Below, piece after piece: positions 1 through 64,000 of a stretch of DNA of 64,000 nt. Below the pieces are notes generated by a model. It searched no databases. It was not told where the DNA came from and was given only the letters and a program-made list of their open reading frames with translations. The stretch comes from Clostridia bacterium (GTDB lineage: Bacteria > Bacillota > Clostridia > Oscillospirales > CAG-272): contig JAFTJE010000033.1 of assembly GCA_017456545.1 (NCBI GenBank), positions 3,793 to 67,792 of the forward strand. The letters are read 5' to 3'. Position numbers and translations under genes: made by a program. How positions within the stretch are numbered: the stretch's first letter is position 1; the number at the start of each line of letters is the position of its first letter.

Positions 1-1
1 C

Positions 2-220
2 TTTGAAAATGCAATGGAGAGGCTGGAGGAAATTGTAAATCTTCTCGAAGGTGGGGAATCCTCCTTGGATCAATCACTTTCCTTATTTGAAGAAGGCGTA
101 AAATTGGTTAAAATCTGTAATGAAAAGCTCGAGAAAGCAGAAAGTGCTGTTAAACAGCTTATTAATGTTGACGGTGAGCTTGTAGAATCAGATTTTTATG
201 AGGGTGATAAGAATGATTAA
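2..220 (+). CDS. xseB: Exodeoxyribonuclease VII small subunit; the 5' end runs off the window
   Basis: The reading frame is open to the window edge (..FENAMERLEEIVNLLEGGESSLDQSLSLFEEGVKL). This is the typical XseB helical hairpin sequence, in the conserved position upstream of ispA. Confidence 0.8.
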   Translation, partial: FENAMERLEEIVNLLEGGESSLDQSLSLFEEGVKLVKICNEKLEKAESAVKQLINVDGELVESDFYEGDKND

Positions 221-1094
221 GGAACTTATAAAAACTAACGCCGAAATTGTTGAGAAATCCTTAAGAAAATATATGGAAATAGACGGATATGGTATAGAAA
301 AATCTATGTCATACAGTCTTTTAGGTGGTGGCAAGCGTATAAGACCTTTTATTGCTATTGAGGTTTATAAGCTATTTTCTAAAAGTGAAAACATAGATCC
401 TATTGTTCCGTATGCTTGTGCACTTGAGATGATTCATACATATTCGTTGATTCATGACGATCTTCCTGCTATGGATAATGATGATTACAGACGGGGAAAG
501 CTTACAAATCACAAGGTGTTTGGAGAAGCACAGGCTTTGCTTGCCGGTGACTCCCTACTTACTTATGCTTTTAAGGTTGCATCTGACAACCCATATGTAA
601 GTGACAGGAGTGTACGCTTAGCTGTCGGATGTCTTGCTGACTGTTCCGGATATGCAGGTATGGCAGGAGGTCAAATGATAGATCTTGATAGTGCCAATAA
701 TATCAGCTCATATAATGAATTGAAGCAGATGCACGCATTAAAAACAGGCAATTTAATTAAATGTGCTTGTTTGTTAGGATACTATGCTTCCTGTGATACA
801 CCTAATAAAGAGATTGTTAATGCACTTACAGATTTTGCAATAAGCCTTGGAATTGCATTTCAACTGCGTGATGATATTCTTGACAGAATATCGGATACTA
901 ACACATTAGGTAAACCCGTAGGCTCCGATGAAAAAAATAATAAAAACACCTCTTTAAGCTATATGACAATAGATGAGGCACAAAACGAGGTTGATTACTA
1001 TACAAATAAATCTATTGAAGCCATTATAAAATTTTGTGACGAAGACACAGTTCTTATTGATTTTGCAAAATATCTTATAAACAGAGAAAAGTAA
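198..1094 (+). CDS. ispA: Farnesyl/geranylgeranyl diphosphate synthase (polyprenyl synthetase)
   Basis: Two aspartate-rich motifs are present: LIHDDLPAMDNDDYRRGK and FQLRDDILD. The true start may be ATG 213, which sits behind GAGGGTG. Confidence 0.9.
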   Translation: MRVIRMIKELIKTNAEIVEKSLRKYMEIDGYGIEKSMSYSLLGGGKRIRPFIAIEVYKLFSKSENIDPIVPYACALEMIHTYSLIHDDLPAMDNDDYRRGKLTNHKVFGEAQALLAGDSLLTYAFKVASDNPYVSDRSVRLAVGCLADCSGYAGMAGGQMIDLDSANNISSYNELKQMHALKTGNLIKCACLLGYYASCDTPNKEIVNALTDFAISLGIAFQLRDDILDRISDTNTLGKPVGSDEKNNKNTSLSYMTIDEAQNEVDYYTNKSIEAIIKFCDEDTVLIDFAKYLINREK

Positions 1095-1876
1095 TGAGAG
1101 CAGATATATATTTATATACAAAAGGGTATGTAAAAAGTAGGCAAAAGGCAAAAACGCTTATATCTGAAGGATATGTACTCTTAAACGGTGAAAAGGTTGT
1201 AAAGCCGTCTGCAGAAATTGACGATAATATAGAATATGCCGTTGAAATAACAGACCCTTGTCCATATGTGTCAAGAGGAGGGCTTAAGCTTGAAAAGGCT
1301 ATAAAATCCTTTGAAATTGACATTATGGGAAGAATAGCCATCGATATAGGTGCATCAACAGGTGGATTTACACATTGCATGCTTTTACACGGTGCAAAGC
1401 GTGTATATGCTATAGATTCGGGTACAAATCAGCTTGACGAAGCTCTTTTAACGGATGAAAGAGTAGTATCATTAGAAAACTATAATGCAAGAAGCCTGAA
1501 TTATGAGGACATCGGAGAAATGGCTGATATAATAACTGCCGATGTTTCATTTATATCCCAAACCTATATACTATATCCTGCAACAGCATTGCTGAAGGAA
1601 AACGGATACTATATAGGTTTAATCAAGCCACAATTTGAGGTTGGTAAGGATAAAATAGACAAGGGTGGCATTGTAAAAAATAAAAAGAACCGCCTTTTTG
1701 GAGTAATGCGTGTAGTTGATTGTGCTAACACTTGTGGACTTAAGTGTATAGGTTTTACGAGCTCTCCAATTAAGGGTGGCGACGGAAATATTGAATTTTT
1801 AGCTGTGTTTTCTAAAAACGGCAGTGAAATAGATATAGAAAATATAAAAAGGACAGTTTTAACTGACGGGGAATAG
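1094..1876 (+). CDS. tlyA: TlyA-family rRNA 2'-O-methyltransferase (hemolysin A-like)
   Basis: There is an N-terminal S4-like segment (RADIYLYTKGYVKSRQKAKTLISEGYVLLNG) and a SAM-MTase motif (DIGASTGGFT). The start overlaps the ispA stop as TAATG. Confidence 0.85.
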   Translation: MRADIYLYTKGYVKSRQKAKTLISEGYVLLNGEKVVKPSAEIDDNIEYAVEITDPCPYVSRGGLKLEKAIKSFEIDIMGRIAIDIGASTGGFTHCMLLHGAKRVYAIDSGTNQLDEALLTDERVVSLENYNARSLNYEDIGEMADIITADVSFISQTYILYPATALLKENGYYIGLIKPQFEVGKDKIDKGGIVKNKKNRLFGVMRVVDCANTCGLKCIGFTSSPIKGGDGNIEFLAVFSKNGSEIDIENIKRTVLTDGE

Positions 1877-1878
1877 TA

Positions 1879-2325
1879 ATGAAATCTAAAAGACAAGAAA
1901 AAATACTTGAAATAATTGCAAATAACAATATTGAAACTCAAGAGGATCTTATTACAGCATTAAGAAATGAGGGCTATAATGCTACGCAGGCTACTGCATC
2001 AAGAGATATTAGACAGCTTAAGCTTCTTAAGGTGATGGTAGACGGAGTTTATAAATATGTAGCACCCAAAAGCGAGCTTGAGGATGTTATGGAATATAAT
2101 ACAGCACTTATGTCATCTATCAAGGATATAAGATATGCTTGTAATAATGTCGTTCTTAAAACTAATCCCGGACTTGCACACGCTGTAGGTGTAGGTATTG
2201 ATGCTATGAATTATACTGAAATTTTAGGTTGTGTTGCAGGAGATGATACAATTGTAATTGTAACAACCTCTGAGGAGACTGCAACATTTGTAGCAGAGAA
2301 GATAGCTAAGCTTTCCGGTAAATAA
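1879..2325 (+). CDS. argR: Arginine repressor
   Basis: Contains ATQATASRDIRQLKL (wHTH) and the C-terminal GCVAGDDTIVIV oligomerisation/arginine-binding motif. It sits in the conserved position before recN. Confidence 0.9.
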   Translation: MKSKRQEKILEIIANNNIETQEDLITALRNEGYNATQATASRDIRQLKLLKVMVDGVYKYVAPKSELEDVMEYNTALMSSIKDIRYACNNVVLKTNPGLAHAVGVGIDAMNYTEILGCVAGDDTIVIVTTSEETATFVAEKIAKLSGK

Positions 2326-2340
2326 CACAGAGGATTTAAT

Positions 2341-4056
2341 ATGCTTGATTCATTACATATTGAAAATATTGCCGTTGCAAAAAATGTCAATATTGAATTT
2401 GGTACAGGATTTAATGTCCTTACAGGTGAAACAGGTGCGGGAAAATCGATAATTATCGACTCAATAGGATTGATATTAGGTGATAAGGCATCTAAGGAAA
2501 TGATAAGACATGGAGCTGATAAAGCAACGGTAAGTGCCTATTTTTCCAATCTTGCCGAGGATGTATATACTGTATGTGACGAGCAGGGCTTGTACTATGA
2601 TAGAGAAGACATATTTTCTGTTTCAAGAACTGTTACAGTGGATGGAAGAAGCTCAGTTAAAATTAATTCAAAAACTGCTTCTTTATCTCAGCTTAAATTA
2701 ATTGCACCGTTACTTGTAAATATACATGGTCAAAATGAAAACCATAGCTTTATGGATAAATCAAATCATTTAAGATTACTGGATGAATATACAGAAATCG
2801 AAAATGTTATTACTGAATATAAAGCTATATATAAAGAGCTTTCCGACTTGAGAGGCGAAATTTCATCCTTGACCGAATTAAATAAGCAGAAGGATATGAT
2901 GTATGATATCCTTAAATTTCAAATTAAAGAAATTTCATCCGCTAAAATAACGGATCTCGAAGAAGAAAAAAAGCTGACCGAAAAGAGAATAAAGCTGAGA
3001 AGCTCTGAGAAAATCGTTAAGCTTGCTTCAAATACATATAAAGTACTATGTAAAAATGAAAGTGGAATAAGTGCTACTTATCTTTTGGATAAGGCAATAG
3101 ATTCTTTGAGCAGACTATCAGATGTTATTCCGGAGGCATCGGAGCTTTCTGAAAAGCTTAAGGAATTTAATTATGAAATAACCGATATAGGTGAGAAAGC
3201 GTTGGAATATGCTGATTTTGAGGGTGATGAGCCCCCTGAAATTCAACTTTCAAGAATCGAAGAGAGACTTTCATTATTACAGAAATTAAAGCGTAAATAC
3301 GGTGGAAGCGAGGCTGAGATTCTTAAATTTAAGGAAGATGCACAAATCAGGATTGACAACCTTGAAAAGGGAGAAGAAAGATTAGAAGAGCTTAAGCATC
3401 GGTACAAAAAAGCATATACCAATGCATTAAACAAAGCAAATGATATCCATAATATTCGAGTTAATGGTGCAGAAAAGCTGAGTAAATTAGTTATGGATAC
3501 ACTCACATTTCTAGATATGCCTAAGGTTCGTTTTGAAATTTGTGTTAGCAAGAATGAATCAAACGGTAAGGTAACCCTTAATCAATACGGTTGTGATGAT
3601 GTTGAATTTTTAATTGCTACTAATGTTGGTGAAGAGTTAGCTCCTATGAATAGGATTGCATCCGGAGGCGAGCTTTCCAGAATTATGCTTGCCTTAAAGA
3701 ATGCCTTGAGTGATAAAAACGGGGCAGGTACTGTTATTTTTGATGAAATAGATACCGGAGTTTCCGGTAGTACCTCTCAGAGAATAGGTATAAAGCTATT
3801 TGAGATATCCTTATCCACACAGACAATTTGCGTTACTCATTCTCCTCAGATTGCTGCACTTGCACAAAATCACTATTTTATAAAGAAAACAGAGATTGAT
3901 GAAAGAGCAGAAGCAAAGGTATTTGTTCTTAACGAGGATGAACGGGTAAATGAAATTGCAAGAATTATAGGTGGTATAAATCTCACAACTAAGCAGTTTG
4001 ATGCAGCAAAGGAGCTTATATCACAGTCTAATAAAATAAAAACCGAAAGCAAATAA
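2341..4056 (+). CDS. recN: DNA repair protein RecN
   Basis: Shows SMC-like architecture: Walker A GETGAGKS, a long coiled-coil middle region, the signature ASGGELSR, and Walker B VIFDEID. Confidence 0.95.
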   Translation: MLDSLHIENIAVAKNVNIEFGTGFNVLTGETGAGKSIIIDSIGLILGDKASKEMIRHGADKATVSAYFSNLAEDVYTVCDEQGLYYDREDIFSVSRTVTVDGRSSVKINSKTASLSQLKLIAPLLVNIHGQNENHSFMDKSNHLRLLDEYTEIENVITEYKAIYKELSDLRGEISSLTELNKQKDMMYDILKFQIKEISSAKITDLEEEKKLTEKRIKLRSSEKIVKLASNTYKVLCKNESGISATYLLDKAIDSLSRLSDVIPEASELSEKLKEFNYEITDIGEKALEYADFEGDEPPEIQLSRIEERLSLLQKLKRKYGGSEAEILKFKEDAQIRIDNLEKGEERLEELKHRYKKAYTNALNKANDIHNIRVNGAEKLSKLVMDTLTFLDMPKVRFEICVSKNESNGKVTLNQYGCDDVEFLIATNVGEELAPMNRIASGGELSRIMLALKNALSDKNGAGTVIFDEIDTGVSGSTSQRIGIKLFEISLSTQTICVTHSPQIAALAQNHYFIKKTEIDERAEAKVFVLNEDERVNEIARIIGGINLTTKQFDAAKELISQSNKIKTESK

Positions 4057-4113
4057 CACATAGTTAAAAATCATTTCATATATTTATATTATGCTTGACC
4101 TAAGGAGTGTATT

Positions 4114-5019
4114 ATGAAGTATAATGATTTGATAACTTATCTTAATTGCAAGGATATTTATTTCGAATTGAATAAAATGACAAAGGAGCTTGTTTCCTTC
4201 AATATCGGCGGTCCTGCCGATATTGTCATATACCCTACTAAAGTTGAAGAAATAATAGAAATTGTGCAATTTCTCGCTAATAATAAAATTAAATATATTT
4301 TTTTAGGAAATGGGACAAATACTATATTTCCGGATAACGGTTATTCGGGAGTTGTTATATCAACAAAGAAATTGAACAGTATCTTTATTTGCAACGACAG
4401 TATAATTTGCCTTTGTGGTGCCAATATATCCGATTGCTGTGTGTTTGCATATCATAATTGTCTTTCCGGAATTGAATTTGCATATGGGATTCCCGGCAGT
4501 ATTGGTGGTTTTGTCTATATGAATGCCTCTGCATTTAATCATTCTGCATCCGATGTCGTATATAAAACAAAAGTACTTGATATTTTGAGTTTTGATGTAT
4601 TCGATATTATACTTGATGAACATCAATACAGTGCAAAGCATTCAATTTTTATGAATAATAAAAACTATTTTATTATATCAACTGAGCTTAAATTAAGGAA
4701 AAGTAATAAAAACGATATATACATCAAAATGCAAGAAAATATGAGTAAAAGGAAAAAATCTCAGCCCCTCGATTACCCAAGTGCCGGGAGTGTATTCAAG
4801 CGTCCCCAAAACGGATATGCTTCAAAATTAATAGATGATGCCGGTCTTAAGGGAAAGAGAATAGGAGGAGCTACAGTGTCCGAAAAACATGCCGGATTTA
4901 TTGTAAATTCAAATAATGCAACCTTCTCAGATGTAATAGCTCTTGTGGATTTGATAAAGATGGATGTTAAAAATAAATACGGAATTTTACTTGAAGAAGA
5001 AATTATTTTTATAGAATAG
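4114..5019 (+). CDS. murB: UDP-N-acetylenolpyruvoylglucosamine reductase
   Basis: Has an FAD-binding N-terminus (FNIGGPADI..LGNGTN) and SAGSVFKRP in the C-terminal domain. Length is ~300 aa. Confidence 0.85.
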   Translation: MKYNDLITYLNCKDIYFELNKMTKELVSFNIGGPADIVIYPTKVEEIIEIVQFLANNKIKYIFLGNGTNTIFPDNGYSGVVISTKKLNSIFICNDSIICLCGANISDCCVFAYHNCLSGIEFAYGIPGSIGGFVYMNASAFNHSASDVVYKTKVLDILSFDVFDIILDEHQYSAKHSIFMNNKNYFIISTELKLRKSNKNDIYIKMQENMSKRKKSQPLDYPSAGSVFKRPQNGYASKLIDDAGLKGKRIGGATVSEKHAGFIVNSNNATFSDVIALVDLIKMDVKNKYGILLEEEIIFIE

Positions 5020-5027
5020 GGAATAAT

Positions 5028-5891
5028 ATGGGCTCGTTTACAAATGCTGTAAAGGAAGAGATTTTACAGCTTGATTATAAAAATAAAAAATGCTGTATGT
5101 TTTCTATGCTGTACGGTTTTTTATTCTGTGCAGAGAAGGAAAATGACAAATATTTCATAAAAACGACAAATGTAGAAATTGCAGATTGCTTCTTGAGGTT
5201 GTGTGATATTTTATTCAAAAAGAAGCATTTATGTTATTATAATAATGGCGAAATCTCAATAGAATCAAGCCTTTTTAGATATTTTACAATTGTAGAATAT
5301 AAAAGCAATATATTTAAGTGTCCGGATTGTGAGTATCATTTTCTTAGATCACTGTTTCTTATCCGTGGAATGGTTACCGATCCAAATAAATCTTATCTTT
5401 TGGAGTTATCCTTTTCTTCCGAAAATAAGGCTAATGAATTGTTTTCCATGCTGTCCGATTCAAGCTTCAAATTCAAAATGAGAGAGAGACAGGGCAAGTA
5501 TGTAATTTACACAAAGGACAGTGAAACTGTAGAAGATTATCTTGCTGTTATTGGTGCGAATAATGCAACATTTACTGTTATGAACAGTAAAATAATTAAG
5601 GATGTCAGGAATAGAGCTAACAGAATCAGCAACTGTGATGATGCAAATATTAACAAATCCCTTGATGCATCAAAAAAATATATAAATGCTATTAACTATC
5701 TCATTAAAAGCGATAAAATATCCAAATTAAGCGAGCAATTAACTGAAACAGCATATAAGCGTCTTGAATTTCCCGAATTAAATTATACTGAGCTTGGTAA
5801 AAAATTTAATCCGGTTATATCAAAATCCGGTATTTTCCACAGACTTGAAAAGATTGTGGAAATATACGAGGAAACAAAAAAAGAAGAATAG
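5028..5891 (+). CDS. whiA: Sporulation/cell-division regulator WhiA
   Basis: Has a degenerate LAGLIDADG-like core (FLRSLFLIRGMVTDP) and a C-terminal HTH (YTELGKKFNPVISKSGIFHRL). Confidence 0.85.
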   Translation: MGSFTNAVKEEILQLDYKNKKCCMFSMLYGFLFCAEKENDKYFIKTTNVEIADCFLRLCDILFKKKHLCYYNNGEISIESSLFRYFTIVEYKSNIFKCPDCEYHFLRSLFLIRGMVTDPNKSYLLELSFSSENKANELFSMLSDSSFKFKMRERQGKYVIYTKDSETVEDYLAVIGANNATFTVMNSKIIKDVRNRANRISNCDDANINKSLDASKKYINAINYLIKSDKISKLSEQLTETAYKRLEFPELNYTELGKKFNPVISKSGIFHRLEKIVEIYEETKKEE

Positions 5892-5901
5892 GAGTTAGAT
5901 A

Positions 5902-8900
5902 ATGTCGGACTTTGTACATTTACATCTGCATAGTGAATACAGCTTGCTTGACGGTGCATGCAGAATTGCTGATATACCAAAGGCGGTAAAAGCAAACGGT
6001 CAAAAGGCTGTTGCTATCACCGATCATGGAAATATGTTCGGCGTTATTGAATTTTATAAAGCTGCTATCAAAGAGGGAATAAAGCCCATTATTGGATGTG
6101 AGGTTTATTTATCTCCCGGTAGCAGATATGAAAAATCAAGAATCAATAATATTTCTTATTATCATCTTGTACTTCTATCTAAAAATGAAATTGGCTATAA
6201 GAACCTTTCCTACCTTGTTTCTGCCGGATATACAGAAGGCTTTTATATGAAGCCGAGAATTGATATGGAGCTACTCAGAGAACACAGTGAGGGACTTATA
6301 GCATTATCGGCGTGTCTTTCCGGTTTTATACCAAAAAATATCTTATTAGGTGACACCGAAAGTGCCATAGAGCATATACTTGATATGCAAAAGATATTTG
6401 GTAAGGATGATTTTTATCTCGAAATGCAAAATCACGGTATTGAAGAAGAAGCTAAGGTAAATTTGGAATTAGCTAAATTATCAAGACTTACCGGAGCTCC
6501 CTTAGTATGTACAAACGATGTACACTATCTGAACAGGGATGATGCTTATTCTCAATTGATTTTAATGTCAGTCCAGACAAACTCTACCGTATCAAATAAT
6601 TCCAAGATTGCATTTCCAACTAATGAGTTTTACTTAAAATCCAGTGAGGAAATGTACGAGCTTTTTTCTGCATATCCTGCAGCTTATGAAAATACAGTAA
6701 AGATAGCAGAAAAATGCAATTTCAAATTTGAATTCGGTAATATTCATTTACCTAAGTATAGTTTTTGTGCACCGTTAACCTCTAAGGAATTTTTAAGGAA
6801 ATTAGCCTTTGAAGGGCTCGATAACAGAGAAAAGACAGGGCAAATTATTTATACGGATACCTACACTAAGGAATTGTATGTAGAACGAACCGAAAATGAA
6901 CTTGCAGTAATTAATAAAATGGGTTATGATGATTACTTTCTCATTGTTTGGGATTTTATTAATTATGCAAAAAATAATGGTATTCCAGTAGGACCCGGAA
7001 GGGGATCGGGTGCCGGTAGTCTTGTTGCATATCTGCTTTCTATAACTGATATAGATTCTATAAAATTCGATCTTTTGTTTGAAAGATTCTTAAATCTTGA
7101 AAGATTAAGTATGCCCGATATAGATACTGATTTCTGCTATGAACGCCGAGACGAGGTAATAGAATATGTAAAGAGGAAATACGGTGTCGACCATGTTTCT
7201 CAGATAGTTACATTCGGTACTCTCGCTGCAAGGGCAGTAATAAAAGATGTTGGAAGGGTATTGGAGCTTCCGTATTCCGATGTAGATCATATATCTAAGC
7301 TTATCGGTAGTCATTCAACAATTAAGGAAGCAATGAATGATGTTGCAGAAATACGCCGTCTCTACGATAATGATGACGGCATAAAAAAATTAATTGATAC
7401 CTCTGTCAAGCTTGAAGGAATGCCAAGGCATGCCTCCACTCACGCAGCCGGTATTGTTATTACAGAATTGCCTCTAACCGAATATTTACCTCTATCTGTA
7501 AATGGAGGCATGGTTGTTACTCAATATGATATGAATGCTGTTGCAGAGCTGGGATTACTGAAATTTGATTTCCTTGCTCTTCGTAATCTTACCATTATAT
7601 CAGATACTGTTAAGCTTATTAAAAAAGAACACCCGGAATTTGATATAAATAAAATACCTCTTGACGACAAGGATGCATATAAGCTTATTGCTCAAGGTAA
7701 AACAGAGGGTATTTTTCAATTGGAGTCAGCAGGAATAAGACAGGTTCTTATGCAATTACAGCCAACTTCAATTGATGATATCATAGCTTGTCTTGCTTTA
7801 TACAGACCCGGACCAATGGATTCAATACCTGATTATATAAAGCGAAGACATAATAAGGATTTAATAAAATATAAAACGCCCTTACTTGAGCCTATTTTGA
7901 GGTCAACATATGGTTGCATTGTATATCAGGAGCAGGTAATGCAGATATTCGGTAAGTTGGCAGGCTATTCCTACGGCCAGGCTGATATCGTTCTTCGTGC
8001 AATGAAGAAAAAGAAGCTTGATGAGATGGAAAAGGCAAGAGGGTTATTTATTAATGGATGTAAAAATAACGGTATATCAGAGCCTACAGCTAATGATATT
8101 TTTAACGATATGGCTGACTTTGCAAAGTATGCTTTTAACAAAAGCCATGCAACCGCTTATGCAATGATATCTTACAGAACAGCATATCTAAAGAGTCGTT
8201 ATCCAAAGGAATTTTATGCATCTCTTATTACATCGGTGCTCGGCAATGCAGAGAAGGTAAGCCACTATATTGATGAATGTGAAAAACTCGGAATAAAGGT
8301 ATTGCCTCCCGATATAAACAGAAGTGACGCACTATTTTCTGTAGATGAAAACAATATTCGATTTGGATTACTGGCACTTAAAAATGTTGGCAGAAGCTTT
8401 ACTTCGGCAATTGTAGAAGAAAGAAATAGCTATGGAGAATATAAGGATTTTGAGGATTTTATATTCCGCCTGAAAAATAAGGATATAACAAAACGACAGG
8501 TAGAAATGCTTATAAAGGTTGGAGCCTTTGACTCACTTGGCAAATACCGTTCTCAGCTACTACAGGTATATGAAGAGATAGTTGATTCAGCTATTGGAAT
8601 GTCGAGAGCAACAAGCGGAGGGCAAACTGACATATTTTCAATGCTTTCAGATGATGAAATGATAAGCATTATGCCTTCTTTCGTCTATCCGGATATTCCT
8701 GAGCTATCCATCAAAGAAATTTTGGTTTATGAAAAGGATGCCACCGGTATGTTTTTCTCAGGGCATATTCTCGATGCCTATAAAAAACATATGGATAGCC
8801 TTAAATTATCTAAAATTTGCAAATATTTGGCAAATGACGAAAATGAATATACGCATAAAGATAAAGAAATTGTTAAGGTTGGAGGCATAGTAACCTCAAG

Positions 8901-9360
8901 AGTTGACAAGCTTACAAAAAAAGGGGATAATATGGCATTTGTTACCTTAGAGGATGAGACGGGTTCAATTGAAATTATTATTTTTCCAAATGCATATCAA
9001 AGCCTTCAATACATGTTTTATGAGGAAAATGTTGTATGGGTAAAGGGTACCTTAAGTATTAGGGAGGATGAAAATCCTAAAATTATTCTTACCTGCTCTG
9101 ATGCATTGTTAAAAAATACAGAATTTGATGCAATGCCAAAATCTGCAAAGCTATATCTTAAGGTATCATCAATTAATTTACCTATAGTTTCCGAAATAAC
9201 TGAACTTCTTAAAGAGTATGACGGTGATACAGAAATTATATTTTACGATGCATCAACTAAAAAATATGTTAAAGCATTGGAATTAAAAATATCTGTAAGT
9301 AAAGATATTTTGGATGCTTTGAAGGACATACTGGGAAAAGATAGCGTTGTTTTGAAATAA
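5902..9360 (+). CDS. dnaE: DNA polymerase III alpha subunit, DnaE type
   Basis: Has a PHP domain at the start (FVHLHLHSEYSLLDG), the polymerase core (GPGRGSGAGSLVAYLL, PDIDTDF), and a C-terminal OB fold. Length is 1152 aa. Confidence 0.95.
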   Translation: MSDFVHLHLHSEYSLLDGACRIADIPKAVKANGQKAVAITDHGNMFGVIEFYKAAIKEGIKPIIGCEVYLSPGSRYEKSRINNISYYHLVLLSKNEIGYKNLSYLVSAGYTEGFYMKPRIDMELLREHSEGLIALSACLSGFIPKNILLGDTESAIEHILDMQKIFGKDDFYLEMQNHGIEEEAKVNLELAKLSRLTGAPLVCTNDVHYLNRDDAYSQLILMSVQTNSTVSNNSKIAFPTNEFYLKSSEEMYELFSAYPAAYENTVKIAEKCNFKFEFGNIHLPKYSFCAPLTSKEFLRKLAFEGLDNREKTGQIIYTDTYTKELYVERTENELAVINKMGYDDYFLIVWDFINYAKNNGIPVGPGRGSGAGSLVAYLLSITDIDSIKFDLLFERFLNLERLSMPDIDTDFCYERRDEVIEYVKRKYGVDHVSQIVTFGTLAARAVIKDVGRVLELPYSDVDHISKLIGSHSTIKEAMNDVAEIRRLYDNDDGIKKLIDTSVKLEGMPRHASTHAAGIVITELPLTEYLPLSVNGGMVVTQYDMNAVAELGLLKFDFLALRNLTIISDTVKLIKKEHPEFDINKIPLDDKDAYKLIAQGKTEGIFQLESAGIRQVLMQLQPTSIDDIIACLALYRPGPMDSIPDYIKRRHNKDLIKYKTPLLEPILRSTYGCIVYQEQVMQIFGKLAGYSYGQADIVLRAMKKKKLDEMEKARGLFINGCKNNGISEPTANDIFNDMADFAKYAFNKSHATAYAMISYRTAYLKSRYPKEFYASLITSVLGNAEKVSHYIDECEKLGIKVLPPDINRSDALFSVDENNIRFGLLALKNVGRSFTSAIVEERNSYGEYKDFEDFIFRLKNKDITKRQVEMLIKVGAFDSLGKYRSQLLQVYEEIVDSAIGMSRATSGGQTDIFSMLSDDEMISIMPSFVYPDIPELSIKEILVYEKDATGMFFSGHILDAYKKHMDSLKLSKICKYLANDENEYTHKDKEIVKVGGIVTSRVDKLTKKGDNMAFVTLEDETGSIEIIIFPNAYQSLQYMFYEENVVWVKGTLSIREDENPKIILTCSDALLKNTEFDAMPKSAKLYLKVSSINLPIVSEITELLKEYDGDTEIIFYDASTKKYVKALELKISVSKDILDALKDILGKDSVVLK

Positions 9361-9364
9361 AAAA

Positions 9365-9399
9365 ATTGGACATCATCAATTGGATGTCCAATTTTTTTA
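9365..9399 (+). terminator. Rho-independent terminator after dnaE
   Basis: The arm attggacatc pairs with gatgtccaat around an 8-nt loop, followed by a T-run. Confidence 0.8.
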
Positions 9400-9467
9400 T
9401 TTCAAATTTTAACTCGTATTCAGAATGTTTATTTGTTAAATAATATTAGAGAAAGTGAGGTTATAAA

Positions 9468-11690
9468 ATGAAAAAAAAGCGAAAATCCATTTGGAAATTT
9501 TTTCTCGTAATATCTCTTGCTTTGATATTATTATCAGTATTTTCTGTTATAGTAATTAATGCAAATCTGGATAAAAATATAGATTTGACTCTTTTAAGAC
9601 CGGGAACCACATCCATAACACGAATATACTACTATGACAAGGATATTTACGGAAATCCTGTGGGTGAGGCACGGGAGCTTACAGAAGAACAAATTTTTTT
9701 AGGAAAAAGCGAATGGCGTTCATATTATGATATGCCATCCGACTTAGTAAATGCTTTTATTGCTGTTGAGGACCATAGATTTTATAAGCATAATGGAGTT
9801 GATTGGTTAAGAACCTTAAAAGCAGCCGCTAACTATATTATTAAACTAGGTAAGACAGAATTTGGAGGTTCTACTATAACACAACAGCTTGTAAAAAACA
9901 TTACAGGAGATAACAGGCAAACCCCAAAAAGAAAAATCGAAGAAATAATTAGAGCACTCAATATAGAAAAGCACGCAGGAAAGCACCAGATACTTGAAAT
10001 GTATTTGAATATTGTATATCTTTCTCAGAATTGTTATGGAATATGCTCAGCGTCAAGAACATATTTCGGTAAGGAACCCGAGGAGCTTACATTAGCCGAA
10101 TGTGCATCTTTGGCATCAATAGTTAAAAGCCCAACTAAATATGACCCATATAAATATCCCGAAAACAACTATAAACGAAGAAAAATTGTTCTTTCTGAAA
10201 TGTTAGAGCACGGTATGATTAATGAAGAGGAATATAATATAGCATTATCAGAGGAGCTTAAAATTAATAGCAATATAGAGCAGGAAAATAACAGTGGTAT
10301 TTTCTCCTGGTATACAGAGGCATTGATTGACGATATTACTAACGATCTTATGTTACAATATAATCTCAGCCATGAGGGTGCTAATATGCTCCTGTATAAA
10401 GGAGGATTAAAAATCTATTCTCCAATTGAACCAAATGTACAAAAAATAGCCGAGCAAGTCTTTAGGGGTTATCAGGCTTATTTAGATATACAAAACGGAG
10501 AATATCCTCAAGCATCCTGTGTTGTAATCAATCCGTACACAGGAGATATTGTTGCACTTGTTGGGGGTACAGGTGAAAAGGAAGGGAACAGAATATTAAA
10601 CAGGGCTACAAATATAAAACGACCATTGGGCTCGGTAATAAAGCCTTTATCCGTTTATGCTCCCGCAATTGAAAGGGGCATATTAAGCTATTCAACAGTA
10701 TTTGATGATGTACCCATACTGACCGAAGATGGTCCATGGCCCAAAAACTCGCCCGATGTATATCATGGTCTTACCGATCTTGAATATGCAGTATCTCGTT
10801 CACTTAATACCTATTCAGTTTTGGGTCTGAGAGCTTTGGGTGTGGATAATTCCTTTAATTTTCTTAAAAATGAATTAGGCTTTGTAAATCTTACAAATGA
10901 CGATAAAAATGAGGCTCCATTGGCTTTAGGACAGCTTACAAACGGAGAAAGCTTGAGAACAGTTACCTCATCGTATGCTATGATGCAAAACGGAGGATAT
11001 GTGTCAAATGCAAGAACATACTATAAGGTAACAGATAGCTTTGGAAATAATATACTTGAAAACGAAAAAAATTATAAGAAGGTTATATCCGAAGAAACTG
11101 CTTCTGTAATGAATAATTTGTTATCAAGCGTAACAAGGGAAGGAACGGCAAGAAATACAATAATCAAGAATGTCTTGCCAGTGGCAGGAAAAACAGGAAC
11201 CACAGGTAATTCATATGATAAATGGTTTGTTGGATATACACCGTATTATGTATGTGGGGTTTGGGTAGGCTTTGATACACCTCAAAGTATTGTTCAAAAC
11301 GGAAAGAGCCCTGCTGTTACACTTTTTGATGCTATTATGTCAGAAGCTCACAAAAATAAAAATACCGATGTACTGTTATTCTCATCCGGAAATGTTATTA
11401 AGGTACAGTATTGCAGAGATTCCGGTAAGCTCGTATGTGATAATTGTAGATTAGATCCCAGATTGAACAGAATTAATACAGGATATTTCATCAAAGGAAC
11501 AGAGCCTACAGATATCTGTCATCTTCATAAAAAAATATATATCGATCCATTAACCGGTATGCTTTCAAATGATAATACTTCACAATTTATAAGGCGAAAA
11601 ATTGCCTTGCTGGATTATAGCAGAGCACTGAATTTGACGGATATTGAAATCCTTGACGAAAGGTTTACTATAAGGTCAAGAACACGGTAA
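9468..11690 (+). CDS. Class A penicillin-binding protein (transglycosylase/transpeptidase, PBP1A type)
   Basis: Has an N-terminal TM segment, GT51 motifs (EDHRFYKHNGVD, GGSTITQQL), and transpeptidase motifs (SVIKP as SxxK, and KTGTT). Confidence 0.9.
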   Translation: MKKKRKSIWKFFLVISLALILLSVFSVIVINANLDKNIDLTLLRPGTTSITRIYYYDKDIYGNPVGEARELTEEQIFLGKSEWRSYYDMPSDLVNAFIAVEDHRFYKHNGVDWLRTLKAAANYIIKLGKTEFGGSTITQQLVKNITGDNRQTPKRKIEEIIRALNIEKHAGKHQILEMYLNIVYLSQNCYGICSASRTYFGKEPEELTLAECASLASIVKSPTKYDPYKYPENNYKRRKIVLSEMLEHGMINEEEYNIALSEELKINSNIEQENNSGIFSWYTEALIDDITNDLMLQYNLSHEGANMLLYKGGLKIYSPIEPNVQKIAEQVFRGYQAYLDIQNGEYPQASCVVINPYTGDIVALVGGTGEKEGNRILNRATNIKRPLGSVIKPLSVYAPAIERGILSYSTVFDDVPILTEDGPWPKNSPDVYHGLTDLEYAVSRSLNTYSVLGLRALGVDNSFNFLKNELGFVNLTNDDKNEAPLALGQLTNGESLRTVTSSYAMMQNGGYVSNARTYYKVTDSFGNNILENEKNYKKVISEETASVMNNLLSSVTREGTARNTIIKNVLPVAGKTGTTGNSYDKWFVGYTPYYVCGVWVGFDTPQSIVQNGKSPAVTLFDAIMSEAHKNKNTDVLLFSSGNVIKVQYCRDSGKLVCDNCRLDPRLNRINTGYFIKGTEPTDICHLHKKIYIDPLTGMLSNDNTSQFIRRKIALLDYSRALNLTDIEILDERFTIRSRTR

Positions 11691-11790
11691 AAAAACGGCA
11701 ATAATTTTTGTGCATTGTAATTATAAATTCCCCATTAATTTATGATTTTTTATGATATATTCCGAATCTGAAAAAATTAAAAAAACTGTA

Positions 11791-11819
11791 TTGACATTTG
11801 ATTTTTTTGTGAGTATAAT
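11791..11819 (+). promoter_or_regulatory. Sigma-A-type promoter for the HPr-like gene
   Basis: TTGACA, a 17-nt spacer, then TATAAT. Both hexamers match consensus exactly. Confidence 0.6.
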
Positions 11820-11850
11820 GTTAAAAAAATTTAATGAAAGGGAGAATATT

Positions 11851-12081
11851 ATGAAGACATGTCAGATTAAACTCGCCTCAATTCTTGATGTAAGAGAGTT
11901 TGTAGAAATCGTAACAAAGTACGATATTGAAATTGACTTGTGCAGTGGTAGATATGTAGTTGACGCTAAATCTATTATGGGTATTTTCAGCCTTGATTTG
12001 ATGAATGCAATTACATTAACAGCACATACTGACAATACAGATAAGCTTTTCACAGAATTGAGCAGATTTATGGTTAAATAA
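11851..12081 (+). CDS. HPr-fold protein lacking the His15 active-site motif (Crh-like)
   Basis: The start is moved to ATG 11851, behind GGGAGA. DAKSIMGIFSL matches the HPr Ser46 region. The N-terminus lacks the GxHARPA motif. Confidence 0.6.
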   Translation: MKTCQIKLASILDVREFVEIVTKYDIEIDLCSGRYVVDAKSIMGIFSLDLMNAITLTAHTDNTDKLFTELSRFMVK

Positions 12082-12084
12082 AGA

Positions 12085-12120
12085 AAAAGGACTATCCTGA
12101 TAACCGGATAGTCCTTTTCC
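12085..12120 (+). terminator. Rho-independent terminator
   Basis: The arm aaaaggactatcc pairs with ggatagtcctttt. Confidence 0.8.
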
Positions 12121-12196
12121 TTGTATTATGTGTTGAAATTTTTATAAATATGTGTTAAAATATAATATATTTTAGAATATAATAAGAGAGGGGAAT

Positions 12197-12493
12197 ATGA
12201 GAAAAATTATTTCAATTGTTTTATTACTTGTAATATTTTTAGCCTCTTGCAGCGATATCCCCGGACACGGAGATATCCCTCTGGAAAATAGTGAGCTTTG
12301 CACCACAGGAGAACCAAGGGAGCCGACATCTTATGTATTTATACTGAATATGTCCACCAAAAAATTTCACCTCCGGAATTGTAAATACGCTATAAACATC
12401 CGTGAAGAGAACAGAATCGAAACCGATGATATACAGTACATATATTCTCTTGATTATAAGCCATGTTCAATTTGTGACCCTGACAGATATTAA
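12197..12493 (+). CDS. Small lipoprotein with a C-terminal H-x3-C...C-x2-C motif
   Basis: Has a signal peptide with lipobox LASC, and a C-terminus KKFHLRNCKY..DYKPCSICDP. A GAGAGGGG ribosome-binding site precedes the ATG. Confidence 0.6.
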   Translation: MRKIISIVLLLVIFLASCSDIPGHGDIPLENSELCTTGEPREPTSYVFILNMSTKKFHLRNCKYAINIREENRIETDDIQYIYSLDYKPCSICDPDRY

Positions 12494-12529
12494 TGCCGTA
12501 TGTAACTTTATTTACATCGGCATTTTTTT
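12493..12529 (+). terminator. Rho-independent terminator
   Basis: The arm atgccgtatgtaa pairs with ttacatcggcat with one bulge, followed by a T-run. Confidence 0.7.
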
Positions 12530-12565
12530 ATATTATCCGGAATAAGATTATTTCGAGGTGATATT

Positions 12566-13714
12566 ATGATAAATAAAACAAAAATAGCAATCATATTTTT
12601 ATTGATTATTTTATGCATACCACTAAATGTATACGCTATGGATGTAAATAGCAATGAGTTAGAAATCAATGCTAAAAGTGTTGTACTTATGGATGCAAAC
12701 ACCGGTACTGTTTTGTATGAGAAAAACAAAGATGAGAAGCTTCCTCCCGCTTCTGTTACTAAGATAATGACTTTATTATTGGTATTCGAAGCATTGGATG
12801 AGGGAAGAATAAAGCTGGATGATATGGTAACAGTAAGTGAAAACGCTGCTTCAATGGGAGGCTCACAGATTTTTCTTGAGCCAGGAGAGCAAATGTGCGT
12901 TGAAGATCTAATTAAAAGCGTGGTAATAGCATCTGCTAATGACGGTGCCGTTGCTCTTGCAGAATATGTGGGAGGAAGCGAGGAATCCTTCGTATATATG
13001 ATGAACAAAAGAGCTCGGGAGCTTGGTATGACAAATACTTTTTTTGAAAATGCTACCGGGCTTGATGATGATACATCATTGCATCTTACTACAGCCTACG
13101 ATATTGCTCTTATGTCTCAGGAACTGTTAAAGCATGAAAAAATTACAGATTATACAACTATATGGATGGATACTGTAAGAAACGGAGAATTCGGGCTTTC
13201 AAATACTAATAAGCTAATCAGATTTTACAGAGGAGCAACCGGATTAAAAACAGGATCAACCTCTAAAGCAGGATTTTGCATCAGTGCTACTGCAAAAAGA
13301 GATGGCTTACACCTTATATCCGTAATAATGGGCTCAGATACATCACAGATAAGAAATGCAACCGCAGTAAAGCTTTTAGACTATGGCTTTGCAAGATATG
13401 AAATTTATAATAATGCAAATACTGAGCTTGACCCAGTTTCTGTAAGTAATGGAAAGACAGATTATGTAAATGTAAAGCATGATGGATATGACATTTTAAT
13501 TCCCAAGGGAAAGGGATCAAACATTGAGAAAGAAATTAAACTTAATGAAAATATCAAAGCACCCTTAAAAAATGGTGATGTTGTTGGAAGTATAATATAT
13601 AAGCTTGATGGAGAAATTATAGGTGAGGATAATATATATTGTACTGAAAGCGTAGAGAAGATTGATTTTATCTGGTATATATCTTCCGTATTCAAAAAAT
13701 TTGTATTAAATTGA
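12566..13714 (+). CDS. D-alanyl-D-alanine carboxypeptidase (S11, PBP5/DacB-like)
   Basis: Has a signal peptide, SVTK (SxxK), SANDG (SxN) and KTGST (KTG), plus a C-terminal membrane-anchor-like tail. Confidence 0.85.
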   Translation: MINKTKIAIIFLLIILCIPLNVYAMDVNSNELEINAKSVVLMDANTGTVLYEKNKDEKLPPASVTKIMTLLLVFEALDEGRIKLDDMVTVSENAASMGGSQIFLEPGEQMCVEDLIKSVVIASANDGAVALAEYVGGSEESFVYMMNKRARELGMTNTFFENATGLDDDTSLHLTTAYDIALMSQELLKHEKITDYTTIWMDTVRNGEFGLSNTNKLIRFYRGATGLKTGSTSKAGFCISATAKRDGLHLISVIMGSDTSQIRNATAVKLLDYGFARYEIYNNANTELDPVSVSNGKTDYVNVKHDGYDILIPKGKGSNIEKEIKLNENIKAPLKNGDVVGSIIYKLDGEIIGEDNIYCTESVEKIDFIWYISSVFKKFVLN

Positions 13715-13800
13715 TAAAAAGTGTTGAATTTTCCATATTTTTATAGTATTATATAGAGGTATTAAAAAACACAGGCATGTATAAACGGAGGAAATAAGAA

Positions 13801-15141
13801 ATGACATTATCATTAAATGAGAAATTTCTTAAAAATTATGTAACCGAGGAAGATATTAAAGATATCTCCGGAGAAATTTATAAAGCACAAACTACTCTTA
13901 CAGAGAAATCGGGAGCAGGTAACGCTTTCTTAGGATGGCTTGATCTTCCTGAAAATTACGACAAGGAAGAATTTGCAAGAATTAAGAAAGCTGCAGAAAA
14001 AATTCGTAAATCCTGTGATGTTTTCGTGGTTATTGGTATTGGTGGCTCTTATCTTGGAGCAAGAGCAGCTATCGAATTTATCAGAACACCTTACTATAAC
14101 AATCTTAAGAAAAAGGAAACACCGGATATCTATTTTGCAGGTAATTCCATAAGCTCATCAGCTCTTGCAAACATTTTGAGAATTTGTGAAGGAAGAGATA
14201 TATGCGTAAATGTCGTTTCTAAATCTGGTACAACAACAGAGCCTGCTGTTGCTTTCCGTGTATTCAGAGACCTTCTTGAGAAAAAATACGGTAAGGACGG
14301 AGCAAGAGAGAGAATTTTTGCAACAACAGACAAAGCGAAGGGTACTCTTAAGAGCTTTTCCAATGATATGGGATATGAGACCTTTGTAGTTCCCGATGAT
14401 GTAGGTGGAAGATTCTCAGTTCTTACTGCCGTTGGACTTTTGCCAATTGCGGTTGCCGGCGTTGATATTGACGCTATGATGGAGGGTGCCCGTGATTCTA
14501 TGCTTGCCTGTGAAAAGAAGGATGTAAATGATAACAATGCGTTACGATATGCAGCTATCAGAAATATCCTGTACCGTAAGAGCAAGACAACTGAAATGCT
14601 TGTAGCATATGAACCCTGTGCACAGATGTTCTGTGAGTGGTGGAAGCAGTTATACGGTGAGAGTGAGGGTAAAGATGGAAAGGGTATATTCCCATCATCA
14701 GCAATCTTCTCAACGGACCTCCATTCTCTCGGTCAGTATATTCAGGATGGACCCCGTCATATGTTTGAGACTGTTCTTGATATCAAGGAGTCAAAGGATA
14801 CTGTTATAATTCCCCATGACCCTGACAATATCGATAAACTTAATTTCTTGTCCGGCAAGGAGCTTCATTATGTAAATCAGACAGCTATGCTCGGTACATT
14901 ATTTGCCCACTCTGACGGTAAGGTTCCCAATCTTGTTATTGAGCTTAAAAACAGAAGTTCATATTCCTTTGGTTATATGGCATATTTCTTTGAGTATGCA
15001 TGTGCTGTATCAGGATACACTCTCAAGGTTAACCCCTTTAATCAGCCCGGTGTTGAAAGCTACAAGAAAAATATGTTTGCACTCCTCGGCAAGGAAGGAT
15101 ATGAGAATTTAAGAAAAGAGCTTCTTGACAGAATGCAATAA
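13801..15141 (+). CDS. pgi: Glucose-6-phosphate isomerase
   Basis: Firmicute-type PGI of 446 aa: [39 protein letters not shown]. Confidence 0.95.
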
Positions 15142-15146
15142 TATGT

Positions 15147-15179
15147 AATCGGCTACTTTTTTGTAGCCGATTTCTTTTA
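15147..15179 (+). terminator. Rho-independent terminator after pgi
   Basis: The arm aatcggctac pairs with gtagccgatt, followed by a T-rich tail. Confidence 0.8.
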
Positions 15180-15245
15180 TGCAATATATTCAACAATTTA
15201 TAGATAAATTTTCAGTAAAAAGTTATATATTTTTCACAAAAAGTA

Positions 15246-15274
15246 TTGATTTTTTATGCTGTATAAGGTATAAT
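15246..15274 (+). promoter_or_regulatory. Sigma-A-type promoter
   Basis: TTGATT, a 17-nt spacer, then TATAAT. Confidence 0.55.
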
Positions 15275-15308
15275 TTAGTTACAAACTATATTTTGGAGGA
15301 TTAATAAT

Positions 15309-15716
15309 ATGGTTAAACTTATTATTGGTGTTAAAGGCACAGGTAAAACAAAAGCACTTATTGAAATGATCAATGCAGCACTTGATAGTACAAAGGGTTC
15401 TGTTGTGTGTATCGAAAAGGGTACTAACCTTCAGCTTACCTTAAATTATAATTGTAGACTTATCAATTCCGATGAATATATGGTTTCCAATGCCAGTGAG
15501 CTTTACGGCTTTATTGCAGGACTTTTGGCAAGTAATCATGATATTACCGATTTATTTATTGATGCTACTTATAGAATCTGTCAGAGGGATGCAGCTGCAT
15601 TTGATAAGTTTGTTGATGAGGTTGATGAGCTTTCCTCTAAGTACGGTATGAATGTTGTGATGACAGTTTCTATGCCTACAGAAAACATTACAGATACAAT
15701 GAAAAAGTATCTTTAA
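15309..15716 (+). CDS. Small stand-alone P-loop NTPase-like protein (135 aa), function unknown
   Basis: Has Walker A-like GVKGTGKT at residues 7-14 and Walker B-like DLFIDA. A GGAGG ribosome-binding site is present. The gene has its own promoter and terminator. Confidence 0.5.
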   Translation: MVKLIIGVKGTGKTKALIEMINAALDSTKGSVVCIEKGTNLQLTLNYNCRLINSDEYMVSNASELYGFIAGLLASNHDITDLFIDATYRICQRDAAAFDKFVDEVDELSSKYGMNVVMTVSMPTENITDTMKKYL

Positions 15717-15730
15717 TTTATAAATATCCA

Positions 15731-15757
15731 ACGAGAGCAGAGATGCTCTCGTTTTTT
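15731..15757 (+). terminator. Rho-independent terminator
   Basis: The arm acgagagca pairs with tgctctcgt, followed by a T-run. Confidence 0.8.
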
Positions 15758-15758
15758 A

Positions 15759-15787
15759 TTGACTTTTTTTCTTTTGCATAGTAAAAT
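15759..15787 (+). promoter_or_regulatory. Sigma-A-type promoter for the GDPD gene
   Basis: TTGACT, a 17-nt spacer, then TAAAAT. Confidence 0.5.
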
Positions 15788-15819
15788 AGTCATATACTAA
15801 AGCAAATAAGAGGTTATAT

Positions 15820-16581
15820 ATGAGACTTACAAGAGACGATAGAATGTCAATAGCCGGTCATAGGGGTGACAGTTATAACTACTATGAAAATACAATGACA
15901 GCGTTCAAAAAAGCAGTAGATGAAGGGGCTGATATGATAGAAACCGATGTTCGTCTCACTAAGGATAATGTTCTTGTTATTATACATGACGAACGAGTGG
16001 ACAGAACAACAAACAGCAGAGGCAAGGTCTCGGAAATTTACTATGAGGATATCGCTGTTCTTAATGCAGGAGATAGCATTAATTATGAGAAGGTACCGAC
16101 CTTTAATGAATTTATATGTTGGGCATCTAAGGAAAATATTACTCTTAATATTGAAATTAAGGAGTATTACAGTGAAGAAAATTCAGAACGCTGTATAAAA
16201 TGTATTGAGAATATAATTGACTTAGTTGAGCAATTCAATATGACTAATAGAGTTGTATTAAACAGCTTTGATGCATGGGTGCTTGAATACATATATAAGA
16301 AATACGGTAAAAAATATCTTCTGCATGGTTTTTATCCCTATAATGAGATGTTTCATGTAAATATAGACCCTACAGAATATCTATACTGTGCATGTATATG
16401 GGAAATTGAAAATAAGGATATATATAAATACCTTTCCGAACATAATATCGAAATATGGGTTGGTGCGGGAGTTACTCAAATAAGTAAGTTGAAAATATGT
16501 ATCGAAAACGGTGCAAAGCTCATAACAACTAATAATCCCGGAGATATAAAAAACAAGCTTATAGCTATGGGAAAATATTAA
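15820..16581 (+). CDS. Glycerophosphodiester phosphodiesterase family protein
   Basis: Carries GDPD motifs: AGHRGDS..ENT and ETDVRLTKDNVLVIIHDERVDRTTN. Confidence 0.85.
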   Translation: MRLTRDDRMSIAGHRGDSYNYYENTMTAFKKAVDEGADMIETDVRLTKDNVLVIIHDERVDRTTNSRGKVSEIYYEDIAVLNAGDSINYEKVPTFNEFICWASKENITLNIEIKEYYSEENSERCIKCIENIIDLVEQFNMTNRVVLNSFDAWVLEYIYKKYGKKYLLHGFYPYNEMFHVNIDPTEYLYCACIWEIENKDIYKYLSEHNIEIWVGAGVTQISKLKICIENGAKLITTNNPGDIKNKLIAMGKY

Positions 16582-16606
16582 AAAGAACGCATATGCGTTC
16601 TTTTTT
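16581..16606 (+). terminator. Rho-independent terminator
   Basis: The arm aagaacgcat pairs with atgcgttctt, followed by a T-run. Confidence 0.8.
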
Positions 16607-16690
16607 ACATATAAAATGTCAAATTATGTAATATTGCATATGCTATTACAGAAGAGTAGTTTTTCTTCAATATTACAGGAGGTAGACATT

Positions 16691-17539
16691 ATGCCGGATA
16701 ACAGACTTTGTTCAAATCCTCACGGCAGAGAAAATATCTGTATTGACACATATAGAATCCTTGATTCATGTAGAGATAAGGATTGCTTTGAAAATGTCAA
16801 GGTATATCTTACGGATTTTGGAGAGGAGATAATTGAACGCACATCAACCATCAGGGCAACCTGCTCTAAGATTGTTTCCGCATATATTGATGTAAGCGAG
16901 GTTCCATTTAATAGAGGTTTTTATCAGCTTGATATCAAAATATATGTAAAAATATCCTTTGAAGCATGCTTGTCACAGGGAAACATACAGGAATTTGAAG
17001 GTATTGCAGTAGTCGAAAAGAAGGTAGTTCTTTTCGGTAGCGAGGGAAATGTAAATATATTCAAGAGTGAACCCGGAAAATCAGGCTTCTGTCCTGAGAT
17101 AAGCTGCGATTGCACAAGGACAAATAATCTTCCCATTGCAGTTATAGAAACTGTAGATCCAGTAGTACTTAATGTAAAGGTAGTTGAGCCGCATGTATTT
17201 CCTTGCTGCTGCTGTTGCTGTTTGGATGATATTCCCGAATATGTTACAAACAGTGTACACGGAAAGCTTTGCGAAAGAGAAGATAAAACTCTTGTTGTGT
17301 CTCTTGGATTTTTCTCAGTTGTGAGAATAGAACGCCCTGCACAGCTTCTTATAAATGCTGTTGAATGCTGTATTCCTGAGAAGGAATGTATTACAGCTCA
17401 GGAAAATGACCCATGTACATTATTCAAATCTATGGCATTTCCAGTAGATGAATTCTGTCCCCCTATGCTAAATAAATTCAGTAACGGATGCTCTCAACAG
17501 CCTGACAATCACGGTAAAGGGTCCTGTGGATGTCATTAA
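16691..17539 (+). CDS. Cysteine-rich protein (24 Cys in 282 aa, includes a CCCCCC run); possible spore coat/exosporium component
   Basis: The start is moved to ATG 16691, behind AGGAGG. The protein has no signal peptide. The spore-layer call is by analogy only, not homology. Confidence 0.45.
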   Translation: MPDNRLCSNPHGRENICIDTYRILDSCRDKDCFENVKVYLTDFGEEIIERTSTIRATCSKIVSAYIDVSEVPFNRGFYQLDIKIYVKISFEACLSQGNIQEFEGIAVVEKKVVLFGSEGNVNIFKSEPGKSGFCPEISCDCTRTNNLPIAVIETVDPVVLNVKVVEPHVFPCCCCCCLDDIPEYVTNSVHGKLCEREDKTLVVSLGFFSVVRIERPAQLLINAVECCIPEKECITAQENDPCTLFKSMAFPVDEFCPPMLNKFSNGCSQQPDNHGKGSCGCH

Positions 17540-17550
17540 ATAAGTATAAT

Positions 17551-17580
17551 AAAAAAGGTGTTGAAATCAACACCTTTTTT
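17551..17580. terminator. Bidirectional terminator between convergent genes
   Basis: The arm aaggtgttga pairs with tcaacacctt, flanked by an A-run and a T-run. Confidence 0.8.
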
Positions 17581-18139
17581 ATTTCAGAGTTATAATTTTA
17601 TCAGCATATTTATTAGCTTCATCAATATTATGAGAAACAATTATGATAGTTTTACCATATAGTGTTTTGAATATAATAGGTAATAATCTGTTTTTAAGCT
17701 CTTCATCCAAAGCAGAGAAAGGTTCATCCATTATAAATATATCTCCATTGTAATACAATGCTCGACCAAGAGAAAGACGCATTTTCATTCCTCCCGACAG
17801 CTCGTAAGGATAAAGCTCAGCATCCTTATCAAGCTCAATAAGCTTTAATATATTATCTATAGAATCTGTGCACCCTTTTTCTACAAGCTCTATATTTTCC
17901 CTTACATTAAGCGAAGGAAAGAGCCGAGGTTCTTGAAAAACATAGCTGATTTTAGAGTTCAAGCTATCGATTTCACCGGTATAATCCTTGTCGAGACCTG
18001 CAATTATGCGTATTAGTGTTGTTTTACCACATCCGCTTTCTCCCATAATAAAGCTTATTTTACCATCAGGAATATTTATGGAGAAATTATCAAAAACAGT
18101 TTTTTTACCGAATTTTTTTGTTAAATTCTTAATCTCCAT
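17579..18139 (-). CDS. ABC transporter ATP-binding protein (NitT/TauT-like, compact 186 aa)
   Basis: Has Walker A GESGCGKT, signature LSGGMKMR, Walker B IFIMDEPFSALD, and H-loop VSHN. Confidence 0.85.
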   Translation of the reverse strand: MEIKNLTKKFGKKTVFDNFSINIPDGKISFIMGESGCGKTTLIRIIAGLDKDYTGEIDSLNSKISYVFQEPRLFPSLNVRENIELVEKGCTDSIDNILKLIELDKDAELYPYELSGGMKMRLSLGRALYYNGDIFIMDEPFSALDEELKNRLLPIIFKTLYGKTIIIVSHNIDEANKYADKIITLK

Positions 18140-18938
18140 TAGATACTCCTATCTTATCTATATACTTAGATAAAAGCTTTTTTAATAATTTTGTAAGAAG
18201 CACCTCAAAAATAAAGCTTAAAATAATTACAGTAGCAGTCCATGCAAATAAATCTGCATAATTTAAGTACTGCTTAGATTCAAAAATAGCTTTTCCTATT
18301 GAACGCAACGGTACACACAATACCTCAGCCGCTATTCCCGCCTTCCAACCAAGACCAATTGATGAAAGTAGAGAAGATATAAAATACGGAGTAATAGTAG
18401 GTATATATAAGGACTTTATCATTTTCTTTCTTGGAATTTTATAAAGCCTACACACTTCTAAAAGTCCGATATCAACACTTTTCATTCCTTGATATAAATT
18501 TGTAAAAACAATAGGAAAAACCATAAGTGCAGAAATAACAACAGGGGTTGCATTATTACCAATGAATATCCATATAAGAATAATAAATGAGGCTACAGGA
18601 GTGGATTTAATAATAGAAACCAAAGGAGAGATAATTTCATATGCAATATGATGAAATGAGCACAAAAGTGCTGTTACAGAGCCTAAAACTATTGCTATTA
18701 CAATACCAAGACCGACTCTTCCGAGAGAATAGAGAACATCTATAAAAAAATCCCCCGTTTTTATAAGCTCAAATATCCTAATAATAACATCTATTGGTGA
18801 AGGAAAAAATATAGGACCTATAATTAATGATGCAATCTCCCATATTCCAAGCCAAAATAAGGCAATTAGTATTATTTTTAATGGTTTGCTTAGTTTATAC
18901 ACCATAGTAGAAATCATCACCCGGAATAGCATTTCCAA
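18129..18938 (-). CDS. ABC transporter permease (BPD_transp_1 type)
   Basis: Multi-TM protein located between the SBP and ATPase genes. The real start is probably an internal Met (about 18905-18917), because the 5' end overlaps the SBP gene. Confidence 0.75.
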   Translation of the reverse strand: MEMLFRVMISTMVYKLSKPLKIILIALFWLGIWEIASLIIGPIFFPSPIDVIIRIFELIKTGDFFIDVLYSLGRVGLGIVIAIVLGSVTALLCSFHHIAYEIISPLVSIIKSTPVASFIILIWIFIGNNATPVVISALMVFPIVFTNLYQGMKSVDIGLLEVCRLYKIPRKKMIKSLYIPTITPYFISSLLSSIGLGWKAGIAAEVLCVPLRSIGKAIFESKQYLNYADLFAWTATVIILSFIFEVLLTKLLKKLLSKYIDKIGVSNGD

Positions 18939-19869
18939 TGCTTGCGGGTGCTACAGAATACATAGCCTTAAGGAAGTTGTCCATAGCCTCCTTCATTTCA
19001 TCACCGTCCATATATGCAATATTGCATTTTGGAATTGCATTTTTTGCTACATTTTCGTTAGCAAAAATATTAAATTCCTTAATATATGATGCACCCTTGG
19101 CTGGATTGTCGTTTATATAGTTAATGGACTCCTCGTAATCCTTAAGAAATTCATTTACGCTTCCGGGATATTTATCTGCGAATTCCTTTCTGACTACTAC
19201 ACATCCCTGGACAAGCTGCTTGCCACCGGAAACCTTGTTCCATTCGGATGTCAAATCTAAAGCAACCTTTACATTTGAATTGTTAGCCTTAACTATTGTT
19301 ACCATAGGCTCGGGAAGAACTGCTATTTCTACTTGACCTGCTATAACAGCAGTTCTTAAAGCATCGGGAGTTGCATATGTTGTAGAATCAACAGTTACCT
19401 TATTTTCAAGGTTATTTTCTTTGATTATATATTTTGTAATAAACGCCGGATTCTGAGAAGGGCAGTATATTGTTTTACCTTCAAGATCTGATATAGAATT
19501 TATCTCTACGCCGTTTGTAAGTACATAGAGAACGCCAAGAGTATTAATAGCTATTATTTGTACCTTTCCGTTAGTCTTATTGTATACATTTGCTGCTGCA
19601 TTAGTAGGAAGTGCAGCAATATCAATATTACCTTTTATAAGACCTGCCATTACAACACTGGGGTCAGTCTCAACTGAAAACTTATATTTGTTGGATGTGT
19701 TTCCAAGACTGCTTTCTTTCATTAACTGAGCCATTCCGAATCCGGTAGTACCATTCAATGTAGCCACATTTATCTCACCGTCTGTTTTGCTTTCTCCACA
19801 ACCAGAGAATGCAAGGATGGATGATGCAATTAAGACAATTGCCAAAATTACTGAAATTAACTTTTTCAT
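18895..19869 (-). CDS. ABC transporter substrate-binding lipoprotein (NMT1/SsuA-like)
   Basis: Has a signal peptide with lipobox FSGC and a periplasmic-binding-protein-like sequence. Substrate is unknown. Confidence 0.7.
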   Translation of the reverse strand: MKKLISVILAIVLIASSILAFSGCGESKTDGEINVATLNGTTGFGMAQLMKESSLGNTSNKYKFSVETDPSVVMAGLIKGNIDIAALPTNAAANVYNKTNGKVQIIAINTLGVLYVLTNGVEINSISDLEGKTIYCPSQNPAFITKYIIKENNLENKVTVDSTTYATPDALRTAVIAGQVEIAVLPEPMVTIVKANNSNVKVALDLTSEWNKVSGGKQLVQGCVVVRKEFADKYPGSVNEFLKDYEESINYINDNPAKGASYIKEFNIFANENVAKNAIPKCNIAYMDGDEMKEAMDNFLKAMYSVAPASIGNAIPGDDFYYGV

Positions 19870-19874
19870 GATTT

Positions 19875-20507
19875 TTATACCTCTTTTAATATAATTTCTT
19901 TATCTTTTTTTATTATTAATCCGTCATTTTCAAGCTTGTCAAATGCTCTGTATAAAGATGCTCTTCCTATTCCAAGCATTTTGGCAATTGCCGAAAAGTC
20001 CGTATTTAATACAATTTTATTATCTTTTCTCGGTAATTGAAGAAGATAAGTGTATAATTTATTGTCTGTAGTTTTTGCAGTATATGCACTGATTTTTTTA
20101 TTAAGGAACCCAATCTTTTTTGCAAGTAATTTAATGTAGTTCAAAGCTATATTCTTATCAGCTTCAATACATTTTTCTATAAATTCCTTGTTGATTATTA
20201 AAACCGAACATTTGCTTGTTGCAACAATTTTTGTAAGATGCTTTTGATTATCAAAAATCTTTGCTACTCCGTATATATCGTCCTTTACAAGCTTACGAAT
20301 TATAACTCCGTCATCACCCGATATTATAGAGGCTTTTCCGTTCAATAGAATACCAATATTTTGTTCCGATTTGAAATCCTGCAATATATCTCCGGACTGG
20401 TAATCCACTATATTGCATCCTTCAAAACTGCAGCACTTATCGATTGTTGCATAACTTATGTTTTCAAAAAGGAAAATATTTGATAAAATTTCTCTTGTAT
20501 TTTTCAT
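19875..20507 (-). CDS. Crp/Fnr-family transcriptional regulator
   Basis: Has an N-terminal cNMP-binding-like beta-roll and a C-terminal HTH (AIAKMLGIGRASLYRAFDKL). It lies 5 nt upstream of the SBP gene, so it is likely the first gene of the operon. Confidence 0.8.
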   Translation of the reverse strand: MKNTREILSNIFLFENISYATIDKCCSFEGCNIVDYQSGDILQDFKSEQNIGILLNGKASIISGDDGVIIRKLVKDDIYGVAKIFDNQKHLTKIVATSKCSVLIINKEFIEKCIEADKNIALNYIKLLAKKIGFLNKKISAYTAKTTDNKLYTYLLQLPRKDNKIVLNTDFSAIAKMLGIGRASLYRAFDKLENDGLIIKKDKEIILKEV

Positions 20508-20540
20508 AAATTCTCCAAAAGTGTATCATATGATACACAT

Positions 20541-20569
20541 ATCATATCAAAATTATATACTTTTGTCAA
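20541..20569 (-). promoter_or_regulatory. Sigma-A-type promoter for the crp-ABC operon
   Basis: On the minus strand: TTGACA, a 17-nt spacer, then TATGAT. The 18-bp palindrome follows immediately. Confidence 0.5.
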
Positions 20570-20649
20570 TATAATTTTGTAAATATATTGATTTTTTTTC
20601 TTAAATGTTATATCATAGATATATAGAAAAATGTAAAGGAGAAATACCA

Positions 20650-21663
20650 ATGGCTATTTTAGTTACAGGTGGTACAGGTTTTATTGGCTCTCATACTGTT
20701 GTAGAGCTTTTGAATGATGGTAGAGAGGTTATTATTCTTGATAATCTTTGCAATTCCAAGCTTTGTGTTCTTGATAGAATTAAAGCTATAACAGGCAAGG
20801 AAGTAAAGTTTTATAAGGCTGACTTACTTGATTTTGATGCTGTTGATGCTATATTTAAGGAGAACAATATCGATTCAGTAATTCATTTTGCAGGTCTTAA
20901 GGCAGTTGGAGAAAGCGTTGCCAAGCCTATGCTTTATTATCATAACAATATTACAGGTACACTTAATCTTACTAAGGCTATGGCAGCTAACGGATGTAAG
21001 AGAATTGTATTTTCATCCTCTGCTACAGTATACGGTAAGCCCGAGAGTGTACCGATAAGAGAGGATTTCCCGCTTTCAACAACTAATCCATACGGTGAGA
21101 CAAAGCTTATGATTGAGAGAATACTCTCTGATATAGTGGTATCCGATCCCGAGTGGAGTGTTTCTATTCTTCGTTATTTCAATCCCATCGGTGCTCATGA
21201 AAGTGGTCTTATCGGTGAGGATCCTAAGGGTATTCCTAACAATCTTTTGCCTTATATTGTTAAGGTTGCATCCGGTAAATACGATCATTTAAGTGTTTTT
21301 GGAAATGATTATAATACACACGACGGTACAGGAGTTCGTGACTATATTCATGTAGTTGACCTTGCAGATGCACATCTTAAGGCTCTTGACAGAGCAAAGC
21401 AGGTTACAGGTATTGAGCATTTCAATATAGGTACAGGAAACGGTTATTCGGTTCTTGATATTGTAAAAGCATATGAGAAGGCAACAGGACTCCCTGTAAA
21501 GTACGAGATTTGTCCTCGTCGTCCGGGTGATATTGACGAATGCTATGCCGACCCCACAAAGGCATACACAGTACTTGGATGGAAGGCGAAATACGATATT
21601 GATAAAATGTGCATAGACTCTGCAAACTGGCAGAAGAAGAATCCTGACGGCTACGGAGAATAA
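20650..21663 (+). CDS. galE: UDP-glucose 4-epimerase
   Basis: MAILVTGGTGFIGSH (Rossmann fold) and YGETK (YxxxK). The start is moved to ATG 20650, behind AAAGGAG. Confidence 0.95.
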   Translation: MAILVTGGTGFIGSHTVVELLNDGREVIILDNLCNSKLCVLDRIKAITGKEVKFYKADLLDFDAVDAIFKENNIDSVIHFAGLKAVGESVAKPMLYYHNNITGTLNLTKAMAANGCKRIVFSSSATVYGKPESVPIREDFPLSTTNPYGETKLMIERILSDIVVSDPEWSVSILRYFNPIGAHESGLIGEDPKGIPNNLLPYIVKVASGKYDHLSVFGNDYNTHDGTGVRDYIHVVDLADAHLKALDRAKQVTGIEHFNIGTGNGYSVLDIVKAYEKATGLPVKYEICPRRPGDIDECYADPTKAYTVLGWKAKYDIDKMCIDSANWQKKNPDGYGE

Positions 21664-21664
21664 T

Positions 21665-22717
21665 ATGATTACTAAGAGTTTTTTTGATAAAATGCCTGAC
21701 GGTAGAGAAGTTTATGCTTACACGCTTACAAACTCCAATAATGCAAGCGTAAAGCTTCTTTCATTAGGCGGTAGAATTAACGAGCTTAATATTCCGGATA
21801 AAAACGGGGTCCTTGCCGATGTTGTGTGCGGATTCGATAATGTAAAGGCTTATCTTGGCGATATCGGATATCATGGAGCACTTATAGGTCGCTTTGGCAA
21901 CAGAATTTCTAAAGCTAAGTTTTCCATTGACGGTAAAGAATACAACCTTTTTGTTAACAATGGCAGAAACCATCTTCACGGTGGTGAATTCGGCTTTGAC
22001 AAAAAAATATGGGATATCAAAACTTGGGAAATCGGAGGAACTATGTATCTCGAAGCCTCCATAGTTAGCCCCGACGGAGAAGAAGGATATCCCGGTACAC
22101 TGCAGGTAAAGGTACTTTATACCTTTGATAATGAAAATGTGCTTTCTATAAATTATAAGGCTACAACAGATAAGAAAACTATTGTTAATATGACAAATCA
22201 CTCGTATTTCAATCTTGCAGGTCATGATAGTGGAACTATAATGGATCACACACTTTGGCTTGACGCTGATAAAATCACCTTGACCGATGATGAGCTTATT
22301 CCAACAGGTAAAGAGCTCTGTGTGGAGAATACAGAATTTGATTTCAAAAAAGAAAAAACAATAGGTAAAGAAATAGATAACAATAATATTAATCTTATCT
22401 ACGGTCAGGGATATGATCATAACTACATACTTAACACAAACGGTGAAATCAAGCATTTTGCTACTCTTAAGGACCCAAAGTCTGGTAGAGTAATGAAGGT
22501 ATATACAAATCAGCCCTGTGTACAGATTTACACAGGTAACTGCGTTGCAACAGATTATGAACCCTTCAAAAACGGTGTTAAGCCAATCAAGAGATGTGGA
22601 GTATGTATTGAAACACAGCACGCACCGGATGCACCCAATCATCCTGAATTTTTGACATGTGAGCTTAACCCCGGTGAGCTTTACGATTATACAACTGTTT
22701 TCAAATTTGAAAATTAA
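21665..22717 (+). CDS. galM: Aldose 1-epimerase (galactose mutarotase)
   Basis: Mutarotase-type sequence of 350 aa (GRFGNRI, NHLHGG, TNHSYFNL), immediately after galE. Confidence 0.9.
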   Translation: MITKSFFDKMPDGREVYAYTLTNSNNASVKLLSLGGRINELNIPDKNGVLADVVCGFDNVKAYLGDIGYHGALIGRFGNRISKAKFSIDGKEYNLFVNNGRNHLHGGEFGFDKKIWDIKTWEIGGTMYLEASIVSPDGEEGYPGTLQVKVLYTFDNENVLSINYKATTDKKTIVNMTNHSYFNLAGHDSGTIMDHTLWLDADKITLTDDELIPTGKELCVENTEFDFKKEKTIGKEIDNNNINLIYGQGYDHNYILNTNGEIKHFATLKDPKSGRVMKVYTNQPCVQIYTGNCVATDYEPFKNGVKPIKRCGVCIETQHAPDAPNHPEFLTCELNPGELYDYTTVFKFEN

Positions 22718-22721
22718 TAGA

Positions 22722-22750
22722 GAAAACCGCATTTTTATGCGGTTTTCTTC
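22722..22750 (+). terminator. Rho-independent terminator after galM
   Basis: The arm gaaaaccgcat pairs with atgcggttttc. Confidence 0.8.
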
Positions 22751-22785
22751 ATATATTATATTAACATAATGAATCTGGAGTTAAT

Positions 22786-23055
22786 ATGATATATTTTTCA
22801 AGCAATGAAGAAAGATGTGAAAAATTTGCTACATATATTTTAGAAAATAAAACTACTGTTCGTCAGACAGCAAAAAAATTCGGCTACAGTAAATCAACCG
22901 TACATAAAGATATAACGGAAAAGCTATATAAAATAAATTATAATCTTTATTGCCAAGTGGAGAAGCTTCTTCAATTAAATAAATCAGAGCGTCATTTACG
23001 AGGCGGAGAAGCTACGAGATTAAAGTATCTAATAAAAAATTCAAAAAATACTTAA
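22786..23055 (+). CDS. spoIIID: Sporulation transcriptional regulator SpoIIID
   Basis: TVRQTAKKFGYSKSTVHKDI and SERHLRGGEATRLKY closely resemble B. subtilis SpoIIID. Confidence 0.9.
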   Translation: MIYFSSNEERCEKFATYILENKTTVRQTAKKFGYSKSTVHKDITEKLYKINYNLYCQVEKLLQLNKSERHLRGGEATRLKYLIKNSKNT

Positions 23056-23447
23056 TTTTCTGCCATTATGTATATTTCTCCTGACAAATTTGTATCTGAA
23101 AATTTCTATTGAATTAATTATACAAAATGCAAATTTTATATAATATGGAGAATACAATGGTTTAACAAAAAATTTCGCCTTGATAAATTCATCGGGCGAT
23201 TTTTTTATTGAAAAACATATCTGTTCTTGATAACGCAATTATTTTTTGTTTTATGATGAATTGATCGATTAAAATATTAATTTTATGGTTTTTAAGGAGC
23301 AAATCGTAATTTCCATCATTCTGTTATATTTTTTGTTATAATGAGAGCATTATTAATTCTAATTAGTGGAAAATATATATTTTATATAATATATTTTTTG
23401 AATGAAATATTATAAATAATTATTTTAATATTTTTAGTAATTTACTA

Positions 23448-23476
23448 TTGACAAATCAATTACCTTATGATATACT
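23448..23476 (+). promoter_or_regulatory. Sigma-A-type promoter for ylxM-ffh
   Basis: TTGACA, a 17-nt spacer, then TATACT. Confidence 0.55.
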
Positions 23477-23520
23477 TGTAAAGCAATTAAGTTTACACCT
23501 ATTCAGGAGGTAAAATAGTT

Positions 23521-23883
23521 ATGTTTGAAAAAAATTTGAATATTTCTGTTTTACTGGACTTTTACGGTGATATACTTACTGAAAGACAAAAAGATATGCT
23601 TGATATGTATTATAATAACGATCTTTCACTTTCTGAAATTGCAGAAAATTTTTCTATATCAAGACAAGGTGTTCGCAGCGTTTTGAAAAAAGGTGAAACT
23701 ATTCTGACTGAAATGGAAGAAAAGCTTAATCTTGCTTCAAGATTTGGAACAGTACAAGAAAAATCCGATAAAATCGCAGAACGCCTTACTAAACTTAATT
23801 CAAAAATAAATGACAGTTTTGTTTCGAATGAAATTGATTCGATTATAAGTCAAATCAAAGAACTTGCTGATTATACTGATTAA
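23521..23883 (+). CDS. ylxM: YlxM/UPF0122 HTH protein, upstream of ffh
   Basis: LLDFYGDILTERQKDMLDMYYNNDLSLSEIAE matches the sigma-70 region-4-like YlxM family, in the conserved position. Confidence 0.85.
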   Translation: MFEKNLNISVLLDFYGDILTERQKDMLDMYYNNDLSLSEIAENFSISRQGVRSVLKKGETILTEMEEKLNLASRFGTVQEKSDKIAERLTKLNSKINDSFVSNEIDSIISQIKELADYTD

Positions 23884-23899
23884 CTGGAGGTTATAATCA

Positions 23900-25246
23900 A
23901 TGTTTCAGAATTTATCCGAAAAATTGTCTAATGCTTTTAAGCGTTTTAGAAATAAAGGTAAATTAACTCCTGCTGATGTAAAAGAAGGTATGCGAGAAAT
24001 TAAGCTTGCTCTTCTCGAGGCGGATGTTAGCTTTAAGGTTGTAAAGGAATTTGTAAAATCTGTAACTGACAGGGCGATAGGCTCCGAGGTTTTGGAAAGC
24101 CTCCTCCCCGGTCAACAGGTCGTAAAAATAGTTAATGAAGAGCTTATTAACCTTATGGGTAAAACCCAGGCAAAGCTCGAAATTGATTCCAGACCTCCTA
24201 CTGTTGTAATGATGGTGGGCTTGCAGGGTGCAGGTAAAACAACTCATTCAGGTAAAATAGCCGGCCTTTATAAAAAGCAAGGAAAAAATCCTCTTTTGGT
24301 AGCATGTGATGTATATCGTCCTGCTGCTATTAAGCAGTTACAGGTAGTTGGTGAAAAGCTCGGTATTGCCGTCTACGCCGATGAAAAATCTAAAAATCCC
24401 GTTTCTATTGCTAAGGATGCCCTTGCCTATGCTAAAAAGCACGGACATGATATGGTATTTATAGATACCGCAGGTAGGTTGCATGTAGATGAGGTTCTTA
24501 TGAAGGAGCTTCAGAATATTAAGGCAGCTACCAACCCTATTGAAATTCTTTTGGTTGTTGATGCAATGCTTGGACAGGATGCTGTAAATGTTGCGGAAAG
24601 CTTTAATAATATGCTTGAAATCACAGGTGTAGTTCTTACAAAGCTTGACGGTGACACTCGTGGTGGTGCTGCTCTTTCCGTTAGATATGTTACAGGTAAG
24701 CCTATTAAATTTGTAGGTACCGGAGAAAAGCTTGATACAATTGAGCCCTTCTATCCCGACAGAATGGCATCAAGAATACTTGGAATGGGAGATGTTCTCT
24801 CTTTAATTGAAAAAGCTGAAGAAAACTTTGACAAGAAAAAAGCTGAAGAATTAGAGAAAAAAATGAGGCAAAATACATTTACCCTCACCGATTATCTTGA
24901 TCAGCTTGCTCAGCTTAAAAAGATGGGATCCCTTGATAGCCTGATGGGTATGATTCCCGGTATGAATACTGCAGCAATGAAGGATGCGAAGGTTGATGAA
25001 GGTATGCTTGCCCGTACAGAGGCTATCATCCTTTCTATGACACCTAAAGAAAGAGTTAACCCCGATATAATCAACTCTTCTCGCAAAAAAAGGATTGCTT
25101 CAGGTAGTGGTACCTCCGTCGAGGAAATTAACAAGCTTCTCAAGCAGTTTGAACAAATGAAGAAAATGATGAAGCAAATGGCTTCCGGTAAGCTTGGTGG
25201 ATTATTTGGCGGATTTGGAAAAAGAAAAATGCCTTTCAAATTTTAA
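23900..25246 (+). CDS. ffh: Signal recognition particle protein Ffh
   Basis: Has an NG domain (GLQGAGKTT, DTAGR, TKLDGD) and a Met-rich M domain. Confidence 0.97.
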   Translation: MFQNLSEKLSNAFKRFRNKGKLTPADVKEGMREIKLALLEADVSFKVVKEFVKSVTDRAIGSEVLESLLPGQQVVKIVNEELINLMGKTQAKLEIDSRPPTVVMMVGLQGAGKTTHSGKIAGLYKKQGKNPLLVACDVYRPAAIKQLQVVGEKLGIAVYADEKSKNPVSIAKDALAYAKKHGHDMVFIDTAGRLHVDEVLMKELQNIKAATNPIEILLVVDAMLGQDAVNVAESFNNMLEITGVVLTKLDGDTRGGAALSVRYVTGKPIKFVGTGEKLDTIEPFYPDRMASRILGMGDVLSLIEKAEENFDKKKAEELEKKMRQNTFTLTDYLDQLAQLKKMGSLDSLMGMIPGMNTAAMKDAKVDEGMLARTEAIILSMTPKERVNPDIINSSRKKRIASGSGTSVEEINKLLKQFEQMKKMMKQMASGKLGGLFGGFGKRKMPFKF

Positions 25247-25291
25247 TTAAAAAATCAAATATAAACAAAACATTTATGGAGGAAAACAAAA

Positions 25292-25537
25292 ATGGCAGTT
25301 AAAATCAGACTTAAGAGAATGGGTGCAAAGAAGGCTCCCTTTTACCGTGTAATCGTTGCAGATGAAAGATCTCCCAGAGATGGCAAGTTCATCGATGAGA
25401 TCGGCTACTACAACCCTTTGAGAGATCCTGCTGAAATCAAGATCGATACAGCAAAGGCTGAAAAGTGGTTGAACGACGGTGCACAGCCCACTGAAACTGT
25501 AAAGTCTATCCTTAAGAAAAGCGGAATTGTTAAATAA
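25292..25537 (+). CDS. rpsP: 30S ribosomal protein S16
   Basis: [24 protein letters not shown] matches the canonical S16 N-terminus. Confidence 0.97.
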
Positions 25538-25592
25538 TCTACTTCCAATTAAAGAAAGGTGATTATTTTTACGAATAATCAAGGTGTGCAAT

Positions 25593-25829
25593 ATGATAAA
25601 TTTAAGCACAGTTCTTGGTAATATTGTAAAATCTATTGTCGATAATCCCGATAAGGTAGTTATTACAGAGCATGTGGAAGGCGACGAAGTGCTTTTGACA
25701 TTAACCGTAGCAGAGGAAGATGTCGGCATGGTTATAGGTAAACATGGCAAAATTGCCAAGGCGATGCGTACTGTGATGAAGACTGTTGCAAAAATTGATA
25801 ACAGAAAGGTTACAGTCGAAATTAAATAA
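25593..25829 (+). CDS. KH-domain RNA-binding protein (YlqC/UPF0109)
   Basis: GMVIGKHGKIAKAMRTV matches the KH GxxG loop, in the conserved position after rpsP. ATG 25593 is preferred over the upstream GTG. Confidence 0.85.
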   Translation: MINLSTVLGNIVKSIVDNPDKVVITEHVEGDEVLLTLTVAEEDVGMVIGKHGKIAKAMRTVMKTVAKIDNRKVTVEIK

Positions 25830-25833
25830 AATT

Positions 25834-25859
25834 AGCGGAGATCTATTCTCCGCTTTTTT
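25834..25859 (+). terminator. Rho-independent terminator
   Basis: The arm agcggag pairs with ctccgct, followed by a T-run. Confidence 0.8.
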
Positions 25860-25869
25860 ATATTGTATA

Positions 25870-25898
25870 TTGACTTTTGTGGTTATTTATATTAAAAT
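25870..25898 (+). promoter_or_regulatory. Sigma-A-type promoter for manA
   Basis: TTGACT, a 17-nt spacer, then TAAAAT. Confidence 0.5.
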
Positions 25899-25935
25899 AT
25901 TTATATAAAAATAATGAAAATGGAGTTTATAAACT

Positions 25936-26886
25936 ATGTTAAAGCCTATAAAATTAAATCCGGAATTCAAAGAAATAATCTGGGGTGGAAATAAATTAAA
26001 AACCGATTATAATAAGGCATCAAATCTTAAAAATATTGCTGAAAGCTGGGAATTGACTGTTAGAAATGATGGTATGAATACTATTAATGACGGTGAATTT
26101 AAGGGCTTTACAATGCAGGAGTATATCGATAAAAACGGTTTTTCTGTTGTAACCGATAAAGAGCTTGATCGCTTCCCTCTTCTTATTAAATTTATTGATG
26201 CAGAGGATAATCTCTCAATCCAGGTTCATCCCGATGATGAATATGCTCTTAATAAAGCAAACAGCCTCGGAAAAACTGAAATGTGGTATGTAATTGATGC
26301 TAAGCCCGGAGCAAAGCTTGTATATGGCTTAAAGCCAGGCTGTGATGTTCAATCACTTGGAGAAGCAATTTCCAATGGAACAGTAGAGGAACAGCTTAAT
26401 TATGTCAGCGTTAAAAAGGGAGATGTATTCTTTATCCCTTCAGGACTTGTACATGCTATCGGTGCCGGAATTTTATTAGCAGAAATACAGCAAAATTCAA
26501 ACATTACATACAGAGTATATGATTATAACAGGGTCGGTAAGGACGGTAAACCAAGAGAGCTCCATATAACAGATGCACTTAATGTTATTGTAAACAGAAG
26601 TGAATATGAAATTAATAAAATAAGATATTCAAAGGGTGAAAAAACAGATACCTGCTTAGCATCCTGTGAGTTCTTTACTGTTAATAAATATACCCTTGAC
26701 GGTGAAATTACCCTTTCAACAAGTAAAGAAAGCTTTAATTCTGTTCTCTGCCTCGACGGTGAAGCAAAAATTATATATAACGATATGGAATTTCCTGTTG
26801 TAAAGGGGGACAGCTATTTTGTCCCTGCAAATATAGGAGATTACAAAATAATAGGTAAAGCTGAAATAATAGTATCCGAAATATAA
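25936..26886 (+). CDS. manA: Mannose-6-phosphate isomerase, class I
   Basis: Cupin-type PMI of 316 aa: WGG..., QVHPDD, TEMWYV, VHAIGAG. Confidence 0.85.
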   Translation: MLKPIKLNPEFKEIIWGGNKLKTDYNKASNLKNIAESWELTVRNDGMNTINDGEFKGFTMQEYIDKNGFSVVTDKELDRFPLLIKFIDAEDNLSIQVHPDDEYALNKANSLGKTEMWYVIDAKPGAKLVYGLKPGCDVQSLGEAISNGTVEEQLNYVSVKKGDVFFIPSGLVHAIGAGILLAEIQQNSNITYRVYDYNRVGKDGKPRELHITDALNVIVNRSEYEINKIRYSKGEKTDTCLASCEFFTVNKYTLDGEITLSTSKESFNSVLCLDGEAKIIYNDMEFPVVKGDSYFVPANIGDYKIIGKAEIIVSEI

Positions 26887-26890
26887 ATAT

Positions 26891-26924
26891 AAAAAAGGAG
26901 TTGTCGAATGCAACTCCTTTTTTA
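26891..26924. terminator. Bidirectional terminator at the convergent manA/yebC junction
   Basis: The arm aaggagttg pairs with caactcctt, flanked by an A-run and a T-run. Confidence 0.8.
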
Positions 26925-26931
26925 ATGTTTA

Positions 26932-27660
26932 TTAATCGCAGTTTTCCCAGTTGTGGTAAACCTCTGTTACATCATCATTATCCTCAAGATGCTCAATAAG
27001 TAAATTCATATACTTAATATCATCCTCGTTGTCGAGTGTAACATATGTGGAGGGAATCTTATCATGCTCTGCAGATACATACTTAAAACCGGCCTTTTCA
27101 ATATCTGCCGCAACAGCCTCAAGATCATTATCCTCTGTATAAATTATATAAGCCTCGTCATCGGATACGAAATCAGCTGCTCCGGCCTCTAATGAAGCCT
27201 CCATAAGCTCGTCCTCATCATATCCCTCTTCCTTAGATATCATAATTACACCCTTGTCCTCAAAGAGATATCCAACACATCCTGTTGTACCAAGATTTCC
27301 TTTATATTTGCTGAAGTATGAACGGATTTCAGGTGTTGTACGGTTAGTATTGTCGGTTGCTGCAATTACAATTACAGCAACACCGGCAGGACCGTAGCCC
27401 TCATATCTCATTTCCTCAAGTGATGCAGCATCAGAAGAGCTTGCCTTTTTAATTGTTCTTTCGATGTTATCATTAGGAACATTATTTGCCTTTGCTTTTG
27501 TAATAAGCTGAGCAAGCTTTGAGTTAACGGCAGGATCGGGACCACCCTCTTTTACCGCAATAGCCATCTCCTTACCGATTTTTGTGAAGATTTTAGCTCT
27601 CTGAGCATCTGTCTTCTCTTTTTTATGCATTATATTTTTCCATTTGCTATGTCCTGACAT
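26932..27660 (-). CDS. yebC: YebC/PmpR-family DNA-binding regulator
   Basis: MSGHSKWKNIMHKKEKTDAQRAKIFTK matches the canonical YebC N-terminus. Confidence 0.9.
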   Translation of the reverse strand: MSGHSKWKNIMHKKEKTDAQRAKIFTKIGKEMAIAVKEGGPDPAVNSKLAQLITKAKANNVPNDNIERTIKKASSSDAASLEEMRYEGYGPAGVAVIVIAATDNTNRTTPEIRSYFSKYKGNLGTTGCVGYLFEDKGVIMISKEEGYDEDELMEASLEAGAADFVSDDEAYIIYTEDNDLEAVAADIEKAGFKYVSAEHDKIPSTYVTLDNEDDIKYMNLLIEHLEDNDDVTEVYHNWENCD

Positions 27661-27675
27661 AATAACCTCTTGAAA

Positions 27676-29388
27676 TTAAATTTTTTCTGTTTTCTTTATA
27701 CAAATAAGCTCAAATGCAGAGCCTAAAACTGTCTTAACTGCTTTTGTCAAACGAATACGGGTAGCCCTTACAGCTTCATCCTCAGCAGATACAATCTGAC
27801 AGTTGTGATAGAATTTATTAAAAGCTGAGCATACATCAATAATATATCGTGTAATAACTGAAGGCTCGTATTCTTTAATAGCATTTCTTACAGCCTCATT
27901 GAACTTGGAAAGAACCTTAAGAAGCTCTGTTTCCTCACCTGCTGTTAATACGGGAGCTACATTAATATCCATACCGGCAGATTTTTCAAGTATACCGCAG
28001 GTACGGGCGTATGTGTACTGAGCATAGGGACCTGTATTTCCATCAAAGCTCAAAGCATCCTTCATTACAAAGTTGATATCTTTAATTCTATTGTTGTAAA
28101 GGTAATAGAATATTACAGAACCAACACCAACAGCCTCAGCAACATTATCCTTATCGGGTAGTTCAGGGTTCTTCTCATTAATAATTTCCTTAACCTTCTC
28201 TATTGCAGTTGCAAAGAGATCCTTAAGAAGAATTACATTACCTGTTCTTGTTGCAAGCTTTTCTCCGTTTATACTAACAGTGCCATACGGAACATGTACA
28301 AGCTGGTCATACCAATCATAGCCCATTAGCTCAACAACCTTAAACCATTGAGCAAAATGTAAGCTCTGTCCGGCTGATGTAACATATATACATTTATCAA
28401 ATTTATAAGCTTCCTTACGATATACTGCTGCAGCAATGTCTCTTGTAGGATACAAAGTAGAGCCATCCTTTTTAAGAATCAGACAAGGAGGCATATTATA
28501 TTCCTCTAAATCTACAATAGATGCACCCTGGTCAAGCTTTAGAAGATTCATTTCCTTAAGCTTCTCTATCTGTGCAGGCATTTTATCGGTATAAAAGCTT
28601 TCGCCCTTATAGCTGTCAAATTCTATACCAAGCTGATTATAAGTTTTTTTGTATTCTTTGAGACTTATATCAACAAACCACTTCCAAAGTGCAATATTTG
28701 CTTCATCATGATGCTCAAGCTTGGTAAATTCATTTCTTGCTAACTGGTTGAGCTCGGGATTAGCCTCAGCCTCTTCATGGAACTTTACATACAGAGCTAC
28801 AAGCTCATCAACGCCATTTTTTTCAATAGCTTCCTTATCTCCCCACATATTATAAGCTACGATAAGCTTACCAAACTGTGTGCCCCAATCTCCAAGGTAG
28901 TTTATACCAACACATTCATAGCCCTGAAATTGGTGAAGCATTTTGAGTGAATGACCTATGACAGTTGTACCTAAATGTCCAATATGGAATGGCTTAGCAA
29001 CATTGGGAGAGGAATAGTCAAACACAGCAACCTTACCTACTCCGGAGCCATCTGAGCCATATTTTTCCTTTTCATTTTCAATTTTTATCAAAACATTGTC
29101 TACAAGATAAGAGCTGGAAACAAATATATTAAGGTATCCGTTTACAGATTCCACCTTTGATACTACATCGGACTTGAATTCCCTTGCAATCATTTGAGCT
29201 ATAATTGTAGGAGCCTTTCTTAGAATCCTGCTAAGCTTAAAGCAAGGAAAAGCAATGTCGCCAAGATTAGCATCAGGAGGATACTCAAACATACCAAGAA
29301 TATCATTCTCTGTAATTACAGCATCAGGAGAGATGGCTTTTATACAATCAAAAAGATCATTAGATACTGCTTTCTTAAAATTGTTCAT
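27676..29388 (-). CDS. argS: Arginine--tRNA ligase
   Basis: Class I aaRS with HIGH-like motif PFHIGHLGT and an ArgRS anticodon-binding C-terminus. Length is 570 aa. Confidence 0.95.
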   Translation of the reverse strand: MNNFKKAVSNDLFDCIKAISPDAVITENDILGMFEYPPDANLGDIAFPCFKLSRILRKAPTIIAQMIAREFKSDVVSKVESVNGYLNIFVSSSYLVDNVLIKIENEKEKYGSDGSGVGKVAVFDYSSPNVAKPFHIGHLGTTVIGHSLKMLHQFQGYECVGINYLGDWGTQFGKLIVAYNMWGDKEAIEKNGVDELVALYVKFHEEAEANPELNQLARNEFTKLEHHDEANIALWKWFVDISLKEYKKTYNQLGIEFDSYKGESFYTDKMPAQIEKLKEMNLLKLDQGASIVDLEEYNMPPCLILKKDGSTLYPTRDIAAAVYRKEAYKFDKCIYVTSAGQSLHFAQWFKVVELMGYDWYDQLVHVPYGTVSINGEKLATRTGNVILLKDLFATAIEKVKEIINEKNPELPDKDNVAEAVGVGSVIFYYLYNNRIKDINFVMKDALSFDGNTGPYAQYTYARTCGILEKSAGMDINVAPVLTAGEETELLKVLSKFNEAVRNAIKEYEPSVITRYIIDVCSAFNKFYHNCQIVSAEDEAVRATRIRLTKAVKTVLGSAFELICIKKTEKI

Positions 29389-29402
29389 TATAAAATATAC
29401 CT

Positions 29403-30527
29403 TTAGTCTTCGTCAATATTGGAATTATCGCTGTACTTATCAAGTAAAGCATGAATTTTCTTAACGGGGTTAAGAAGATCGCTGATGGAGTTATCCTTGT
29501 TAAGAGTATCGATGATATAGGATACATACTTGCTCATATTAACATTACAATACCATTCTCTGGATAAAACTTCTTCGGGGTGATATGTAAGATTTGTAGC
29601 AAAAATTTTATCAAAAACTCCATCCTTATATGCCTGATCAAATTTGTCAAGACCGTTACAGAAGAGTGCAAATGTTGAGAATACAAATACTCTCTTAGCT
29701 CCTCTCTGCTTAAGCTGCAATGAAACATCAATCATAGAATCACCGGAGGAAATCATATCGTCAACTACAATAACATCCTTACCGTGAAGATCCTTGCCAA
29801 GGTATTCATGAGCCTCAATGGGGTTCTTACCATCAACAATAATGGAGTAATTTCTTCTCTTGTAGAACATACCGAGTTCAATTCCAACAACGGATGCTAT
29901 GTACATAGAACGGCCGATAGCACCCTCATCAGGAGATACAACCATAAGATTGTCTTTATCAAGCTTGATATCGGGAACATTGTTCATAAGAGCCTTAAGC
30001 ATCTGATATGTAGGTCTAACACTGTCAAATCCATTTAGAGGAATAGCGTTCTGCACTCTTGGGTCATGAGCATCAAAGGTAATAATATTGGAAACACCCA
30101 TATTAACAAGCTCCTGAAGTGCAACCGCACAGTCAAGAGATTCCCTTGCAGTACGCTTATGCTGTCTGCCTTCATAAAGCATAGGCATAATTACAGTAAT
30201 TCTCTTTGTTTTACCGCCTGTGGCAGCAATAATACGCTTAAGATCCTGGAAATGGTCATCAGGACTCATAGGAACCTGCATACCGTACATTTTATATGTT
30301 ACGCCATAGTTAAAGCAGTCAGAAATAATGTAAAGATCCAAGCCTCTCATTGACTCATTTACAAGTGCCTTAGCTTCCCCAGAGCCAAATCTGGGGCACA
30401 TTGTATCAGCGATAAATGTGTCTTCCTTTTTTCTCCATCTTTTAAGATATGAATCAACCTGGCTGACAAACTGCTCACAGCCTCTCATTCCAATTACTTT
30501 CAATTCTCCGTTATAATTGTTGTTCAT
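29403..30527 (-). CDS. prs: Ribose-phosphate pyrophosphokinase homologue (long form, 374 aa)
   Basis: Has the PRPP-binding loop VIVVDDMISSGDS and Prs-type N-domain motifs (FGSGEA, DAHDP). It is longer than classical Prs. Confidence 0.75.
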   Translation of the reverse strand: MNNNYNGELKVIGMRGCEQFVSQVDSYLKRWRKKEDTFIADTMCPRFGSGEAKALVNESMRGLDLYIISDCFNYGVTYKMYGMQVPMSPDDHFQDLKRIIAATGGKTKRITVIMPMLYEGRQHKRTARESLDCAVALQELVNMGVSNIITFDAHDPRVQNAIPLNGFDSVRPTYQMLKALMNNVPDIKLDKDNLMVVSPDEGAIGRSMYIASVVGIELGMFYKRRNYSIIVDGKNPIEAHEYLGKDLHGKDVIVVDDMISSGDSMIDVSLQLKQRGAKRVFVFSTFALFCNGLDKFDQAYKDGVFDKIFATNLTYHPEEVLSREWYCNVNMSKYVSYIIDTLNKDNSISDLLNPVKKIHALLDKYSDNSNIDED

Positions 30528-30661
30528 ATGTATCTACCCCCAAAATTAAGTTAATGTCAATTATTTTTATAAATACAGACTATATCTTATCACATTTTCA
30601 ATGACAATAGGTGATTTTTTTGAAAAAAATTAAAAAATCAGTGAATTTTATAAAAGCATTA

Positions 30662-30688
30662 CAAACACCGTCGAAAAAACGGTGTTTG
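30662..30688 (-). terminator. Hairpin downstream of rhaA (probable terminator)
   Basis: The arm caaacaccg pairs with cggtgtttg. The U-tract is weak. Confidence 0.5.
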
Positions 30689-30696
30689 CATAGTAA

Positions 30697-31953
30697 TTAT
30701 CGTTTCAAAAGAACTTCCTTTTCGTAATTCTTAACATCCTTTATCCAATCTGCACCTGTAGGAACACCACATTCATCACAATACTTGTCCCAAACAGCTT
30801 CAAATGGCATTGATTTAAGCTCCTCAAGCCAAGCAAGGCGAGATGTATAATCCATTTCAAGCTCAAATTTCTTAAGCATTTCTGTTGGCTCAAGCATAGC
30901 AAAAAGAAGTGCCTTCTGTATATTGCGTGCACCGATTACCCATGCAGCAATTCTATTGATACTTGCGTCAAAGAAGTCAAGACCTATAAGTATTCTATCC
31001 ATTTCTCCACTTCTAACGATTTCCTGAGCTATTGCTTTAAGCTCATCATCGAATATAACAACATGGTCACTATCCCATCTAACAGGGCGAGAAACATGGA
31101 GCAAAAGTCCTGGTGTAAACTGAAGACCGGTGCTAATTTTGTCAGATATAACCTCAGTAGGATGAAAATGTCCTGCATCAAGAGTGAGATACTGTCCATT
31201 CTTTGCACAGTAACCAAGATAGAAATCATTGGAGCCGATTGTACAGCTTTCTGCACCTATACCGAATACCTTGCCCTCAAGTGCTGCAATATTGTACTTA
31301 GGGTCAACAGGTACCGCAAAAATCTGATTCAAAGAGTCCTCAAGGCGTTTTCTGTATCCGTTTCTATCAACGGGAATATCCTTAAATCCATCGGGAATCC
31401 AGTAGTTACTTGCACAAACCTCACCCATCTCCTTGCCTATGTACTCTGCAATCTTTCTTGTTGCGATTACATGGTCAATCCAGAATTTACGAATCTTCTC
31501 ATCATGATGGCTAAGTGTAAATCCATCAGCAGAATAAGGATGTGAGAAGCATGTGGGGTCGAGATTCAAACCGTATCCTCTCTCCTTTGCCCACTTAATC
31601 CAAACATCATAATGCTCAGGCTTTATCTGATCTCTTGGAACATTCTCTCCCTTATTGTCAAGGTAAATTGCATGGAGACAAAGCTTCTTTTTACCGGGAC
31701 TCATTGAAGCAGCCTTATCAAAGTCAGCCTGGAGCTCCTCTATATTTGTTGCAGCACCGGGATAATCTCCTGTAGTCTGGATACCACCTGTCAAAGGACC
31801 CTTACTTTCAAAGCCCTTTACATCATCTCCCTGCCAGCACTGAATAGAAACAGGAACCTTCTTAAGCTTTTCAATAACAGCATCAGTATCAACGCCTATT
31901 TCAGCGTATGCCGCTTTAGCAATTTCATACATTTTATTCTTCATTTCTGTCAT
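30697..31953 (-). CDS. rhaA: L-rhamnose isomerase
   Basis: RhaA-like protein of 418 aa (VSIQCWQGDDVKGFE, DAGHFHPTE), adjacent to the rhamnulokinase gene. Confidence 0.9.
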   Translation of the reverse strand: MTEMKNKMYEIAKAAYAEIGVDTDAVIEKLKKVPVSIQCWQGDDVKGFESKGPLTGGIQTTGDYPGAATNIEELQADFDKAASMSPGKKKLCLHAIYLDNKGENVPRDQIKPEHYDVWIKWAKERGYGLNLDPTCFSHPYSADGFTLSHHDEKIRKFWIDHVIATRKIAEYIGKEMGEVCASNYWIPDGFKDIPVDRNGYRKRLEDSLNQIFAVPVDPKYNIAALEGKVFGIGAESCTIGSNDFYLGYCAKNGQYLTLDAGHFHPTEVISDKISTGLQFTPGLLLHVSRPVRWDSDHVVIFDDELKAIAQEIVRSGEMDRILIGLDFFDASINRIAAWVIGARNIQKALLFAMLEPTEMLKKFELEMDYTSRLAWLEELKSMPFEAVWDKYCDECGVPTGADWIKDVKNYEKEVLLKR

Positions 31954-31955
31954 AA

Positions 31956-33443
31956 TTAAAATTCCTTTCCACAGATAGCTAAATATCTATTATATGCTTC
32001 ATCCCATGCGTCGGTGTGATGAGGCTCATATACTTTAATTTCAAAGGAGTTTCTTACAACCTCTCTTGCCTCGGCTACATTCTTGATTTCACCGGAGGAA
32101 ATTGCCTGCATTGAAATATTACCAATAGCAGTAGCTTCAACAGGACCTGCATAAACAACTCTGTTTGATGCATCGGCAGCATACTGACAAAGAATAGCCT
32201 CCTTAGTACCTCCACCTACAATATTGATAGAGTTATAGTGCTTACCTGTCATATGCTCAATAGATTCAATTGTCTGTCTATAGCAAAGAACAAGGCTTTC
32301 AAAAATACATCTGACAACCTCACCTATAGTTTCAGGAACATGCTGACCTGTCTTCTTACAAAATTCTCTGATTCTTGAAGGCATATCACCCTGAGGGTTA
32401 AACAACTGATTATTAGGATCGATAAAGCATTGGAACGGCTTTGATTCAAGAGCCTTGGCAGTAAGCTCATCAAAGGATATATCAAGTCCCTCTCGTCTCC
32501 ACTGTCTTCTTGATTCCTGCTCAAGCCAAAGACCCATAATATTTTTTAAGAATCTGATCTTTCTTTCTGCTCCACCCTCATTTGTAAGGTTATAATCCAT
32601 AGATTCTTTAGTAATAACGGGATCGTCGCACTCGACACCCATAAGAGACCAAGTACCACTGCTGATGTAAACAAAATCGTCGCCTTTCTTAGCGGGAACT
32701 GCAATTACAGCACTTGCTGTATCGTGGGCAGCTACATTTACAACATCGGCACCAATCTCACCTATTTCATTTCTTAATCCCTTAGACAACTTACCGATTC
32801 TGTTTCCCGGCATTACAAGGTCACAGAATATATCATTTCTGATACCGAATTTATTAAGCAGGTCAAAGGCTATCTTTCTTTCCTTTGCGTCAATAATTGC
32901 ACCTGTGGAGGCTATTGTATATTCAGTAAGCTTTTCTCCTGTTAGGAAATAGTTAAGAAGATCAGGAACAAACAAAAGCTTGTCTGCGTTATCAACTATG
33001 TATTTTCTGTCACGAAGATCAGCACAAAGCTGATAAAGCGTGTTGAAGTTCATAGTCTGTATTCCTGTAACGGAATATATATCCTTAAAAGGAACCTTAT
33101 TAAACGCATAGGGCTGAATACCGATTGTTCTGTCATCACGGTAATGATAAGGATTAGCCATCAAAACACCGTTTTTATCTATAAAGCTATAATCAACACC
33201 CCATGTATCTATGCCTATGCTCTTTATATCCTTGTCATCGGATAAAATACATTTTGAAATAGAGGATTTAATTTCGTGGAATATTCTTAATATATCCCAG
33301 CAGAAGCTTCCGGAAATGTTAACGGGTTCATTGGGAAAACGGTGGTTTTCTCTAATAGAAAATTTATTACCGTCAAAGGAGCCTACTATTCCTCGTCCAC
33401 TTGAAGCACCGAGGTCAATTGCCAGCATTTTCAATTCAGACAT
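31956..33443 (-). CDS. rhaB: Rhamnulokinase
   Basis: FGGY-family sugar kinase (AIDLGASSGR, GIDTWGVDY, GGGTKE), positioned before rhaA. Confidence 0.9.
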   Translation of the reverse strand: MSELKMLAIDLGASSGRGIVGSFDGNKFSIRENHRFPNEPVNISGSFCWDILRIFHEIKSSISKCILSDDKDIKSIGIDTWGVDYSFIDKNGVLMANPYHYRDDRTIGIQPYAFNKVPFKDIYSVTGIQTMNFNTLYQLCADLRDRKYIVDNADKLLFVPDLLNYFLTGEKLTEYTIASTGAIIDAKERKIAFDLLNKFGIRNDIFCDLVMPGNRIGKLSKGLRNEIGEIGADVVNVAAHDTASAVIAVPAKKGDDFVYISSGTWSLMGVECDDPVITKESMDYNLTNEGGAERKIRFLKNIMGLWLEQESRRQWRREGLDISFDELTAKALESKPFQCFIDPNNQLFNPQGDMPSRIREFCKKTGQHVPETIGEVVRCIFESLVLCYRQTIESIEHMTGKHYNSINIVGGGTKEAILCQYAADASNRVVYAGPVEATAIGNISMQAISSGEIKNVAEAREVVRNSFEIKVYEPHHTDAWDEAYNRYLAICGKEF

Positions 33444-33495
33444 TTTTCAAATTCCTTTCAATAGTGAATTTTGTTTCTTCTAATATTATGCTAAT

Positions 33496-33524
33496 ATTAT
33501 AGCAATACTAAATCATTATTTCAA
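33496..33524 (-). promoter_or_regulatory. Sigma-A-type promoter for rhaBA
   Basis: On the minus strand: TTGAAA, a 17-nt spacer, then TATAAT. It starts 7 nt after the mutS2 stop. Confidence 0.55.
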
Positions 33525-33530
33525 GTACTT

Positions 33531-35903
33531 TTACTTGAATTCTATTACGGTTACGCCAAAATCTCCCTCTCCGAACTCACCGTGTCGATATTTTTTTACT
33601 CTCTGGTCCTTCCTAAAAAATTCCCAAAGGCCTTTTCTTAAAGCTCCTGTACCCTTTCCATGTACTACAGTTACACTTTTAATGCCGGTATACAGTGCCT
33701 CATCAAAGTATTTGTCAATATCTATCCATGCTTCCTCTGTATTCTTTCCTCTTACATCTATCGATAATGAAAAATCCTTTGAAACAATGGCTTTTGTTCT
33801 TTGAGTCGGTTTTTCTTTCTTATTTACACTTTTTTTCTCGGTAACAAGTATAAGGTTTGAAATGTTTGTTTTTGTTTTTGCTATACCTGATTTTACAGTA
33901 ACATTTCCCTGCTTATCCGGATCATCAAGAAGAATTCCCTCTGTTCCAAGATTTTTAAGAATTACACTATCACCTTTAACAAGTGGTCTTGGCAGTACAT
34001 AGTTTTTATCAATATGCTCAACAGGATTATAAATATCATCAGCCTCGTTAAGCCTATTTCTAAGCTCCTTTTTTGCGTCAGCATATGTTCTTGAAAAGTC
34101 CTTGGAATCCTTATCCTTTTGTAGCTTATCAAGCCTATCAAAGATATATTCAGCACTTACCTTGGCTCCGGATATCATCTGCTGAGCTCTTTTAACCATT
34201 TCCTCAGCATCCTTCTCTGCACGGCTAAGCTTTTCATTAAGATTTTTTTCAGCAGATTTTTTGAAGGCTTCAAATTCGTTTTTAAGTCTTGACATCTCTG
34301 CTTTTTCATTTTCGAGAGCTATTCTTGATTCCTCAAGTCTTCCTATAACCGATTCAAAGCTCTTTGAATCATCGGAGGTAAGCTCCATGGCTCTGTTTAC
34401 AATATCCTCCGATATACCAAGCTTAGCGGAAATTAAAAAAGCGTTTGACTTTCCGGGTGCTCCGATTATGAGCTTATATGTTGGCTTAAGTGTATTGATA
34501 TCAAATTCACAGCAGGCATTTGATACATTTTCAGTATTGAGTGCAAAGGCCTTCAACTCTGCATAATGCGTTGTAGCAGCACATAAGCTTTGCTTTTCTA
34601 ATACTTTTTCAAGTATAGATTGTGCAAGTGCGGCACCCTCAATCGGGTCTGTACCGGCTCCAAGTTCATCAAAAAGCACAAGCGAATCCGAGGTTGCTTC
34701 ATTCAGTATTTGTACAATTGATACCATATGAGAGGAAAATGTAGATAATGATTGCTCTATACTTTGCTCATCACCTATATCAGGATATATTCCATCAAAA
34801 ATACAAATTTCTGCCCTATCGGCGGGAAGCTGAAGTCCGGACTGTGCCATAAGTGCAAAAAGTCCCAAGGTTTTAAGAGTAACAGTTTTACCGCCTGTAT
34901 TTGGTCCTGTGATAACAAGCATACAAAATTCGTCGCCTAAATGGATATTAATGGGAATCACCTTTTCCTTTTCCAGCAAAGGATGTCGTGCCCTTTCAAA
35001 TATTACTTTTCTATCATCGCTGATAATTGGCTCAATAGCATTCATCTTATATGCAAGCTCTGAGCAGGCAAAATAAAATGCTATTTCCGTTATATTGCGA
35101 TAGTTGTGATTTAACTGAAGGGCAAAATCAGCAATTTCCGAAGAAAATTCCGCAAGTATTCGTTCAATTTCTGTCTGCTCCTGACCCATAAGAGTACGCA
35201 GCTCATTATTTGCTTCAACAACTGCTATAGGCTCGATAAAAAGTGTTGCTCCTGTTCCTGATGTATCGTGAACTAAGCCCTTAATATCATTCTTGTTTTC
35301 ACTCTTGACAGGAAGAACATATCTTCCGTTTCTCATAGTTACAATAGTATCGCGAAGATGCTTTGAGCTTTCTCCAATTAAAAAACTCTGTAACACTTCT
35401 CTTATTCTATTTGTTTGATATCTGATTTTGCGTCTGATATCTGCCAAAGCAGGACTTGCCTCATCGGCTATAAGGTCCTCCCCTATTATGGCTCTGACAA
35501 TCCTATCCTCGAGGGATTTATTAGGTACAAGAGAATCAAAAAAAACCGTAAGACCACATCTTTGCAAAGCATCAGACTTAATATATTCAATCAATGACCT
35601 TGTTGTATGCAGCACGGAGGCAACATCAAGTATCTCTCTGGGCGATAATACATAATTCTTTTCGGCTTTTTCTATTGAATCAAGTATGTCAGGCATATTT
35701 CCAAATGATGGAGCACCTTTAATTGCCATCATTTTTTTAGCATCTGAAGTAAATCCCTGTCTTCGTCTTACACTGTCAATATTACCCGTCGGCTGTAATG
35801 AAAGTGCTCTTTTTCTTGCACCGTCTGTAGGAGCTACAGAAGCAAGAATGTTAAGTATTTTATCGAACTCTAAAATTCTGTTTGATTTATCAAAATTGTT
35901 CAT
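33531..35903 (-). CDS. mutS2: Endonuclease MutS2
   Basis: Has MutS domain V (GPNTGGKT, DELGAGTDP) and a C-terminal Smr domain (DVRGKNTEEA, HGKGTGALR). Confidence 0.95.
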   Translation of the reverse strand: MNNFDKSNRILEFDKILNILASVAPTDGARKRALSLQPTGNIDSVRRRQGFTSDAKKMMAIKGAPSFGNMPDILDSIEKAEKNYVLSPREILDVASVLHTTRSLIEYIKSDALQRCGLTVFFDSLVPNKSLEDRIVRAIIGEDLIADEASPALADIRRKIRYQTNRIREVLQSFLIGESSKHLRDTIVTMRNGRYVLPVKSENKNDIKGLVHDTSGTGATLFIEPIAVVEANNELRTLMGQEQTEIERILAEFSSEIADFALQLNHNYRNITEIAFYFACSELAYKMNAIEPIISDDRKVIFERARHPLLEKEKVIPINIHLGDEFCMLVITGPNTGGKTVTLKTLGLFALMAQSGLQLPADRAEICIFDGIYPDIGDEQSIEQSLSTFSSHMVSIVQILNEATSDSLVLFDELGAGTDPIEGAALAQSILEKVLEKQSLCAATTHYAELKAFALNTENVSNACCEFDINTLKPTYKLIIGAPGKSNAFLISAKLGISEDIVNRAMELTSDDSKSFESVIGRLEESRIALENEKAEMSRLKNEFEAFKKSAEKNLNEKLSRAEKDAEEMVKRAQQMISGAKVSAEYIFDRLDKLQKDKDSKDFSRTYADAKKELRNRLNEADDIYNPVEHIDKNYVLPRPLVKGDSVILKNLGTEGILLDDPDKQGNVTVKSGIAKTKTNISNLILVTEKKSVNKKEKPTQRTKAIVSKDFSLSIDVRGKNTEEAWIDIDKYFDEALYTGIKSVTVVHGKGTGALRKGLWEFFRKDQRVKKYRHGEFGEGDFGVTVIEFK

Positions 35904-35921
35904 AAAATTCCCTATATGTTT

Positions 35922-36713
35922 TCAAATCATTGATTTATAAAATTCCAAAGAATAAAAGCCTCGTTCAAGTTGATTCAAAAGATATTTTTCACATACTTGA
36001 AAAAACATTTCCTGTTCACTCTCATCAAGTCTAAAAGATAAAAATCTCTCTTGCCTTGAAGTACACACATATCTCATTGCTTGAAGCACTGAATCGCTTA
36101 TAATGGATACCGGACGCTGCATTCCTGTGTCAAAAAATGTATTTTCTGCATTTGTAAAAGATATTTTTTCCATACATTTATTACATACAAAGTTGCCATT
36201 CATAATATCGAGGGTCGCAATAGATGGCAACTCGCATCCACAGTCTCTACAATGAGACAAATCGGGCATAAATCCACATTCTGTAAGAATTCTCAACTCA
36301 AAAGACGCCCTGATAAATTCTAATGATTTTATATCTTTGGCAATTGCATAAAATGTATTGAGTGCTAATCTTAATATACTGATATCTTCTGTTCCCTCTC
36401 GGGACACCTCACACAAAACATCACATACGAAAGTAGCAAGTGAAAGCTTTAATATATCATTTCTAATCTCGTAATAATTCTCTATCAGGTCACTGTCTGT
36501 GATGTAATATAAGTTATTACCCGTTTTTCGCAAATTCAAGGAAGAATAAGCAAATAATTGCGAGGAAGCCATATGTCGGTTTTTAAGACTTTTTACCCCT
36601 TTACCTATTACATAAAGCTTACCGTATTTTTCAGTAAGAACTGTTAGAAGCTTATCGTTATCCTTATGCTCTGTTTCTCTGATAACTAAGCCATTTACTC
36701 TGAAATCAGTCAT
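35922..36713 (-). CDS. recO: DNA repair protein RecO
   Basis: Has an OB-fold N-terminus and a Cys4 zinc motif (CRDCG...CNKC). It sits in the conserved position after era. Confidence 0.85.
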   Translation of the reverse strand: MTDFRVNGLVIRETEHKDNDKLLTVLTEKYGKLYVIGKGVKSLKNRHMASSQLFAYSSLNLRKTGNNLYYITDSDLIENYYEIRNDILKLSLATFVCDVLCEVSREGTEDISILRLALNTFYAIAKDIKSLEFIRASFELRILTECGFMPDLSHCRDCGCELPSIATLDIMNGNFVCNKCMEKISFTNAENTFFDTGMQRPVSIISDSVLQAMRYVCTSRQERFLSFRLDESEQEMFFQVCEKYLLNQLERGFYSLEFYKSMI

Positions 36714-37603
36714 CAGATCTCCTTTTGATTGTATCCAAAGTTATTCAAATTAAATAAATTGTCTCTCCATTTTTCTTTAACCTTAACCCATAGATTAAGA
36801 TAAACCTTTACGCCAAAAAATTTTTCAAGATCCTCTCTGGCATATGAACCGATAGTCTTGAGTGCTTCTCCGTTTTTACCTATAATGATTCCTTTATGAG
36901 AAGCCTTTTCGCAATAAATATCAGCTCTGATTCTGAGAATCTTTCCCTCATCCTTAAACTCTTCTACGGATACAGCTGTACCGTGAGGAATCTCATCATT
37001 GAGGGTTCTTAATATTTTCTCTCTAATTGTCTCTGCAGCTATCATTCTTTCAGGCTGATCAGTAATCATATCCTCGGGGAAAAACCATTCACTCTCCGTT
37101 AAAAATTTTTCACATTCCCGAAGAACTATATCGACACCTTGTCCCTTTGATGCACTGGTGGGAATAACTGCATCAAACTTATATATCGCATCATACTGAG
37201 CAATAGTTTCTGCAAGCTTTACAGGATCTGACATATCGGTTTTATTAAGAACCAAAACTGCAGGAATCTTGTTTGTTACTATCTGTTCAATAATATTCTT
37301 TTCAATTTCACCCGGGGAGTGAAAAGCATCAGCCATTATAATTGCTGCGTCAGATGAGCCTATTGATGAGCTCGATGCCTTAAGCATATAATCTCCGAGC
37401 TTGGTTCTGGGCTTTTGGAATCCCGGAGTATCAAGAAAAACAAATTGATTATCTCCCCTTGTAAGTATACCGGTTATTCTGTTTCTTGTGGTCTGAGGCT
37501 TGGACGATACTATTGCTACCTTTTCACCAAGTATAGCATTAAGTAATGTGGATTTACCAACATTTGGTCTGCCTACAATTGCAATAAAAGCTGTTTTTTT
37601 CAT
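36713..37603 (-). CDS. era: GTPase Era
   Basis: G-motifs GRPNVGKST, DTPG and NKTD, plus a C-terminal KH domain. Confidence 0.95.
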   Translation of the reverse strand: MKKTAFIAIVGRPNVGKSTLLNAILGEKVAIVSSKPQTTRNRITGILTRGDNQFVFLDTPGFQKPRTKLGDYMLKASSSSIGSSDAAIIMADAFHSPGEIEKNIIEQIVTNKIPAVLVLNKTDMSDPVKLAETIAQYDAIYKFDAVIPTSASKGQGVDIVLRECEKFLTESEWFFPEDMITDQPERMIAAETIREKILRTLNDEIPHGTAVSVEEFKDEGKILRIRADIYCEKASHKGIIIGKNGEALKTIGSYAREDLEKFFGVKVYLNLWVKVKEKWRDNLFNLNNFGYNQKEI

Positions 37604-38067
37604 TAAAATCCCATTATCTCCATAATTTCTTTCTGTTTTCTGAACATTTCCTTCTCATCCTCCTTAGATGTTTCATGGTCGTAACCAAGGAGATGAAGTG
37701 TCGAATGGACACAGAGGAAAGCCACCTCGTGATAAATGCTATGTCCAATCTCATATCCCTGCATTGCAGCTTTTTCAAGTGAAATTACAATATCACCGAG
37801 AGGAATATCATCTGTTCCTATGTTTATTTCATTGAAATCATCGAACATAGGAAAAGAAAGAACATCTGTTTCCCTATTTTTGTTTCTATATGTTTTATTC
37901 AGCTCCTTTATAGCCTCATTATCAACAAAAGTTACGGAAACCTCGCAATTTTTATCAAATCCCTCATATACAAGAGTATTGAATACTGCTTTTCTTACTA
38001 TTGCCTTCATGGCAACTCTGACTTCATAAATATTTTGCTCATCCTTAATGTAGGTAGTTAATTTCAT
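37603..38067 (-). CDS. ybeY: rRNA maturation endoribonuclease YbeY
   Basis: HSTLHLLGYDH matches the zinc-binding motif. Confidence 0.9.
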   Translation of the reverse strand: MKLTTYIKDEQNIYEVRVAMKAIVRKAVFNTLVYEGFDKNCEVSVTFVDNEAIKELNKTYRNKNRETDVLSFPMFDDFNEINIGTDDIPLGDIVISLEKAAMQGYEIGHSIYHEVAFLCVHSTLHLLGYDHETSKEDEKEMFRKQKEIMEIMGF

Positions 38068-39098
38068 TTTTGATTTCCTCTTTTTGAATTATAATTTTTA
38101 TCAAATCTTTCCTTGTGCTTTTCTGCTCTTTCCTTTTCGTATTTGTCATATGCCAGAATGATTCTTTGTACAAGCTTATGTCTTACAACATCCCTTTCAC
38201 TAAAGGTATGAATGGATATCCCATCGACATCTCTGAGTATTTTTACAGCCTCTGCAAGTCCACTCTTTTTACCATCAGGTAAATCCGTTTGTGTAAGGTC
38301 ACCTGTTACAACTATCTTAGAGCCAACTCCAAGTCTGGTGAGAAACATTTTCATTTGCTCCGGAGTGGTATTCTGAGCTTCGTCGAGAATTATAAAAGAA
38401 TCGTCAAGAGTTCTGCCACGCATATAAGCAAGGGGGGCTATTTCAATCACCATTTTTTCGATATATTTTGAACAGTTCTCCATACCGAGCATTTCATAAA
38501 GAGCATCATATAAAGGTCTTAAATATGGGTCTATTTTGCTCTGAAGATCTCCCGGTAAAAAGCCTAAGCGTTCCCCTGCTTCAACTGCCGGTCTTGTCAA
38601 TATTATTCTGTTAATTTCCTTATCTCTTAAAGCCTTGACTGCCATTGCAACGGCAAGGAAGGTTTTACCCGTTCCGGCAGGGCCGATGCCAAGAGTTACC
38701 GTATTCTTTTTTATAGACTCAATATAACGCTTCTGTCCTACTGTTTTTGACTTTATAGGTCTACCCTTAGCACTTACAAAAATGCAGTCATCATCAAGCT
38801 CATTAAGGTCCGATGTTCGCTTTTCCATAACCATAGAAATAGCGTAATCCACACTTTGCTCAGTTATTATGTTATTCATAGACGCCATCTTATTAAGATA
38901 CATTAAAACCTCATAGGCGTTCTTTACTGCTCCATCATCTCCACTTATAGTTACACAATCACCTATATCGTTATTGGACGGTCTGTTTACCACCTTAACT
39001 CCAAAAGCCCGTTCTATTGCTGTAACATTCATATCAAAGGTGCCGAATATGGCACTTGTTGCACTGGGCGACGGTGTATTAAAGGTCTTTTCTGCCAT
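38064..39098 (-). CDS. phoH: PhoH-family ATPase
   Basis: GPAGTGKTFLA (Walker A) and FIILDEAQN (Walker B). Confidence 0.9.
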   Translation of the reverse strand: MAEKTFNTPSPSATSAIFGTFDMNVTAIERAFGVKVVNRPSNNDIGDCVTISGDDGAVKNAYEVLMYLNKMASMNNIITEQSVDYAISMVMEKRTSDLNELDDDCIFVSAKGRPIKSKTVGQKRYIESIKKNTVTLGIGPAGTGKTFLAVAMAVKALRDKEINRIILTRPAVEAGERLGFLPGDLQSKIDPYLRPLYDALYEMLGMENCSKYIEKMVIEIAPLAYMRGRTLDDSFIILDEAQNTTPEQMKMFLTRLGVGSKIVVTGDLTQTDLPDGKKSGLAEAVKILRDVDGISIHTFSERDVVRHKLVQRIILAYDKYEKERAEKHKERFDKNYNSKRGNQK

Positions 39099-39102
39099 TC
39101 TG

Positions 39103-40278
39103 TCATTCCTTTATAACTTCAAATTCTTTTAATTCTGCAATATTTTCAATACAATAAAGCTCACACTCAATGTAGTAAAATTCGAAATCGCAATAATAAT
39201 TTGTTTTTTGTGATATTAAAATAGCATTTGCAAGCTGTAAATCTATTTTTTCCTTTAGCTGTGCATTCGCTATATCCTTAGCTTCTCTCTGGGTGTATTC
39301 TATTTCCCTCATTTCATATTCAAGGTATTTTGTATCAATAACCTCAATAGGAAGCTCTGCTCCGTTAAAAAGCTTAAGATTTTCACTTGATTCTATTTTA
39401 TCACATAAGATATTATAATTTCTATACTTTTTGAAAATATTTATTTTTTTTGTAAATACTTTTACACTTTTGTCTCGATATATAACACCCGTGTATACCT
39501 TGACATCCTGCTTCATAGGTACTTTAACTGTTATATTTTTCTTAACATATGCATTTACAATTCCATCGGCATGAACATAGCGTACTCCCTCTGCACCCGA
39601 ATCAATTATTCCCGATATAAGAATATCGCCTTTTTTTACTGTATCGGAAACATATACATTTTTAACCCCGTCAAAAACGCTTATAAGAATAATTTGTCCA
39701 TCGCATTTTGCTACAACATTTGTAAATGTGTCCTTACTTACCGTATTCTCCTTCATTCTTTCCCTTACTTTAACATTTGCAACATTTCCATCTATATTTA
39801 CGGAAATCCAGGCTATATCATCTGTATTTTTTAAGAATCTGTTATGTACTGTATCAAAATTTATGTCAGGAATAAATGTCCCAACCGTCAATCCACTGTT
39901 ACCGAGAATCTCAATTATCTCTTCATCACTGACGGACACATTACCCTCAATATTTATTTTCCAAACATATGATGAGGATATCTGAACTCCCAACAGCATT
40001 ATAAAAAGTCCAACAAGTATTCCCCATCGCTTTGAATATCCGGTAATAAAATTTACTATGCTTTTTTGTTTGACTGCATTAAAATCAATTTTTTCTTCTA
40101 AAAAAATTTTTTTGTAATTCTCACAATAAGAAGCATGAACCAGTAAGCATAAATCACCATTTGAAGAAAAGTCCATTTTTTCGTATGACAAGGAATGCTT
40201 GATGAGTACATCAAGTGCTAAAGACACCTGCTGCTTAGGAACTGTAAAAATATATTTTCCAATCTCAATTTTTGCCAT
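39103..40278 (-). CDS. yqfD: Sporulation protein YqfD
   Basis: A ~390-aa protein with a central TM segment, in the conserved yqfC-yqfD-phoH order of spore formers. Confidence 0.8.
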   Translation of the reverse strand: MAKIEIGKYIFTVPKQQVSLALDVLIKHSLSYEKMDFSSNGDLCLLVHASYCENYKKIFLEEKIDFNAVKQKSIVNFITGYSKRWGILVGLFIMLLGVQISSSYVWKINIEGNVSVSDEEIIEILGNSGLTVGTFIPDINFDTVHNRFLKNTDDIAWISVNIDGNVANVKVRERMKENTVSKDTFTNVVAKCDGQIILISVFDGVKNVYVSDTVKKGDILISGIIDSGAEGVRYVHADGIVNAYVKKNITVKVPMKQDVKVYTGVIYRDKSVKVFTKKINIFKKYRNYNILCDKIESSENLKLFNGAELPIEVIDTKYLEYEMREIEYTQREAKDIANAQLKEKIDLQLANAILISQKTNYYCDFEFYYIECELYCIENIAELKEFEVIKE

Positions 40279-40558
40279 ACTTATTCACCTTCTCAATATT
40301 ATAGGAGCTTATGTATCCACGGATGCTCACTCTTCCTTGAGAAAATGTCATCATCGAGAGGGAGGCACCTATAACCCTTATGATATAAATTTTACACCTT
40401 ATAATTATTTCGGTTTCATCATATTTTTTTATTCCTACACATCCATCAATGCTTAAGTGTGTATTGCCGATAAACTGAGCACTTGGAACGGATACAATAC
40501 CATTTAATGGAATATCAAATTTATCAGATATTATTTCTCCAAAGGTTTTTTTAATCAT
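40265..40558 (-). CDS. yqfC: Sporulation protein YqfC (YabP family)
   Basis: DIPLNGIVSVPSAQFIGNTHLSIDGCVGIKKYDETEI matches the YabP/YqfC pattern. The start is moved to ATG 40558, behind GGAG. Confidence 0.75.
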   Translation of the reverse strand: MIKKTFGEIISDKFDIPLNGIVSVPSAQFIGNTHLSIDGCVGIKKYDETEIIIRCKIYIIRVIGASLSMMTFSQGRVSIRGYISSYNIEKVNKYGKN

Positions 40559-40626
40559 TTTACAGACTCCGATTTTCATATATTCTATTAGAAATATTTA
40601 TGATAAAGGAGGTGCAATAATAACTT

Positions 40627-41547
40627 TTGAAATCTAAAAATTGGTTTGCATTATTTTTTACCGTATTATTATATATTTTATTTTTTACAAATGCAGAATA
40701 TCTAAAAATAAGCATCAATAATTCTATCGAGTTTTGCTTAAAATCCCTTATTCCATCAATGTTTCCGTTCATTTTACTATCTTATTTTGTAATAAATTCA
40801 AATCTTGCAGATGAAATGATTTATAAATATATAAAATCATCAAAAAATTTATTAGGCATTTGTAAAATATATCTTTCCTCCATTATATTAGGGTCTGTAT
40901 CAGGCTTTATAACAGGTCCAAAATGTATTTGCTCAATTTACTCCAAGGAAGAAGAAAATGATGCACAAGCCTTTTCTGATTCGGTAATATTATCCTCAAA
41001 TTGTGGTGTCGGATTTGTCATATCCTGTGTCGGAATTTTAATATGGAACAGTGTTGAATTTGGAATTTTTCTATATATTTCAGAGATTGTCACTTCTCTT
41101 ATTCTTGGTAAATTATTACTTAGGGGATACTGTAATAAAGAATATTGTTATACCCATTGCAAGCTTTCTCTTATAGATTCATTTACATATTCCGTATCAT
41201 CAGCCTTTTCCTCGGTTTTCAATGCATGCTCTTTTGTAATATTCTTTTCACTTTTATCAGATATTTTTGCACTCTATATCAATTCCACAATAAGTAGTCT
41301 TTTATCTATAATTTTTGAATTCAGTAAAGGCACCTTCAATGCCGTAAGCTTCAATAATGTTATTGTAAGTGCTTTTCTCACGGGTTTTTCTATAGGCTTC
41401 GGTGGCTTATCGGTTATGTTTCAAACATTCTCTATATGCTCCGGCTATCCTCTTAACAAAAAAAATTATATTGTCTTCAAGCTTTTACACGGTGTTATTC
41501 TGGGTATGTTAGCATCTCTGTATATTTTTTATAAGTATCTACTTTGA
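40627..41547 (+). CDS. Polytopic membrane protein, YlbJ-like (nucleoside-recognition/Gate-type)
   Basis: The N-terminus (..SINNSIEFCLKSLIPSMFPFILLS) resembles sporulation membrane protein YlbJ. A TTG start lies 14 nt after AGGAGGTG. At 306 aa it is shorter than YlbJ. Confidence 0.5.
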   Translation: MKSKNWFALFFTVLLYILFFTNAEYLKISINNSIEFCLKSLIPSMFPFILLSYFVINSNLADEMIYKYIKSSKNLLGICKIYLSSIILGSVSGFITGPKCICSIYSKEEENDAQAFSDSVILSSNCGVGFVISCVGILIWNSVEFGIFLYISEIVTSLILGKLLLRGYCNKEYCYTHCKLSLIDSFTYSVSSAFSSVFNACSFVIFFSLLSDIFALYINSTISSLLSIIFEFSKGTFNAVSFNNVIVSAFLTGFSIGFGGLSVMFQTFSICSGYPLNKKNYIVFKLLHGVILGMLASLYIFYKYLL

Positions 41548-41592
41548 AAATTTCCTCATATACTTATAACAGGCATCCTTAAAGGAGGTATT

Positions 41593-41808
41593 ATGTGTGT
41601 AGTATCTGTAAGATCAATGACACATGCCATGAAAGCAAAAAAAGCGTTGGAAGGCCTTGATATAAAATGCGATATAATCAAGCTGGAGCCCTATATGACA
41701 AAAAAAGGGTGTGCTTATGGCGTACAATTTCAATGTGTAAATTTATATAGTGCAAAGGATGCCCTTGATAAAAAATCCGTTAAATATTCGGAAATAATAA
41801 GCTTATAG
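41593..41808 (+). CDS. DUF3343-type small protein (putative S/Se carrier-like)
   Basis: A 71-aa protein (VRSMTHAMKAKKALEGLDI...KKGCAYGVQF). An AAAGGAGG ribosome-binding site is present. It is adjacent to the cysteine desulfurase gene. Confidence 0.6.
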   Translation: MCVVSVRSMTHAMKAKKALEGLDIKCDIIKLEPYMTKKGCAYGVQFQCVNLYSAKDALDKKSVKYSEIISL

Positions 41809-41818
41809 AGAAAAATTT

Positions 41819-42955
41819 ATGATTTATTTGGATAACGCCGCCACCACCTTTCCAAAACCACAGAATGTAAGTGTAGAAATGGCAAGATGTATAAATAAAT
41901 ACTGCGGGAACCCGGGGAGAAGCTCTCATTCTCTATCTCAAAAAAGTGCAGAGAAAATTTATGAGACACGATGTTTACTTGCTGATTTATTTTGTGCAGA
42001 AGCAGAAAATATTGTTTTCACCTACAATACTACCTATGCTCTTAATATTGCTATAAAAACCTTTGCGAAAGATGGATGCCATATTTTAATCAGCGATATT
42101 GAGCATAATTCCGTTTTAAGACCTGTATACACCCTTTGTAAGAATGCAGGATGTACCTTTAATACTTTTTCCACATCGGGAACAAACGATGAAATTTTAG
42201 GCAGTATTAAGCGTAATATTAAAGCGTCTACCTCATTACTTATATGCACCCACATTTCAAATGTTGGATGTCGAAGGCTGCCGATTGAGGAAATTGGTAA
42301 GCTGTGTCGAGAAAGGGGTATAAAATTCATAGTCGACGGAGCTCAAAGTGCAGGATTGTATGATATAGATGTGCAAAAAATGAATATAGATGCTTTATGT
42401 ATCCCCGGGCATAAATCACTATACGGTCCCCAAGGTGTGGGTGCAATAATATTCGGTAATGAGTATATCGGTAAAACTCTTATAGAGGGTGGTACGGGGA
42501 TTAATTCACTGGATATGGAAATGCCCGATTTCCTACCTGATAGGTATGAAGGTGGAACATTATCGACCCCCGCAATTGTCGGCTTAAATGAGGCTCTTAA
42601 ATGGCTTAAAACCGTTGATATTAATAAAATCCGTGCTTATGAGGAATCTCTGTATTCCACACTTACAGAGCTTCTTAAATTGAATGAACGAGTTATATTA
42701 TATGAAATGAATTCTTATCCCGGAAACACTATAATGTTCAATATTGACGGACTCTCCGGTGCATATGTGGGAGGATTACTTGACAAACGGGATATTTGTG
42801 TACGAAGTGGTTATCATTGCTCCCCTATGGCACATAAGCTGTTAGAAACGGGGGACGGTGGTGCTGTACGAGTAAGCTTCAGCGTTTTTAATACAAAAAA
42901 GGAAATATACTCGCTTTACGAGGCTATATGCGATATTTCTAAAAAAACAAAATAA
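41819..42955 (+). CDS. Class V aminotransferase-fold cysteine desulfurase / selenocysteine lyase-like
   Basis: IYLDNAATT; the PLP-lysine context PGHKSLYGPQG; and the C-terminal active-site-like SGYHCSP. Confidence 0.8.
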   Translation: MIYLDNAATTFPKPQNVSVEMARCINKYCGNPGRSSHSLSQKSAEKIYETRCLLADLFCAEAENIVFTYNTTYALNIAIKTFAKDGCHILISDIEHNSVLRPVYTLCKNAGCTFNTFSTSGTNDEILGSIKRNIKASTSLLICTHISNVGCRRLPIEEIGKLCRERGIKFIVDGAQSAGLYDIDVQKMNIDALCIPGHKSLYGPQGVGAIIFGNEYIGKTLIEGGTGINSLDMEMPDFLPDRYEGGTLSTPAIVGLNEALKWLKTVDINKIRAYEESLYSTLTELLKLNERVILYEMNSYPGNTIMFNIDGLSGAYVGGLLDKRDICVRSGYHCSPMAHKLLETGDGGAVRVSFSVFNTKKEIYSLYEAICDISKKTK

Positions 42956-42985
42956 CGGCATATTAAAAAATGCCGTTATTTTTAG
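42951..42985. terminator. Bidirectional terminator (csd / rpe convergent)
   Basis: The arm aataacggcat pairs with atgccgttatt. Confidence 0.75.
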
Positions 42986-42997
42986 TTTAAGCTTCTG

Positions 42998-43654
42998 TCA
43001 CAAGGTGTTCAAGAGTATTTCCTCAGCTGTTTTGGTCTTCTCTGCCTTAAAAAAGCCTGTGCCAAGAACAAAAATATTAGCACCGGCATCCGATGCTGTT
43101 TTGATGGTGGTATCATTTATACCTCCATCAACCTGAATATCAAGCTCTTTTCCAATAGATAAGGCGTATTCTCTGACCTTTCTAACCTTATCCATGGTAT
43201 CTACCATAAACTTCTGACCACCGAATCCCGGCTCTACAGTCATAATAAGAACCATATCTATATCCTTGATATACGGATAAAGAACTTCTGCCTCCGTTTT
43301 GGGCTTTATGGATATACCTGCCTTTATTCCTTTTGCTTTTATTTTCTCTATAGCATTAACAATACGGGTATTATCAAGTGCTTCATAATGGAAGGTGATA
43401 ATATCTGCTCCACAACGGATAAATTCATCTATATACCTGTCAGGCTCTACTATCATGGCATGAACATCAATTATAAGATCTGTGCATCCTCTGACAGCTG
43501 ATATAACAGGCATACCAAAGCTGATATTAGGTACAAAACAACCGTCCATAATATCTATGTGTACATATTTAGCACCGGATTCTTCAATTTTTTTAATTTC
43601 ATTTCCCAATTCCAGCATATTGGATGCAAGAATTGATGGAGATATGTGCTTCAT
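42998..43654 (-). CDS. rpe: Ribulose-phosphate 3-epimerase
   Basis: SPSILASN, HIDIMDG, TVEPGFGGQKF. The start is moved to ATG 43654, behind GAGAGG. Confidence 0.95.
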   Translation of the reverse strand: MKHISPSILASNMLELGNEIKKIEESGAKYVHIDIMDGCFVPNISFGMPVISAVRGCTDLIIDVHAMIVEPDRYIDEFIRCGADIITFHYEALDNTRIVNAIEKIKAKGIKAGISIKPKTEAEVLYPYIKDIDMVLIMTVEPGFGGQKFMVDTMDKVRKVREYALSIGKELDIQVDGGINDTTIKTASDAGANIFVLGTGFFKAEKTKTAEEILLNTL

Positions 43655-43774
43655 AAAAACCTCTCGTAAATGTAATATAATGTCAAATATTGGCAAAAAT
43701 CATATGATATTAGTAAAGCTCAGAGCAAGGGGTGAGACTGGAATTAAAAAATAAGGATGTGTAAGTTTTATATC

Positions 43775-44251
43775 TTATTCCTTGCTCTTTAATATACAAA
43801 CACTATGAGCACTTATCCCCTCTTTTCTTCCCGTAAAGCCAAGCTTTTCCTCGGTTGTAGCCTTTATATTTATCATTTCCACAGAAATATTAAGGGTATC
43901 TGCCAAAACAGTCCTCATATTTTGTATATGAGGAGCCATCTTGGGTGCCTGTGCAATTACAGTGCAATCAATATATTCTATTTTCAAGCCTTTATCCGAA
44001 ATTCTGTCAAGAACCCGTTTCAATAAAATTTTGCTATCTATATTTTCAAACTCGGGAGAATTATCCGGAAAAAGATTTCCTATATCCGGTAAGCTGGAAG
44101 CCCCAAGTAAAGCATCACAAATAGCGTGAATAAGTACATCACCGTCAGAATGGGCAAGAAAGCTCTTTTCATAGGGGATCATCACTCCACCTATTACAAG
44201 ATGATCTCCCTCGGTAAAACGATGTACATCATATCCGTGGCCTATTCTCAT
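43775..44251 (-). CDS. ispF: 2-C-methyl-D-erythritol 2,4-cyclodiphosphate synthase
   Basis: MRIGHGYDVHRF and HSDGDV motifs. Length is 158 aa. Confidence 0.95.
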   Translation of the reverse strand: MRIGHGYDVHRFTEGDHLVIGGVMIPYEKSFLAHSDGDVLIHAICDALLGASSLPDIGNLFPDNSPEFENIDSKILLKRVLDRISDKGLKIEYIDCTVIAQAPKMAPHIQNMRTVLADTLNISVEMINIKATTEEKLGFTGRKEGISAHSVCILKSKE

Positions 44252-45000
44252 TTATTGATATGCCCCTCTCTTTTGGAAATTACATATTCAGCGTAATCAA
44301 TATCCTCTTTAACCGTAATTTTAATGTTTTCTCTGCCTGTATCTACAAGCTTAACCTTAAATCCAGCCTTTTCAGCAAGCATGCAATCATCGGTAACCTC
44401 TATATTTTTTTGTCTTGCATTATATGCACTTGCTTTATAAGTTTTTGTTTCGAAGGCTTGTGGTGTCTGTACATTCCATACAAATTCTCTGTCAAGAGTG
44501 CGTTTAACAAGTCCGTTTTCATCAACCCACTTTATAGTGTCAATTGCCCTGCACGCTGCTGATGCCGCATTATATTCAACTGCTTTTTTAAGAACCGACT
44601 CTATAATTTCCTCAGTAACCAAGCACCTTGCCCCGTCATGGAAAATAACATATTTTGTTTTTTCGGAAATATGTCTGAAGCCTCGAAATGCAGAGTTTTG
44701 TCTTGTATCACCACCGACAACAATACATCTTATTTTTTTGAAATCGTTAATTACGATAAGCTCCTTATACTTTTGTAAATCCTCCTTACGGACAACCAAT
44801 ATAATTTCCTTTACGCATTTGGATTTTTCAAAAACAGAAATTGTTCTTTCAGCCACTCCCTTACCACAGACCTGAGCCATCTGTTTATTTTCCAAGCCCT
44901 TGCCAAATCTTGTTGAATTACCTGCACATAATATGATAGCTGATGTATATCCCTGTTTTACTGTATCAAAGGTCTTAGCAATTTTTGAAAATAATCCCAT
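44248..45000 (-). CDS. ispD: 2-C-methyl-D-erythritol 4-phosphate cytidylyltransferase
   Basis: AIILCAGNSTRFG (P-loop-like) and VGGDTRQNS. ATG 45000 sits behind GGGAGG. The 3' end overlaps ispF by 4 nt. Confidence 0.9.
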   Translation of the reverse strand: MGLFSKIAKTFDTVKQGYTSAIILCAGNSTRFGKGLENKQMAQVCGKGVAERTISVFEKSKCVKEIILVVRKEDLQKYKELIVINDFKKIRCIVVGGDTRQNSAFRGFRHISEKTKYVIFHDGARCLVTEEIIESVLKKAVEYNAASAACRAIDTIKWVDENGLVKRTLDREFVWNVQTPQAFETKTYKASAYNARQKNIEVTDDCMLAEKAGFKVKLVDTGRENIKITVKEDIDYAEYVISKREGHINK

Positions 45001-45107
45001 TTTTATACCTCCCGGTAGCAACTGTATATAAATGTATGTCTATAAAACAATTATTTATTTTATCATATAATATTTTAACACCGTTTGTCAATAAATTAGT
45101 ATAAAAA

Positions 45108-45135
45108 AATAAAAAAAGAGCCGAAAAAACGGCTC
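45108..45135 (-). terminator. Rho-independent terminator after the BlaI-like gene
   Basis: The arm gagccg pairs with cggctc, with a T-run on the minus strand. Confidence 0.7.
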
Positions 45136-45239
45136 AAAAATTTAATAATTCCAAAAAACCTATGAATCCTACGGTTTACACATTTGATGAGGTGAGCTAT
45201 ATCACCTACATCAAATCCGAAACTCGCTGTCGAAATTCA

Positions 45240-45617
45240 TCAATACTGTTCCTGAAGCCACTTTAGCATTTCATCAAGCTCATCATTTGGGAGTGTATTG
45301 TTACCGTAAAGCAAATCAAGCATCTTTACAAAAGAGCCACCGTGATATTTATTAAGAAAATCCACAGTAATACCACGAACATAATCTGTTTTTACAGCAT
45401 CAACAAAATAATATCTTTCCTTTCCCCTTTTTTCAGAGTGAATAAAACCTCTATCTTCAAGTCTTGTAAGGAATGAAATAAGAGTAGGTGCCTTCCAGCC
45501 CTTTGCTTTACCGACATTTTCCATAAGATATGCCGTATTGACCGGATAAGTCTTACTGCTCCAAAGGGCTACCATAACATCAAATTCAGCCTCGGGCAAT
45601 TTCTTTGATATGTCCAT
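45240..45617 (-). CDS. BlaI/MecI/CopY-family winged-helix repressor (orphan)
   Basis: LPEAEFDVMVALW...APTLISFLTRLEDRGFI..EKRGKERYYF is typical of the Penicillinase_R family. ATG 45617 is preferred, 7 nt after AAAGGAA. Confidence 0.75.
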   Translation of the reverse strand: MDISKKLPEAEFDVMVALWSSKTYPVNTAYLMENVGKAKGWKAPTLISFLTRLEDRGFIHSEKRGKERYYFVDAVKTDYVRGITVDFLNKYHGGSFVKMLDLLYGNNTLPNDELDEMLKWLQEQY

Positions 45618-45650
45618 TTTCATTTCCTTTCTTTTTTTAGTTGCTCTATT

Positions 45651-45679
45651 ATTATACACTTGTCTAATTTGTTTGTCAA
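45651..45679 (-). promoter_or_regulatory. Consensus sigma-A promoter of the BlaI-like gene
   Basis: On the minus strand: TTGACA, a 17-nt spacer, then TATAAT. Both hexamers are exact. Confidence 0.65.
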
Positions 45680-45701
45680 TAAGAATTTTATATTTTTCGA
45701 C

Positions 45702-45730
45702 AAAAAATTTGCACCGTTAAAAAACGGTGC
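45702..45730 (-). terminator. Rho-independent terminator after the ACP-like gene
   Basis: The arm gcaccg pairs with cggtgc, with a T-run on the minus strand. Confidence 0.7.
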
Positions 45731-45745
45731 GAGATGTGTCCGAAA

Positions 45746-45973
45746 TTAAAATGAGACCTTCTTTGCGGATACTTCAAAAATATCCGTAATATCACGAAGC
45801 TCTACTATTTCTTCATCTTCTATATGTATATCAAATATATTTTCAATACCCATTATTATCTTCATAAGAGTTAGAGAATCCATACCGAGCTCAACAAAGG
45901 TCATTTCTTCTCTCAGCTCCTCTACAGGTATGGAAAGATGTATGGAAATTATACCAAGAATTTTATCAAGCAT
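45746..45973 (-). CDS. Acyl/peptidyl carrier protein-like (75 aa, orphan)
   Basis: ELGMDSLTLMKI matches the phosphopantetheine attachment motif (G-x-D-S-L). The size and acidity fit an ACP. A GGAGG ribosome-binding site is present. Confidence 0.7.
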   Translation of the reverse strand: MLDKILGIISIHLSIPVEELREEMTFVELGMDSLTLMKIIMGIENIFDIHIEDEEIVELRDITDIFEVSAKKVSF

Positions 45974-46007
45974 TTATAGATTCCTCCTATTTTCTCATTC
46001 CTACATT

Positions 46008-46036
46008 ATTATATAACATATTTGTGTATTTTTCAA
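46008..46036 (-). promoter_or_regulatory. Sigma-A promoter of the ACP-like gene
   Basis: On the minus strand: TTGAAA, a 17-nt spacer, then TATAAT. Confidence 0.6.
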
Positions 46037-46044
46037 GTTTTTTA

Positions 46045-46073
46045 TTGACTTTATACTTTCAAATTATTATAAT
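46045..46073 (+). promoter_or_regulatory. Sigma-A promoter of the ROK-like gene, back-to-back with the ACP promoter
   Basis: TTGACT, a 17-nt spacer, then TATAAT. The two -35 boxes are 8 bp apart. Confidence 0.6.
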
Positions 46074-46083
46074 CAAATGGGTG

Positions 46084-46809
46084 ATGAATATGAAACACAA
46101 TGATATGAGAAACAAAAATGCTGTAGCTATTTTAGAATGCGTTAAAGAAAAGGGGTTATCAATTGAAGATATAAAATCCGAAACCGGCCTCAGTCATGTT
46201 ACCGTGAGAAAAATCGGAAATATGCTCTCCGATATGAAATACTTAAAGACATATAATATCATAGGAGATAAATTAGGTAGAAGAAGCCAATATTTTATCC
46301 TGTCTAACAGACCCTTCTCTGTTTATATGTTTGAAGACAAATATTCTTATATGGTAATTGGTATAAATTCCTTTGGCAATGTAATAATACGACATGACTA
46401 CATTAAAAAAATGAGATATACATATGAGGAAAACTTTTGGGAGGCTGTTAAATCAATTACTACACGCCCCGAGTATATTTACTGCCTTAATATATTTGCC
46501 AACTGCTATGACAGCTCCATATCTCTTTTCCCGGAATATATTACAGCAGTACGACTTAAAAAATTCATAGCTGAATATCTATGTCCGACAGACAGAGCTG
46601 TAATAATAGAATTTAACAAGGAATGCTATCTCTCTCTTTACGGTCACATAAACAAAACAAGTGCCACTCCCGAAGAAATACAAAAAATATTCCCCTGTGA
46701 TTATACAGTATCGTTTACGGGAGATCCTGTATTCGGTATGTTTGACGCATTACAATATGCCAACATTAAAGCGATGAAAGCGAATATACTAAATATTAAA
46801 GACCTTTAA
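46084..46809 (+). CDS. HTH protein with a ROK-repressor-like N-terminal module and a truncated, divergent C-terminus
   Basis: SETGLSHVTVRKIGNMLSDMKYLK...GDKLGRRSQYFILS follows the ROK/NagC N-terminal pattern (GLS..TV...GRRp..l.l). No sugar-kinase glycine loops or CxCGxxGC zinc motif are visible. The start is 46084 or 46090. Confidence 0.5.
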   Translation: MNMKHNDMRNKNAVAILECVKEKGLSIEDIKSETGLSHVTVRKIGNMLSDMKYLKTYNIIGDKLGRRSQYFILSNRPFSVYMFEDKYSYMVIGINSFGNVIIRHDYIKKMRYTYEENFWEAVKSITTRPEYIYCLNIFANCYDSSISLFPEYITAVRLKKFIAEYLCPTDRAVIIEFNKECYLSLYGHINKTSATPEEIQKIFPCDYTVSFTGDPVFGMFDALQYANIKAMKANILNIKDL

Positions 46810-46831
46810 TCAATTTATTAAAGGTCTTTTT
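46798..46831 (+). terminator. Rho-independent terminator
   Basis: The arm aaagaccttta pairs with taaaggtcttt, followed by a T-run. Confidence 0.8.
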
Positions 46832-46853
46832 ATTGTATTACAATAAATTTTTA

Positions 46854-46882
46854 TTGACATACAGCTAAGTATATTATATAAT
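46854..46882 (+). promoter_or_regulatory. Consensus sigma-A promoter of the DUF2975-HTH-flavoprotein operon
   Basis: TTGACA, a 17-nt spacer, then TATAAT. Both hexamers are exact. Confidence 0.65.
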
Positions 46883-46905
46883 ATAACAAAAAGGAGGTAA
46901 ATTAT

Positions 46906-47367
46906 ATGAATAAAAAATTATCAATACTGATTACATTTGTACTTATATTACTCGTAATGAGCAGCACAGCCATGTTTATCTTTTGGTTACCGGATGTGGC
47001 AATATATATAGGAGGTTTTATAAACAAAAATTACTCTATCATATATATTTTATCCTCTGTTATTTATACACTAACAGTAGCAATTTTTATAACAGGCTCA
47101 TATTTTATTTACGCTATATATAAGGATATAATTTTTGATAAAAAAACATCTACTGTCCTTACTACAATAGGCATAATGCTGCTTTTGAATTGCTCTGTTC
47201 TTATAGCTTCAAGCATCTGGATACTTTCTATAGGTGAAAGCTTATTATCTCCTGCTCTTATTTTTGTCTCTGCTCTTGGATATACTGTGTCCTCAGTATT
47301 ATTAATTCTTTCAAGCTATGTTAAAAAAGCTACTGAATTAAAGGAGGAGGTAGATCTTACTCTATGA
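46906..47367 (+). CDS. DUF2975-type (YoaS-like) four-TM membrane protein
   Basis: A ~150-aa protein with four hydrophobic segments and the C-terminal tail LKEEVDLTL typical of this family. A GGAGG ribosome-binding site is present. Confidence 0.65.
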   Translation: MNKKLSILITFVLILLVMSSTAMFIFWLPDVAIYIGGFINKNYSIIYILSSVIYTLTVAIFITGSYFIYAIYKDIIFDKKTSTVLTTIGIMLLLNCSVLIASSIWILSIGESLLSPALIFVSALGYTVSSVLLILSSYVKKATELKEEVDLTL

Positions 47368-47579
47368 TAATAATAAATATAGATGTAATGCTTGCAAAAA
47401 GAAAAATGTCCGTAGGTGAGCTATCAGAAAAGGTCGGTTTCACAATGGCAAATGTTTCTCTGCTTAAAAACGGTAAAATAAAAGCATTTAAGATATCTAC
47501 TCTTGATAAGCTATGTGAGGTTCTTAAATGTCAGCCCGGAGATCTACTTGAATATGTAGACGGTGAGGATAATGAATAA
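47364..47579 (+). CDS. YozG-type XRE-family HTH regulator (71 aa)
   Basis: DVMLAKRKMSVGELSEKVGFTMANVSLLKNGKIKAFKISTLDKLCEVLKCQPGDLLEY. Its start overlaps the upstream stop as ATGA. Confidence 0.8.
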   Translation: MIIINIDVMLAKRKMSVGELSEKVGFTMANVSLLKNGKIKAFKISTLDKLCEVLKCQPGDLLEYVDGEDNE

Positions 47580-48627
47580 GCATTATAATATTGTAATAAT
47601 AGGTGCCGGTCCCTCCGGATGTATATTTGCTTCAGAGCTATATAAGAGTAATAAAAATTATTCCATAGCACTTATTGACGGACAAACAGAGGAAAATAAA
47701 AAGCCCTGTGGTGGTCTTCTTGCTCCCGATGCCCAAAAGGAGCTTACAAAGCTGAATCTCACTCTCCCCAAATATATATTGACCGACCCTCAAATATTTG
47801 AGGTTGAAACAATAGACTTAAAAAGCCGTATCAAAAAATATTATCAAAGACATTATCTGAATATGGACAGATACAAATTTGATAAATGGCTTCTCTCCTT
47901 GATTCCGGAGGGAGTTGATGTAATCAATGACAGATGTATCTATATTAGAAAAAGTGAATCAATTTATAATTTGAAGCTGAAGAACGGTGTTGAAATATCC
48001 TGTGATTATATTGTCGGTGCAGATGGTGGAAGCTCAATAGTCAGAAGAACACTTTTCCCTGCTCTGACCTACAGGTATACCTCCATACAAGAATGGTTCA
48101 AATGTGATAAGGGTTTATTTCCATACTATTCCTGTATATTTGACCCAAATACAAGTGACAGCTGCTCCTGGACTATATTCAAGGATGATTACATAATATA
48201 CGGCGGTGCCTTCAAAACATTGGACTGTAAAACAAGGTACGAAGAACAGAAAAAAATGGTCGAAGAGTATATTGGTTATAAATTCGGTAAGCCTGAAAGA
48301 ACTGAGGCATGTATGCTTTCAAGTCCACGGAAATGGAAGGATTTTTTGTGTGGAAGGGAAAATGCCTATTTAATCGGTGAAGCCGCAGGATTTATAAGCT
48401 CCAGCTCCTTTGAAGGAATCAGCTCTGCTCTTGCAAGCGGTAAAATGCTATCATTGGCATTTATAAACAGTAAAAAAAGTAAAAATATATTGAAGCTATA
48501 TAAAAAATATTCTTTTAAGCTCAGAATCAAATTATATTTGAAAACCTTAAAAAGAAAAATACTGTGTTCTCCCTTTTTAAGATTTATAATTATGAAATCC
48601 GGTATCAAAAGTATAAAAAAATATTAA
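47572..48627 (+). CDS. FAD-dependent oxidoreductase, geranylgeranyl-reductase-like
   Basis: IVIIGAGPSGC (dinucleotide fold), KPCGGLL, VGADGGSSIVRR, LIGEAAGFISSSSFEGISSALASG, and a Lys-rich amphipathic C-tail. Its start overlaps the yozG-like stop. Confidence 0.7.
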   Translation: MNKHYNIVIIGAGPSGCIFASELYKSNKNYSIALIDGQTEENKKPCGGLLAPDAQKELTKLNLTLPKYILTDPQIFEVETIDLKSRIKKYYQRHYLNMDRYKFDKWLLSLIPEGVDVINDRCIYIRKSESIYNLKLKNGVEISCDYIVGADGGSSIVRRTLFPALTYRYTSIQEWFKCDKGLFPYYSCIFDPNTSDSCSWTIFKDDYIIYGGAFKTLDCKTRYEEQKKMVEEYIGYKFGKPERTEACMLSSPRKWKDFLCGRENAYLIGEAAGFISSSSFEGISSALASGKMLSLAFINSKKSKNILKLYKKYSFKLRIKLYLKTLKRKILCSPFLRFIIMKSGIKSIKKY

Positions 48628-48666
48628 TAAAAACTGACTGTACCTCATTGTACAGTCAGTTTTTTG
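48628..48666. terminator. Bidirectional terminator (flavoprotein gene / polC convergent)
   Basis: The arm aaactgactgtac pairs with gtacagtcagttt. Confidence 0.8.
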
Positions 48667-48675
48667 CTTATATTA

Positions 48676-51600
48676 TCAGAACATAGATATCTGATTAGTG
48701 GCAGACATATTACCGAAAACCCCGTTATCCTGTAAAAGCTGCATTACAGTTTTCGAGAGGGAGGTTTTTTGATGGAAATCCTCTATTGAGAATACCTCTC
48801 CACTGTCACGGGCCTCTGCAATCTTTTCTGCTGCCGTGTCACCGACACCTGCGATAGATGAGAAAGGAAGCCTTATTTTACCGTCCTCGGGTAAAAACTT
48901 AAATGCGTCTGATTTGTAAAAATCAACAGGTAAAAATTCAATATTTCTTGCAAGGCATTCATAAGCTAACTGAAGGGCAACAACCATTTCCTTTTCCTTC
49001 TGTGTTGCATCCATACCCTTCTTTTCTATTTCTTCAAGCCTATCAAGAATACCACGCTTACCTCTTGATACCATGGATGCCTCAAAGCCTCCGGGTGCAA
49101 CCGTAAGATATGCAGCGTAAAACTCCATAGGATAATAGATTTTATACCATCCAAGACGGATAGCGGATATGTCGTATGCAACAGCGTGTGCCTTTGGAAA
49201 CATATATTTGATTTTTTTACAGGAGCTAATATACCATTCGGGCACATTATTTGCCTTCATAGCCTCCTCGTACTCGGGCTTAACTCCCTTGCCCTTACGC
49301 ACATCCTCCATTATCTTGAACGCCATACTCTTATCAAGGCCCTTATAAATGAGGTAAATCATAATACTGTCTCGTGTTCCCACAACCTCGGAAATAGTAC
49401 ATGTACCCTTCTTTATAAGATCCTGTGCGTTACCGAGCCATACATCCGTACCGTGTGAAAGTCCGGATATCTGCAGTAAATCCGAGAAATTCTTTGGTTT
49501 CGAATCCTCAAGCATCTGCTGTACGAACCTTGTGCCAAGCTCGGGTAATCCGTATGTACCTACAGTGCATTTAAGATCCTTAAGTAGATCCTTAGACCCA
49601 AGTGGCTCTGTACTTAACAAAAGCTCATAGACCTTTTTGTCATTCATCGGAACATCAAGTACAGATGTACCTGTATATGTTTCAAGCATTTTATACTTTG
49701 TTGGAATATCATGTCCTAACTCATCAAGCTTAAGAAGTGTATCATGAAGATACTCAAAGGTAAAATGAGTGGTTATAATGTCAGATGTAGCATCGTCTGC
49801 AGGGTGCTGTACGGGACAAAAATCATAAATCTCGTTTTCCTTAGGTACAACCACTATTCCTCCCGGGTGCTGTCCGGTAGTTCTCTTTACACCTGTGCAA
49901 AGCTCTACAAGTCTTGCAACCTCTGCCTTATTAACTGTTATCTTATGCTCATCCATATAGTTGGCAATATAACCATAGGCAGTTTTGGGTGCTATTGTAC
50001 CGATTGTTCCTGCTCTGAAAACATTTTCAGCACCGAAAAGATCCTCTGTATATTTATGGACCCTACCCTGTACATCTCCTGAAAAGTTAAGGTCTATATC
50101 AGGAGATTTATCTCCCTTAAAGCCAAGGAAGGTTTCAAATGGGATATCGTGACCCTCATTCAGCATTTTTTTACCACAGTGAGGACAGCTTTTATCCGGT
50201 AGGTCAAAGCCCGAGCCTACACTACCGTCAGTAATAAATTCGCTATATTTACATTTGGGACAAACATAATGAGGCTGAAGGGGATTAACCTCCGATATAC
50301 CTGCCATAGTGGCAACAAAGGACGAGCCTACCGAGCCTCGGGAGCCTACAAGATAACCCTGACTTTCGCTGTAATAAACGAGCTTCTGTGCTATCATATA
50401 TAAAACAGCAAATCCGTTTTTTATTATAGAAGTAAGCTCTTTTTCAAGCCTTTCCTTTACTATATCGGGAATTACACCCCGGAAGCCGTACATATTCATA
50501 GCTCTGTCCCAGCACATTTTCTGAAGATCCTCCTCTGCACCCTCCATCTTAGGTGTGAAGGTACCCTTCGGGAAGGGTCTTATATCCTCATAATCGATCA
50601 TATCAGCTATTTTATTTGTGTTGGTAACAACAACCTCATATGCCTTTTCCTTGCCTAAATATTCAAATTCGGCAAGCATCTCCTCTGTTGTTCTGAAATA
50701 TAGACCGGTATCGCTGTCTGCATCTGCAAATTTCTGTCCTGCAAGAAGAATTTTTCTGCAAATTTCATCCTCTTTATTGATAAAATGTGCATCACAGGTT
50801 GCAACAACCGGCTTACCTAACTTTTCTCCAAGCTCTATAATTCTTTTGTTAAAGTTTTTAAGGTCCTCAACAGTTGCATCTCCCTTTCGTACCATAAACA
50901 TATTGTTACATAGGGGTTGAATTTCAAGATAATCATAAAAATCTGCTATTTCCTCTATTTCGGTTTCACTTTTTCCGTCAACTATAGCCTGAAATAGCTC
51001 TCCTGCCTCACAGGCAGAACCTATTATTAGTCCTTCACGAAGCTCCATAAGCTCTGTTTTAAGAACTCTCGGGTGCTTCTTGTAATATTTCAAAAATCCG
51101 TTAGAAATAAGCTTGTATAAATTCTTAAGGCCTATTCTGTTCTTAACGAGAATTATCTGATGATATGAATTAAGCTTCAAAGGATCTGTATTGTTTCTTA
51201 TTTGGTTTACCATGGAATCAATATCATAAATTCCCTCAGCACGAAGCTTATCAAACATACACACAAGGACCTTACCAAGCATTTCTGCATCATTAAAGGC
51301 TCTATGATGCTCAAATTCTCCTAATTTGAAATATTTAACAATGATATCAAGCTTATGTCTTTTAAGATCAGTATTTACATATCTTGATAAAGCAAGAGTA
51401 TCAAGGTAAGAATAATTAAACTCTATACCGAGCTTATTGCATGCCTGTCTTATAAATCCTGTATCGAAGGTTGCATTATGGGCAACTAACATCCTGTCAC
51501 CCACAAATGCAAGGAATTCAGGCAGAACCTTATCTATAGTTCTTGCATCTCTTACCATATCATCGGTAATTCCTGTAATCTCAACAATGTTCTGTGGTAT

Positions 51601-53058
51601 AGGCATTTCCGGATTAACAAAAGAATTATATGTATCTATAACCTCTCCATCCTTGATAATAACTGCACCTATTTCCGTAATTCTGTCGTTTATATTTGAT
51701 TTACCAGTAGTTTCTATATCAAAAACACAAAACTCACCGTCAAAATCTACATTTTTACTACCCGAAACAGGAATTGAAGTATCATTTACGAAGTATGCCT
51801 CCATACCGTAAATTATCTTCATATCATGCTTTTCACTTGCCAGCATAACAGGAGGAAAGCCCTGTACATTACCGTGGTCGGTAATTGCAACTGCCTTATG
51901 TCCCCATTTTTTTGCAAGCTTTACTATTTCTGTAGGCTCAATTGTAGCATCGAGCTGTGACATCATTGTATGCAGATGCAGCTCTACCCTTTTTTCGGGG
52001 GCGTTGTCCATCCTTTCAATAATGCCAATTCTATAAACATCAGTATAGATAAGCTGTAGCTCGTTATCAAATGTATCAGTCTTTACAATACATCTTATAG
52101 CATAAGCCTCACCCTTTTTGAAAATGGATAAAAGCTCCTCCTTTTCCGACGCAGAAACAACATCCTTAATATAAATAGATGAAATATTATCGGTAATTCC
52201 TATCTGTACAGCAATAGAGCTTCCTCTTTTAATGGGCTTTTCTGTTATTTCAAAAACCTTTCCTAAAACAACTATGCCGTGCATACCGTTTTCTATTTTG
52301 GAAATAGGAACTATGTTTTCAATTTCAAAGGCTCCTCCTGCAACATATTCCTTTACGGAAATGTCAAAGGTCATAGCCCCACATTTCACCTTGCCGTCCT
52401 TAATAACAGCTCTTTCCTCAGATTCGTTAAAGGACATAGATTTTTTATATTCCGCCCTCATTTCCTTAATAGAGGCTTCTTTCTCCTCCTTGGTGGATTT
52501 TGCATTTGCTATCTTCTGCTGTTCAAGTGCCTTTTTTAAGGTGCTTATTTTTTCTTTTTCAAAATTATTATGTACCTTTTCATAATCCTCCCGTTGTTTA
52601 ACAGTAACAGGAATCCGAACACCAAACTCATCAAATATTATATCCGATATGATATTATTTGTATGTCCATTTTCTAAAAGGTCTATGCCACCTTTAATAA
52701 AAGGTACCTTTATAACAATATTATCGTAAGAAAAATCATAAGTATAATCTGAAAAGAAGCCCTGGCTTATAGCACCTCTTTTATATGTTTCAAAAATTAT
52801 ATCGTCAATATAATCGGCAGACAAAAGAGATGAGTCGTATTTTGTTGCAATACTCAGTCTGTTTAACCCATAAGCACTTTTAATCTCATCAATAAAGCTG
52901 TAAAGCTTGTCCTTTCTGACAATTTCGGTAAAACGAACTGTTATGTTCATATAACGAAGCTCTTTTTCAACCTTTGTAGAAAGCACCTCTCCATCCTTCA
53001 TCATAGAAATAAAGCTGTCTGTCGGAGTATATTTCGGAAATCTCTCTATTAAATTCAT
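48676..53058 (-). CDS. polC: DNA polymerase III PolC-type alpha subunit
   Basis: A 1460-aa protein with an inserted DEDD exonuclease (FCVFDIETTG, HNATFD), a PHP domain (VELHLHTMMS), and a zinc-finger region (CPKC...CPHCG). Confidence 0.97.
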   Translation of the reverse strand: MNLIERFPKYTPTDSFISMMKDGEVLSTKVEKELRYMNITVRFTEIVRKDKLYSFIDEIKSAYGLNRLSIATKYDSSLLSADYIDDIIFETYKRGAISQGFFSDYTYDFSYDNIVIKVPFIKGGIDLLENGHTNNIISDIIFDEFGVRIPVTVKQREDYEKVHNNFEKEKISTLKKALEQQKIANAKSTKEEKEASIKEMRAEYKKSMSFNESEERAVIKDGKVKCGAMTFDISVKEYVAGGAFEIENIVPISKIENGMHGIVVLGKVFEITEKPIKRGSSIAVQIGITDNISSIYIKDVVSASEKEELLSIFKKGEAYAIRCIVKTDTFDNELQLIYTDVYRIGIIERMDNAPEKRVELHLHTMMSQLDATIEPTEIVKLAKKWGHKAVAITDHGNVQGFPPVMLASEKHDMKIIYGMEAYFVNDTSIPVSGSKNVDFDGEFCVFDIETTGKSNINDRITEIGAVIIKDGEVIDTYNSFVNPEMPIPQNIVEITGITDDMVRDARTIDKVLPEFLAFVGDRMLVAHNATFDTGFIRQACNKLGIEFNYSYLDTLALSRYVNTDLKRHKLDIIVKYFKLGEFEHHRAFNDAEMLGKVLVCMFDKLRAEGIYDIDSMVNQIRNNTDPLKLNSYHQIILVKNRIGLKNLYKLISNGFLKYYKKHPRVLKTELMELREGLIIGSACEAGELFQAIVDGKSETEIEEIADFYDYLEIQPLCNNMFMVRKGDATVEDLKNFNKRIIELGEKLGKPVVATCDAHFINKEDEICRKILLAGQKFADADSDTGLYFRTTEEMLAEFEYLGKEKAYEVVVTNTNKIADMIDYEDIRPFPKGTFTPKMEGAEEDLQKMCWDRAMNMYGFRGVIPDIVKERLEKELTSIIKNGFAVLYMIAQKLVYYSESQGYLVGSRGSVGSSFVATMAGISEVNPLQPHYVCPKCKYSEFITDGSVGSGFDLPDKSCPHCGKKMLNEGHDIPFETFLGFKGDKSPDIDLNFSGDVQGRVHKYTEDLFGAENVFRAGTIGTIAPKTAYGYIANYMDEHKITVNKAEVARLVELCTGVKRTTGQHPGGIVVVPKENEIYDFCPVQHPADDATSDIITTHFTFEYLHDTLLKLDELGHDIPTKYKMLETYTGTSVLDVPMNDKKVYELLLSTEPLGSKDLLKDLKCTVGTYGLPELGTRFVQQMLEDSKPKNFSDLLQISGLSHGTDVWLGNAQDLIKKGTCTISEVVGTRDSIMIYLIYKGLDKSMAFKIMEDVRKGKGVKPEYEEAMKANNVPEWYISSCKKIKYMFPKAHAVAYDISAIRLGWYKIYYPMEFYAAYLTVAPGGFEASMVSRGKRGILDRLEEIEKKGMDATQKEKEMVVALQLAYECLARNIEFLPVDFYKSDAFKFLPEDGKIRLPFSSIAGVGDTAAEKIAEARDSGEVFSIEDFHQKTSLSKTVMQLLQDNGVFGNMSATNQISMF

Positions 53059-53066
53059 TTTATGTC

Positions 53067-54155
53067 CTATTCGTAATCTCTGATTTTTTCTAATTCCTTC
53101 AAAAGAACATTTATTATCTCATCTTCCGGGATTTTTTTAATGATTTCTCCGTTTTTGAATAAAACGGCTTCACCCTTTCCTCCCGCAATTCCTATATCAC
53201 ATTCCTTTGCTTCTCCGGGACCGTTTACAACACATCCCATCAAAGCAACCTTAATATCCTTTCCCTTTGTGTCAAAGCCTTCTGTTGCCTTTTTGAACAT
53301 AGAGGAAAGGGCTATTAAATCAATTTTAGTCCTGCCACATGTAGGACAGGAAACAATTTTTATTCCTCCCTTAGAATAAAAGCCTAAGGAATTAAGTAGT
53401 TCCTTTCCTGCTTTTATTTCCTCCAATGGATCAGCGGTCAGGGATACTCTGATCGTATCTCCTATACCGTCACATAAAAGAGAGCCTATTCCTGCACTGC
53501 TTTTCACAAGACCACTGTATGAATCTCCGGCTTCCGTAACTCCTAAATGTATGGGATAATTACACCTTGAAGCTATAATCCTGTTAGTCTGTATCATATT
53601 ACGCACATCGGATGATTTAACAGATATTACAATATCCTCAAAGCCGTATTTTTCAAGCAGTGATACATGATAAAAAGCACTTTCAGCCAATGCCTCGGGA
53701 GTTGGAGACCCATATTTTTCAAGTATATGCTTCTCCAATGAACCACTGTTTACCCCTATTCTGATAGGCACACCGGCATCCTTACAAGCATTGCACACTT
53801 CCCTTATCTTCCATTCTTCACCTATATTACCTGGATTAATGCGAATTTTATCGATTCCTGCCTTAACACATTCAAGTGCTATACGGTAGTCAAAGTGAAT
53901 ATCGGCAACAACAGGAATAGTAATACCTGCAAGTTTTATTTTTTTTACAGTTTCAACAGATGCGATGTTGGGTACTGTAATTCTAACAATATCACACCCA
54001 ACATTCTGGAGAGCTTTAACTTGTGAGATAGTAGCAGCAGCATTTTCCGTATCTGTATTGGTCATAGATTGAATAAGTATATCTGAGCTTCCTCCGATTG
54101 TCTTATCTTTAATCCTTACTTCTTTTGTTTTTCGTCTTATTTGATTATAGCTCAT
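53067..54155 (-). CDS. ispG: 4-hydroxy-3-methylbut-2-en-1-yl diphosphate synthase
   Basis: IQSMTNTDT, RINPGNIG, and C-terminal 4Fe-4S ligands (SCPTCGR...GCVVNGPGE). Confidence 0.95.
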   Translation of the reverse strand: MSYNQIRRKTKEVRIKDKTIGGSSDILIQSMTNTDTENAAATISQVKALQNVGCDIVRITVPNIASVETVKKIKLAGITIPVVADIHFDYRIALECVKAGIDKIRINPGNIGEEWKIREVCNACKDAGVPIRIGVNSGSLEKHILEKYGSPTPEALAESAFYHVSLLEKYGFEDIVISVKSSDVRNMIQTNRIIASRCNYPIHLGVTEAGDSYSGLVKSSAGIGSLLCDGIGDTIRVSLTADPLEEIKAGKELLNSLGFYSKGGIKIVSCPTCGRTKIDLIALSSMFKKATEGFDTKGKDIKVALMGCVVNGPGEAKECDIGIAGGKGEAVLFKNGEIIKKIPEDEIINVLLKELEKIRDYE

Positions 54156-54157
54156 AT

Positions 54158-55183
54158 CTATCCTCTGTTTATCAGGAATATAGTATCCTTAAAAATCAAT
54201 ACAATAGCAAGAAGCATTAACAGTGCAAAGCCAACTGCCCGTATTCCGTTTTCTATTCTTGGTGGCAGCTTCTTTTTAGTTATCATTTCTATAAATGTAA
54301 GGAGTAGTGTACCACCGTCAAGTGCAGGTATGGGTAAAAGATTCATAATTCCCAGGTTCATACCAATCAATGCAACAAGATAGAAAAATGATTCTGCACT
54401 GGTTTTAGCAGCAGTTGTCATTGCATCGGTAATTCCTACAGGTCCTGAAACCTGTTCAAGACCGTATTTACCTGTAATAAGACCTCCGATAGAATCCCAA
54501 ACGGATTTTACTGAATATTTACAGGTGTGAAATGTATTTTTCATAACTGAGGAAAAGCTCCTTCCCTCACCGTATACAGTAAAGTCTGGGGCACCAAAGG
54601 TTGTACCCTGTAATTCATATGACGGGAAAATTACATTGGAAATTGTAATTTCCTCTCCGTTTCGTATTACTGTTACAGTAACAGGAGCACCGCCATTCAT
54701 ATTGATTTCATAGCTTAAATCTCCTGCTGTATAAACATTTGTACCGTTTATCTCTATTATTTCATCATTTTTCATAAGTCCGGTATCGTCGCTAATAGCG
54801 TCTTTACCAAAATCATAAATAATTGTAGTGCCGAATCTGGGAGTACAAAGTGTTATGATGAAAAATATCAGTATGGACACAAGGATATTCATAGTTGCAC
54901 CGGCAATTACAATTATAAATCTTTTCCACGGTGCTTTTTTTGTAAAGGCATCCGGATGATTGCTCTCATCATCCTCTCCTTCCATAGCAACAAATCCTCC
55001 TATGGGAAGAACTCTTAATGAGTATATTACACCGTCTTTTCCTTTTTTTGAAAAAATTTTGGGTCCCATACCTATGGAAAACTCATTTATTGCAACCTTA
55101 AATTTTTTTGCAAATATAAAATGACCGAGTTCATGAATAAAAATCATGAACCCAAATACAAGTATAGCTATTAAAATATACAA
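54158..55183 (-). CDS. rseP: RIP site-2 metalloprotease RseP/RasP
   Basis: Has the HELGH motif in TM1, a central PDZ-like region, and NLLPIPALDGG. Confidence 0.9.
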   Translation of the reverse strand: MYILIAILVFGFMIFIHELGHFIFAKKFKVAINEFSIGMGPKIFSKKGKDGVIYSLRVLPIGGFVAMEGEDDESNHPDAFTKKAPWKRFIIVIAGATMNILVSILIFFIITLCTPRFGTTIIYDFGKDAISDDTGLMKNDEIIEINGTNVYTAGDLSYEINMNGGAPVTVTVIRNGEEITISNVIFPSYELQGTTFGAPDFTVYGEGRSFSSVMKNTFHTCKYSVKSVWDSIGGLITGKYGLEQVSGPVGITDAMTTAAKTSAESFFYLVALIGMNLGIMNLLPIPALDGGTLLLTFIEMITKKKLPPRIENGIRAVGFALLMLLAIVLIFKDTIFLINRG

Positions 55184-55201
55184 TTCTTTTACCTCGTTAT
55201 A

Positions 55202-56368
55202 TTATTTCACGAAGCTGTTAATTAACTCGTTAGTCCTAATTCTTGCCATCTTATCGGCATAAATAATTTCGTCAAGAGTTGGGTTACCTATATTTTCAAA
55301 GCCTGTAACCACATTTTCCACTATATCAAAAATATCTGTAAAGCCAATTTTATCTTTAAGAAAAGCTCCAACAGCTATTTCGTCCGACGCATTAAGCACT
55401 GCGGGAATTATTCCATCCTCTTTTATTGCATAAAATGCAAGAGACAAAAGTGAAAAGGTATCCATATCGGGATCATCAAATGTAAGCCTTGACAGTGCAG
55501 CAAAATCAAGAGCATCTGCAAGTGCTGTTTTTCTTTCCGGATATGTTATAGCATATTGAATACAGGTCCTCATATCAGGAGCACCCATTTGTGCTATAAT
55601 ACTGTTATCAATATATTCAACTGCAGAATGCATTATACTCTGAGGATGAACAACAACCTTAACCTGCTGTGGACTGACTCCAAAAAGCCTAACTGCCTCA
55701 ATAACCTCAAATCCCTTATTCATAAGAGAAGCACTGTCAACGGTAATTTTCGGTCCCATTTTCCATGTAGGATGGCTCAATGCATCCTTAGCAGTAATAC
55801 CCCTTAGCTCTTCTCTTTTTCTACCCCTGAAGGGACCTCCTGAGGAGGTAAGTATAATACGCTTTATTTTGTTATCAGCAACCTTATCCAAGCATTGAAA
55901 AATTGCACTATGCTCACTGTCAACGGGTATCATCTCGGCATTGTTCCTCTTAATTTCATCTATAAGGAACTTATACGCTATAACGATAGCCTCTTTATTA
56001 GACATTGCAATTCGCTTTCCACTTTTTGCACATGCTATAGCAGGTGCCAGCCCTGCAAAACCGCTTACAGCATTTACGGCAACATCGGCATTACTCTCCA
56101 TAATTGCATCAATAGCAGAAGCCTCTCCCGAATATACCTTGATATCTGTATCCGAAAGCTTTATTTTAAGCTCTGATGCAGCTTTTTCATTTGTCATAAC
56201 GCATACACGGGGATTTAGCATCCTTGCCTGCTTTTCGATTATATCAACAGAGGAAGAAGCCATCAAAAGGTCAACCTCGCATGATATATTTTTAGCAACA
56301 TCAATGCTTTGTACACCTACTGAGCCGGTTGAACCCAGTATAGCGATTTTTTTATTTTGGGAATTCAT
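55202..56368 (-). CDS. dxr: 1-deoxy-D-xylulose 5-phosphate reductoisomerase
   Basis: ILGSTGSVG, MSNKEA, PVDSEHSAIFQC. Confidence 0.95.
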   Translation of the reverse strand: MNSQNKKIAILGSTGSVGVQSIDVAKNISCEVDLLMASSSVDIIEKQARMLNPRVCVMTNEKAASELKIKLSDTDIKVYSGEASAIDAIMESNADVAVNAVSGFAGLAPAIACAKSGKRIAMSNKEAIVIAYKFLIDEIKRNNAEMIPVDSEHSAIFQCLDKVADNKIKRIILTSSGGPFRGRKREELRGITAKDALSHPTWKMGPKITVDSASLMNKGFEVIEAVRLFGVSPQQVKVVVHPQSIMHSAVEYIDNSIIAQMGAPDMRTCIQYAITYPERKTALADALDFAALSRLTFDDPDMDTFSLLSLAFYAIKEDGIIPAVLNASDEIAVGAFLKDKIGFTDIFDIVENVVTGFENIGNPTLDEIIYADKMARIRTNELINSFVK

Positions 56369-56380
56369 ATTTTCACCTGA

Positions 56381-57202
56381 TTATATAATGTTAAGCATGG
56401 AAATAACGATATAAAGGAAGGGAGAAACAAGCATTACGCTATCGAAACGGTCAAGAACTCCTCCGTGTCCGGGGAACAAAAAGCCATAATCCTTGATTTC
56501 ATACTGTCTTTTTACAGCCGAGGCAATAAGATCTCCTATCTGGGATACAACAGCTACAACCGCACCCATTATAATAAGCTCAATATAGCTCATTTCAAAT
56601 CCGAAGGATGCTCTTAATATAAAACCGTAAAGTGCAAAGGCACCTATAGTAAATACTATACCACCAATAGAGCCTTCTATTGTCTTTTTAGGACTGATTG
56701 CGGGAATAAGCTTATGTCTGCCGAGGAATTTTCCTGTGAAATATGCAAAGGTATCACATACCCAAGCACCAATAAATATAAGAAGATAATAATAATTACC
56801 GTTATCCATATATCTTATATTTACCACAGAGGTAAAGCAAAGTATTACATAGGTGCAAAGTGCAAACAGGCTCATTACATCTGTTATTTTATCCTGATTA
56901 AGTCTGAACATAACATATGCAAGTGAGTATATAAGAAGCAAGAATACACAGGCTACTGCAATAATAAAGAAATAAGGCTTGATTACATCGAAATACGCAA
57001 GCATAGGCAGTCCCAATGCTACTAAATAAATAGGAATACAGAGTCCCCAGTTCTTATGCATACCAATGCATTTTGCCATTTCATATACACCTACAGCACA
57101 AATAATTGCAAATGCTATCGGAAATGCTAATGTGTCAGAAAAAATGCAAATAGGAACAAATATCGCTATTGCACAAATTGCTGTAATAATTCTTGTTTTC
57201 AT
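56381..57202 (-). CDS. cdsA: Phosphatidate cytidylyltransferase
   Basis: Multi-TM protein with the CTP-transferase signature SAVKRQYEIKDYGFLFPGHGGVLDRFDS. Confidence 0.9.
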   Translation of the reverse strand: MKTRIITAICAIAIFVPICIFSDTLAFPIAFAIICAVGVYEMAKCIGMHKNWGLCIPIYLVALGLPMLAYFDVIKPYFFIIAVACVFLLLIYSLAYVMFRLNQDKITDVMSLFALCTYVILCFTSVVNIRYMDNGNYYYLLIFIGAWVCDTFAYFTGKFLGRHKLIPAISPKKTIEGSIGGIVFTIGAFALYGFILRASFGFEMSYIELIIMGAVVAVVSQIGDLIASAVKRQYEIKDYGFLFPGHGGVLDRFDSVMLVSPFLYIVISMLNII

Positions 57203-57211
57203 ATTTCCCCC

Positions 57212-57919
57212 TTATTTTATACCACCGAAATTTCTTTTCCTTGAATAAAAGCTTTCTATAGCCTTATATAACTCCTTTTTATCAAAATCCGGCCATAATG
57301 TATCTGTAAAATAAAATTCAGAATACGCACACTGCCAGAGTAAAAAGTTAGAAATCCTACACTCATTTGCTGTTCTTACGATAAGATCAGGGTCCTTTGA
57401 AGCTCTCGTATATAAATGTGTTGATATATCGTTCTCGTCAATATCTGTCTTACCTTCTCTTGCAAGCTCGTTAAATGCATTTACAATTTCTGATCTGCCA
57501 CCGTAATTGAATGCTATATTTAAAATGTTAGAACAATTTAAGGTTTCTCTTTCAAGGCTTTCCATTTTGTTTCGGAGACCATCATCAAGAACAGATTTGT
57601 TGCCTAAAAATATAAACCTTATATCCTTCGATTTATCAACCTTATCAATATAAGAATTCAAAAGACCTATAATTGCATCTACCTCTTCCTTAGGTCTTTT
57701 CCAATTTTCCGTTGAAAAGGCATATACAGTAACGGTTTTTATACCGAGCTTATTACATTCTCTTACAACATTTTCAAAAGCAACTGCACCTTGCTTATGC
57801 CCTGCTTTTCTTGGTAGTGATCTTTTTTTAGCCCAACGACCGTTTCCATCCATTATAAATGCAATATGGGACAGACGGTCGTCAACCTTTATCTCACTTG
57901 CTTTTTTATGAAACAGCAT
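57212..57919 (-). CDS. uppS: Undecaprenyl (isoprenyl) diphosphate synthase
   Basis: HIAFIMDGNGRWA, FSTENWKRP, RTANECRISNFLLWQ. Confidence 0.95.
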   Translation of the reverse strand: MLFHKKASEIKVDDRLSHIAFIMDGNGRWAKKRSLPRKAGHKQGAVAFENVVRECNKLGIKTVTVYAFSTENWKRPKEEVDAIIGLLNSYIDKVDKSKDIRFIFLGNKSVLDDGLRNKMESLERETLNCSNILNIAFNYGGRSEIVNAFNELAREGKTDIDENDISTHLYTRASKDPDLIVRTANECRISNFLLWQCAYSEFYFTDTLWPDFDKKELYKAIESFYSRKRNFGGIK

Positions 57920-57944
57920 TAAAATCTCCTATCTCCATATTGCA

Positions 57945-57970
57945 TAAAAGACCACAAAAGTGGTCTTTTA
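57945..57970 (-). terminator. Hairpin/terminator after frr
   Basis: The arm aaaagaccac pairs with gtggtctttt. Confidence 0.65.
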
Positions 57971-57973
57971 TTG

Positions 57974-58528
57974 TTATATAGCCATAATTTCCTTTTCTTT
58001 TGCAGATGTAATTGCATCAATTTCCTTGATGAACCTATCTGTAATATCCTGAACAGACTTTTCGGAAGCCTTCTGCTCGTCCTCTGTCATTTCACCATTT
58101 TTCTTCATCTTCTTAGCCTCATCGATACCGTCACGACGAATATTACGAACAGCAACCTTAGCATCCTCACCCATTTTGGAAACCTGCTTATTAAGGTCCT
58201 TTCTACGGTCCTCGGTAAGCTGAGGGAATACAAGACGAATAACCTTACCGTCATTTGCAGGTGTAATTCCTATGTCGGAAGCCAAAATTGCCTTTTCAAC
58301 AGACTTAAGGAGAGATGTATCCCAAGGCTGAATAACTATAGTTCTTGCGTCGGGAACAGAAACTGTACCAATCTGATTGATGGGTGTGGCTGTGCCGTAA
58401 TAATCAACAGTTACTCTTGAAAGAATATTGGGGTTAGCTCTACCTGCTCTTACAGTATCAAGCTCATTTTTGTAAGCCTCTATGCTCTTTTTCATTCTGT
58501 TTTCTAAATTTTTTGTGTCAAGCTTCAT
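57974..58528 (-). CDS. frr: Ribosome recycling factor
   Basis: A 184-aa protein: VRAGRANPNIL, PLTEDRRKDL-like LTEDRRKDL. Confidence 0.95.
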   Translation of the reverse strand: MKLDTKNLENRMKKSIEAYKNELDTVRAGRANPNILSRVTVDYYGTATPINQIGTVSVPDARTIVIQPWDTSLLKSVEKAILASDIGITPANDGKVIRLVFPQLTEDRRKDLNKQVSKMGEDAKVAVRNIRRDGIDEAKKMKKNGEMTEDEQKASEKSVQDITDRFIKEIDAITSAKEKEIMAI

Positions 58529-58532
58529 AATT

Positions 58533-59246
58533 TCATTCTCCTTTTACTACAGTACCCATTTTGGCACCCATTATTACTTTATAGATGTTTTCGCATTTAT
58601 CGAGACCAAATACATGTATCGGAATATTGTTATCCATTGCAAAGGATGTAGCTGTGGAATCCATAGCAGCAAGTCCTCTTGCAAGTATCTCCTTATAAGT
58701 GATATCCGAAATTTTCTCGGCGTTAGGATCCTTTCTCGGGTCAGCGGTATATATAGCATCTATATTCTTAGCCATAAGAACTATATCTGCTCCTATTTCT
58801 GCTGCTCTTACAACAGCTGCTGTATCAGTAGAAACAAAAGGAATACCAAGTCCTCCACCGAAGATTACGACCTTACCGTTCTCAAGCTCTGAAACAGCAT
58901 CGTCTCTTACAAAGGGCTTTGCAAATGCCTTCATCTCAACAGATGTCATTACAACTGTATCGAGTCCGTTACGAATAAAAGATTCCTGAAGTGCAACAGC
59001 GTTAATACAGGTAGCAAGCATTCCCATATGGTCAGCCTTTACCCTATCCATATTTTCTCCACTTCTGCCACGCCAGATATTACCTGCACCAACAATAATA
59101 CCAAATTGCACACCCTTATCTGTGCATTGCTTGATTACTGAAGCGATTTCTTTGATATAATCAAAGTTCAATATACCGTCAGGTCCCGAAGAAATAGCCT
59201 CTCCGGAAAGCTTAAGTAAAACTCTCTTATAAACCGGATTTTCCAT
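58533..59246 (-). CDS. pyrH: UMP kinase
   Basis: YKRVLLKLSGEA, VVGAGNIWRG, and the amino-acid-kinase fold. Confidence 0.95.
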   Translation of the reverse strand: MENPVYKRVLLKLSGEAISSGPDGILNFDYIKEIASVIKQCTDKGVQFGIIVGAGNIWRGRSGENMDRVKADHMGMLATCINAVALQESFIRNGLDTVVMTSVEMKAFAKPFVRDDAVSELENGKVVIFGGGLGIPFVSTDTAAVVRAAEIGADIVLMAKNIDAIYTADPRKDPNAEKISDITYKEILARGLAAMDSTATSFAMDNNIPIHVFGLDKCENIYKVIMGAKMGTVVKGE

Positions 59247-59343
59247 TTTTGCTACACATCCTCACATGTTTGTCATTAATAATATAATACTATATATTTG
59301 TTAATTTGTAAATATAAAAATTCAAAAAAGTTATTTTTTCTAT

Positions 59344-59373
59344 AAAAAAACCGACAGAAATCTGTCGGTTTTT
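59344..59373 (-). terminator. Rho-independent terminator after tsf
   Basis: The arm ccgacaga pairs with tctgtcgg, with a T-run on the minus strand. Confidence 0.8.
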
Positions 59374-59386
59374 ATGTTAATAGTTA

Positions 59387-60319
59387 TTAGCCCTTAACCA
59401 TCTTTTCGATTTCAGCTGCGAAATCGTCTTCTCTCTTTTCGAGACCTTCGCCCTTTTCGTACATAAAGTAACCAACAACCTTGATCTCACCGCCAAATTC
59501 CTTAGCTGTGTCAGCAACATACTTGCCAACGGAGATCTTGTCATCCTTTACATATGACTGCTCAAGCAAGCAGTTCTTTTCATAGAACTTACCAAGCTTA
59601 CCGATAACCATCTTCTCAAGAATCTGAGCAGGCTTATTAGCATTTTTAGGATCGTTTGCAAGCTGTGCAAGAATAACGGACTTTTCTTCCTCGATATCCT
59701 TTTCAGGAACGGAAGCCTTATCAAGGTAAAGTACAGGCATAGCTGCAACCTGGAGTGCAATATTCTTTGCAAATGATGCGAAGCCTTCGTTTGCTACTGC
59801 CTTATCATCTGCCTCAAACTTAACGATAACACCTGTTGAGCCCTTACCGTGAATATAGGATGTAAGCACACCCTCAACAATAAGGAAACGGCGGATGTTC
59901 ATATTCTCGCCAATTGTGAAAATCATATCCTTGAGCTTTGCCTCAACAGTCATATCTGTACCGTCAAAGTTCTTTGTGTTAAGCTCTGCTACATCAGCAG
60001 GCTTTGTAGCGATTATAGTTCTGAGAAGACCCTTAACGAAGTCAAGGAACTTTTCGTTCTTTGCAACGAAGTCAGTCTCAGCGTTAACCTCGATCATTGC
60101 TGCTGTCTTACCGTCATCGCTAATAAGAATATCAACTACACCCTCAGATGCAATACGGCTTGCCTTCTTTGCAGCTACTGCAAGACCCTTCTCACGAAGG
60201 AGCTTAACTGCAGCATCAAAATCACCATTAGCCTCTGCAAGTGCTTTCTTACAATCCATCATTCCGCAGCCTGTCTGTGTTCTAAGGTCTGCAACCATTT
60301 TTGCTGTAATAGCGGCCAT
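59387..60319 (-). CDS. tsf: Elongation factor Ts
   Basis: ITAKMVADLRTQTGCGMMDCKKALAEANGDFDAAVKLLREKG matches the UBA-like N-domain. Confidence 0.97.
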   Translation of the reverse strand: MAAITAKMVADLRTQTGCGMMDCKKALAEANGDFDAAVKLLREKGLAVAAKKASRIASEGVVDILISDDGKTAAMIEVNAETDFVAKNEKFLDFVKGLLRTIIATKPADVAELNTKNFDGTDMTVEAKLKDMIFTIGENMNIRRFLIVEGVLTSYIHGKGSTGVIVKFEADDKAVANEGFASFAKNIALQVAAMPVLYLDKASVPEKDIEEEKSVILAQLANDPKNANKPAQILEKMVIGKLGKFYEKNCLLEQSYVKDDKISVGKYVADTAKEFGGEIKVVGYFMYEKGEGLEKREDDFAAEIEKMVKG

Positions 60320-60344
60320 TTCTATATCCTCCGAAAATTATAAA

Positions 60345-61076
60345 TTATTCAGCTTCTGCTTCTACTTTCTCTTCTACTGCTTCAACAGGTGTTTCACCCT
60401 GTCTGCCTTCGATTACTGCGTCGGCAATTGCAGCAGAGATAAGCTTAATAGCACGAATAGCATCGTCGTTACCGGGGATGATATAATCTGCATCGTCAGG
60501 ATCGCAGTTAGTATCTACGATAGCGATAACAGGAATACCAAGTCTCTTAGCTTCAAGAACAGCATTGTGCTCCTTCTTTGTATCTACAATAAAAATTGCG
60601 GAAGGAAGCTTTTCCATTGTCTTGATACCGCCAAGGTTCTTTTCAAGGTCGTTCATTTCCTTTACAAGACCTGCAACCTCCTTCTTGGGAAGAAGATCGA
60701 ATGTGCCATCCTGCTGCATCTTCTGGAGCTGGTTAAGACGAGCAATACTCTTCTTAATTGTCTGGAAGTTTGTGAGCATACCACCGAGCCAACGAACATT
60801 TACATAGTACATACCACAACGCTGAGCTTCCTCACGGATAGCATCAGTAGCCTGCTTCTTTGTACCTACGAAAAGGATGTCGCCACCCTCGGCAGCAATG
60901 TCACGAGCAAACATATACGCCTCGTCAAACTTACCTGCTGTCTTCTGAAGGTCGATGATGTAAATACCATTTCTTTCTGTGAAGATGTACTCTGCCATCT
61001 TAGGGTTCCATCTTCTTGTGTGGTGTCCGAAGTGAACACCTGCTTCAAGCAACTGCTTAATTGAGATTACTGACAT
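60345..61076 (-). CDS. rpsB: 30S ribosomal protein S2
   Basis: [30 protein letters not shown] 61076 lies behind AGGAGG, so the 10-codon upstream extension in the ORF track is rejected. Confidence 0.95.
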
Positions 61077-61205
61077 TTTAATGTCCTCCTTTGGTTTTTC
61101 CGCCATCCGTACTTTTCGTTCCTACCAAAAAAATCAGCACCGAAAACGCATCACAGCACGGATGTGTGTTTTATTTTTTTGTGTGCTCTCATACACACGC
61201 AATGC

Positions 61206-61235
61206 ATTATAACACACATATTATTGTTATTTCAA
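61206..61235 (-). promoter_or_regulatory. Sigma-A promoter with extended -10 for rpsB-tsf
   Basis: On the minus strand: TTGAAA, an 18-nt spacer, then TGtTATAAT. This predicts a leader of ~120 nt. Confidence 0.55.
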
Positions 61236-61296
61236 TATGAATTTCATCTGTTAACAAAAAATTTACAATTTATTTTTTTCTACATTATTTATATAA

Positions 61297-61326
61297 AAGA
61301 AAACCGCGGAAAATCCGCGGTTTAAT
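61297..61326 (-). terminator. Rho-independent terminator after the lipoprotein gene
   Basis: The arm aaaccgcgga pairs with tccgcggttt. Confidence 0.8.
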
Positions 61327-61332
61327 TTCTTT

Positions 61333-63063
61333 TTATTCTGTGGGTTCACCGGGTTCGGTAGGTTCACTTGGCTCTACAGGCTCATCCTCGGGAAGTGCCT
61401 TTGCAGTTGTATAAGAAGTGTAAACCGTTGTATATACTTCCATAGCATCCTTGTATGCAGCAGAATTTTTGATTGCCAATACCGCTTCATTTGTTGTTTG
61501 GGCATTGCTCCACTCTGCAGCAAATGTAGCAAACTCCTCTGCAGACATATCCTCAATAGTATCATATACAGAGTCGTTCAATGTGTTAAGAGCTGCTATT
61601 TTAGTATTGTATTCACCCTTCTTAGACAGCTTATTGTAGTAAGCATCGAATCCTGCATAAGGATCTGTAATGGAATCATAGTTAACCTTTTTAACATCGG
61701 TCCAATAATCCATGGATACACCCTCAGCAACATATGTAAGGTATCCATTACCTGTGTAAAGAGAATTCATCTTATATGCATACTTGCCCTGATTATCCTT
61801 AATCATTTCAAGTACACCATCTTCGTTTATCTCGTAATCATCATCCTTAATGCCGTACTGCAAAAGTGTACGAATCTCTGCATCTGTCTGAAGATTATAT
61901 ACAATGTCCTTTGCTCTTTCGTACTCAATAGAATAATCGGTTACTGCAAATACAGAATCAAAAATGCTTTCCTCGGATAATACAGGAACCTTTGTCTTGA
62001 TAACATAGTAATCCTCCTCATAATCCTTGATTTCTGTATAGTCGCATTCAATATAAGAAACTGCTATCTTCTTGTCAGTTTCGGAAGCCTCACCGTATGT
62101 TTTATAAAGCTTCATGAAAGTAACATAATCAATATTACCAAGTGTATCAGTGGGAGCACCGCCGTTAACCCCGGATCCTACAAGTGAGAAATCATCCTCA
62201 TTGCCCCAATATGTTAAAGGAGCATCATCCAATGTAGCTGAGAAAGGAATTGTATTTGAAACTGATGTTACACTGTTTACAAACTTCTCAAGCTCTACAT
62301 AATCAACATCTCCGTTATCATTTGTGATGGAGTTGATATCAAAATCGGGAACAAAGCTTGCAACAGACTTGTCGATAAGCATGTACTTATACTCTCCATC
62401 AGAGAAAAGATGATTGTTGGGAATACCGTAAATTTCATAGGAATTACCTGTCTTTACTTTAAGAGCATCAAGAATCTCTGATCTTATAGTCTTATTGATC
62501 TGGTTATAATTAGAAGTAGTCAAATCAGTCTTCCAAGAAGAAAGCTGACCCTTACTGTAGTACTTAACATAGTCTTCTTTGCTTCTGATAAGTATGATGT
62601 CAAGCTGAGTATCACGAACTTTGGGATATAAAAGCTGAATTGTGCCGTTTTCTACTCTTCCGGCTGTTGTCTTGTATTCAGGATAATCCTCGTGTCCTAC
62701 AAGAGAGCTGGGTTTCCTATAGTCTTTATTGCTCTCCTTGTTCTTCAGTTCATTCATCTTATTGGCAAGGACAGTGTCATATTCGCCGTCATTTACCGCA
62801 ATGATTTTAATTTGAGCACACATTTCTTTGCGAAGTCTAACATTAATCGCCTCTTCAACTGCAGCAAGTCTTTCCTGGAACTCAGGTGAGCTTGGATTTG
62901 CATCTGTAGGGATCATGATATTAAATGTGAGGGGTACCTTTGCTGTATTTCCAACAATGTCCTTAATAATCTGCTCATCGGTTCTGTTATCAGAGCAAGA
63001 TGTAAGGAAAACTGAGCACAACATCAATATTGCGAGTGCAAAACATAATAATCTTTTTTTCAT
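61333..63063 (-). CDS. Large lipoprotein, solute-binding-protein-like, with an acidic Pro/Glu-rich C-tail
   Basis: Has a signal peptide with lipobox LTSC. ATG 63063 lies behind GGAGG. The protein is ~576 aa. YGIPNN and the overall composition resemble large family-1 SBPs, but no adjacent permease genes are present. Confidence 0.45.
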   Translation of the reverse strand: MKKRLLCFALAILMLCSVFLTSCSDNRTDEQIIKDIVGNTAKVPLTFNIMIPTDANPSSPEFQERLAAVEEAINVRLRKEMCAQIKIIAVNDGEYDTVLANKMNELKNKESNKDYRKPSSLVGHEDYPEYKTTAGRVENGTIQLLYPKVRDTQLDIILIRSKEDYVKYYSKGQLSSWKTDLTTSNYNQINKTIRSEILDALKVKTGNSYEIYGIPNNHLFSDGEYKYMLIDKSVASFVPDFDINSITNDNGDVDYVELEKFVNSVTSVSNTIPFSATLDDAPLTYWGNEDDFSLVGSGVNGGAPTDTLGNIDYVTFMKLYKTYGEASETDKKIAVSYIECDYTEIKDYEEDYYVIKTKVPVLSEESIFDSVFAVTDYSIEYERAKDIVYNLQTDAEIRTLLQYGIKDDDYEINEDGVLEMIKDNQGKYAYKMNSLYTGNGYLTYVAEGVSMDYWTDVKKVNYDSITDPYAGFDAYYNKLSKKGEYNTKIAALNTLNDSVYDTIEDMSAEEFATFAAEWSNAQTTNEAVLAIKNSAAYKDAMEVYTTVYTSYTTAKALPEDEPVEPSEPTEPGEPTE

Positions 63064-63176
63064 TTCGGTGAAATCCTCCAATTTCTTATACAAGTACAAT
63101 TATACAATAAGAAAGTATTTTTGTCAAGTTGTTTTATGCATCATTTACAAATTTTAACACTTGTACGGCAATTTTA

Positions 63177-64000
63177 TTAGTCTAAATAATCCTTAAGACG
63201 CTTAGATCGGCTTGGATGACGGAGTTTTCTAAGTGCTTTTGCCTCAATTTGGCGTATTCTCTCTCTCGTAATATCGAACTCCTTACCAACCTCTTCAAGT
63301 GTCCTTGTCCTGCCGTCCTCAAGACCGAAACGAAGCTTTAACACCTGCTCTTCTCTGGGGGTTAGAGTATGGAGAACCTCGTTAATTTGCTCTTTAAGAA
63401 GTGTATAAGAGGCAGCCTCAGCAGGTGCAGGTGAATCATCATCAGGTATAAAATCACCAAGATGGCTATCCTCTTCTTCACCGATAGGAGTCTCAAGGGA
63501 AACAGGCTCAAGAGCATATTTCATTGTATCTCTTACCTTCTCAGGTGTCATATCCAGCTTTTCTGCAATTTCCTCAGGGGTAGGCTCTCTTCCATACTCC
63601 TGGAGAAGCTGTCTGGATATCCTTGATACCTTGTGAATGGTTTCAACCATATGTACAGGTATTCTTACTGTTCTTGCCTGATCTGCAATAGCTCTTGTAA
63701 TAGCCTGTCTTATCCACCATGTTGCATAGGTCGAAAATTTGAAGCCCTTGGAACAGTCAAACTTCTCAACTGCTCTCATAAGTCCGAGGTTACCCTCTTG
63801 AATAAGGTCGAGAAATGCCATTCCTTTATTAAGATGCTTTTTTGCTATACTTACAACAAGACGAAGGTTTGCTTCAACGATCTTTTTCTTTGCCTTCTCG
63901 TCTCCATCCATCATCCTTTGAGCAAGAATCTGTTCCTCCTCAACAAGAAGAAGAGGTACTCTGCCGATATCCTTAAGATACATTCTTACAGGATCATCAA
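63177..64000 (-). CDS. sigA: Primary-type RNA polymerase sigma factor (SigA/RpoD); the 5' end lies beyond the window
   Basis: The frame is open to the window edge (..[12 protein letters not shown]). Regions 2-4 are visible: [28 protein letters not shown] and [30 protein letters not shown]. Confidence 0.9.

Follow-up and report, generated by a model that had tools for sequence, protein, structure and literature searches.

In Bacillus and Clostridium sensu stricto, polC is followed by rimP, nusA and infB. In an uncultured gut Clostridia genome, a 3.6-kb patch carrying six small genes lies between polC and ispD, raising the question of whether these genes form a single accessory islet, as a preliminary description of the locus had proposed, and whether that islet accounts for the broken linkage. 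The window analysed here is a 64,000-nt stretch of one contig. All six open reading frames described earlier are present, at 45001–48675 (Table 1), and the interval is probably best explained as a mosaic of two independent modules, neither of which caused the loss of the polC–rimP–nusA linkage. Module A (45240–46809) consists of three monocistronic genes (g3, acp and blaI) and is a block ancestral to the clade; module B (46830–48664) is a self-contained cassette that was inserted later.

Table 1 Features of the polC–ispD interval (window positions)
Feature	Position	Strand	Evidence or remark
blaI–ispD spacer	45001..45239	-	terminator 45135-45118; ispD promoter 45091-45062
BlaI/MecI/CopY-family repressor, orphan, 125 aa	45240..45617	-	PF03965, 58.5 bits
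blaI promoter and probable autoregulatory operator	45651..45679	-	12/12 consensus
acp intrinsic terminator	45711..45730	-	scan; hairpin kept in relatives
Divergent stand-alone acyl carrier protein (ACP), 75 aa	45746..45973	-	PF00550, 39.7 bits
acp/g3 back-to-back divergent promoters	46008..46073		acp 46036-46008 (minus); g3 46045-46073 (plus)
g3, predicted winged-helix and reduced ASKHA/ROK-fold regulator, ~235 aa	46084..46809	+	likely start ATG 46090
g3 hairpin terminator	46798..46829		scan and junction comparison
17-bp palindrome TTATTGTATTACAATAA, probable YozG-like operator	46830..46846		7 bp upstream of -35 box
Cassette promoter TTGACA-17-TATAAT	46854..46882	+	12/12 match
DUF2975/YoaS-like membrane protein, 153 aa	46906..47367	+	PF11188, 27.2 bits (cutoff 27)
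YozG-like Cro/C1 HTH_26 regulator, 71 aa	47364..47579	+	PF13443, 80 bits
CbrA-family FAD protein, 351 aa	47572..48627	+	NF008519, 405 bits (cutoff 303)
Bidirectional terminator	48629..48664	both strands scored	15-bp stem; common to cassette and polC

The housekeeping genes on either side are largely as previously read. The upstream part of the canonical order is intact, with rpsB, tsf, pyrH, frr, uppS, dxr, rseP and ispG confirmed by NCBIfam; cdsA is the exception, as the 273-aa open reading frame assigned to it gave no match at a strict filter of E ≤ 1e-30. On the two sides of the interval, polC, ispD and ispF are confirmed by profile and gene-call evidence, and the ispD start called on the source contig, 45000, corrects the earlier label. 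The synteny break at polC is real, but the islet is not its cause: in contrast to the polC–rimP–nusA–infB order, a search up to 10 kb downstream of polC met with no nusA in the window or in the polC loci of 80 related genomes, and the break is therefore ancient and group-wide. The NusA probe was validated by Pfam, and 52 outgroup polC loci carry at least 3 kb downstream of polC. For nusA, acpP and a BlaR1-like sensor, coverage of this genome extends over the window and the gene calls of the source contig.

Within the interval, the genes are organized in separate strong transcription units, as had been noted, each with its own promoter and terminator. Near-perfect promoters had been described for four units; a promoter scan located five near-consensus sites, matching at 12/12 positions upstream of blaI and of the DUF2975 gene and at 11/12 upstream of acp, g3 and ispD (the last with an 18-nt spacer). 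Five sites of at least 11/12 thus lie in 3.9 kb, where 1000 first-order Markov simulations average 0.33 and never yield more than 3; the whole window has 13 such sites, these five included. The bidirectional terminator reported after the polC stop was located, and hairpin terminators also lie 3' of acp, blaI and g3; a further hairpin, lacking a U-tract, follows the blaI stop (~45182–45214, in the blaI–ispD spacer). In species lacking the cassette, junction comparison shows one hairpin common to g3 and polC. Rfam returned no matches in the interval, including the spacer at 45001..45239.

Comparison of the ispD–polC interval with relatives, a check that had been suggested for this locus, separates the two halves. 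In every clade member examined whose locus is long enough to show the interval (L004–L014, L084–L086 and L174–L176), including loci with only 77–81% identity at the polC C terminus, g3, acp and blaI lie between polC and ispD; the order after polC is g3–acp–blaI–ispD–ispF–rpe, the later genes being visible only where the L004–L014 contigs reach. By contrast, the full cassette at this position is restricted to the window, L004 and L084–L086 (polC C-terminal identity 95–99%). At L015 (95%), the contig reaches as far as the FAD gene. No cassette is present in L005–L014, L005 (90%) included, or in the loci at 77–81%. The term 'accessory' thus holds for the DUF2975–HTH–FAD genes, a true insertion, but not for g3, acp and blaI, which are clade-core.

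Could the six genes nevertheless act as one system, with the regulators controlling a carrier protein and a reductase that work together, for example on an ACP-bound lipid? The genes are adjacent, and all six are kept together in the window, L004 and L084–L086. Their two phyletic patterns show, however, that they are not gained or lost together across the compared relatives: at least ten species have g3–acp–blaI without the cassette, and in five or more other places the cassette stands without ACP, BlaI or g3. The genes are therefore independently present in relatives, an outcome that the preliminary description had itself named as incompatible with its reading. The suggested pairing of the carrier protein with a 'lipid-type reductase' likewise finds no link, none of 80 metagenomic FAD-family loci having an ACP, BlaI or g3 homolog nearby. 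Together with the separate promoter and terminator of each unit, the distribution of the genes largely refutes a single system, which we regard as extremely improbable. Nor is the composition without precedent, as had been thought; it maps to the conserved YoaS–YozG operon, to CbrA (NF008519) and to a BlaI/MecI/CopY-family repressor.

Also very unlikely is that the whole interval, or just the cassette, represents a remnant of a mobile genetic element (an integrative element, or a phage or plasmid fragment). The position does behave as a small insertion hot spot, with an ART-PolyVal gene at L011, an SPFH/Band 7 gene at L014 and an extra open reading frame at L084; the ART-PolyVal domain is typical of polyvalent phage and conjugative-element proteins, the cassette occurs in many unrelated contexts, and GC content drops to 0.26 at 46750–47249. 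However, a re-check of the earlier statement that integrase, transposase and flanking direct repeats are missing again found none, nor any tRNA; no direct or inverted repeat of any significance flanks the region, the compared junctions contain nothing but terminator hairpins, PADLOC returned no defence-system matches, and close matches to plasmids or phages are lacking.

Under the two-module explanation, the cassette would have been inserted at the polC/g3 terminator gap in the common ancestor of a sub-lineage whose polC identity is 95% or more. Its gene order, including the HTH/FAD overlap, recurs in at least five unrelated neighbourhoods (L087, L092, L179, L180 and L116). The FAD proteins of the window, L004, L084 and L085 group together in a neighbour-joining tree. 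The window FAD gene is 63–67% identical to those of L084 and L085, and identity to the external copies is barely lower (57–63%); replacement of the FAD gene by recombination, instead of one gain, is possible.

In module A, the BlaI-like protein is 70–98% identical across the clade, compared with only 55–61% for ispD in the same distant loci, and it has 367 tight homologs, with the same context in L174–L176. It shares with BlaI, MecI and CopY a full-length Penicillinase_R domain and a conserved site over its own promoter, and it aligns full-length to MecI (1okr). Unlike BlaI and MecI, it has no adjacent BlaR1/MecR1 (M56) sensor gene, and none was found among the scanned open reading frames of the window or the gene calls of the source contig. 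It also lacks the C-terminal Cys motif of CopY, and the Asn-Phe cleavage site of MecI aligns to Leu-Leu/Tyr. All resistance-specific NCBIfam models score far below cutoff. In 11 of the 12 species aligned, the promoter block TTGACAAACAWATTAGACAAGTGTATAAT varies at no more than a single A/T position, and L014 has two further differences; the flanks can barely be aligned. The core of the block occurs once in the window, and the block differs from BlaI/MecI operators in not being a TACA-N2-TGTA box. From this position and conservation, the BlaI-like protein would act as an autorepressor, with the nearly invariant block that fills the -35/-10 spacer as its operator. The neighbouring ACP scores too low for any of the NCBIfam AcpP models (35 for TIGR00517, for instance, whose cutoff is 70), and its within-clade identity is just 35–51%, close relatives excepted. 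The DSL phosphopantetheine serine is present in all homologs, and by sequence the protein is a specialized rather than a housekeeping carrier.

A homolog of the third gene, g3, occupies the corresponding place in each clade locus, at 16–44% identity. The protein had been called ROK-like, which its predicted fold supports but its sequence does not: no Pfam family matches, PF00480 (ROK) included. Foldseek matches of its AF2 model (pLDDT 67.8, with a confident N-terminal wHTH) include the ROK repressors Lmo0178 and Mlc as well as MecR2. As in these proteins and NagC, a predicted winged helix is followed by beta-beta-beta-alpha ASKHA-like subdomains; in contrast to them, g3 has ~235 rather than 360–400 residues, shows no visible glycine-rich phosphate loop or Zn-binding Cys motif, and belongs to a family limited to just 52 representative clusters among 1.84 billion; its close homologs number 12. 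With just three residues invariant across the family and a model of moderate confidence, assignment of the C-terminal half to the ROK fold is tentative. We predict that g3 is a regulator that evolves rapidly and combines a winged helix with a reduced ROK (ASKHA) fold. Its position and conservation suggest that it may control the back-to-back acp/g3 promoter pair, both -35 boxes of which (AAAGTCAA ... CTTGAAA) are conserved across the clade.

An alternative is that g3 acts as a MecR2-like anti-repressor, binding the neighbouring BlaI/MecI-family repressor, lifting repression and standing in for the missing BlaR1/MecR1 sensor-protease. MecR2 (4ija) ranks high in the fold search (E = 2e-6) and offers a precedent, being an anti-repressor of MecI whose gene adjoins mecI (PMC3406092); g3 and the BlaI-like gene are strictly co-located throughout the clade, and both the lack of an M56 gene among the scanned open reading frames and contig gene calls and the altered cleavage site would fit. 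Yet ordinary ROK repressors match g3 equally well or better (5f7q, E = 1e-7), g3 is ~140 aa shorter than MecR2 and is divergent from acp rather than transcribed with blaI, and it retains features typical of a wHTH, namely a recognition-helix Thr that is invariant and a wing with Gly-Arg/Lys. A tight protein–protein interface also fits poorly, because g3 evolves so much faster than its putative partner. We consider this role unlikely.

Module B resembles the YoaS–YozG pair with inverted-repeat operators, a recognized conserved operon found across phyla (bioRxiv 10.64898/2026.09.15.751765) and listed as an Xre partner (PMC2701414). The gene order, overlapping open reading frames, AT-rich upstream region and inverted-repeat operator are shared; the difference is a third, enzymatic gene (cbrA-like) carried as cargo. 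The YozG-like gene overlaps the DUF2975 stop by 4 nt and the FAD gene by 8 nt. A hydropathy scan gives about four hydrophobic segments for the DUF2975 protein, which is 34–43% identical to cassette copies elsewhere, compared with 77–90% for the YozG-like regulator, unrelated genomes included. The palindrome occurs once in the window, and its pattern, TTATYR-N5-YRATAA, is found at the same offset in all eight cassette loci scanned; changes in its arms mostly keep the palindrome, and the L004 copy, read by eye, is identical. This conservation is consistent with a YozG-like dimer that would autoregulate the operon from a site by the -35 box. The co-translated membrane protein may adjust the repressor's activity according to a signal from the membrane or envelope.

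The cargo gene had been labelled a GGR-like flavoprotein. The geranylgeranyl reductase fold stands (AF2 pLDDT 90.8; top Foldseek matches geranylgeranyl reductases, TM 0.77–0.82), and the assignment becomes more specific: the protein is above the equivalog cutoff for CbrA (YidS; NF008519/PRK11445) and 42% identical to the E. coli protein over its full length (E = 2e-96), with the motifs GxGxxG, KPCGGLLAPDAQ, YSCIFD and GEAAGFIS in common and PCGG conserved. CbrA, its homolog by sequence, is a colicin M resistance protein in E. coli. Four matching records labelled 'plasmid' carry E. coli cbrA at 42% identity; three are chromosome-sized, and the one of the four that was opened has cbrA among chromosomal-type neighbours. 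The colicin M resistance phenotype of CbrA belongs to a Gram-negative setting. Unlike E. coli, the present host is an anaerobe of Gram-positive type and lacks the outer-membrane route of colicin M uptake, and the gene, under CreBC control in E. coli (PMC3599342), is here translationally coupled to the YozG-like and DUF2975 genes. As 58 of the 60 metagenomic CbrA-family loci with enough upstream sequence lack YoaS–YozG partners, this coupling is specific to a sub-lineage.

Both the YoaS–YozG–CbrA operon and the g3 family appear to be undescribed so far. CbrA of E. coli acts on undecaprenyl phosphate (C55-P) and on lipid I/II, in which it saturates the alpha-isoprene unit (reviewed in PMC8469651). 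By homology, which is also the basis of the predicted substrate, the CbrA-like enzyme would be an FAD-dependent reductase acting on a double bond in a polyprenyl lipid carrier, and this reduction may alter susceptibility to carrier-attacking agents.

The interval between polC and ispD in the window is composed of a clade-core block and a small inserted operon. All six ORFs proposed for it in the preliminary description are real, with recognisable domains in five of them (see the table), and the near-consensus promoters and the bidirectional terminator 3' of polC described there were both recovered by our scan. Promoters matching the consensus at 12 of 12 or 11 of 12 positions lie exactly 5' of the BlaI-like gene (blaI), the ACP gene (acp), g3 (a gene of ~235–240 aa), the DUF2975 gene and ispD; this makes five sites with at least 11 of 12 matches in 3.9 kb, whereas 1000 Markov simulations averaged 0.33 and never exceeded 3. 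The whole window contains 13 sites of this quality, these five included. A hairpin terminator stands behind each of acp, blaI and g3, and the bidirectional terminator separates the FAD gene from polC. The flanking block was found as described for rpsB, tsf, pyrH, frr, uppS, dxr, rseP, ispG, polC, ispD and ispF, while the cdsA listed with them had no match at the strict threshold used. The window forms part of a 379-kb metagenomic contig (ENA ERZ27256821), from which gene calls were also taken; the genome closest to it is that of an uncultured 'Clostridia bacterium', a MAG from the caecum of roe deer. The remaining window genes are housekeeping (ispA, tlyA, argR, recN, murB, whiA, dnaE, PBP1A, dacA-like, pgi, ffh, argS, rhaA and others). 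Five further sizeable ORFs, one of them 588 aa long, lack a Pfam assignment at the threshold used or a family in the source-contig gene calls. A search of the spacers against Rfam returned no structured RNA or riboswitch at E ≤ 1, and PADLOC, applied to the six proteins as a search for defence systems, returned only weak generic HTH matches (E ≥ 1.8e-4).

Features of the polC–ispD interval, other window features, and related features in relative loci (L numbers) and phage records
Feature	Position	Strand	Family or remark
BlaI/MecI-family repressor (125 aa)	45240-45617	-	PF03965
ACP (75 aa)	45746-45973	-	PF00550
g3 (~240 aa)	46084-46809	+	no Pfam match
DUF2975 membrane protein	46906-47367	+	PF11188
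HTH_26 regulator	47364-47579	+	PF13443
FAD protein (351 aa)	47572-48627	+	NF008519
Long stem-loop, no U-tract	45182-45214	-	directly 3' of blaI stop
ispD-ispF-rpe, convergent cysteine desulfurase, selenium/sulfur carrier gene	42998-45021		stable block, also in clade loci
CopY/BlaI-type boxes TACANNTGTA	2247, 5285, 36971, 46932, 49660, 58950		
Perfect 14-mer	45098, 48610		
ORF without Pfam family or family call	61333-63099	-	
ORF without Pfam family or family call	16616-17539	+	
ORF without Pfam family or family call	15309-15716	+	
ORF without Pfam family or family call	25274-25759	-	
ORF without Pfam family or family call	40627-41547	+	
ART-PolyVal (ADP-ribosyltransferase) gene (504 aa)	L011:11612-13126		
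SPFH/Band-7 gene	L014:12382-13452		between g3 and acp
Unannotated ORF (218 aa)	L084:9084-9740		polC 3' flank
~206-aa membrane protein overlapping FAD gene	L103:3387-4007		
cbrA-like ORF	MG065691.1:71126-72136		174-kb 'Campylobacter phage' record
cbrA-like ORF	MG065686.1:101987-102997		174-kb 'Campylobacter phage' record

The composite nature of the interval emerges from 80 relative loci around polC (one genome per species), onto each of which the window proteins were mapped. In all of L004–L014, the loci with a PolC C-terminal identity of 77% or more, the gene next to polC is a convergent g3-like gene of ~235 aa, beyond which, as far as each contig extends, lie genes for an ACP and a 125-aa BlaI-like protein, then ispD, ispF and rpe. 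Because the same order recurs in metagenomic contigs L174–L176, where BlaI identity is only 67–69%, g3, acp and blaI are, on this comparison, clade-core genes. The complete trio of DUF2975, HTH and FAD genes, by contrast, is confined to the window, L004 and L084–L086 (polC 95–99%), with its FAD gene also visible in L015 (polC 95%) before the contig ends; it is absent from L005 (polC 90%) and from all loci at 77–81%. In genomes that lack the trio, one bidirectional terminator is common to g3 and polC. In a neighbour-joining tree the FAD proteins of the window, L004, L084 and L085 fall into a single group, a topology that fits a single gain of the trio although these proteins are mutually only 63–67% identical. 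The view of the six genes as one accessory islet, gained or lost as a unit, is therefore unsupported, since the two parts of the interval differ in distribution among relatives.

The site behind the polC terminator is locally permissive for insertion. Other small insertions were seen at the polC 3' flank, namely an ADP-ribosyltransferase gene in L011 and an unannotated ORF in L084, together with an SPFH/Band-7 gene further along in L014; in this clade, the flank is a small hot spot of insertion. On the ispD side, a stable clade block runs through ispD, ispF and rpe to a convergent cysteine desulfurase and selenium/sulfur carrier gene, with a VanZ-like gene added 3' of rpe in some relatives (L174–L176).

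The position of the interval had also been read as a break in the polC–rimP–nusA synteny, but the break proved to be old rather than fresh. An E. coli NusA probe, verified with Pfam (NusA_N 134 bits, KH_5 102 bits), matched neither the window nor any of the 80 polC loci; among outgroup loci, 52 had at least 3 kb and 36 at least 8 kb of sequence downstream of polC. Spot checks of distant loci revealed unrelated genes 3' of polC (an XRE regulator, a HisRS-like gene and a phosphoesterase). The linkage was therefore lost before this clade arose, independently of the six genes. Equally, the absence of integrase, transposase and flanking direct repeats noted in the preliminary description was borne out: the locus contains no recombinase ORF, the repeat scan for flanking repeats or target-site duplications gave only low-identity AT-rich chance pairs, and no repeat, recombinase or tRNA marks the junctions when compared with relatives. 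A tRNA-linked island was rejected, as the tRNA scan found no tRNA in the 64 kb window, and a perfect 14-mer considered as a target-site duplication was dismissed as chance because it spans both modules, whose histories differ. Carriage of the DUF2975–HTH–FAD cassette on plasmids or phages was likewise rejected. A translated search of plasmid records with the FAD protein matched only oversized 'plasmid' entries that contain E. coli cbrA, there annotated 'colicin M resistance protein', and the sole other matches were two odd Campylobacter phage records. The ORF in these phage records is 42.0% identical to the query, essentially equal to the E. coli cbrA matches (42.0–42.3%), and may be E. coli-derived sequence.

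The FAD protein belongs to the family of E. coli CbrA. It scores 405.4 bits against the NF008519 (PRK11445) equivalog model (cutoff 303) and aligns pairwise with E. coli CbrA at 42% identity over residues 3–350 of 351 (E 2e-96). Its AF2 model (pLDDT 90.8) best matches the archaeal geranylgeranyl reductases 4opt, 3atq and 3oz2 (TM 0.77–0.82); a single-sequence search of the PDB gave no direct match, and a sequence profile was needed to match 3oz2 (E 1e-9). As the protein misses the TIGR02032 model of canonical geranylgeranyl reductases (88.9 bits versus a cutoff of 158.8), it is only a superfamily relative of these enzymes. E. coli CbrA itself resembles geranylgeranyl reductases, and saturates the alpha-isoprene unit of C55-P and of lipids I and II, which leads to colicin M resistance; both this chemistry and the protection are established only for the E. 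coli protein (PMC8469651), whose gene is a member of the CreBC regulon (PMC3599342). The family is large (4058 matches). Conserved neighbours were rejected as a guide to its function, as these vary by lineage and none is universal. In another CbrA-family lineage (L103–L114), the FAD gene overlaps an upstream gene for a ~206-aa membrane protein by a few nucleotides in 11 loci. This gene stands in place of YoaS–YozG and gives a second recurrent arrangement in which a CbrA-like enzyme is coupled to a small membrane protein.

Upstream of the FAD gene, a DUF2975 membrane protein gene (PF11188, 27.2 bits, cutoff 27) overlaps the immediately downstream HTH_26 gene (PF13443, 80.1 bits) by 4 nt, which is the arrangement of YoaS–YozG. 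Among the near relatives examined in the FAD family, the DUF2975–HTH_26–FAD operon with an overlapping HTH/FAD junction is present in four of six independent contexts (L087, L092, L179 and L180; not in L090 and L178); in a broader metagenome sample, an adjacent HTH gene occurs in two of the 60 loci with enough upstream sequence, one of which (L116) also has a detectable DUF2975 gene. Across cassette-bearing genomes the HTH protein is 77–90% identical, versus only 34–43% for the membrane protein. A 17-bp palindrome, TTATTGTATTACAATAA (pattern TTATYR-N5-YRATAA), precedes the -35 box by exactly 7 bp in eight of eight scanned copies; changes in its arms mostly keep the symmetry, and it occurs once in the window. 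Placed in an AT-rich upstream region, it is a predicted inverted-repeat operator. A 2026 preprint (bioRxiv 10.64898/2026.09.15.751765) independently presents YoaS–YozG as a conserved operon preceded by inverted-repeat operators, and YoaS-like membrane proteins are recurrent partners of Xre regulators (Makarova et al., PMC2701414). We conclude that the cassette is a self-contained, predicted autoregulated YoaS–YozG operon that carries a cbrA-type gene as cargo. That it lies beside uppS, dxr, ispG, ispD and ispF is apparently a coincidence, given the unrelated surroundings of its other copies. A tentative and rather unlikely extension would make the YoaS(DUF2975)–YozG pair a membrane-coupled transcriptional switch responsive to the condition of the envelope or of the lipid carrier. 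In this gut Clostridia sub-lineage the switch would drive inducible, CbrA-type saturation of undecaprenyl phosphate, a means by which Gram-positive-type anaerobes would protect themselves from toxins directed at lipid II or C55-P.

The clade-core genes are of a different kind. The ACP (PP-binding domain PF00550, 39.7 bits) retains an Asp-Ser-Leu attachment serine that is invariant in all clade homologs, but falls below every AcpP cutoff, including that of TIGR00517 (35.3 bits versus 70.45), and its identity is only 35–51% where the C-terminus of PolC is ~80% identical; this combination marks it, at the sequence level, as a specialised carrier. The locus encodes no partner enzyme for it, and a coupling to the FAD protein was rejected after a survey of FAD-family metagenomic loci. 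The BlaI-like protein matches PF03965 (Penicillinase_R, a winged helix with a dimerisation domain) with 58.5 bits (profile positions 3–114 of 115) and aligns end to end with MecI, yet it scores far below the cutoffs of the MecI, BlaI and CopY/TcrY models (at best 40 bits versus 250, and 38 versus 122) and has no CopY-type Cys motif. The Asn-Phe cleavage site of MecI is aligned to Leu-Leu/Tyr. No BlaR1/MecR1 (peptidase M56) gene accompanies blaI in the locus of any relative, nor was an M56 sensor seen among the scanned window ORFs or source-contig gene calls. With 70–81% identity in distant clade loci, versus 55–61% for IspD, the repressor is unusually conserved. Its promoter, including the spacer (TTGACAAACAWATTAGACAAGTGTATAAT), forms a conserved block of ~29 nt with one variable position in 11 of 12 species, and two further differences in the remaining species; conservation is poor in the DNA around it, and the core occurs once in the window, without further operator copies, a pattern that points to autoregulation of blaI. 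Further putative targets of the repressor must lie outside the window. TACA-N2-TGTA boxes of the CopY/BlaI type were rejected as operators of the locus, as none lies in its promoters; the window holds six such boxes versus 1.05 expected (six were reached in 1 of 100 shuffles), and the only one in the locus falls within the DUF2975 ORF. Directly 3' of the blaI stop is a long stem-loop without an Rfam match, 40–60 nt beyond which stands a canonical terminator. L004–L014 and L084–L085 have a hairpin at the same position; every clade member has one, with unrelated sequences, and it may stabilise the 3' end or bind a protein.

The most divergent member of the block is g3. It has 12 close homologs, and searching 1.84 billion representatives with a profile gave 52 representative clusters, all of ~235 aa; by these searches, the family is very small. 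Identity across the clade is 16–44%, with three invariant positions that include the recognition-helix Thr and the wing Gly. The structural model (pLDDT 67.8), built from a shallow alignment of 11 sequences that left out the homologs of L005–L014, has a confident winged HTH and matches the ROK repressors Lmo0178, Mlc and TM1224 as well as the anti-repressor MecR2. However, g3 has no Pfam match to the ROK model PF00480, including its ATP/sugar or Zn motifs, and is ~140 residues too short for that family. The earlier designation 'ROK-like' therefore holds at the level of the predicted fold, not at that of sequence. One 1030-nt ENA contig has a predicted protein (P0012) in which the C-terminal third of a g3 homolog is joined to a UppS (PF01255) segment; either the gene call is an artefact or, in this relative, g3 and uppS are direct neighbours. 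The promoters of g3 and acp lie back to back with conserved -35 boxes, and on the simplest reading g3 would locally regulate acp and its own gene. The match to MecR2 raises the alternative that g3 acts as an anti-repressor of the orphan BlaI-family repressor (PMC3406092), a parallel that is intriguing because a BlaI/MecI-type repressor is encoded two genes away; nevertheless, generic ROK repressors match g3 no less well than MecR2 does, and the evolution of g3 is much faster than that of BlaI, and we regard such a role as improbable, less likely even than the membrane-coupled switch.

A strictly syntenic trio (a mini-ROK regulator, a divergent ACP and a highly conserved orphan BlaI-family repressor) marks this uncultured clade and may be an undescribed regulatory circuit. 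The locus as a whole thus consists of this clade-defining trio of small regulatory and carrier genes plus a recently inserted YoaS–YozG–CbrA operon. The latter combines two kinds of system already known, as a new variant, and its FAD protein extends CbrA-type chemistry, by homology, to gut Firmicutes. By pairing the uncharacterised YoaS–YozG with a CbrA homolog under a precise predicted operator, this recurrent operon suggests a testable link between that very widespread regulator pair and modification of the bacterial lipid carrier. The unit of operator, repressor, membrane protein and CbrA homolog is the most useful lead, and could open YoaS–YozG function to experiment; if the proposed switch is real, the translationally coupled cbrA cargo would be the first functional handle on this widespread uncharacterised operon.

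Follow-up and report, generated by a model that had tools for sequence, protein, structure and literature searches.

A YoaS-YozG-type gene pair and a CbrA-family reductase gene in one conserved operon of gut Clostridia with a predicted upstream operator

We studied three overlapping genes in a 64,000-nt stretch of DNA from a Clostridia bacterium (hereafter the window), which code for a YoaS-like DUF2975 membrane protein, a YozG-like HTH_26 protein and an FAD-dependent reductase of the CbrA/YidS family. The three genes are one conserved operon. We think it somewhat probable that they work as a single autoregulated unit, in which an autorepressed YoaS-YozG switch would gate a carrier-lipid reductase. 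The evidence comes from the conservation of the gene overlaps, from a predicted operator kept at a fixed distance from the promoter and from the family membership of the reductase (see below).

Layout and conservation of the operon

The genes overlap in series, as a previous reading of these letters made from the sequence alone (the sequence-only reading) had claimed: DUF2975 at 46906-47367, HTH_26 at 47364-47579 and the flavoprotein at 47572-48627. The DUF2975 and HTH genes share a 4-nt ATGA (47364-47367), and the HTH and flavoprotein genes share the 8 nt ATGAATAA (47572-47579). The N-termini of homologues favoured ATG 47572 as the flavoprotein start over the in-frame GTG at 47563. The promoter, TTGACA (46854-46859) and TATAAT (46877-46882) separated by a 17-nt spacer, scored 12/12 and was the top match in the scanned region. 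The only terminator-like hairpins in the scan were located at 46798-46829 and 48629-48664, and none was found inside the operon, which agrees with the exact-consensus promoter and the single terminator previously described. The region 45000-49000 matched no Rfam family, so that a leader RNA or riboswitch was ruled out as far as Rfam allows. The features, in window coordinates, are the following:

46798-46829, plus strand: terminator-like hairpin of the upstream gene and 5' boundary of the operon (13-pair stem, then a T-run)
46826-46850, no strand assigned: predicted operator O1, with palindrome core TTATTGTA-T-TACAATAA at 46830-46846 (conserved position and spacing)
46851-46867, plus strand: putative second operator O2, TTATTG ACATA CAGCTA (half-site counts across loci)
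46854-46882, plus strand: sigma-70-type promoter TTGACA-17-TATAAT (12/12 match, conserved in related loci)
46890-46897, plus strand: Shine-Dalgarno-like AAAGGAGG, 8 nt 5' of the first ATG (read from sequence)
46906-47367, plus strand: YoaS-like DUF2975 membrane protein, 153 aa, four predicted transmembrane helices (Pfam PF11188, hydropathy)
47364-47579, plus strand: YozG-like HTH_26 (Cro/C1-type) protein, 71 aa, putative autorepressor (Pfam PF13443, E 1e-22)
47572-48627, plus strand: CbrA/YidS-family FAD-dependent reductase, 351 aa, probable undecaprenyl-phosphate alpha-isoprene reductase (NF008519)
48629-48664, both strands: bidirectional intrinsic terminator, common to the convergent polC (15-pair stem, T-runs on both strands)

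Conservation of the three genes in other genomes, which the sequence-only reading had set as a check on its proposal, was found: the order DUF2975-HTH-cbrA recurred in 19 of 80 species-level loci. These loci come from the query's nearest relatives, and their frequencies are not a census. The ATGA overlap of the first two genes was kept in 19/19 loci, and the HTH and cbrA genes overlapped by 8-20 nt in 20/20 cases, across lineages whose flavoproteins were about 50% identical. When the flavoproteins were placed in a neighbour-joining tree, loci with all three genes fell on scattered deep branches that enclosed clades without the operon, a pattern consistent with an arrangement that is old and was lost several times. 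Of the cbrA homologues examined, about three quarters were without the DUF2975-HTH pair. No other neighbour of cbrA recurred in more than 7 of the 80 loci; the second recurrent partner was a PlsC-type acyltransferase gene, translationally coupled 5' of cbrA in 7 loci, which hints at a glycerolipid connection that the carrier-lipid model leaves unexplained.

Proximity to isoprenoid genes (ispD/ispF on one side, ispG/dxr/uppS on the other) had also been offered as evidence of function. This argument fails because the genes are housekeeping ones and the adjacency is not conserved: uppS, dxr and ispG are part of a pyrH-frr-uppS-cdsA-dxr-rseP-ispG-polC cluster, and similar proximity was seen only in a sister species and in 2 of the 80 other loci (L002, by polC, and L039, by ispDF). 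We dropped it as functional evidence.

The flavoprotein and its probable substrate

The flavoprotein matched the equivalog-type NCBIfam model NF008519 (PRK11445) with 405.5 bits (cutoff 303) over residues 3-350/351, and it aligned with E. coli CbrA at 42% identity (residues 3-350 versus 2-351, E 2e-96), the E. coli match carrying the annotation cbrA. A literature search for the family name PRK11445 gave no match. The motifs listed in the sequence-only reading were all located, i.e., GAGPSGC at residues 11-17, PCGG at 45-48 and GEAAGF..FEGIS at 269-284. As for the predicted FAD cofactor, its sign in the sequence is the dinucleotide-binding motif. The Lys-rich C-terminus that it described is present as well, the last 52 residues having a net charge of +18, but it is a helical segment conserved family-wide, E. 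coli CbrA included, and not an appended tail.

Searched alone against the PDB, the flavoprotein sequence gave marginal matches only; clearer relations came from the family profile and from fold comparison. The family profile had 3oz2, an archaeal geranylgeranyl reductase (GGR), as its top sequence match (E 1.3e-9), and archaeal GGRs (3oz2 and 3atq/4opX) were also the closest solved folds to the AF2 model (pLDDT 89) in Foldseek. The xCGG cysteine, C46, is invariant in the family, and its counterpart in the alignment with 3oz2 is the RCGE cysteine; we take this position to be that of the functionally important cysteine of GGRs. The relation is one of superfamily level only, since the score with TIGR02032 (GG-red-SF) missed the cutoff, 89 versus 158.8 bits. 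We also considered whether several conserved cysteines bind an Fe-S cluster or form disulfides, and set this aside because E. coli CbrA does not have all of them.

Oxygen-dependent monooxygenases and halogenases belong to the same fold class, and the Pfam matches of the flavoprotein were FAD_binding_3 and Trp_halogenase, with the halogenase PltA as second-best PDB sequence match. Such an activity is nevertheless extremely unlikely: GGRs were best by both sequence and fold (TM 0.76-0.81, versus 0.6-0.7 for the monooxygenase and halogenase matches), the xCGG cysteine does not vary, the protein belongs to the CbrA family, and its hosts are gut Clostridia, presumed anaerobes from their taxonomy. 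The original proposal of a GGR-like reductase rather than an aromatic hydroxylase was thus borne out by the CbrA family membership and the archaeal GGR folds.

According to a passage of PMC8469651, which credits this activity to Helbig 2012 and Barreteau 2020, overproduction of E. coli CbrA leads to saturation of the alpha-isoprene unit in undecaprenyl phosphate (C55-P) as well as in lipids I and II, and prevents hydrolysis by colicin M. The E. coli gene is inducible via CreBC, and colicin M induces it (PMC3599342). By homology, saturation of the same alpha-isoprene is the probable activity of the window flavoprotein, and the idea that the operon controls saturation of an isoprenoid chain is in this respect well founded. 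With 42% identity to E. coli CbrA, the enzyme may have another substrate or regiospecificity. We regard it as unlikely that the regulation is as proposed here and the Clostridia enzyme reduces another lipid, be it a different polyprenyl or quinone chain or a glycerolipid with an unsaturated acyl chain. The limited identity to CbrA and the PlsC-type partner in 7 loci would suit such a substrate, as would the variety of GGR-family substrates, the flavoprotein having weak NCBIfam matches to MenJ, BchP/ChlP and DGGGPL reductase. A carrier lipid is favoured by the NF008519 score (405 versus 303), by the full-length CbrA alignment with all family motifs conserved and by the compactness of the family, which comprised 299 clusters at 50% identity (E <= 1e-30).

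The regulatory pair, its operators and its cargo

The HTH protein matched HTH_26 with 80.1 bits (gathering threshold 22), its residues 5-66 corresponding to profile positions 1-62/63. The domain thus covers nearly all of the 71 residues, i.e., the protein is a DNA-binding domain alone with no sensor domain, and its sequence varied very little between three-gene loci. The match of the membrane protein to PF11188 was marginal (27.2 bits, gathering threshold 27); the same family was matched by 15/15 scanned orthologues from three-gene loci, with a best E of 4e-15. Its AF2 model, shallow and of low confidence (pLDDT 68.5), presented four long helices and served for the helix count only. The C-terminal tail (YVKKATELKEEVDLTL), invariant and ending in LKEExDxTL, is predicted to be cytoplasmic by the positive-inside rule. 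With a DUF2975 gene followed directly by an HTH gene and an inverted repeat 5' of both, the pair has the composition of a YoaS-YozG module. A whole-word literature search for YozG found an independent preprint and a 2009 toxin-antitoxin survey only. In the preprint, inverted repeats 5' of YoaS-YozG operons are described as putative autoregulatory operators.

The inverted repeat of the window is a 25-bp palindrome (46826-46850) placed 6 nt 5' of the -35 sequence, with its centre ~51 nt 5' of the predicted transcription start. The inner palindrome TTATTGTATTACAATAA (46830-46846) had one match in the whole window, versus 0.09 expected by chance. The sequence-only reading had singled out this palindrome, and comparison confirmed it as a conserved predicted operator, O1, lying 6 nt from the -35 in 17/17 three-gene loci having upstream DNA; this spacing remained fixed while the locus proteins diverged to about 50-64% identity. 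The left half-site of the putative O2, TTATTG, overlaps the -35, and its right half is degenerate in the window (3/6). Of the 19 sites listed for three-gene loci, 14 had a perfect left half, the right half being weaker, and in generic modules the right half matched at least 4/6 in 81 of the 118 listed (background 6%). DUF2975-HTH modules from metagenomes in general show the same arrangement of operator and promoter in front of the pair.

From this conservation and position we infer that the HTH protein recognises the inverted repeat and controls its own operon, probably by repression rather than activation; a site centred near -51 could also suit an activator. The DUF2975 protein is the presumed sensor, and its inducing signal is a supposition of the same kind. 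In the mechanism that we propose, a dimer of the HTH_26 protein would bind TTATYG-N5-CRATAA 6 nt 5' of the -35. It would probably occupy a weaker second site too, the left half of which covers part of the -35, and this binding would repress a promoter of otherwise perfect consensus. The co-translated four-helix DUF2975 protein would give the signal input absent from the repressor, probably acting via its invariant cytoplasmic tail in response to the state of the membrane or of the cell-wall lipid cycle. The cargo, the CbrA-family flavoenzyme, would then act on undecaprenyl phosphate and on the lipids I and II derived from it by saturating their alpha-isoprene, and the saturated carrier lipid would be a poorer target for agents attacking that part of lipid II.

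The generic YoaS-YozG modules compared here were those listed as gut metagenome matches, 64 of them with enough downstream DNA, and their frequencies are no census either. A close third gene was present in 59 of these 64 and is not unusual after the pair; the special feature of the window is the cbrA cargo. The commonest third gene was DUF4153 (35/64), and cbrA was found in none of the 64 listed modules. Since cbrA mostly occurs without the pair and none of these modules carries it, neither partner needs the other. Close relatives within the HTH subfamily carry small lipoprotein genes (L115 and L126) or consist of the pair followed by a terminator (L159). The cbrA-linked subfamily has the operator centre GTAwTAC versus GAAAAAC and its own variant of the HTH sequence, a correspondence confounded by shared ancestry.

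The pair could on these grounds be an autonomous two-gene module, with cbrA expressed by read-through after an ancestral insertion and no functional link between them: in the listed modules the pair is far commoner without cbrA, most cbrA genes are without the pair, and the close HTH relatives have other cargo or none. Against this, the stop-start overlap of the HTH and cbrA genes was kept in every one of the 20 cases despite the ~50% identity of the flavoproteins, and three loci that lost the pair (L065, L073 and L004) kept the operator and promoter directly 5' of cbrA, L065 with two perfect operator sites. The kept overlaps, together with the operators at the cbrA-only loci, suggest that selection maintains this control of cbrA, and simple read-through seems to us distinctly improbable.

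The pair might instead be read as a toxin-antitoxin-like or addiction module, in which the membrane protein would be the toxin and the Xre-type protein its antitoxin, while cbrA would play no part. Xre-type HTH proteins are common as antitoxins, and YoaS-like proteins are recurrent Xre partners in the toxin-antitoxin survey PMC2701414. However, the survey gives YoaS-like an asterisk, places it next to partners from metabolism and transport, describes it as 'a membrane protein, likely permease' and does not treat it as a toxin. The modules are, moreover, chromosomal operons with large cargo genes, such as DUF4153 in 35 of the 64 listed, and gene order and operator are vertically conserved. We consider an addiction module very unlikely.

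Implications and comparison with known systems

DUF2975-HTH_26 pairs are very common in Firmicutes without an assigned function, and the cbrA cargo offers a first functional lead. As the published biochemistry of this cargo family concerns modification of the peptidoglycan carrier lipid, it leads to testable predictions: the operator bound, the change in lipid mass and the inducing stresses. Gut anaerobes of the Oscillospiraceae and of related Clostridia have CbrA-type reductases, and a dedicated transcriptional control of cbrA is predicted for 19 of the 80 loci, which would bear on the tolerance of commensals to bacteriocins and antibiotics that attack lipid II. More tentatively, and as a possibility that we hold with considerable doubt, YoaS-YozG may be a widespread, unrecognised sensor-repressor of the envelope or carrier-lipid cycle: DUF2975 would read the membrane or the undecaprenyl-phosphate/lipid II pool, its tail would release YozG from tandem operators embedding the -35, and envelope-remodelling cargo would be exchangeable, the cbrA version of gut Clostridia being an inducible resistance to lipid II-targeting agents. 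In this reading the exchangeable cargo would comprise the CbrA reductase, DUF4153 membrane proteins, LtaS-like enzymes and small lipoproteins.

Among known systems, E. coli CbrA (YidS), the 'colicin M resistance protein', belongs to the same NF008519 family as the flavoprotein and is 42% identical to it over the full length. Both proteins have GxGPxG, KPCGGLLAPDAQ, VGADG, YSCIFD, LIGEAAGFIS..EGIS and basic C-terminal helices, and both genes are, putatively so in the window, under inducible control. E. coli cbrA is transcribed separately, activated by CreBC and adjoins yidR and dgoD, whereas the window cbrA, whose activity is predicted, comes third in the YoaS-YozG operon of a Gram-positive-type anaerobe. 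The archaeal GGRs (Thermoplasma Ta0516, 3oz2; Sulfolobus, 3atq/4opX) are the best fold matches (E 3e-21, TM 0.76-0.81), with the xCGG cysteine, the W-x-(F/I)-x-K segment and the G(D/E)AAG motif aligned. The flavoprotein is only 16-17% identical to them and about 50-100 residues shorter, and its substrate is presumably a bacterial carrier lipid in place of archaeal membrane lipids. With the B. subtilis-type YoaS-YozG the window has in common the same two Pfam families, the gene order and the upstream inverted-repeat operator; the third gene of the listed gut metagenome modules is mostly DUF4153 and never cbrA, in contrast to the window. Lastly, BlaI/BlaR1 and MecI/MecR1 offer a functional analogy only: in both, a cell-wall-related resistance gene is controlled by a small repressor free of a ligand domain and its co-transcribed membrane protein, as is proposed for the window, but their protein families are unrelated to the window pair and no protease domain is evident in DUF2975.

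Gene organization of the operon

Positions 46906-48627 are filled by three co-directional ORFs encoding a DUF2975 (YoaS-like) membrane protein, an HTH_26 (YozG-like) protein and a flavoprotein; the ORFs, their ATGA overlap and their 8-nt overlap agree with an earlier reading made from the sequence alone (the sequence-only reading).

Features of the operon and its upstream region, in window coordinates
45240-45659, minus strand: first of three genes between ispD and the operon
45746-45973, minus strand: second of these genes
46024-46809, plus strand: third of these genes
46798-46829, plus strand: terminator-like hairpin of the upstream gene (hairpin scan)
46826-46850: O1, palindrome upstream of the -35 hexamer (conserved position, consensus)
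46854-46882, plus strand: promoter TTGACA-17-TATAAT, sole 12/12 match in the region scanned
46906-47367, plus strand: ORF 1, DUF2975 protein, 153 aa (Pfam)
47364-47579, plus strand: ORF 2, HTH_26 protein, 71 aa (Pfam), ATGA overlap with ORF 1
47572-48627, plus strand: ORF 3, flavoprotein, 351 aa, ATG at 47572, 8-nt overlap (ATGAATAA) with ORF 2
48629-48664, both strands: bidirectional terminator-like hairpin, 15 pairs, T-runs on both strands, common to convergent polC

The hairpin scan gave only the hairpins at 46798-46829 and 48629-48664 and none inside the operon, which together with the 12/12 promoter bears out the proposed single promoter and single terminator; no Rfam family matched the operon region. 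The hairpin at 48629-48664 appears to end the operon and polC alike. ORF 1 matched the Pfam DUF2975 model marginally (27.2 bits, cutoff 27), and all 15 of its orthologues tested also matched. The HTH_26 domain spans residues 5-66 of the 71 in ORF 2, so the HTH protein is a bare DNA-binding domain. The DUF2975 protein presented four long helices both by hydropathy and in a low-confidence model (pLDDT 68.5), and the positive-inside rule suggests that both termini are cytoplasmic. Its most conserved stretch is the extreme C-terminus, YVxRAAxLKEExDxTL, where K146, E147, E148, T152 and L153 are invariant in 15 orthologues otherwise 28-39% identical. Because no sensor domain is present in the HTH protein, the natural candidate for contacting it would, hypothetically, be this tail. 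The LKEE codons (AAGGAGGAG, 47341-47349) also look Shine-Dalgarno-like and precede the start codon of the overlapping HTH gene by 14 nt; constraints on the protein and on a ribosome-binding site may coincide here, and the latter may add to the conservation of these codons.

Identity of the flavoprotein

Pfam returned only generic FAD-fold matches for the flavoprotein, whereas NCBIfam assigned it to a single specific family, NF008519 (PRK11445, 'FAD-binding protein'), at 405.5 bits (curated cutoff 303); the second best model, TIGR02032 (geranylgeranyl reductase superfamily), scored 89 bits, under its cutoff of 158.8. By tblastn against annotated records, E. coli chromosomal copies were 42% identical over 95% of the query, one of them annotated 'cbrA: colicin M resistance protein' within the ibpAB-yidQ-yidR-cbrA-dgoD region. 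Pairwise alignment with E. coli CbrA was collinear over residues 3-350, with all family motifs and the basic C-terminal helices kept. The family is a compact one, with 299 clusters at 50% identity (E <= 1e-30).

An AlphaFold model built from 27 homologues was confident (pLDDT 89.3, pTM 0.90), and its best solved structures were the archaeal geranylgeranyl reductases 3oz2 and 3atq/4opX (E ~3e-21, TM 0.76-0.81); 3oz2 was also the best sequence match of the family profile, its RCGE cysteine aligning with the invariant PCGG cysteine of the family. The geranylgeranyl-reductase-like assignment of the sequence-only reading was thus confirmed, with no clustering among aromatic hydroxylases. An aromatic hydroxylase-type enzyme was rejected, as geranylgeranyl reductases lead both fold and sequence matches. 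AbsH3, halogenases, tetracycline destructases and aromatic monooxygenases ranked lower (TM 0.6-0.7), and an oxygenase or halogenase activity, for all the shared FAD fold, is therefore extremely improbable. The last 52 residues, Lys-rich with a net charge of +18 and helical by prediction, are moderately amphipathic as had been noticed, but they are conserved across the family and do not represent an added membrane tail; they could touch anionic lipid head groups.

A colicin M review (PMC8469651) describes CbrA as resembling geranylgeranyl reductases, and reports that when CbrA is overproduced the alpha-isoprene unit becomes saturated in C55-P, lipid I and lipid II, blocking hydrolysis by colicin M. 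The E. coli gene is CreBC-activated and colicin M-induced (PMC3599342).

Conservation of the gene order and its neighbours

When one genome was scanned for each species, 80 loci with cbrA homologues emerged, relatives 50-65% identical, and the DUF2975-HTH pair was directly upstream of cbrA in 19 of them, all from gut Oscillospiraceae, Faecousia, Flemingiibacterium or unclassified Clostridia MAGs. The arrangement, on whose recurrence the sequence-only reading depended, therefore exists in other genomes. A 4-nt DUF2975/HTH overlap was present in 19/19 three-gene loci, and the HTH/cbrA overlap was 8, 11, 14, 17 or 20 nt in 20/20 cases, window included. A sister species (88% DUF2975 identity) showed full synteny with the window. 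In a neighbour-joining tree of the flavoprotein, a single-gene distance tree without support values, the three-gene state is scattered among the deep branches, interspersed with nested non-operon clades, which fits an old arrangement with several losses.

Clustering of all neighbouring ORFs revealed no further recurrent partner in more than seven loci. A second recurrent partner is the gene for a PlsC-type acyltransferase (PF01553), which immediately precedes cbrA, at a spacing of -4 to +3 nt, in seven pair-less loci (L020, 5150-5983; L029, L031, L034, L036, L047 and L056); in four of the seven a GH43 glycosidase follows. This linkage encourages the alternative that the flavoprotein acts on a different lipid substrate, which we consider rather unlikely.

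The isoprenoid genes nearby had been taken as a functional clue. The PyrH-to-IspG housekeeping cluster typically ends at polC in Firmicutes, and downstream of polC we found IspG, RseP, Dxr, CdsA, UppS, Frr and PyrH; IspD and IspF lie 1.9 kb upstream of the operon on the other strand, past three unrelated genes. Similar adjacency occurred in only two of the 80 loci (L002, polC adjacent; L039, ispDF nearby on the other side), so it is a property of the genus, not of the operon, and the clue does not hold. One of the three intervening genes encodes a repressor of the BlaI/MecI/CopY type and lacks an adjoining gene for a BlaR1-like sensor, another encodes an orphan 75-aa acyl-carrier-protein-like product, and another a 261-aa product whose N-terminus is HTH-like and which matches nothing in Pfam.

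Operators, cargo and proposed regulation

The most striking non-coding feature of the locus is the palindrome, located exactly 6 nt upstream of the -35 hexamer in all 17 three-gene loci having upstream DNA (consensus AAATTTATCGTAwTACGATAAATTT); its core pattern occurs once in the 64-kb window against 0.09 expected. The palindrome noticed from the sequence alone is thus conserved at fixed spacing. Scanning metagenome contigs for TTATYG-N5-CRATAAA-N6-TTGACA gave at least 120 stretches; among the matches listed, 85 are followed at 530-1300 nt by a gene recognisable as a YozG-like HTH, in most cases preceded by a DUF2975-like ORF, and none of these 85 carries a cbrA homologue. The operator-promoter design is therefore generic for YoaS-YozG modules, in agreement with a 2026 preprint in which inverted repeats preceding YoaS-YozG operons are described as putative operators for autoregulation. 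In the generic consensus of the modules listed, from metagenome stretches L081-L200, two sites stand in tandem at a distance of 21 bp (ATTTATCGAAAAACGATAAAAATTTATTGACAAACGATAA; 46826-46867 in the window). The second, putative operator O2, embeds the -35 hexamer (TTATTGACAnnCGATAA), which explains the TTAT before the perfect TTGACA in these promoters. Its right half matched at least 4 of 6 positions in 81/118 modules among the matches listed, against a 6% background; loci of the cbrA-linked subfamily nearly always preserve the left half (TTATTG) and have a weaker right half (3 of 6 in the window).

Among the matches listed, sequence extended 600 nt or more past the HTH gene in 64 metagenome modules, and in 59 of these, a sample selected by operator pattern whose counts are not population frequencies, a co-directional ORF starts within ~150 nt. 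A third gene, held unusual in the sequence-only reading, is thus normal for YoaS-YozG, and the special feature here is cbrA as cargo; that the pair is toxin-antitoxin-like seems very improbable. DUF4153 membrane proteins of one family (E 2.5e-98; 400-690 aa; examples L124, L101 and L175) are the third gene in 35 of the 59 (35/64) among the matches listed, which also include two LtaS-like sulfatase-domain proteins and two YpsA-like ones; several singletons, by direct inspection of their sequences, showed lipoprotein-type signal peptides or transmembrane segments. Operators centred on GTAwTAC go with their own HTH variant, a correlation confounded by shared ancestry. The HTH and DUF2975 proteins most closely related to the cbrA-linked ones share this operator centre and occur either with a small lipoprotein gene in third place (L115, L126) or without cargo before a terminator (L159, 10683-12900), so cargo is exchangeable even inside the subfamily.

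A perfect-consensus promoter with a conserved palindrome abutting and overlapping its -35 hexamer fits repression by the HTH protein better than activation, with which an O1 centre near -51 may be compatible. Three pair-less cbrA loci keep the operator-promoter unit directly upstream (L065, 5873-5914, with two perfect sites; L073, 229-270; L004, 2724-2765), implying a trans-encoded YozG or recent loss of the pair. Judged from sequence, these loci are the best evidence that cbrA would be a regulated target and not a passenger, and they argue against co-transcription of pair and cbrA without functional link, which is distinctly unlikely.

In the mechanism that we favour with moderate confidence, a YoaS-YozG switch would govern a carrier-lipid reductase. 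YozG dimers on O1, and weakly on O2, would keep the strong promoter shut; the DUF2975 protein would read a membrane or envelope signal and relieve repression; all three proteins would then be produced from one coupled message, and the CbrA homologue would saturate the alpha-isoprene of the undecaprenyl carrier lipid in this organism, altering lipid I/II. We found no literature reports that place a cbrA homologue as cargo in a YoaS-YozG operon, that record CbrA homologues from gut anaerobes of the Gram-positive type, or that describe a tandem operator embedding the -35 hexamer. Separate descriptions exist of CbrA, of the geranylgeranyl reductase fold, and of the YoaS-YozG pair and its inverted repeats; here, a very common uncharacterised regulatory pair gains a cargo with assayable chemistry.
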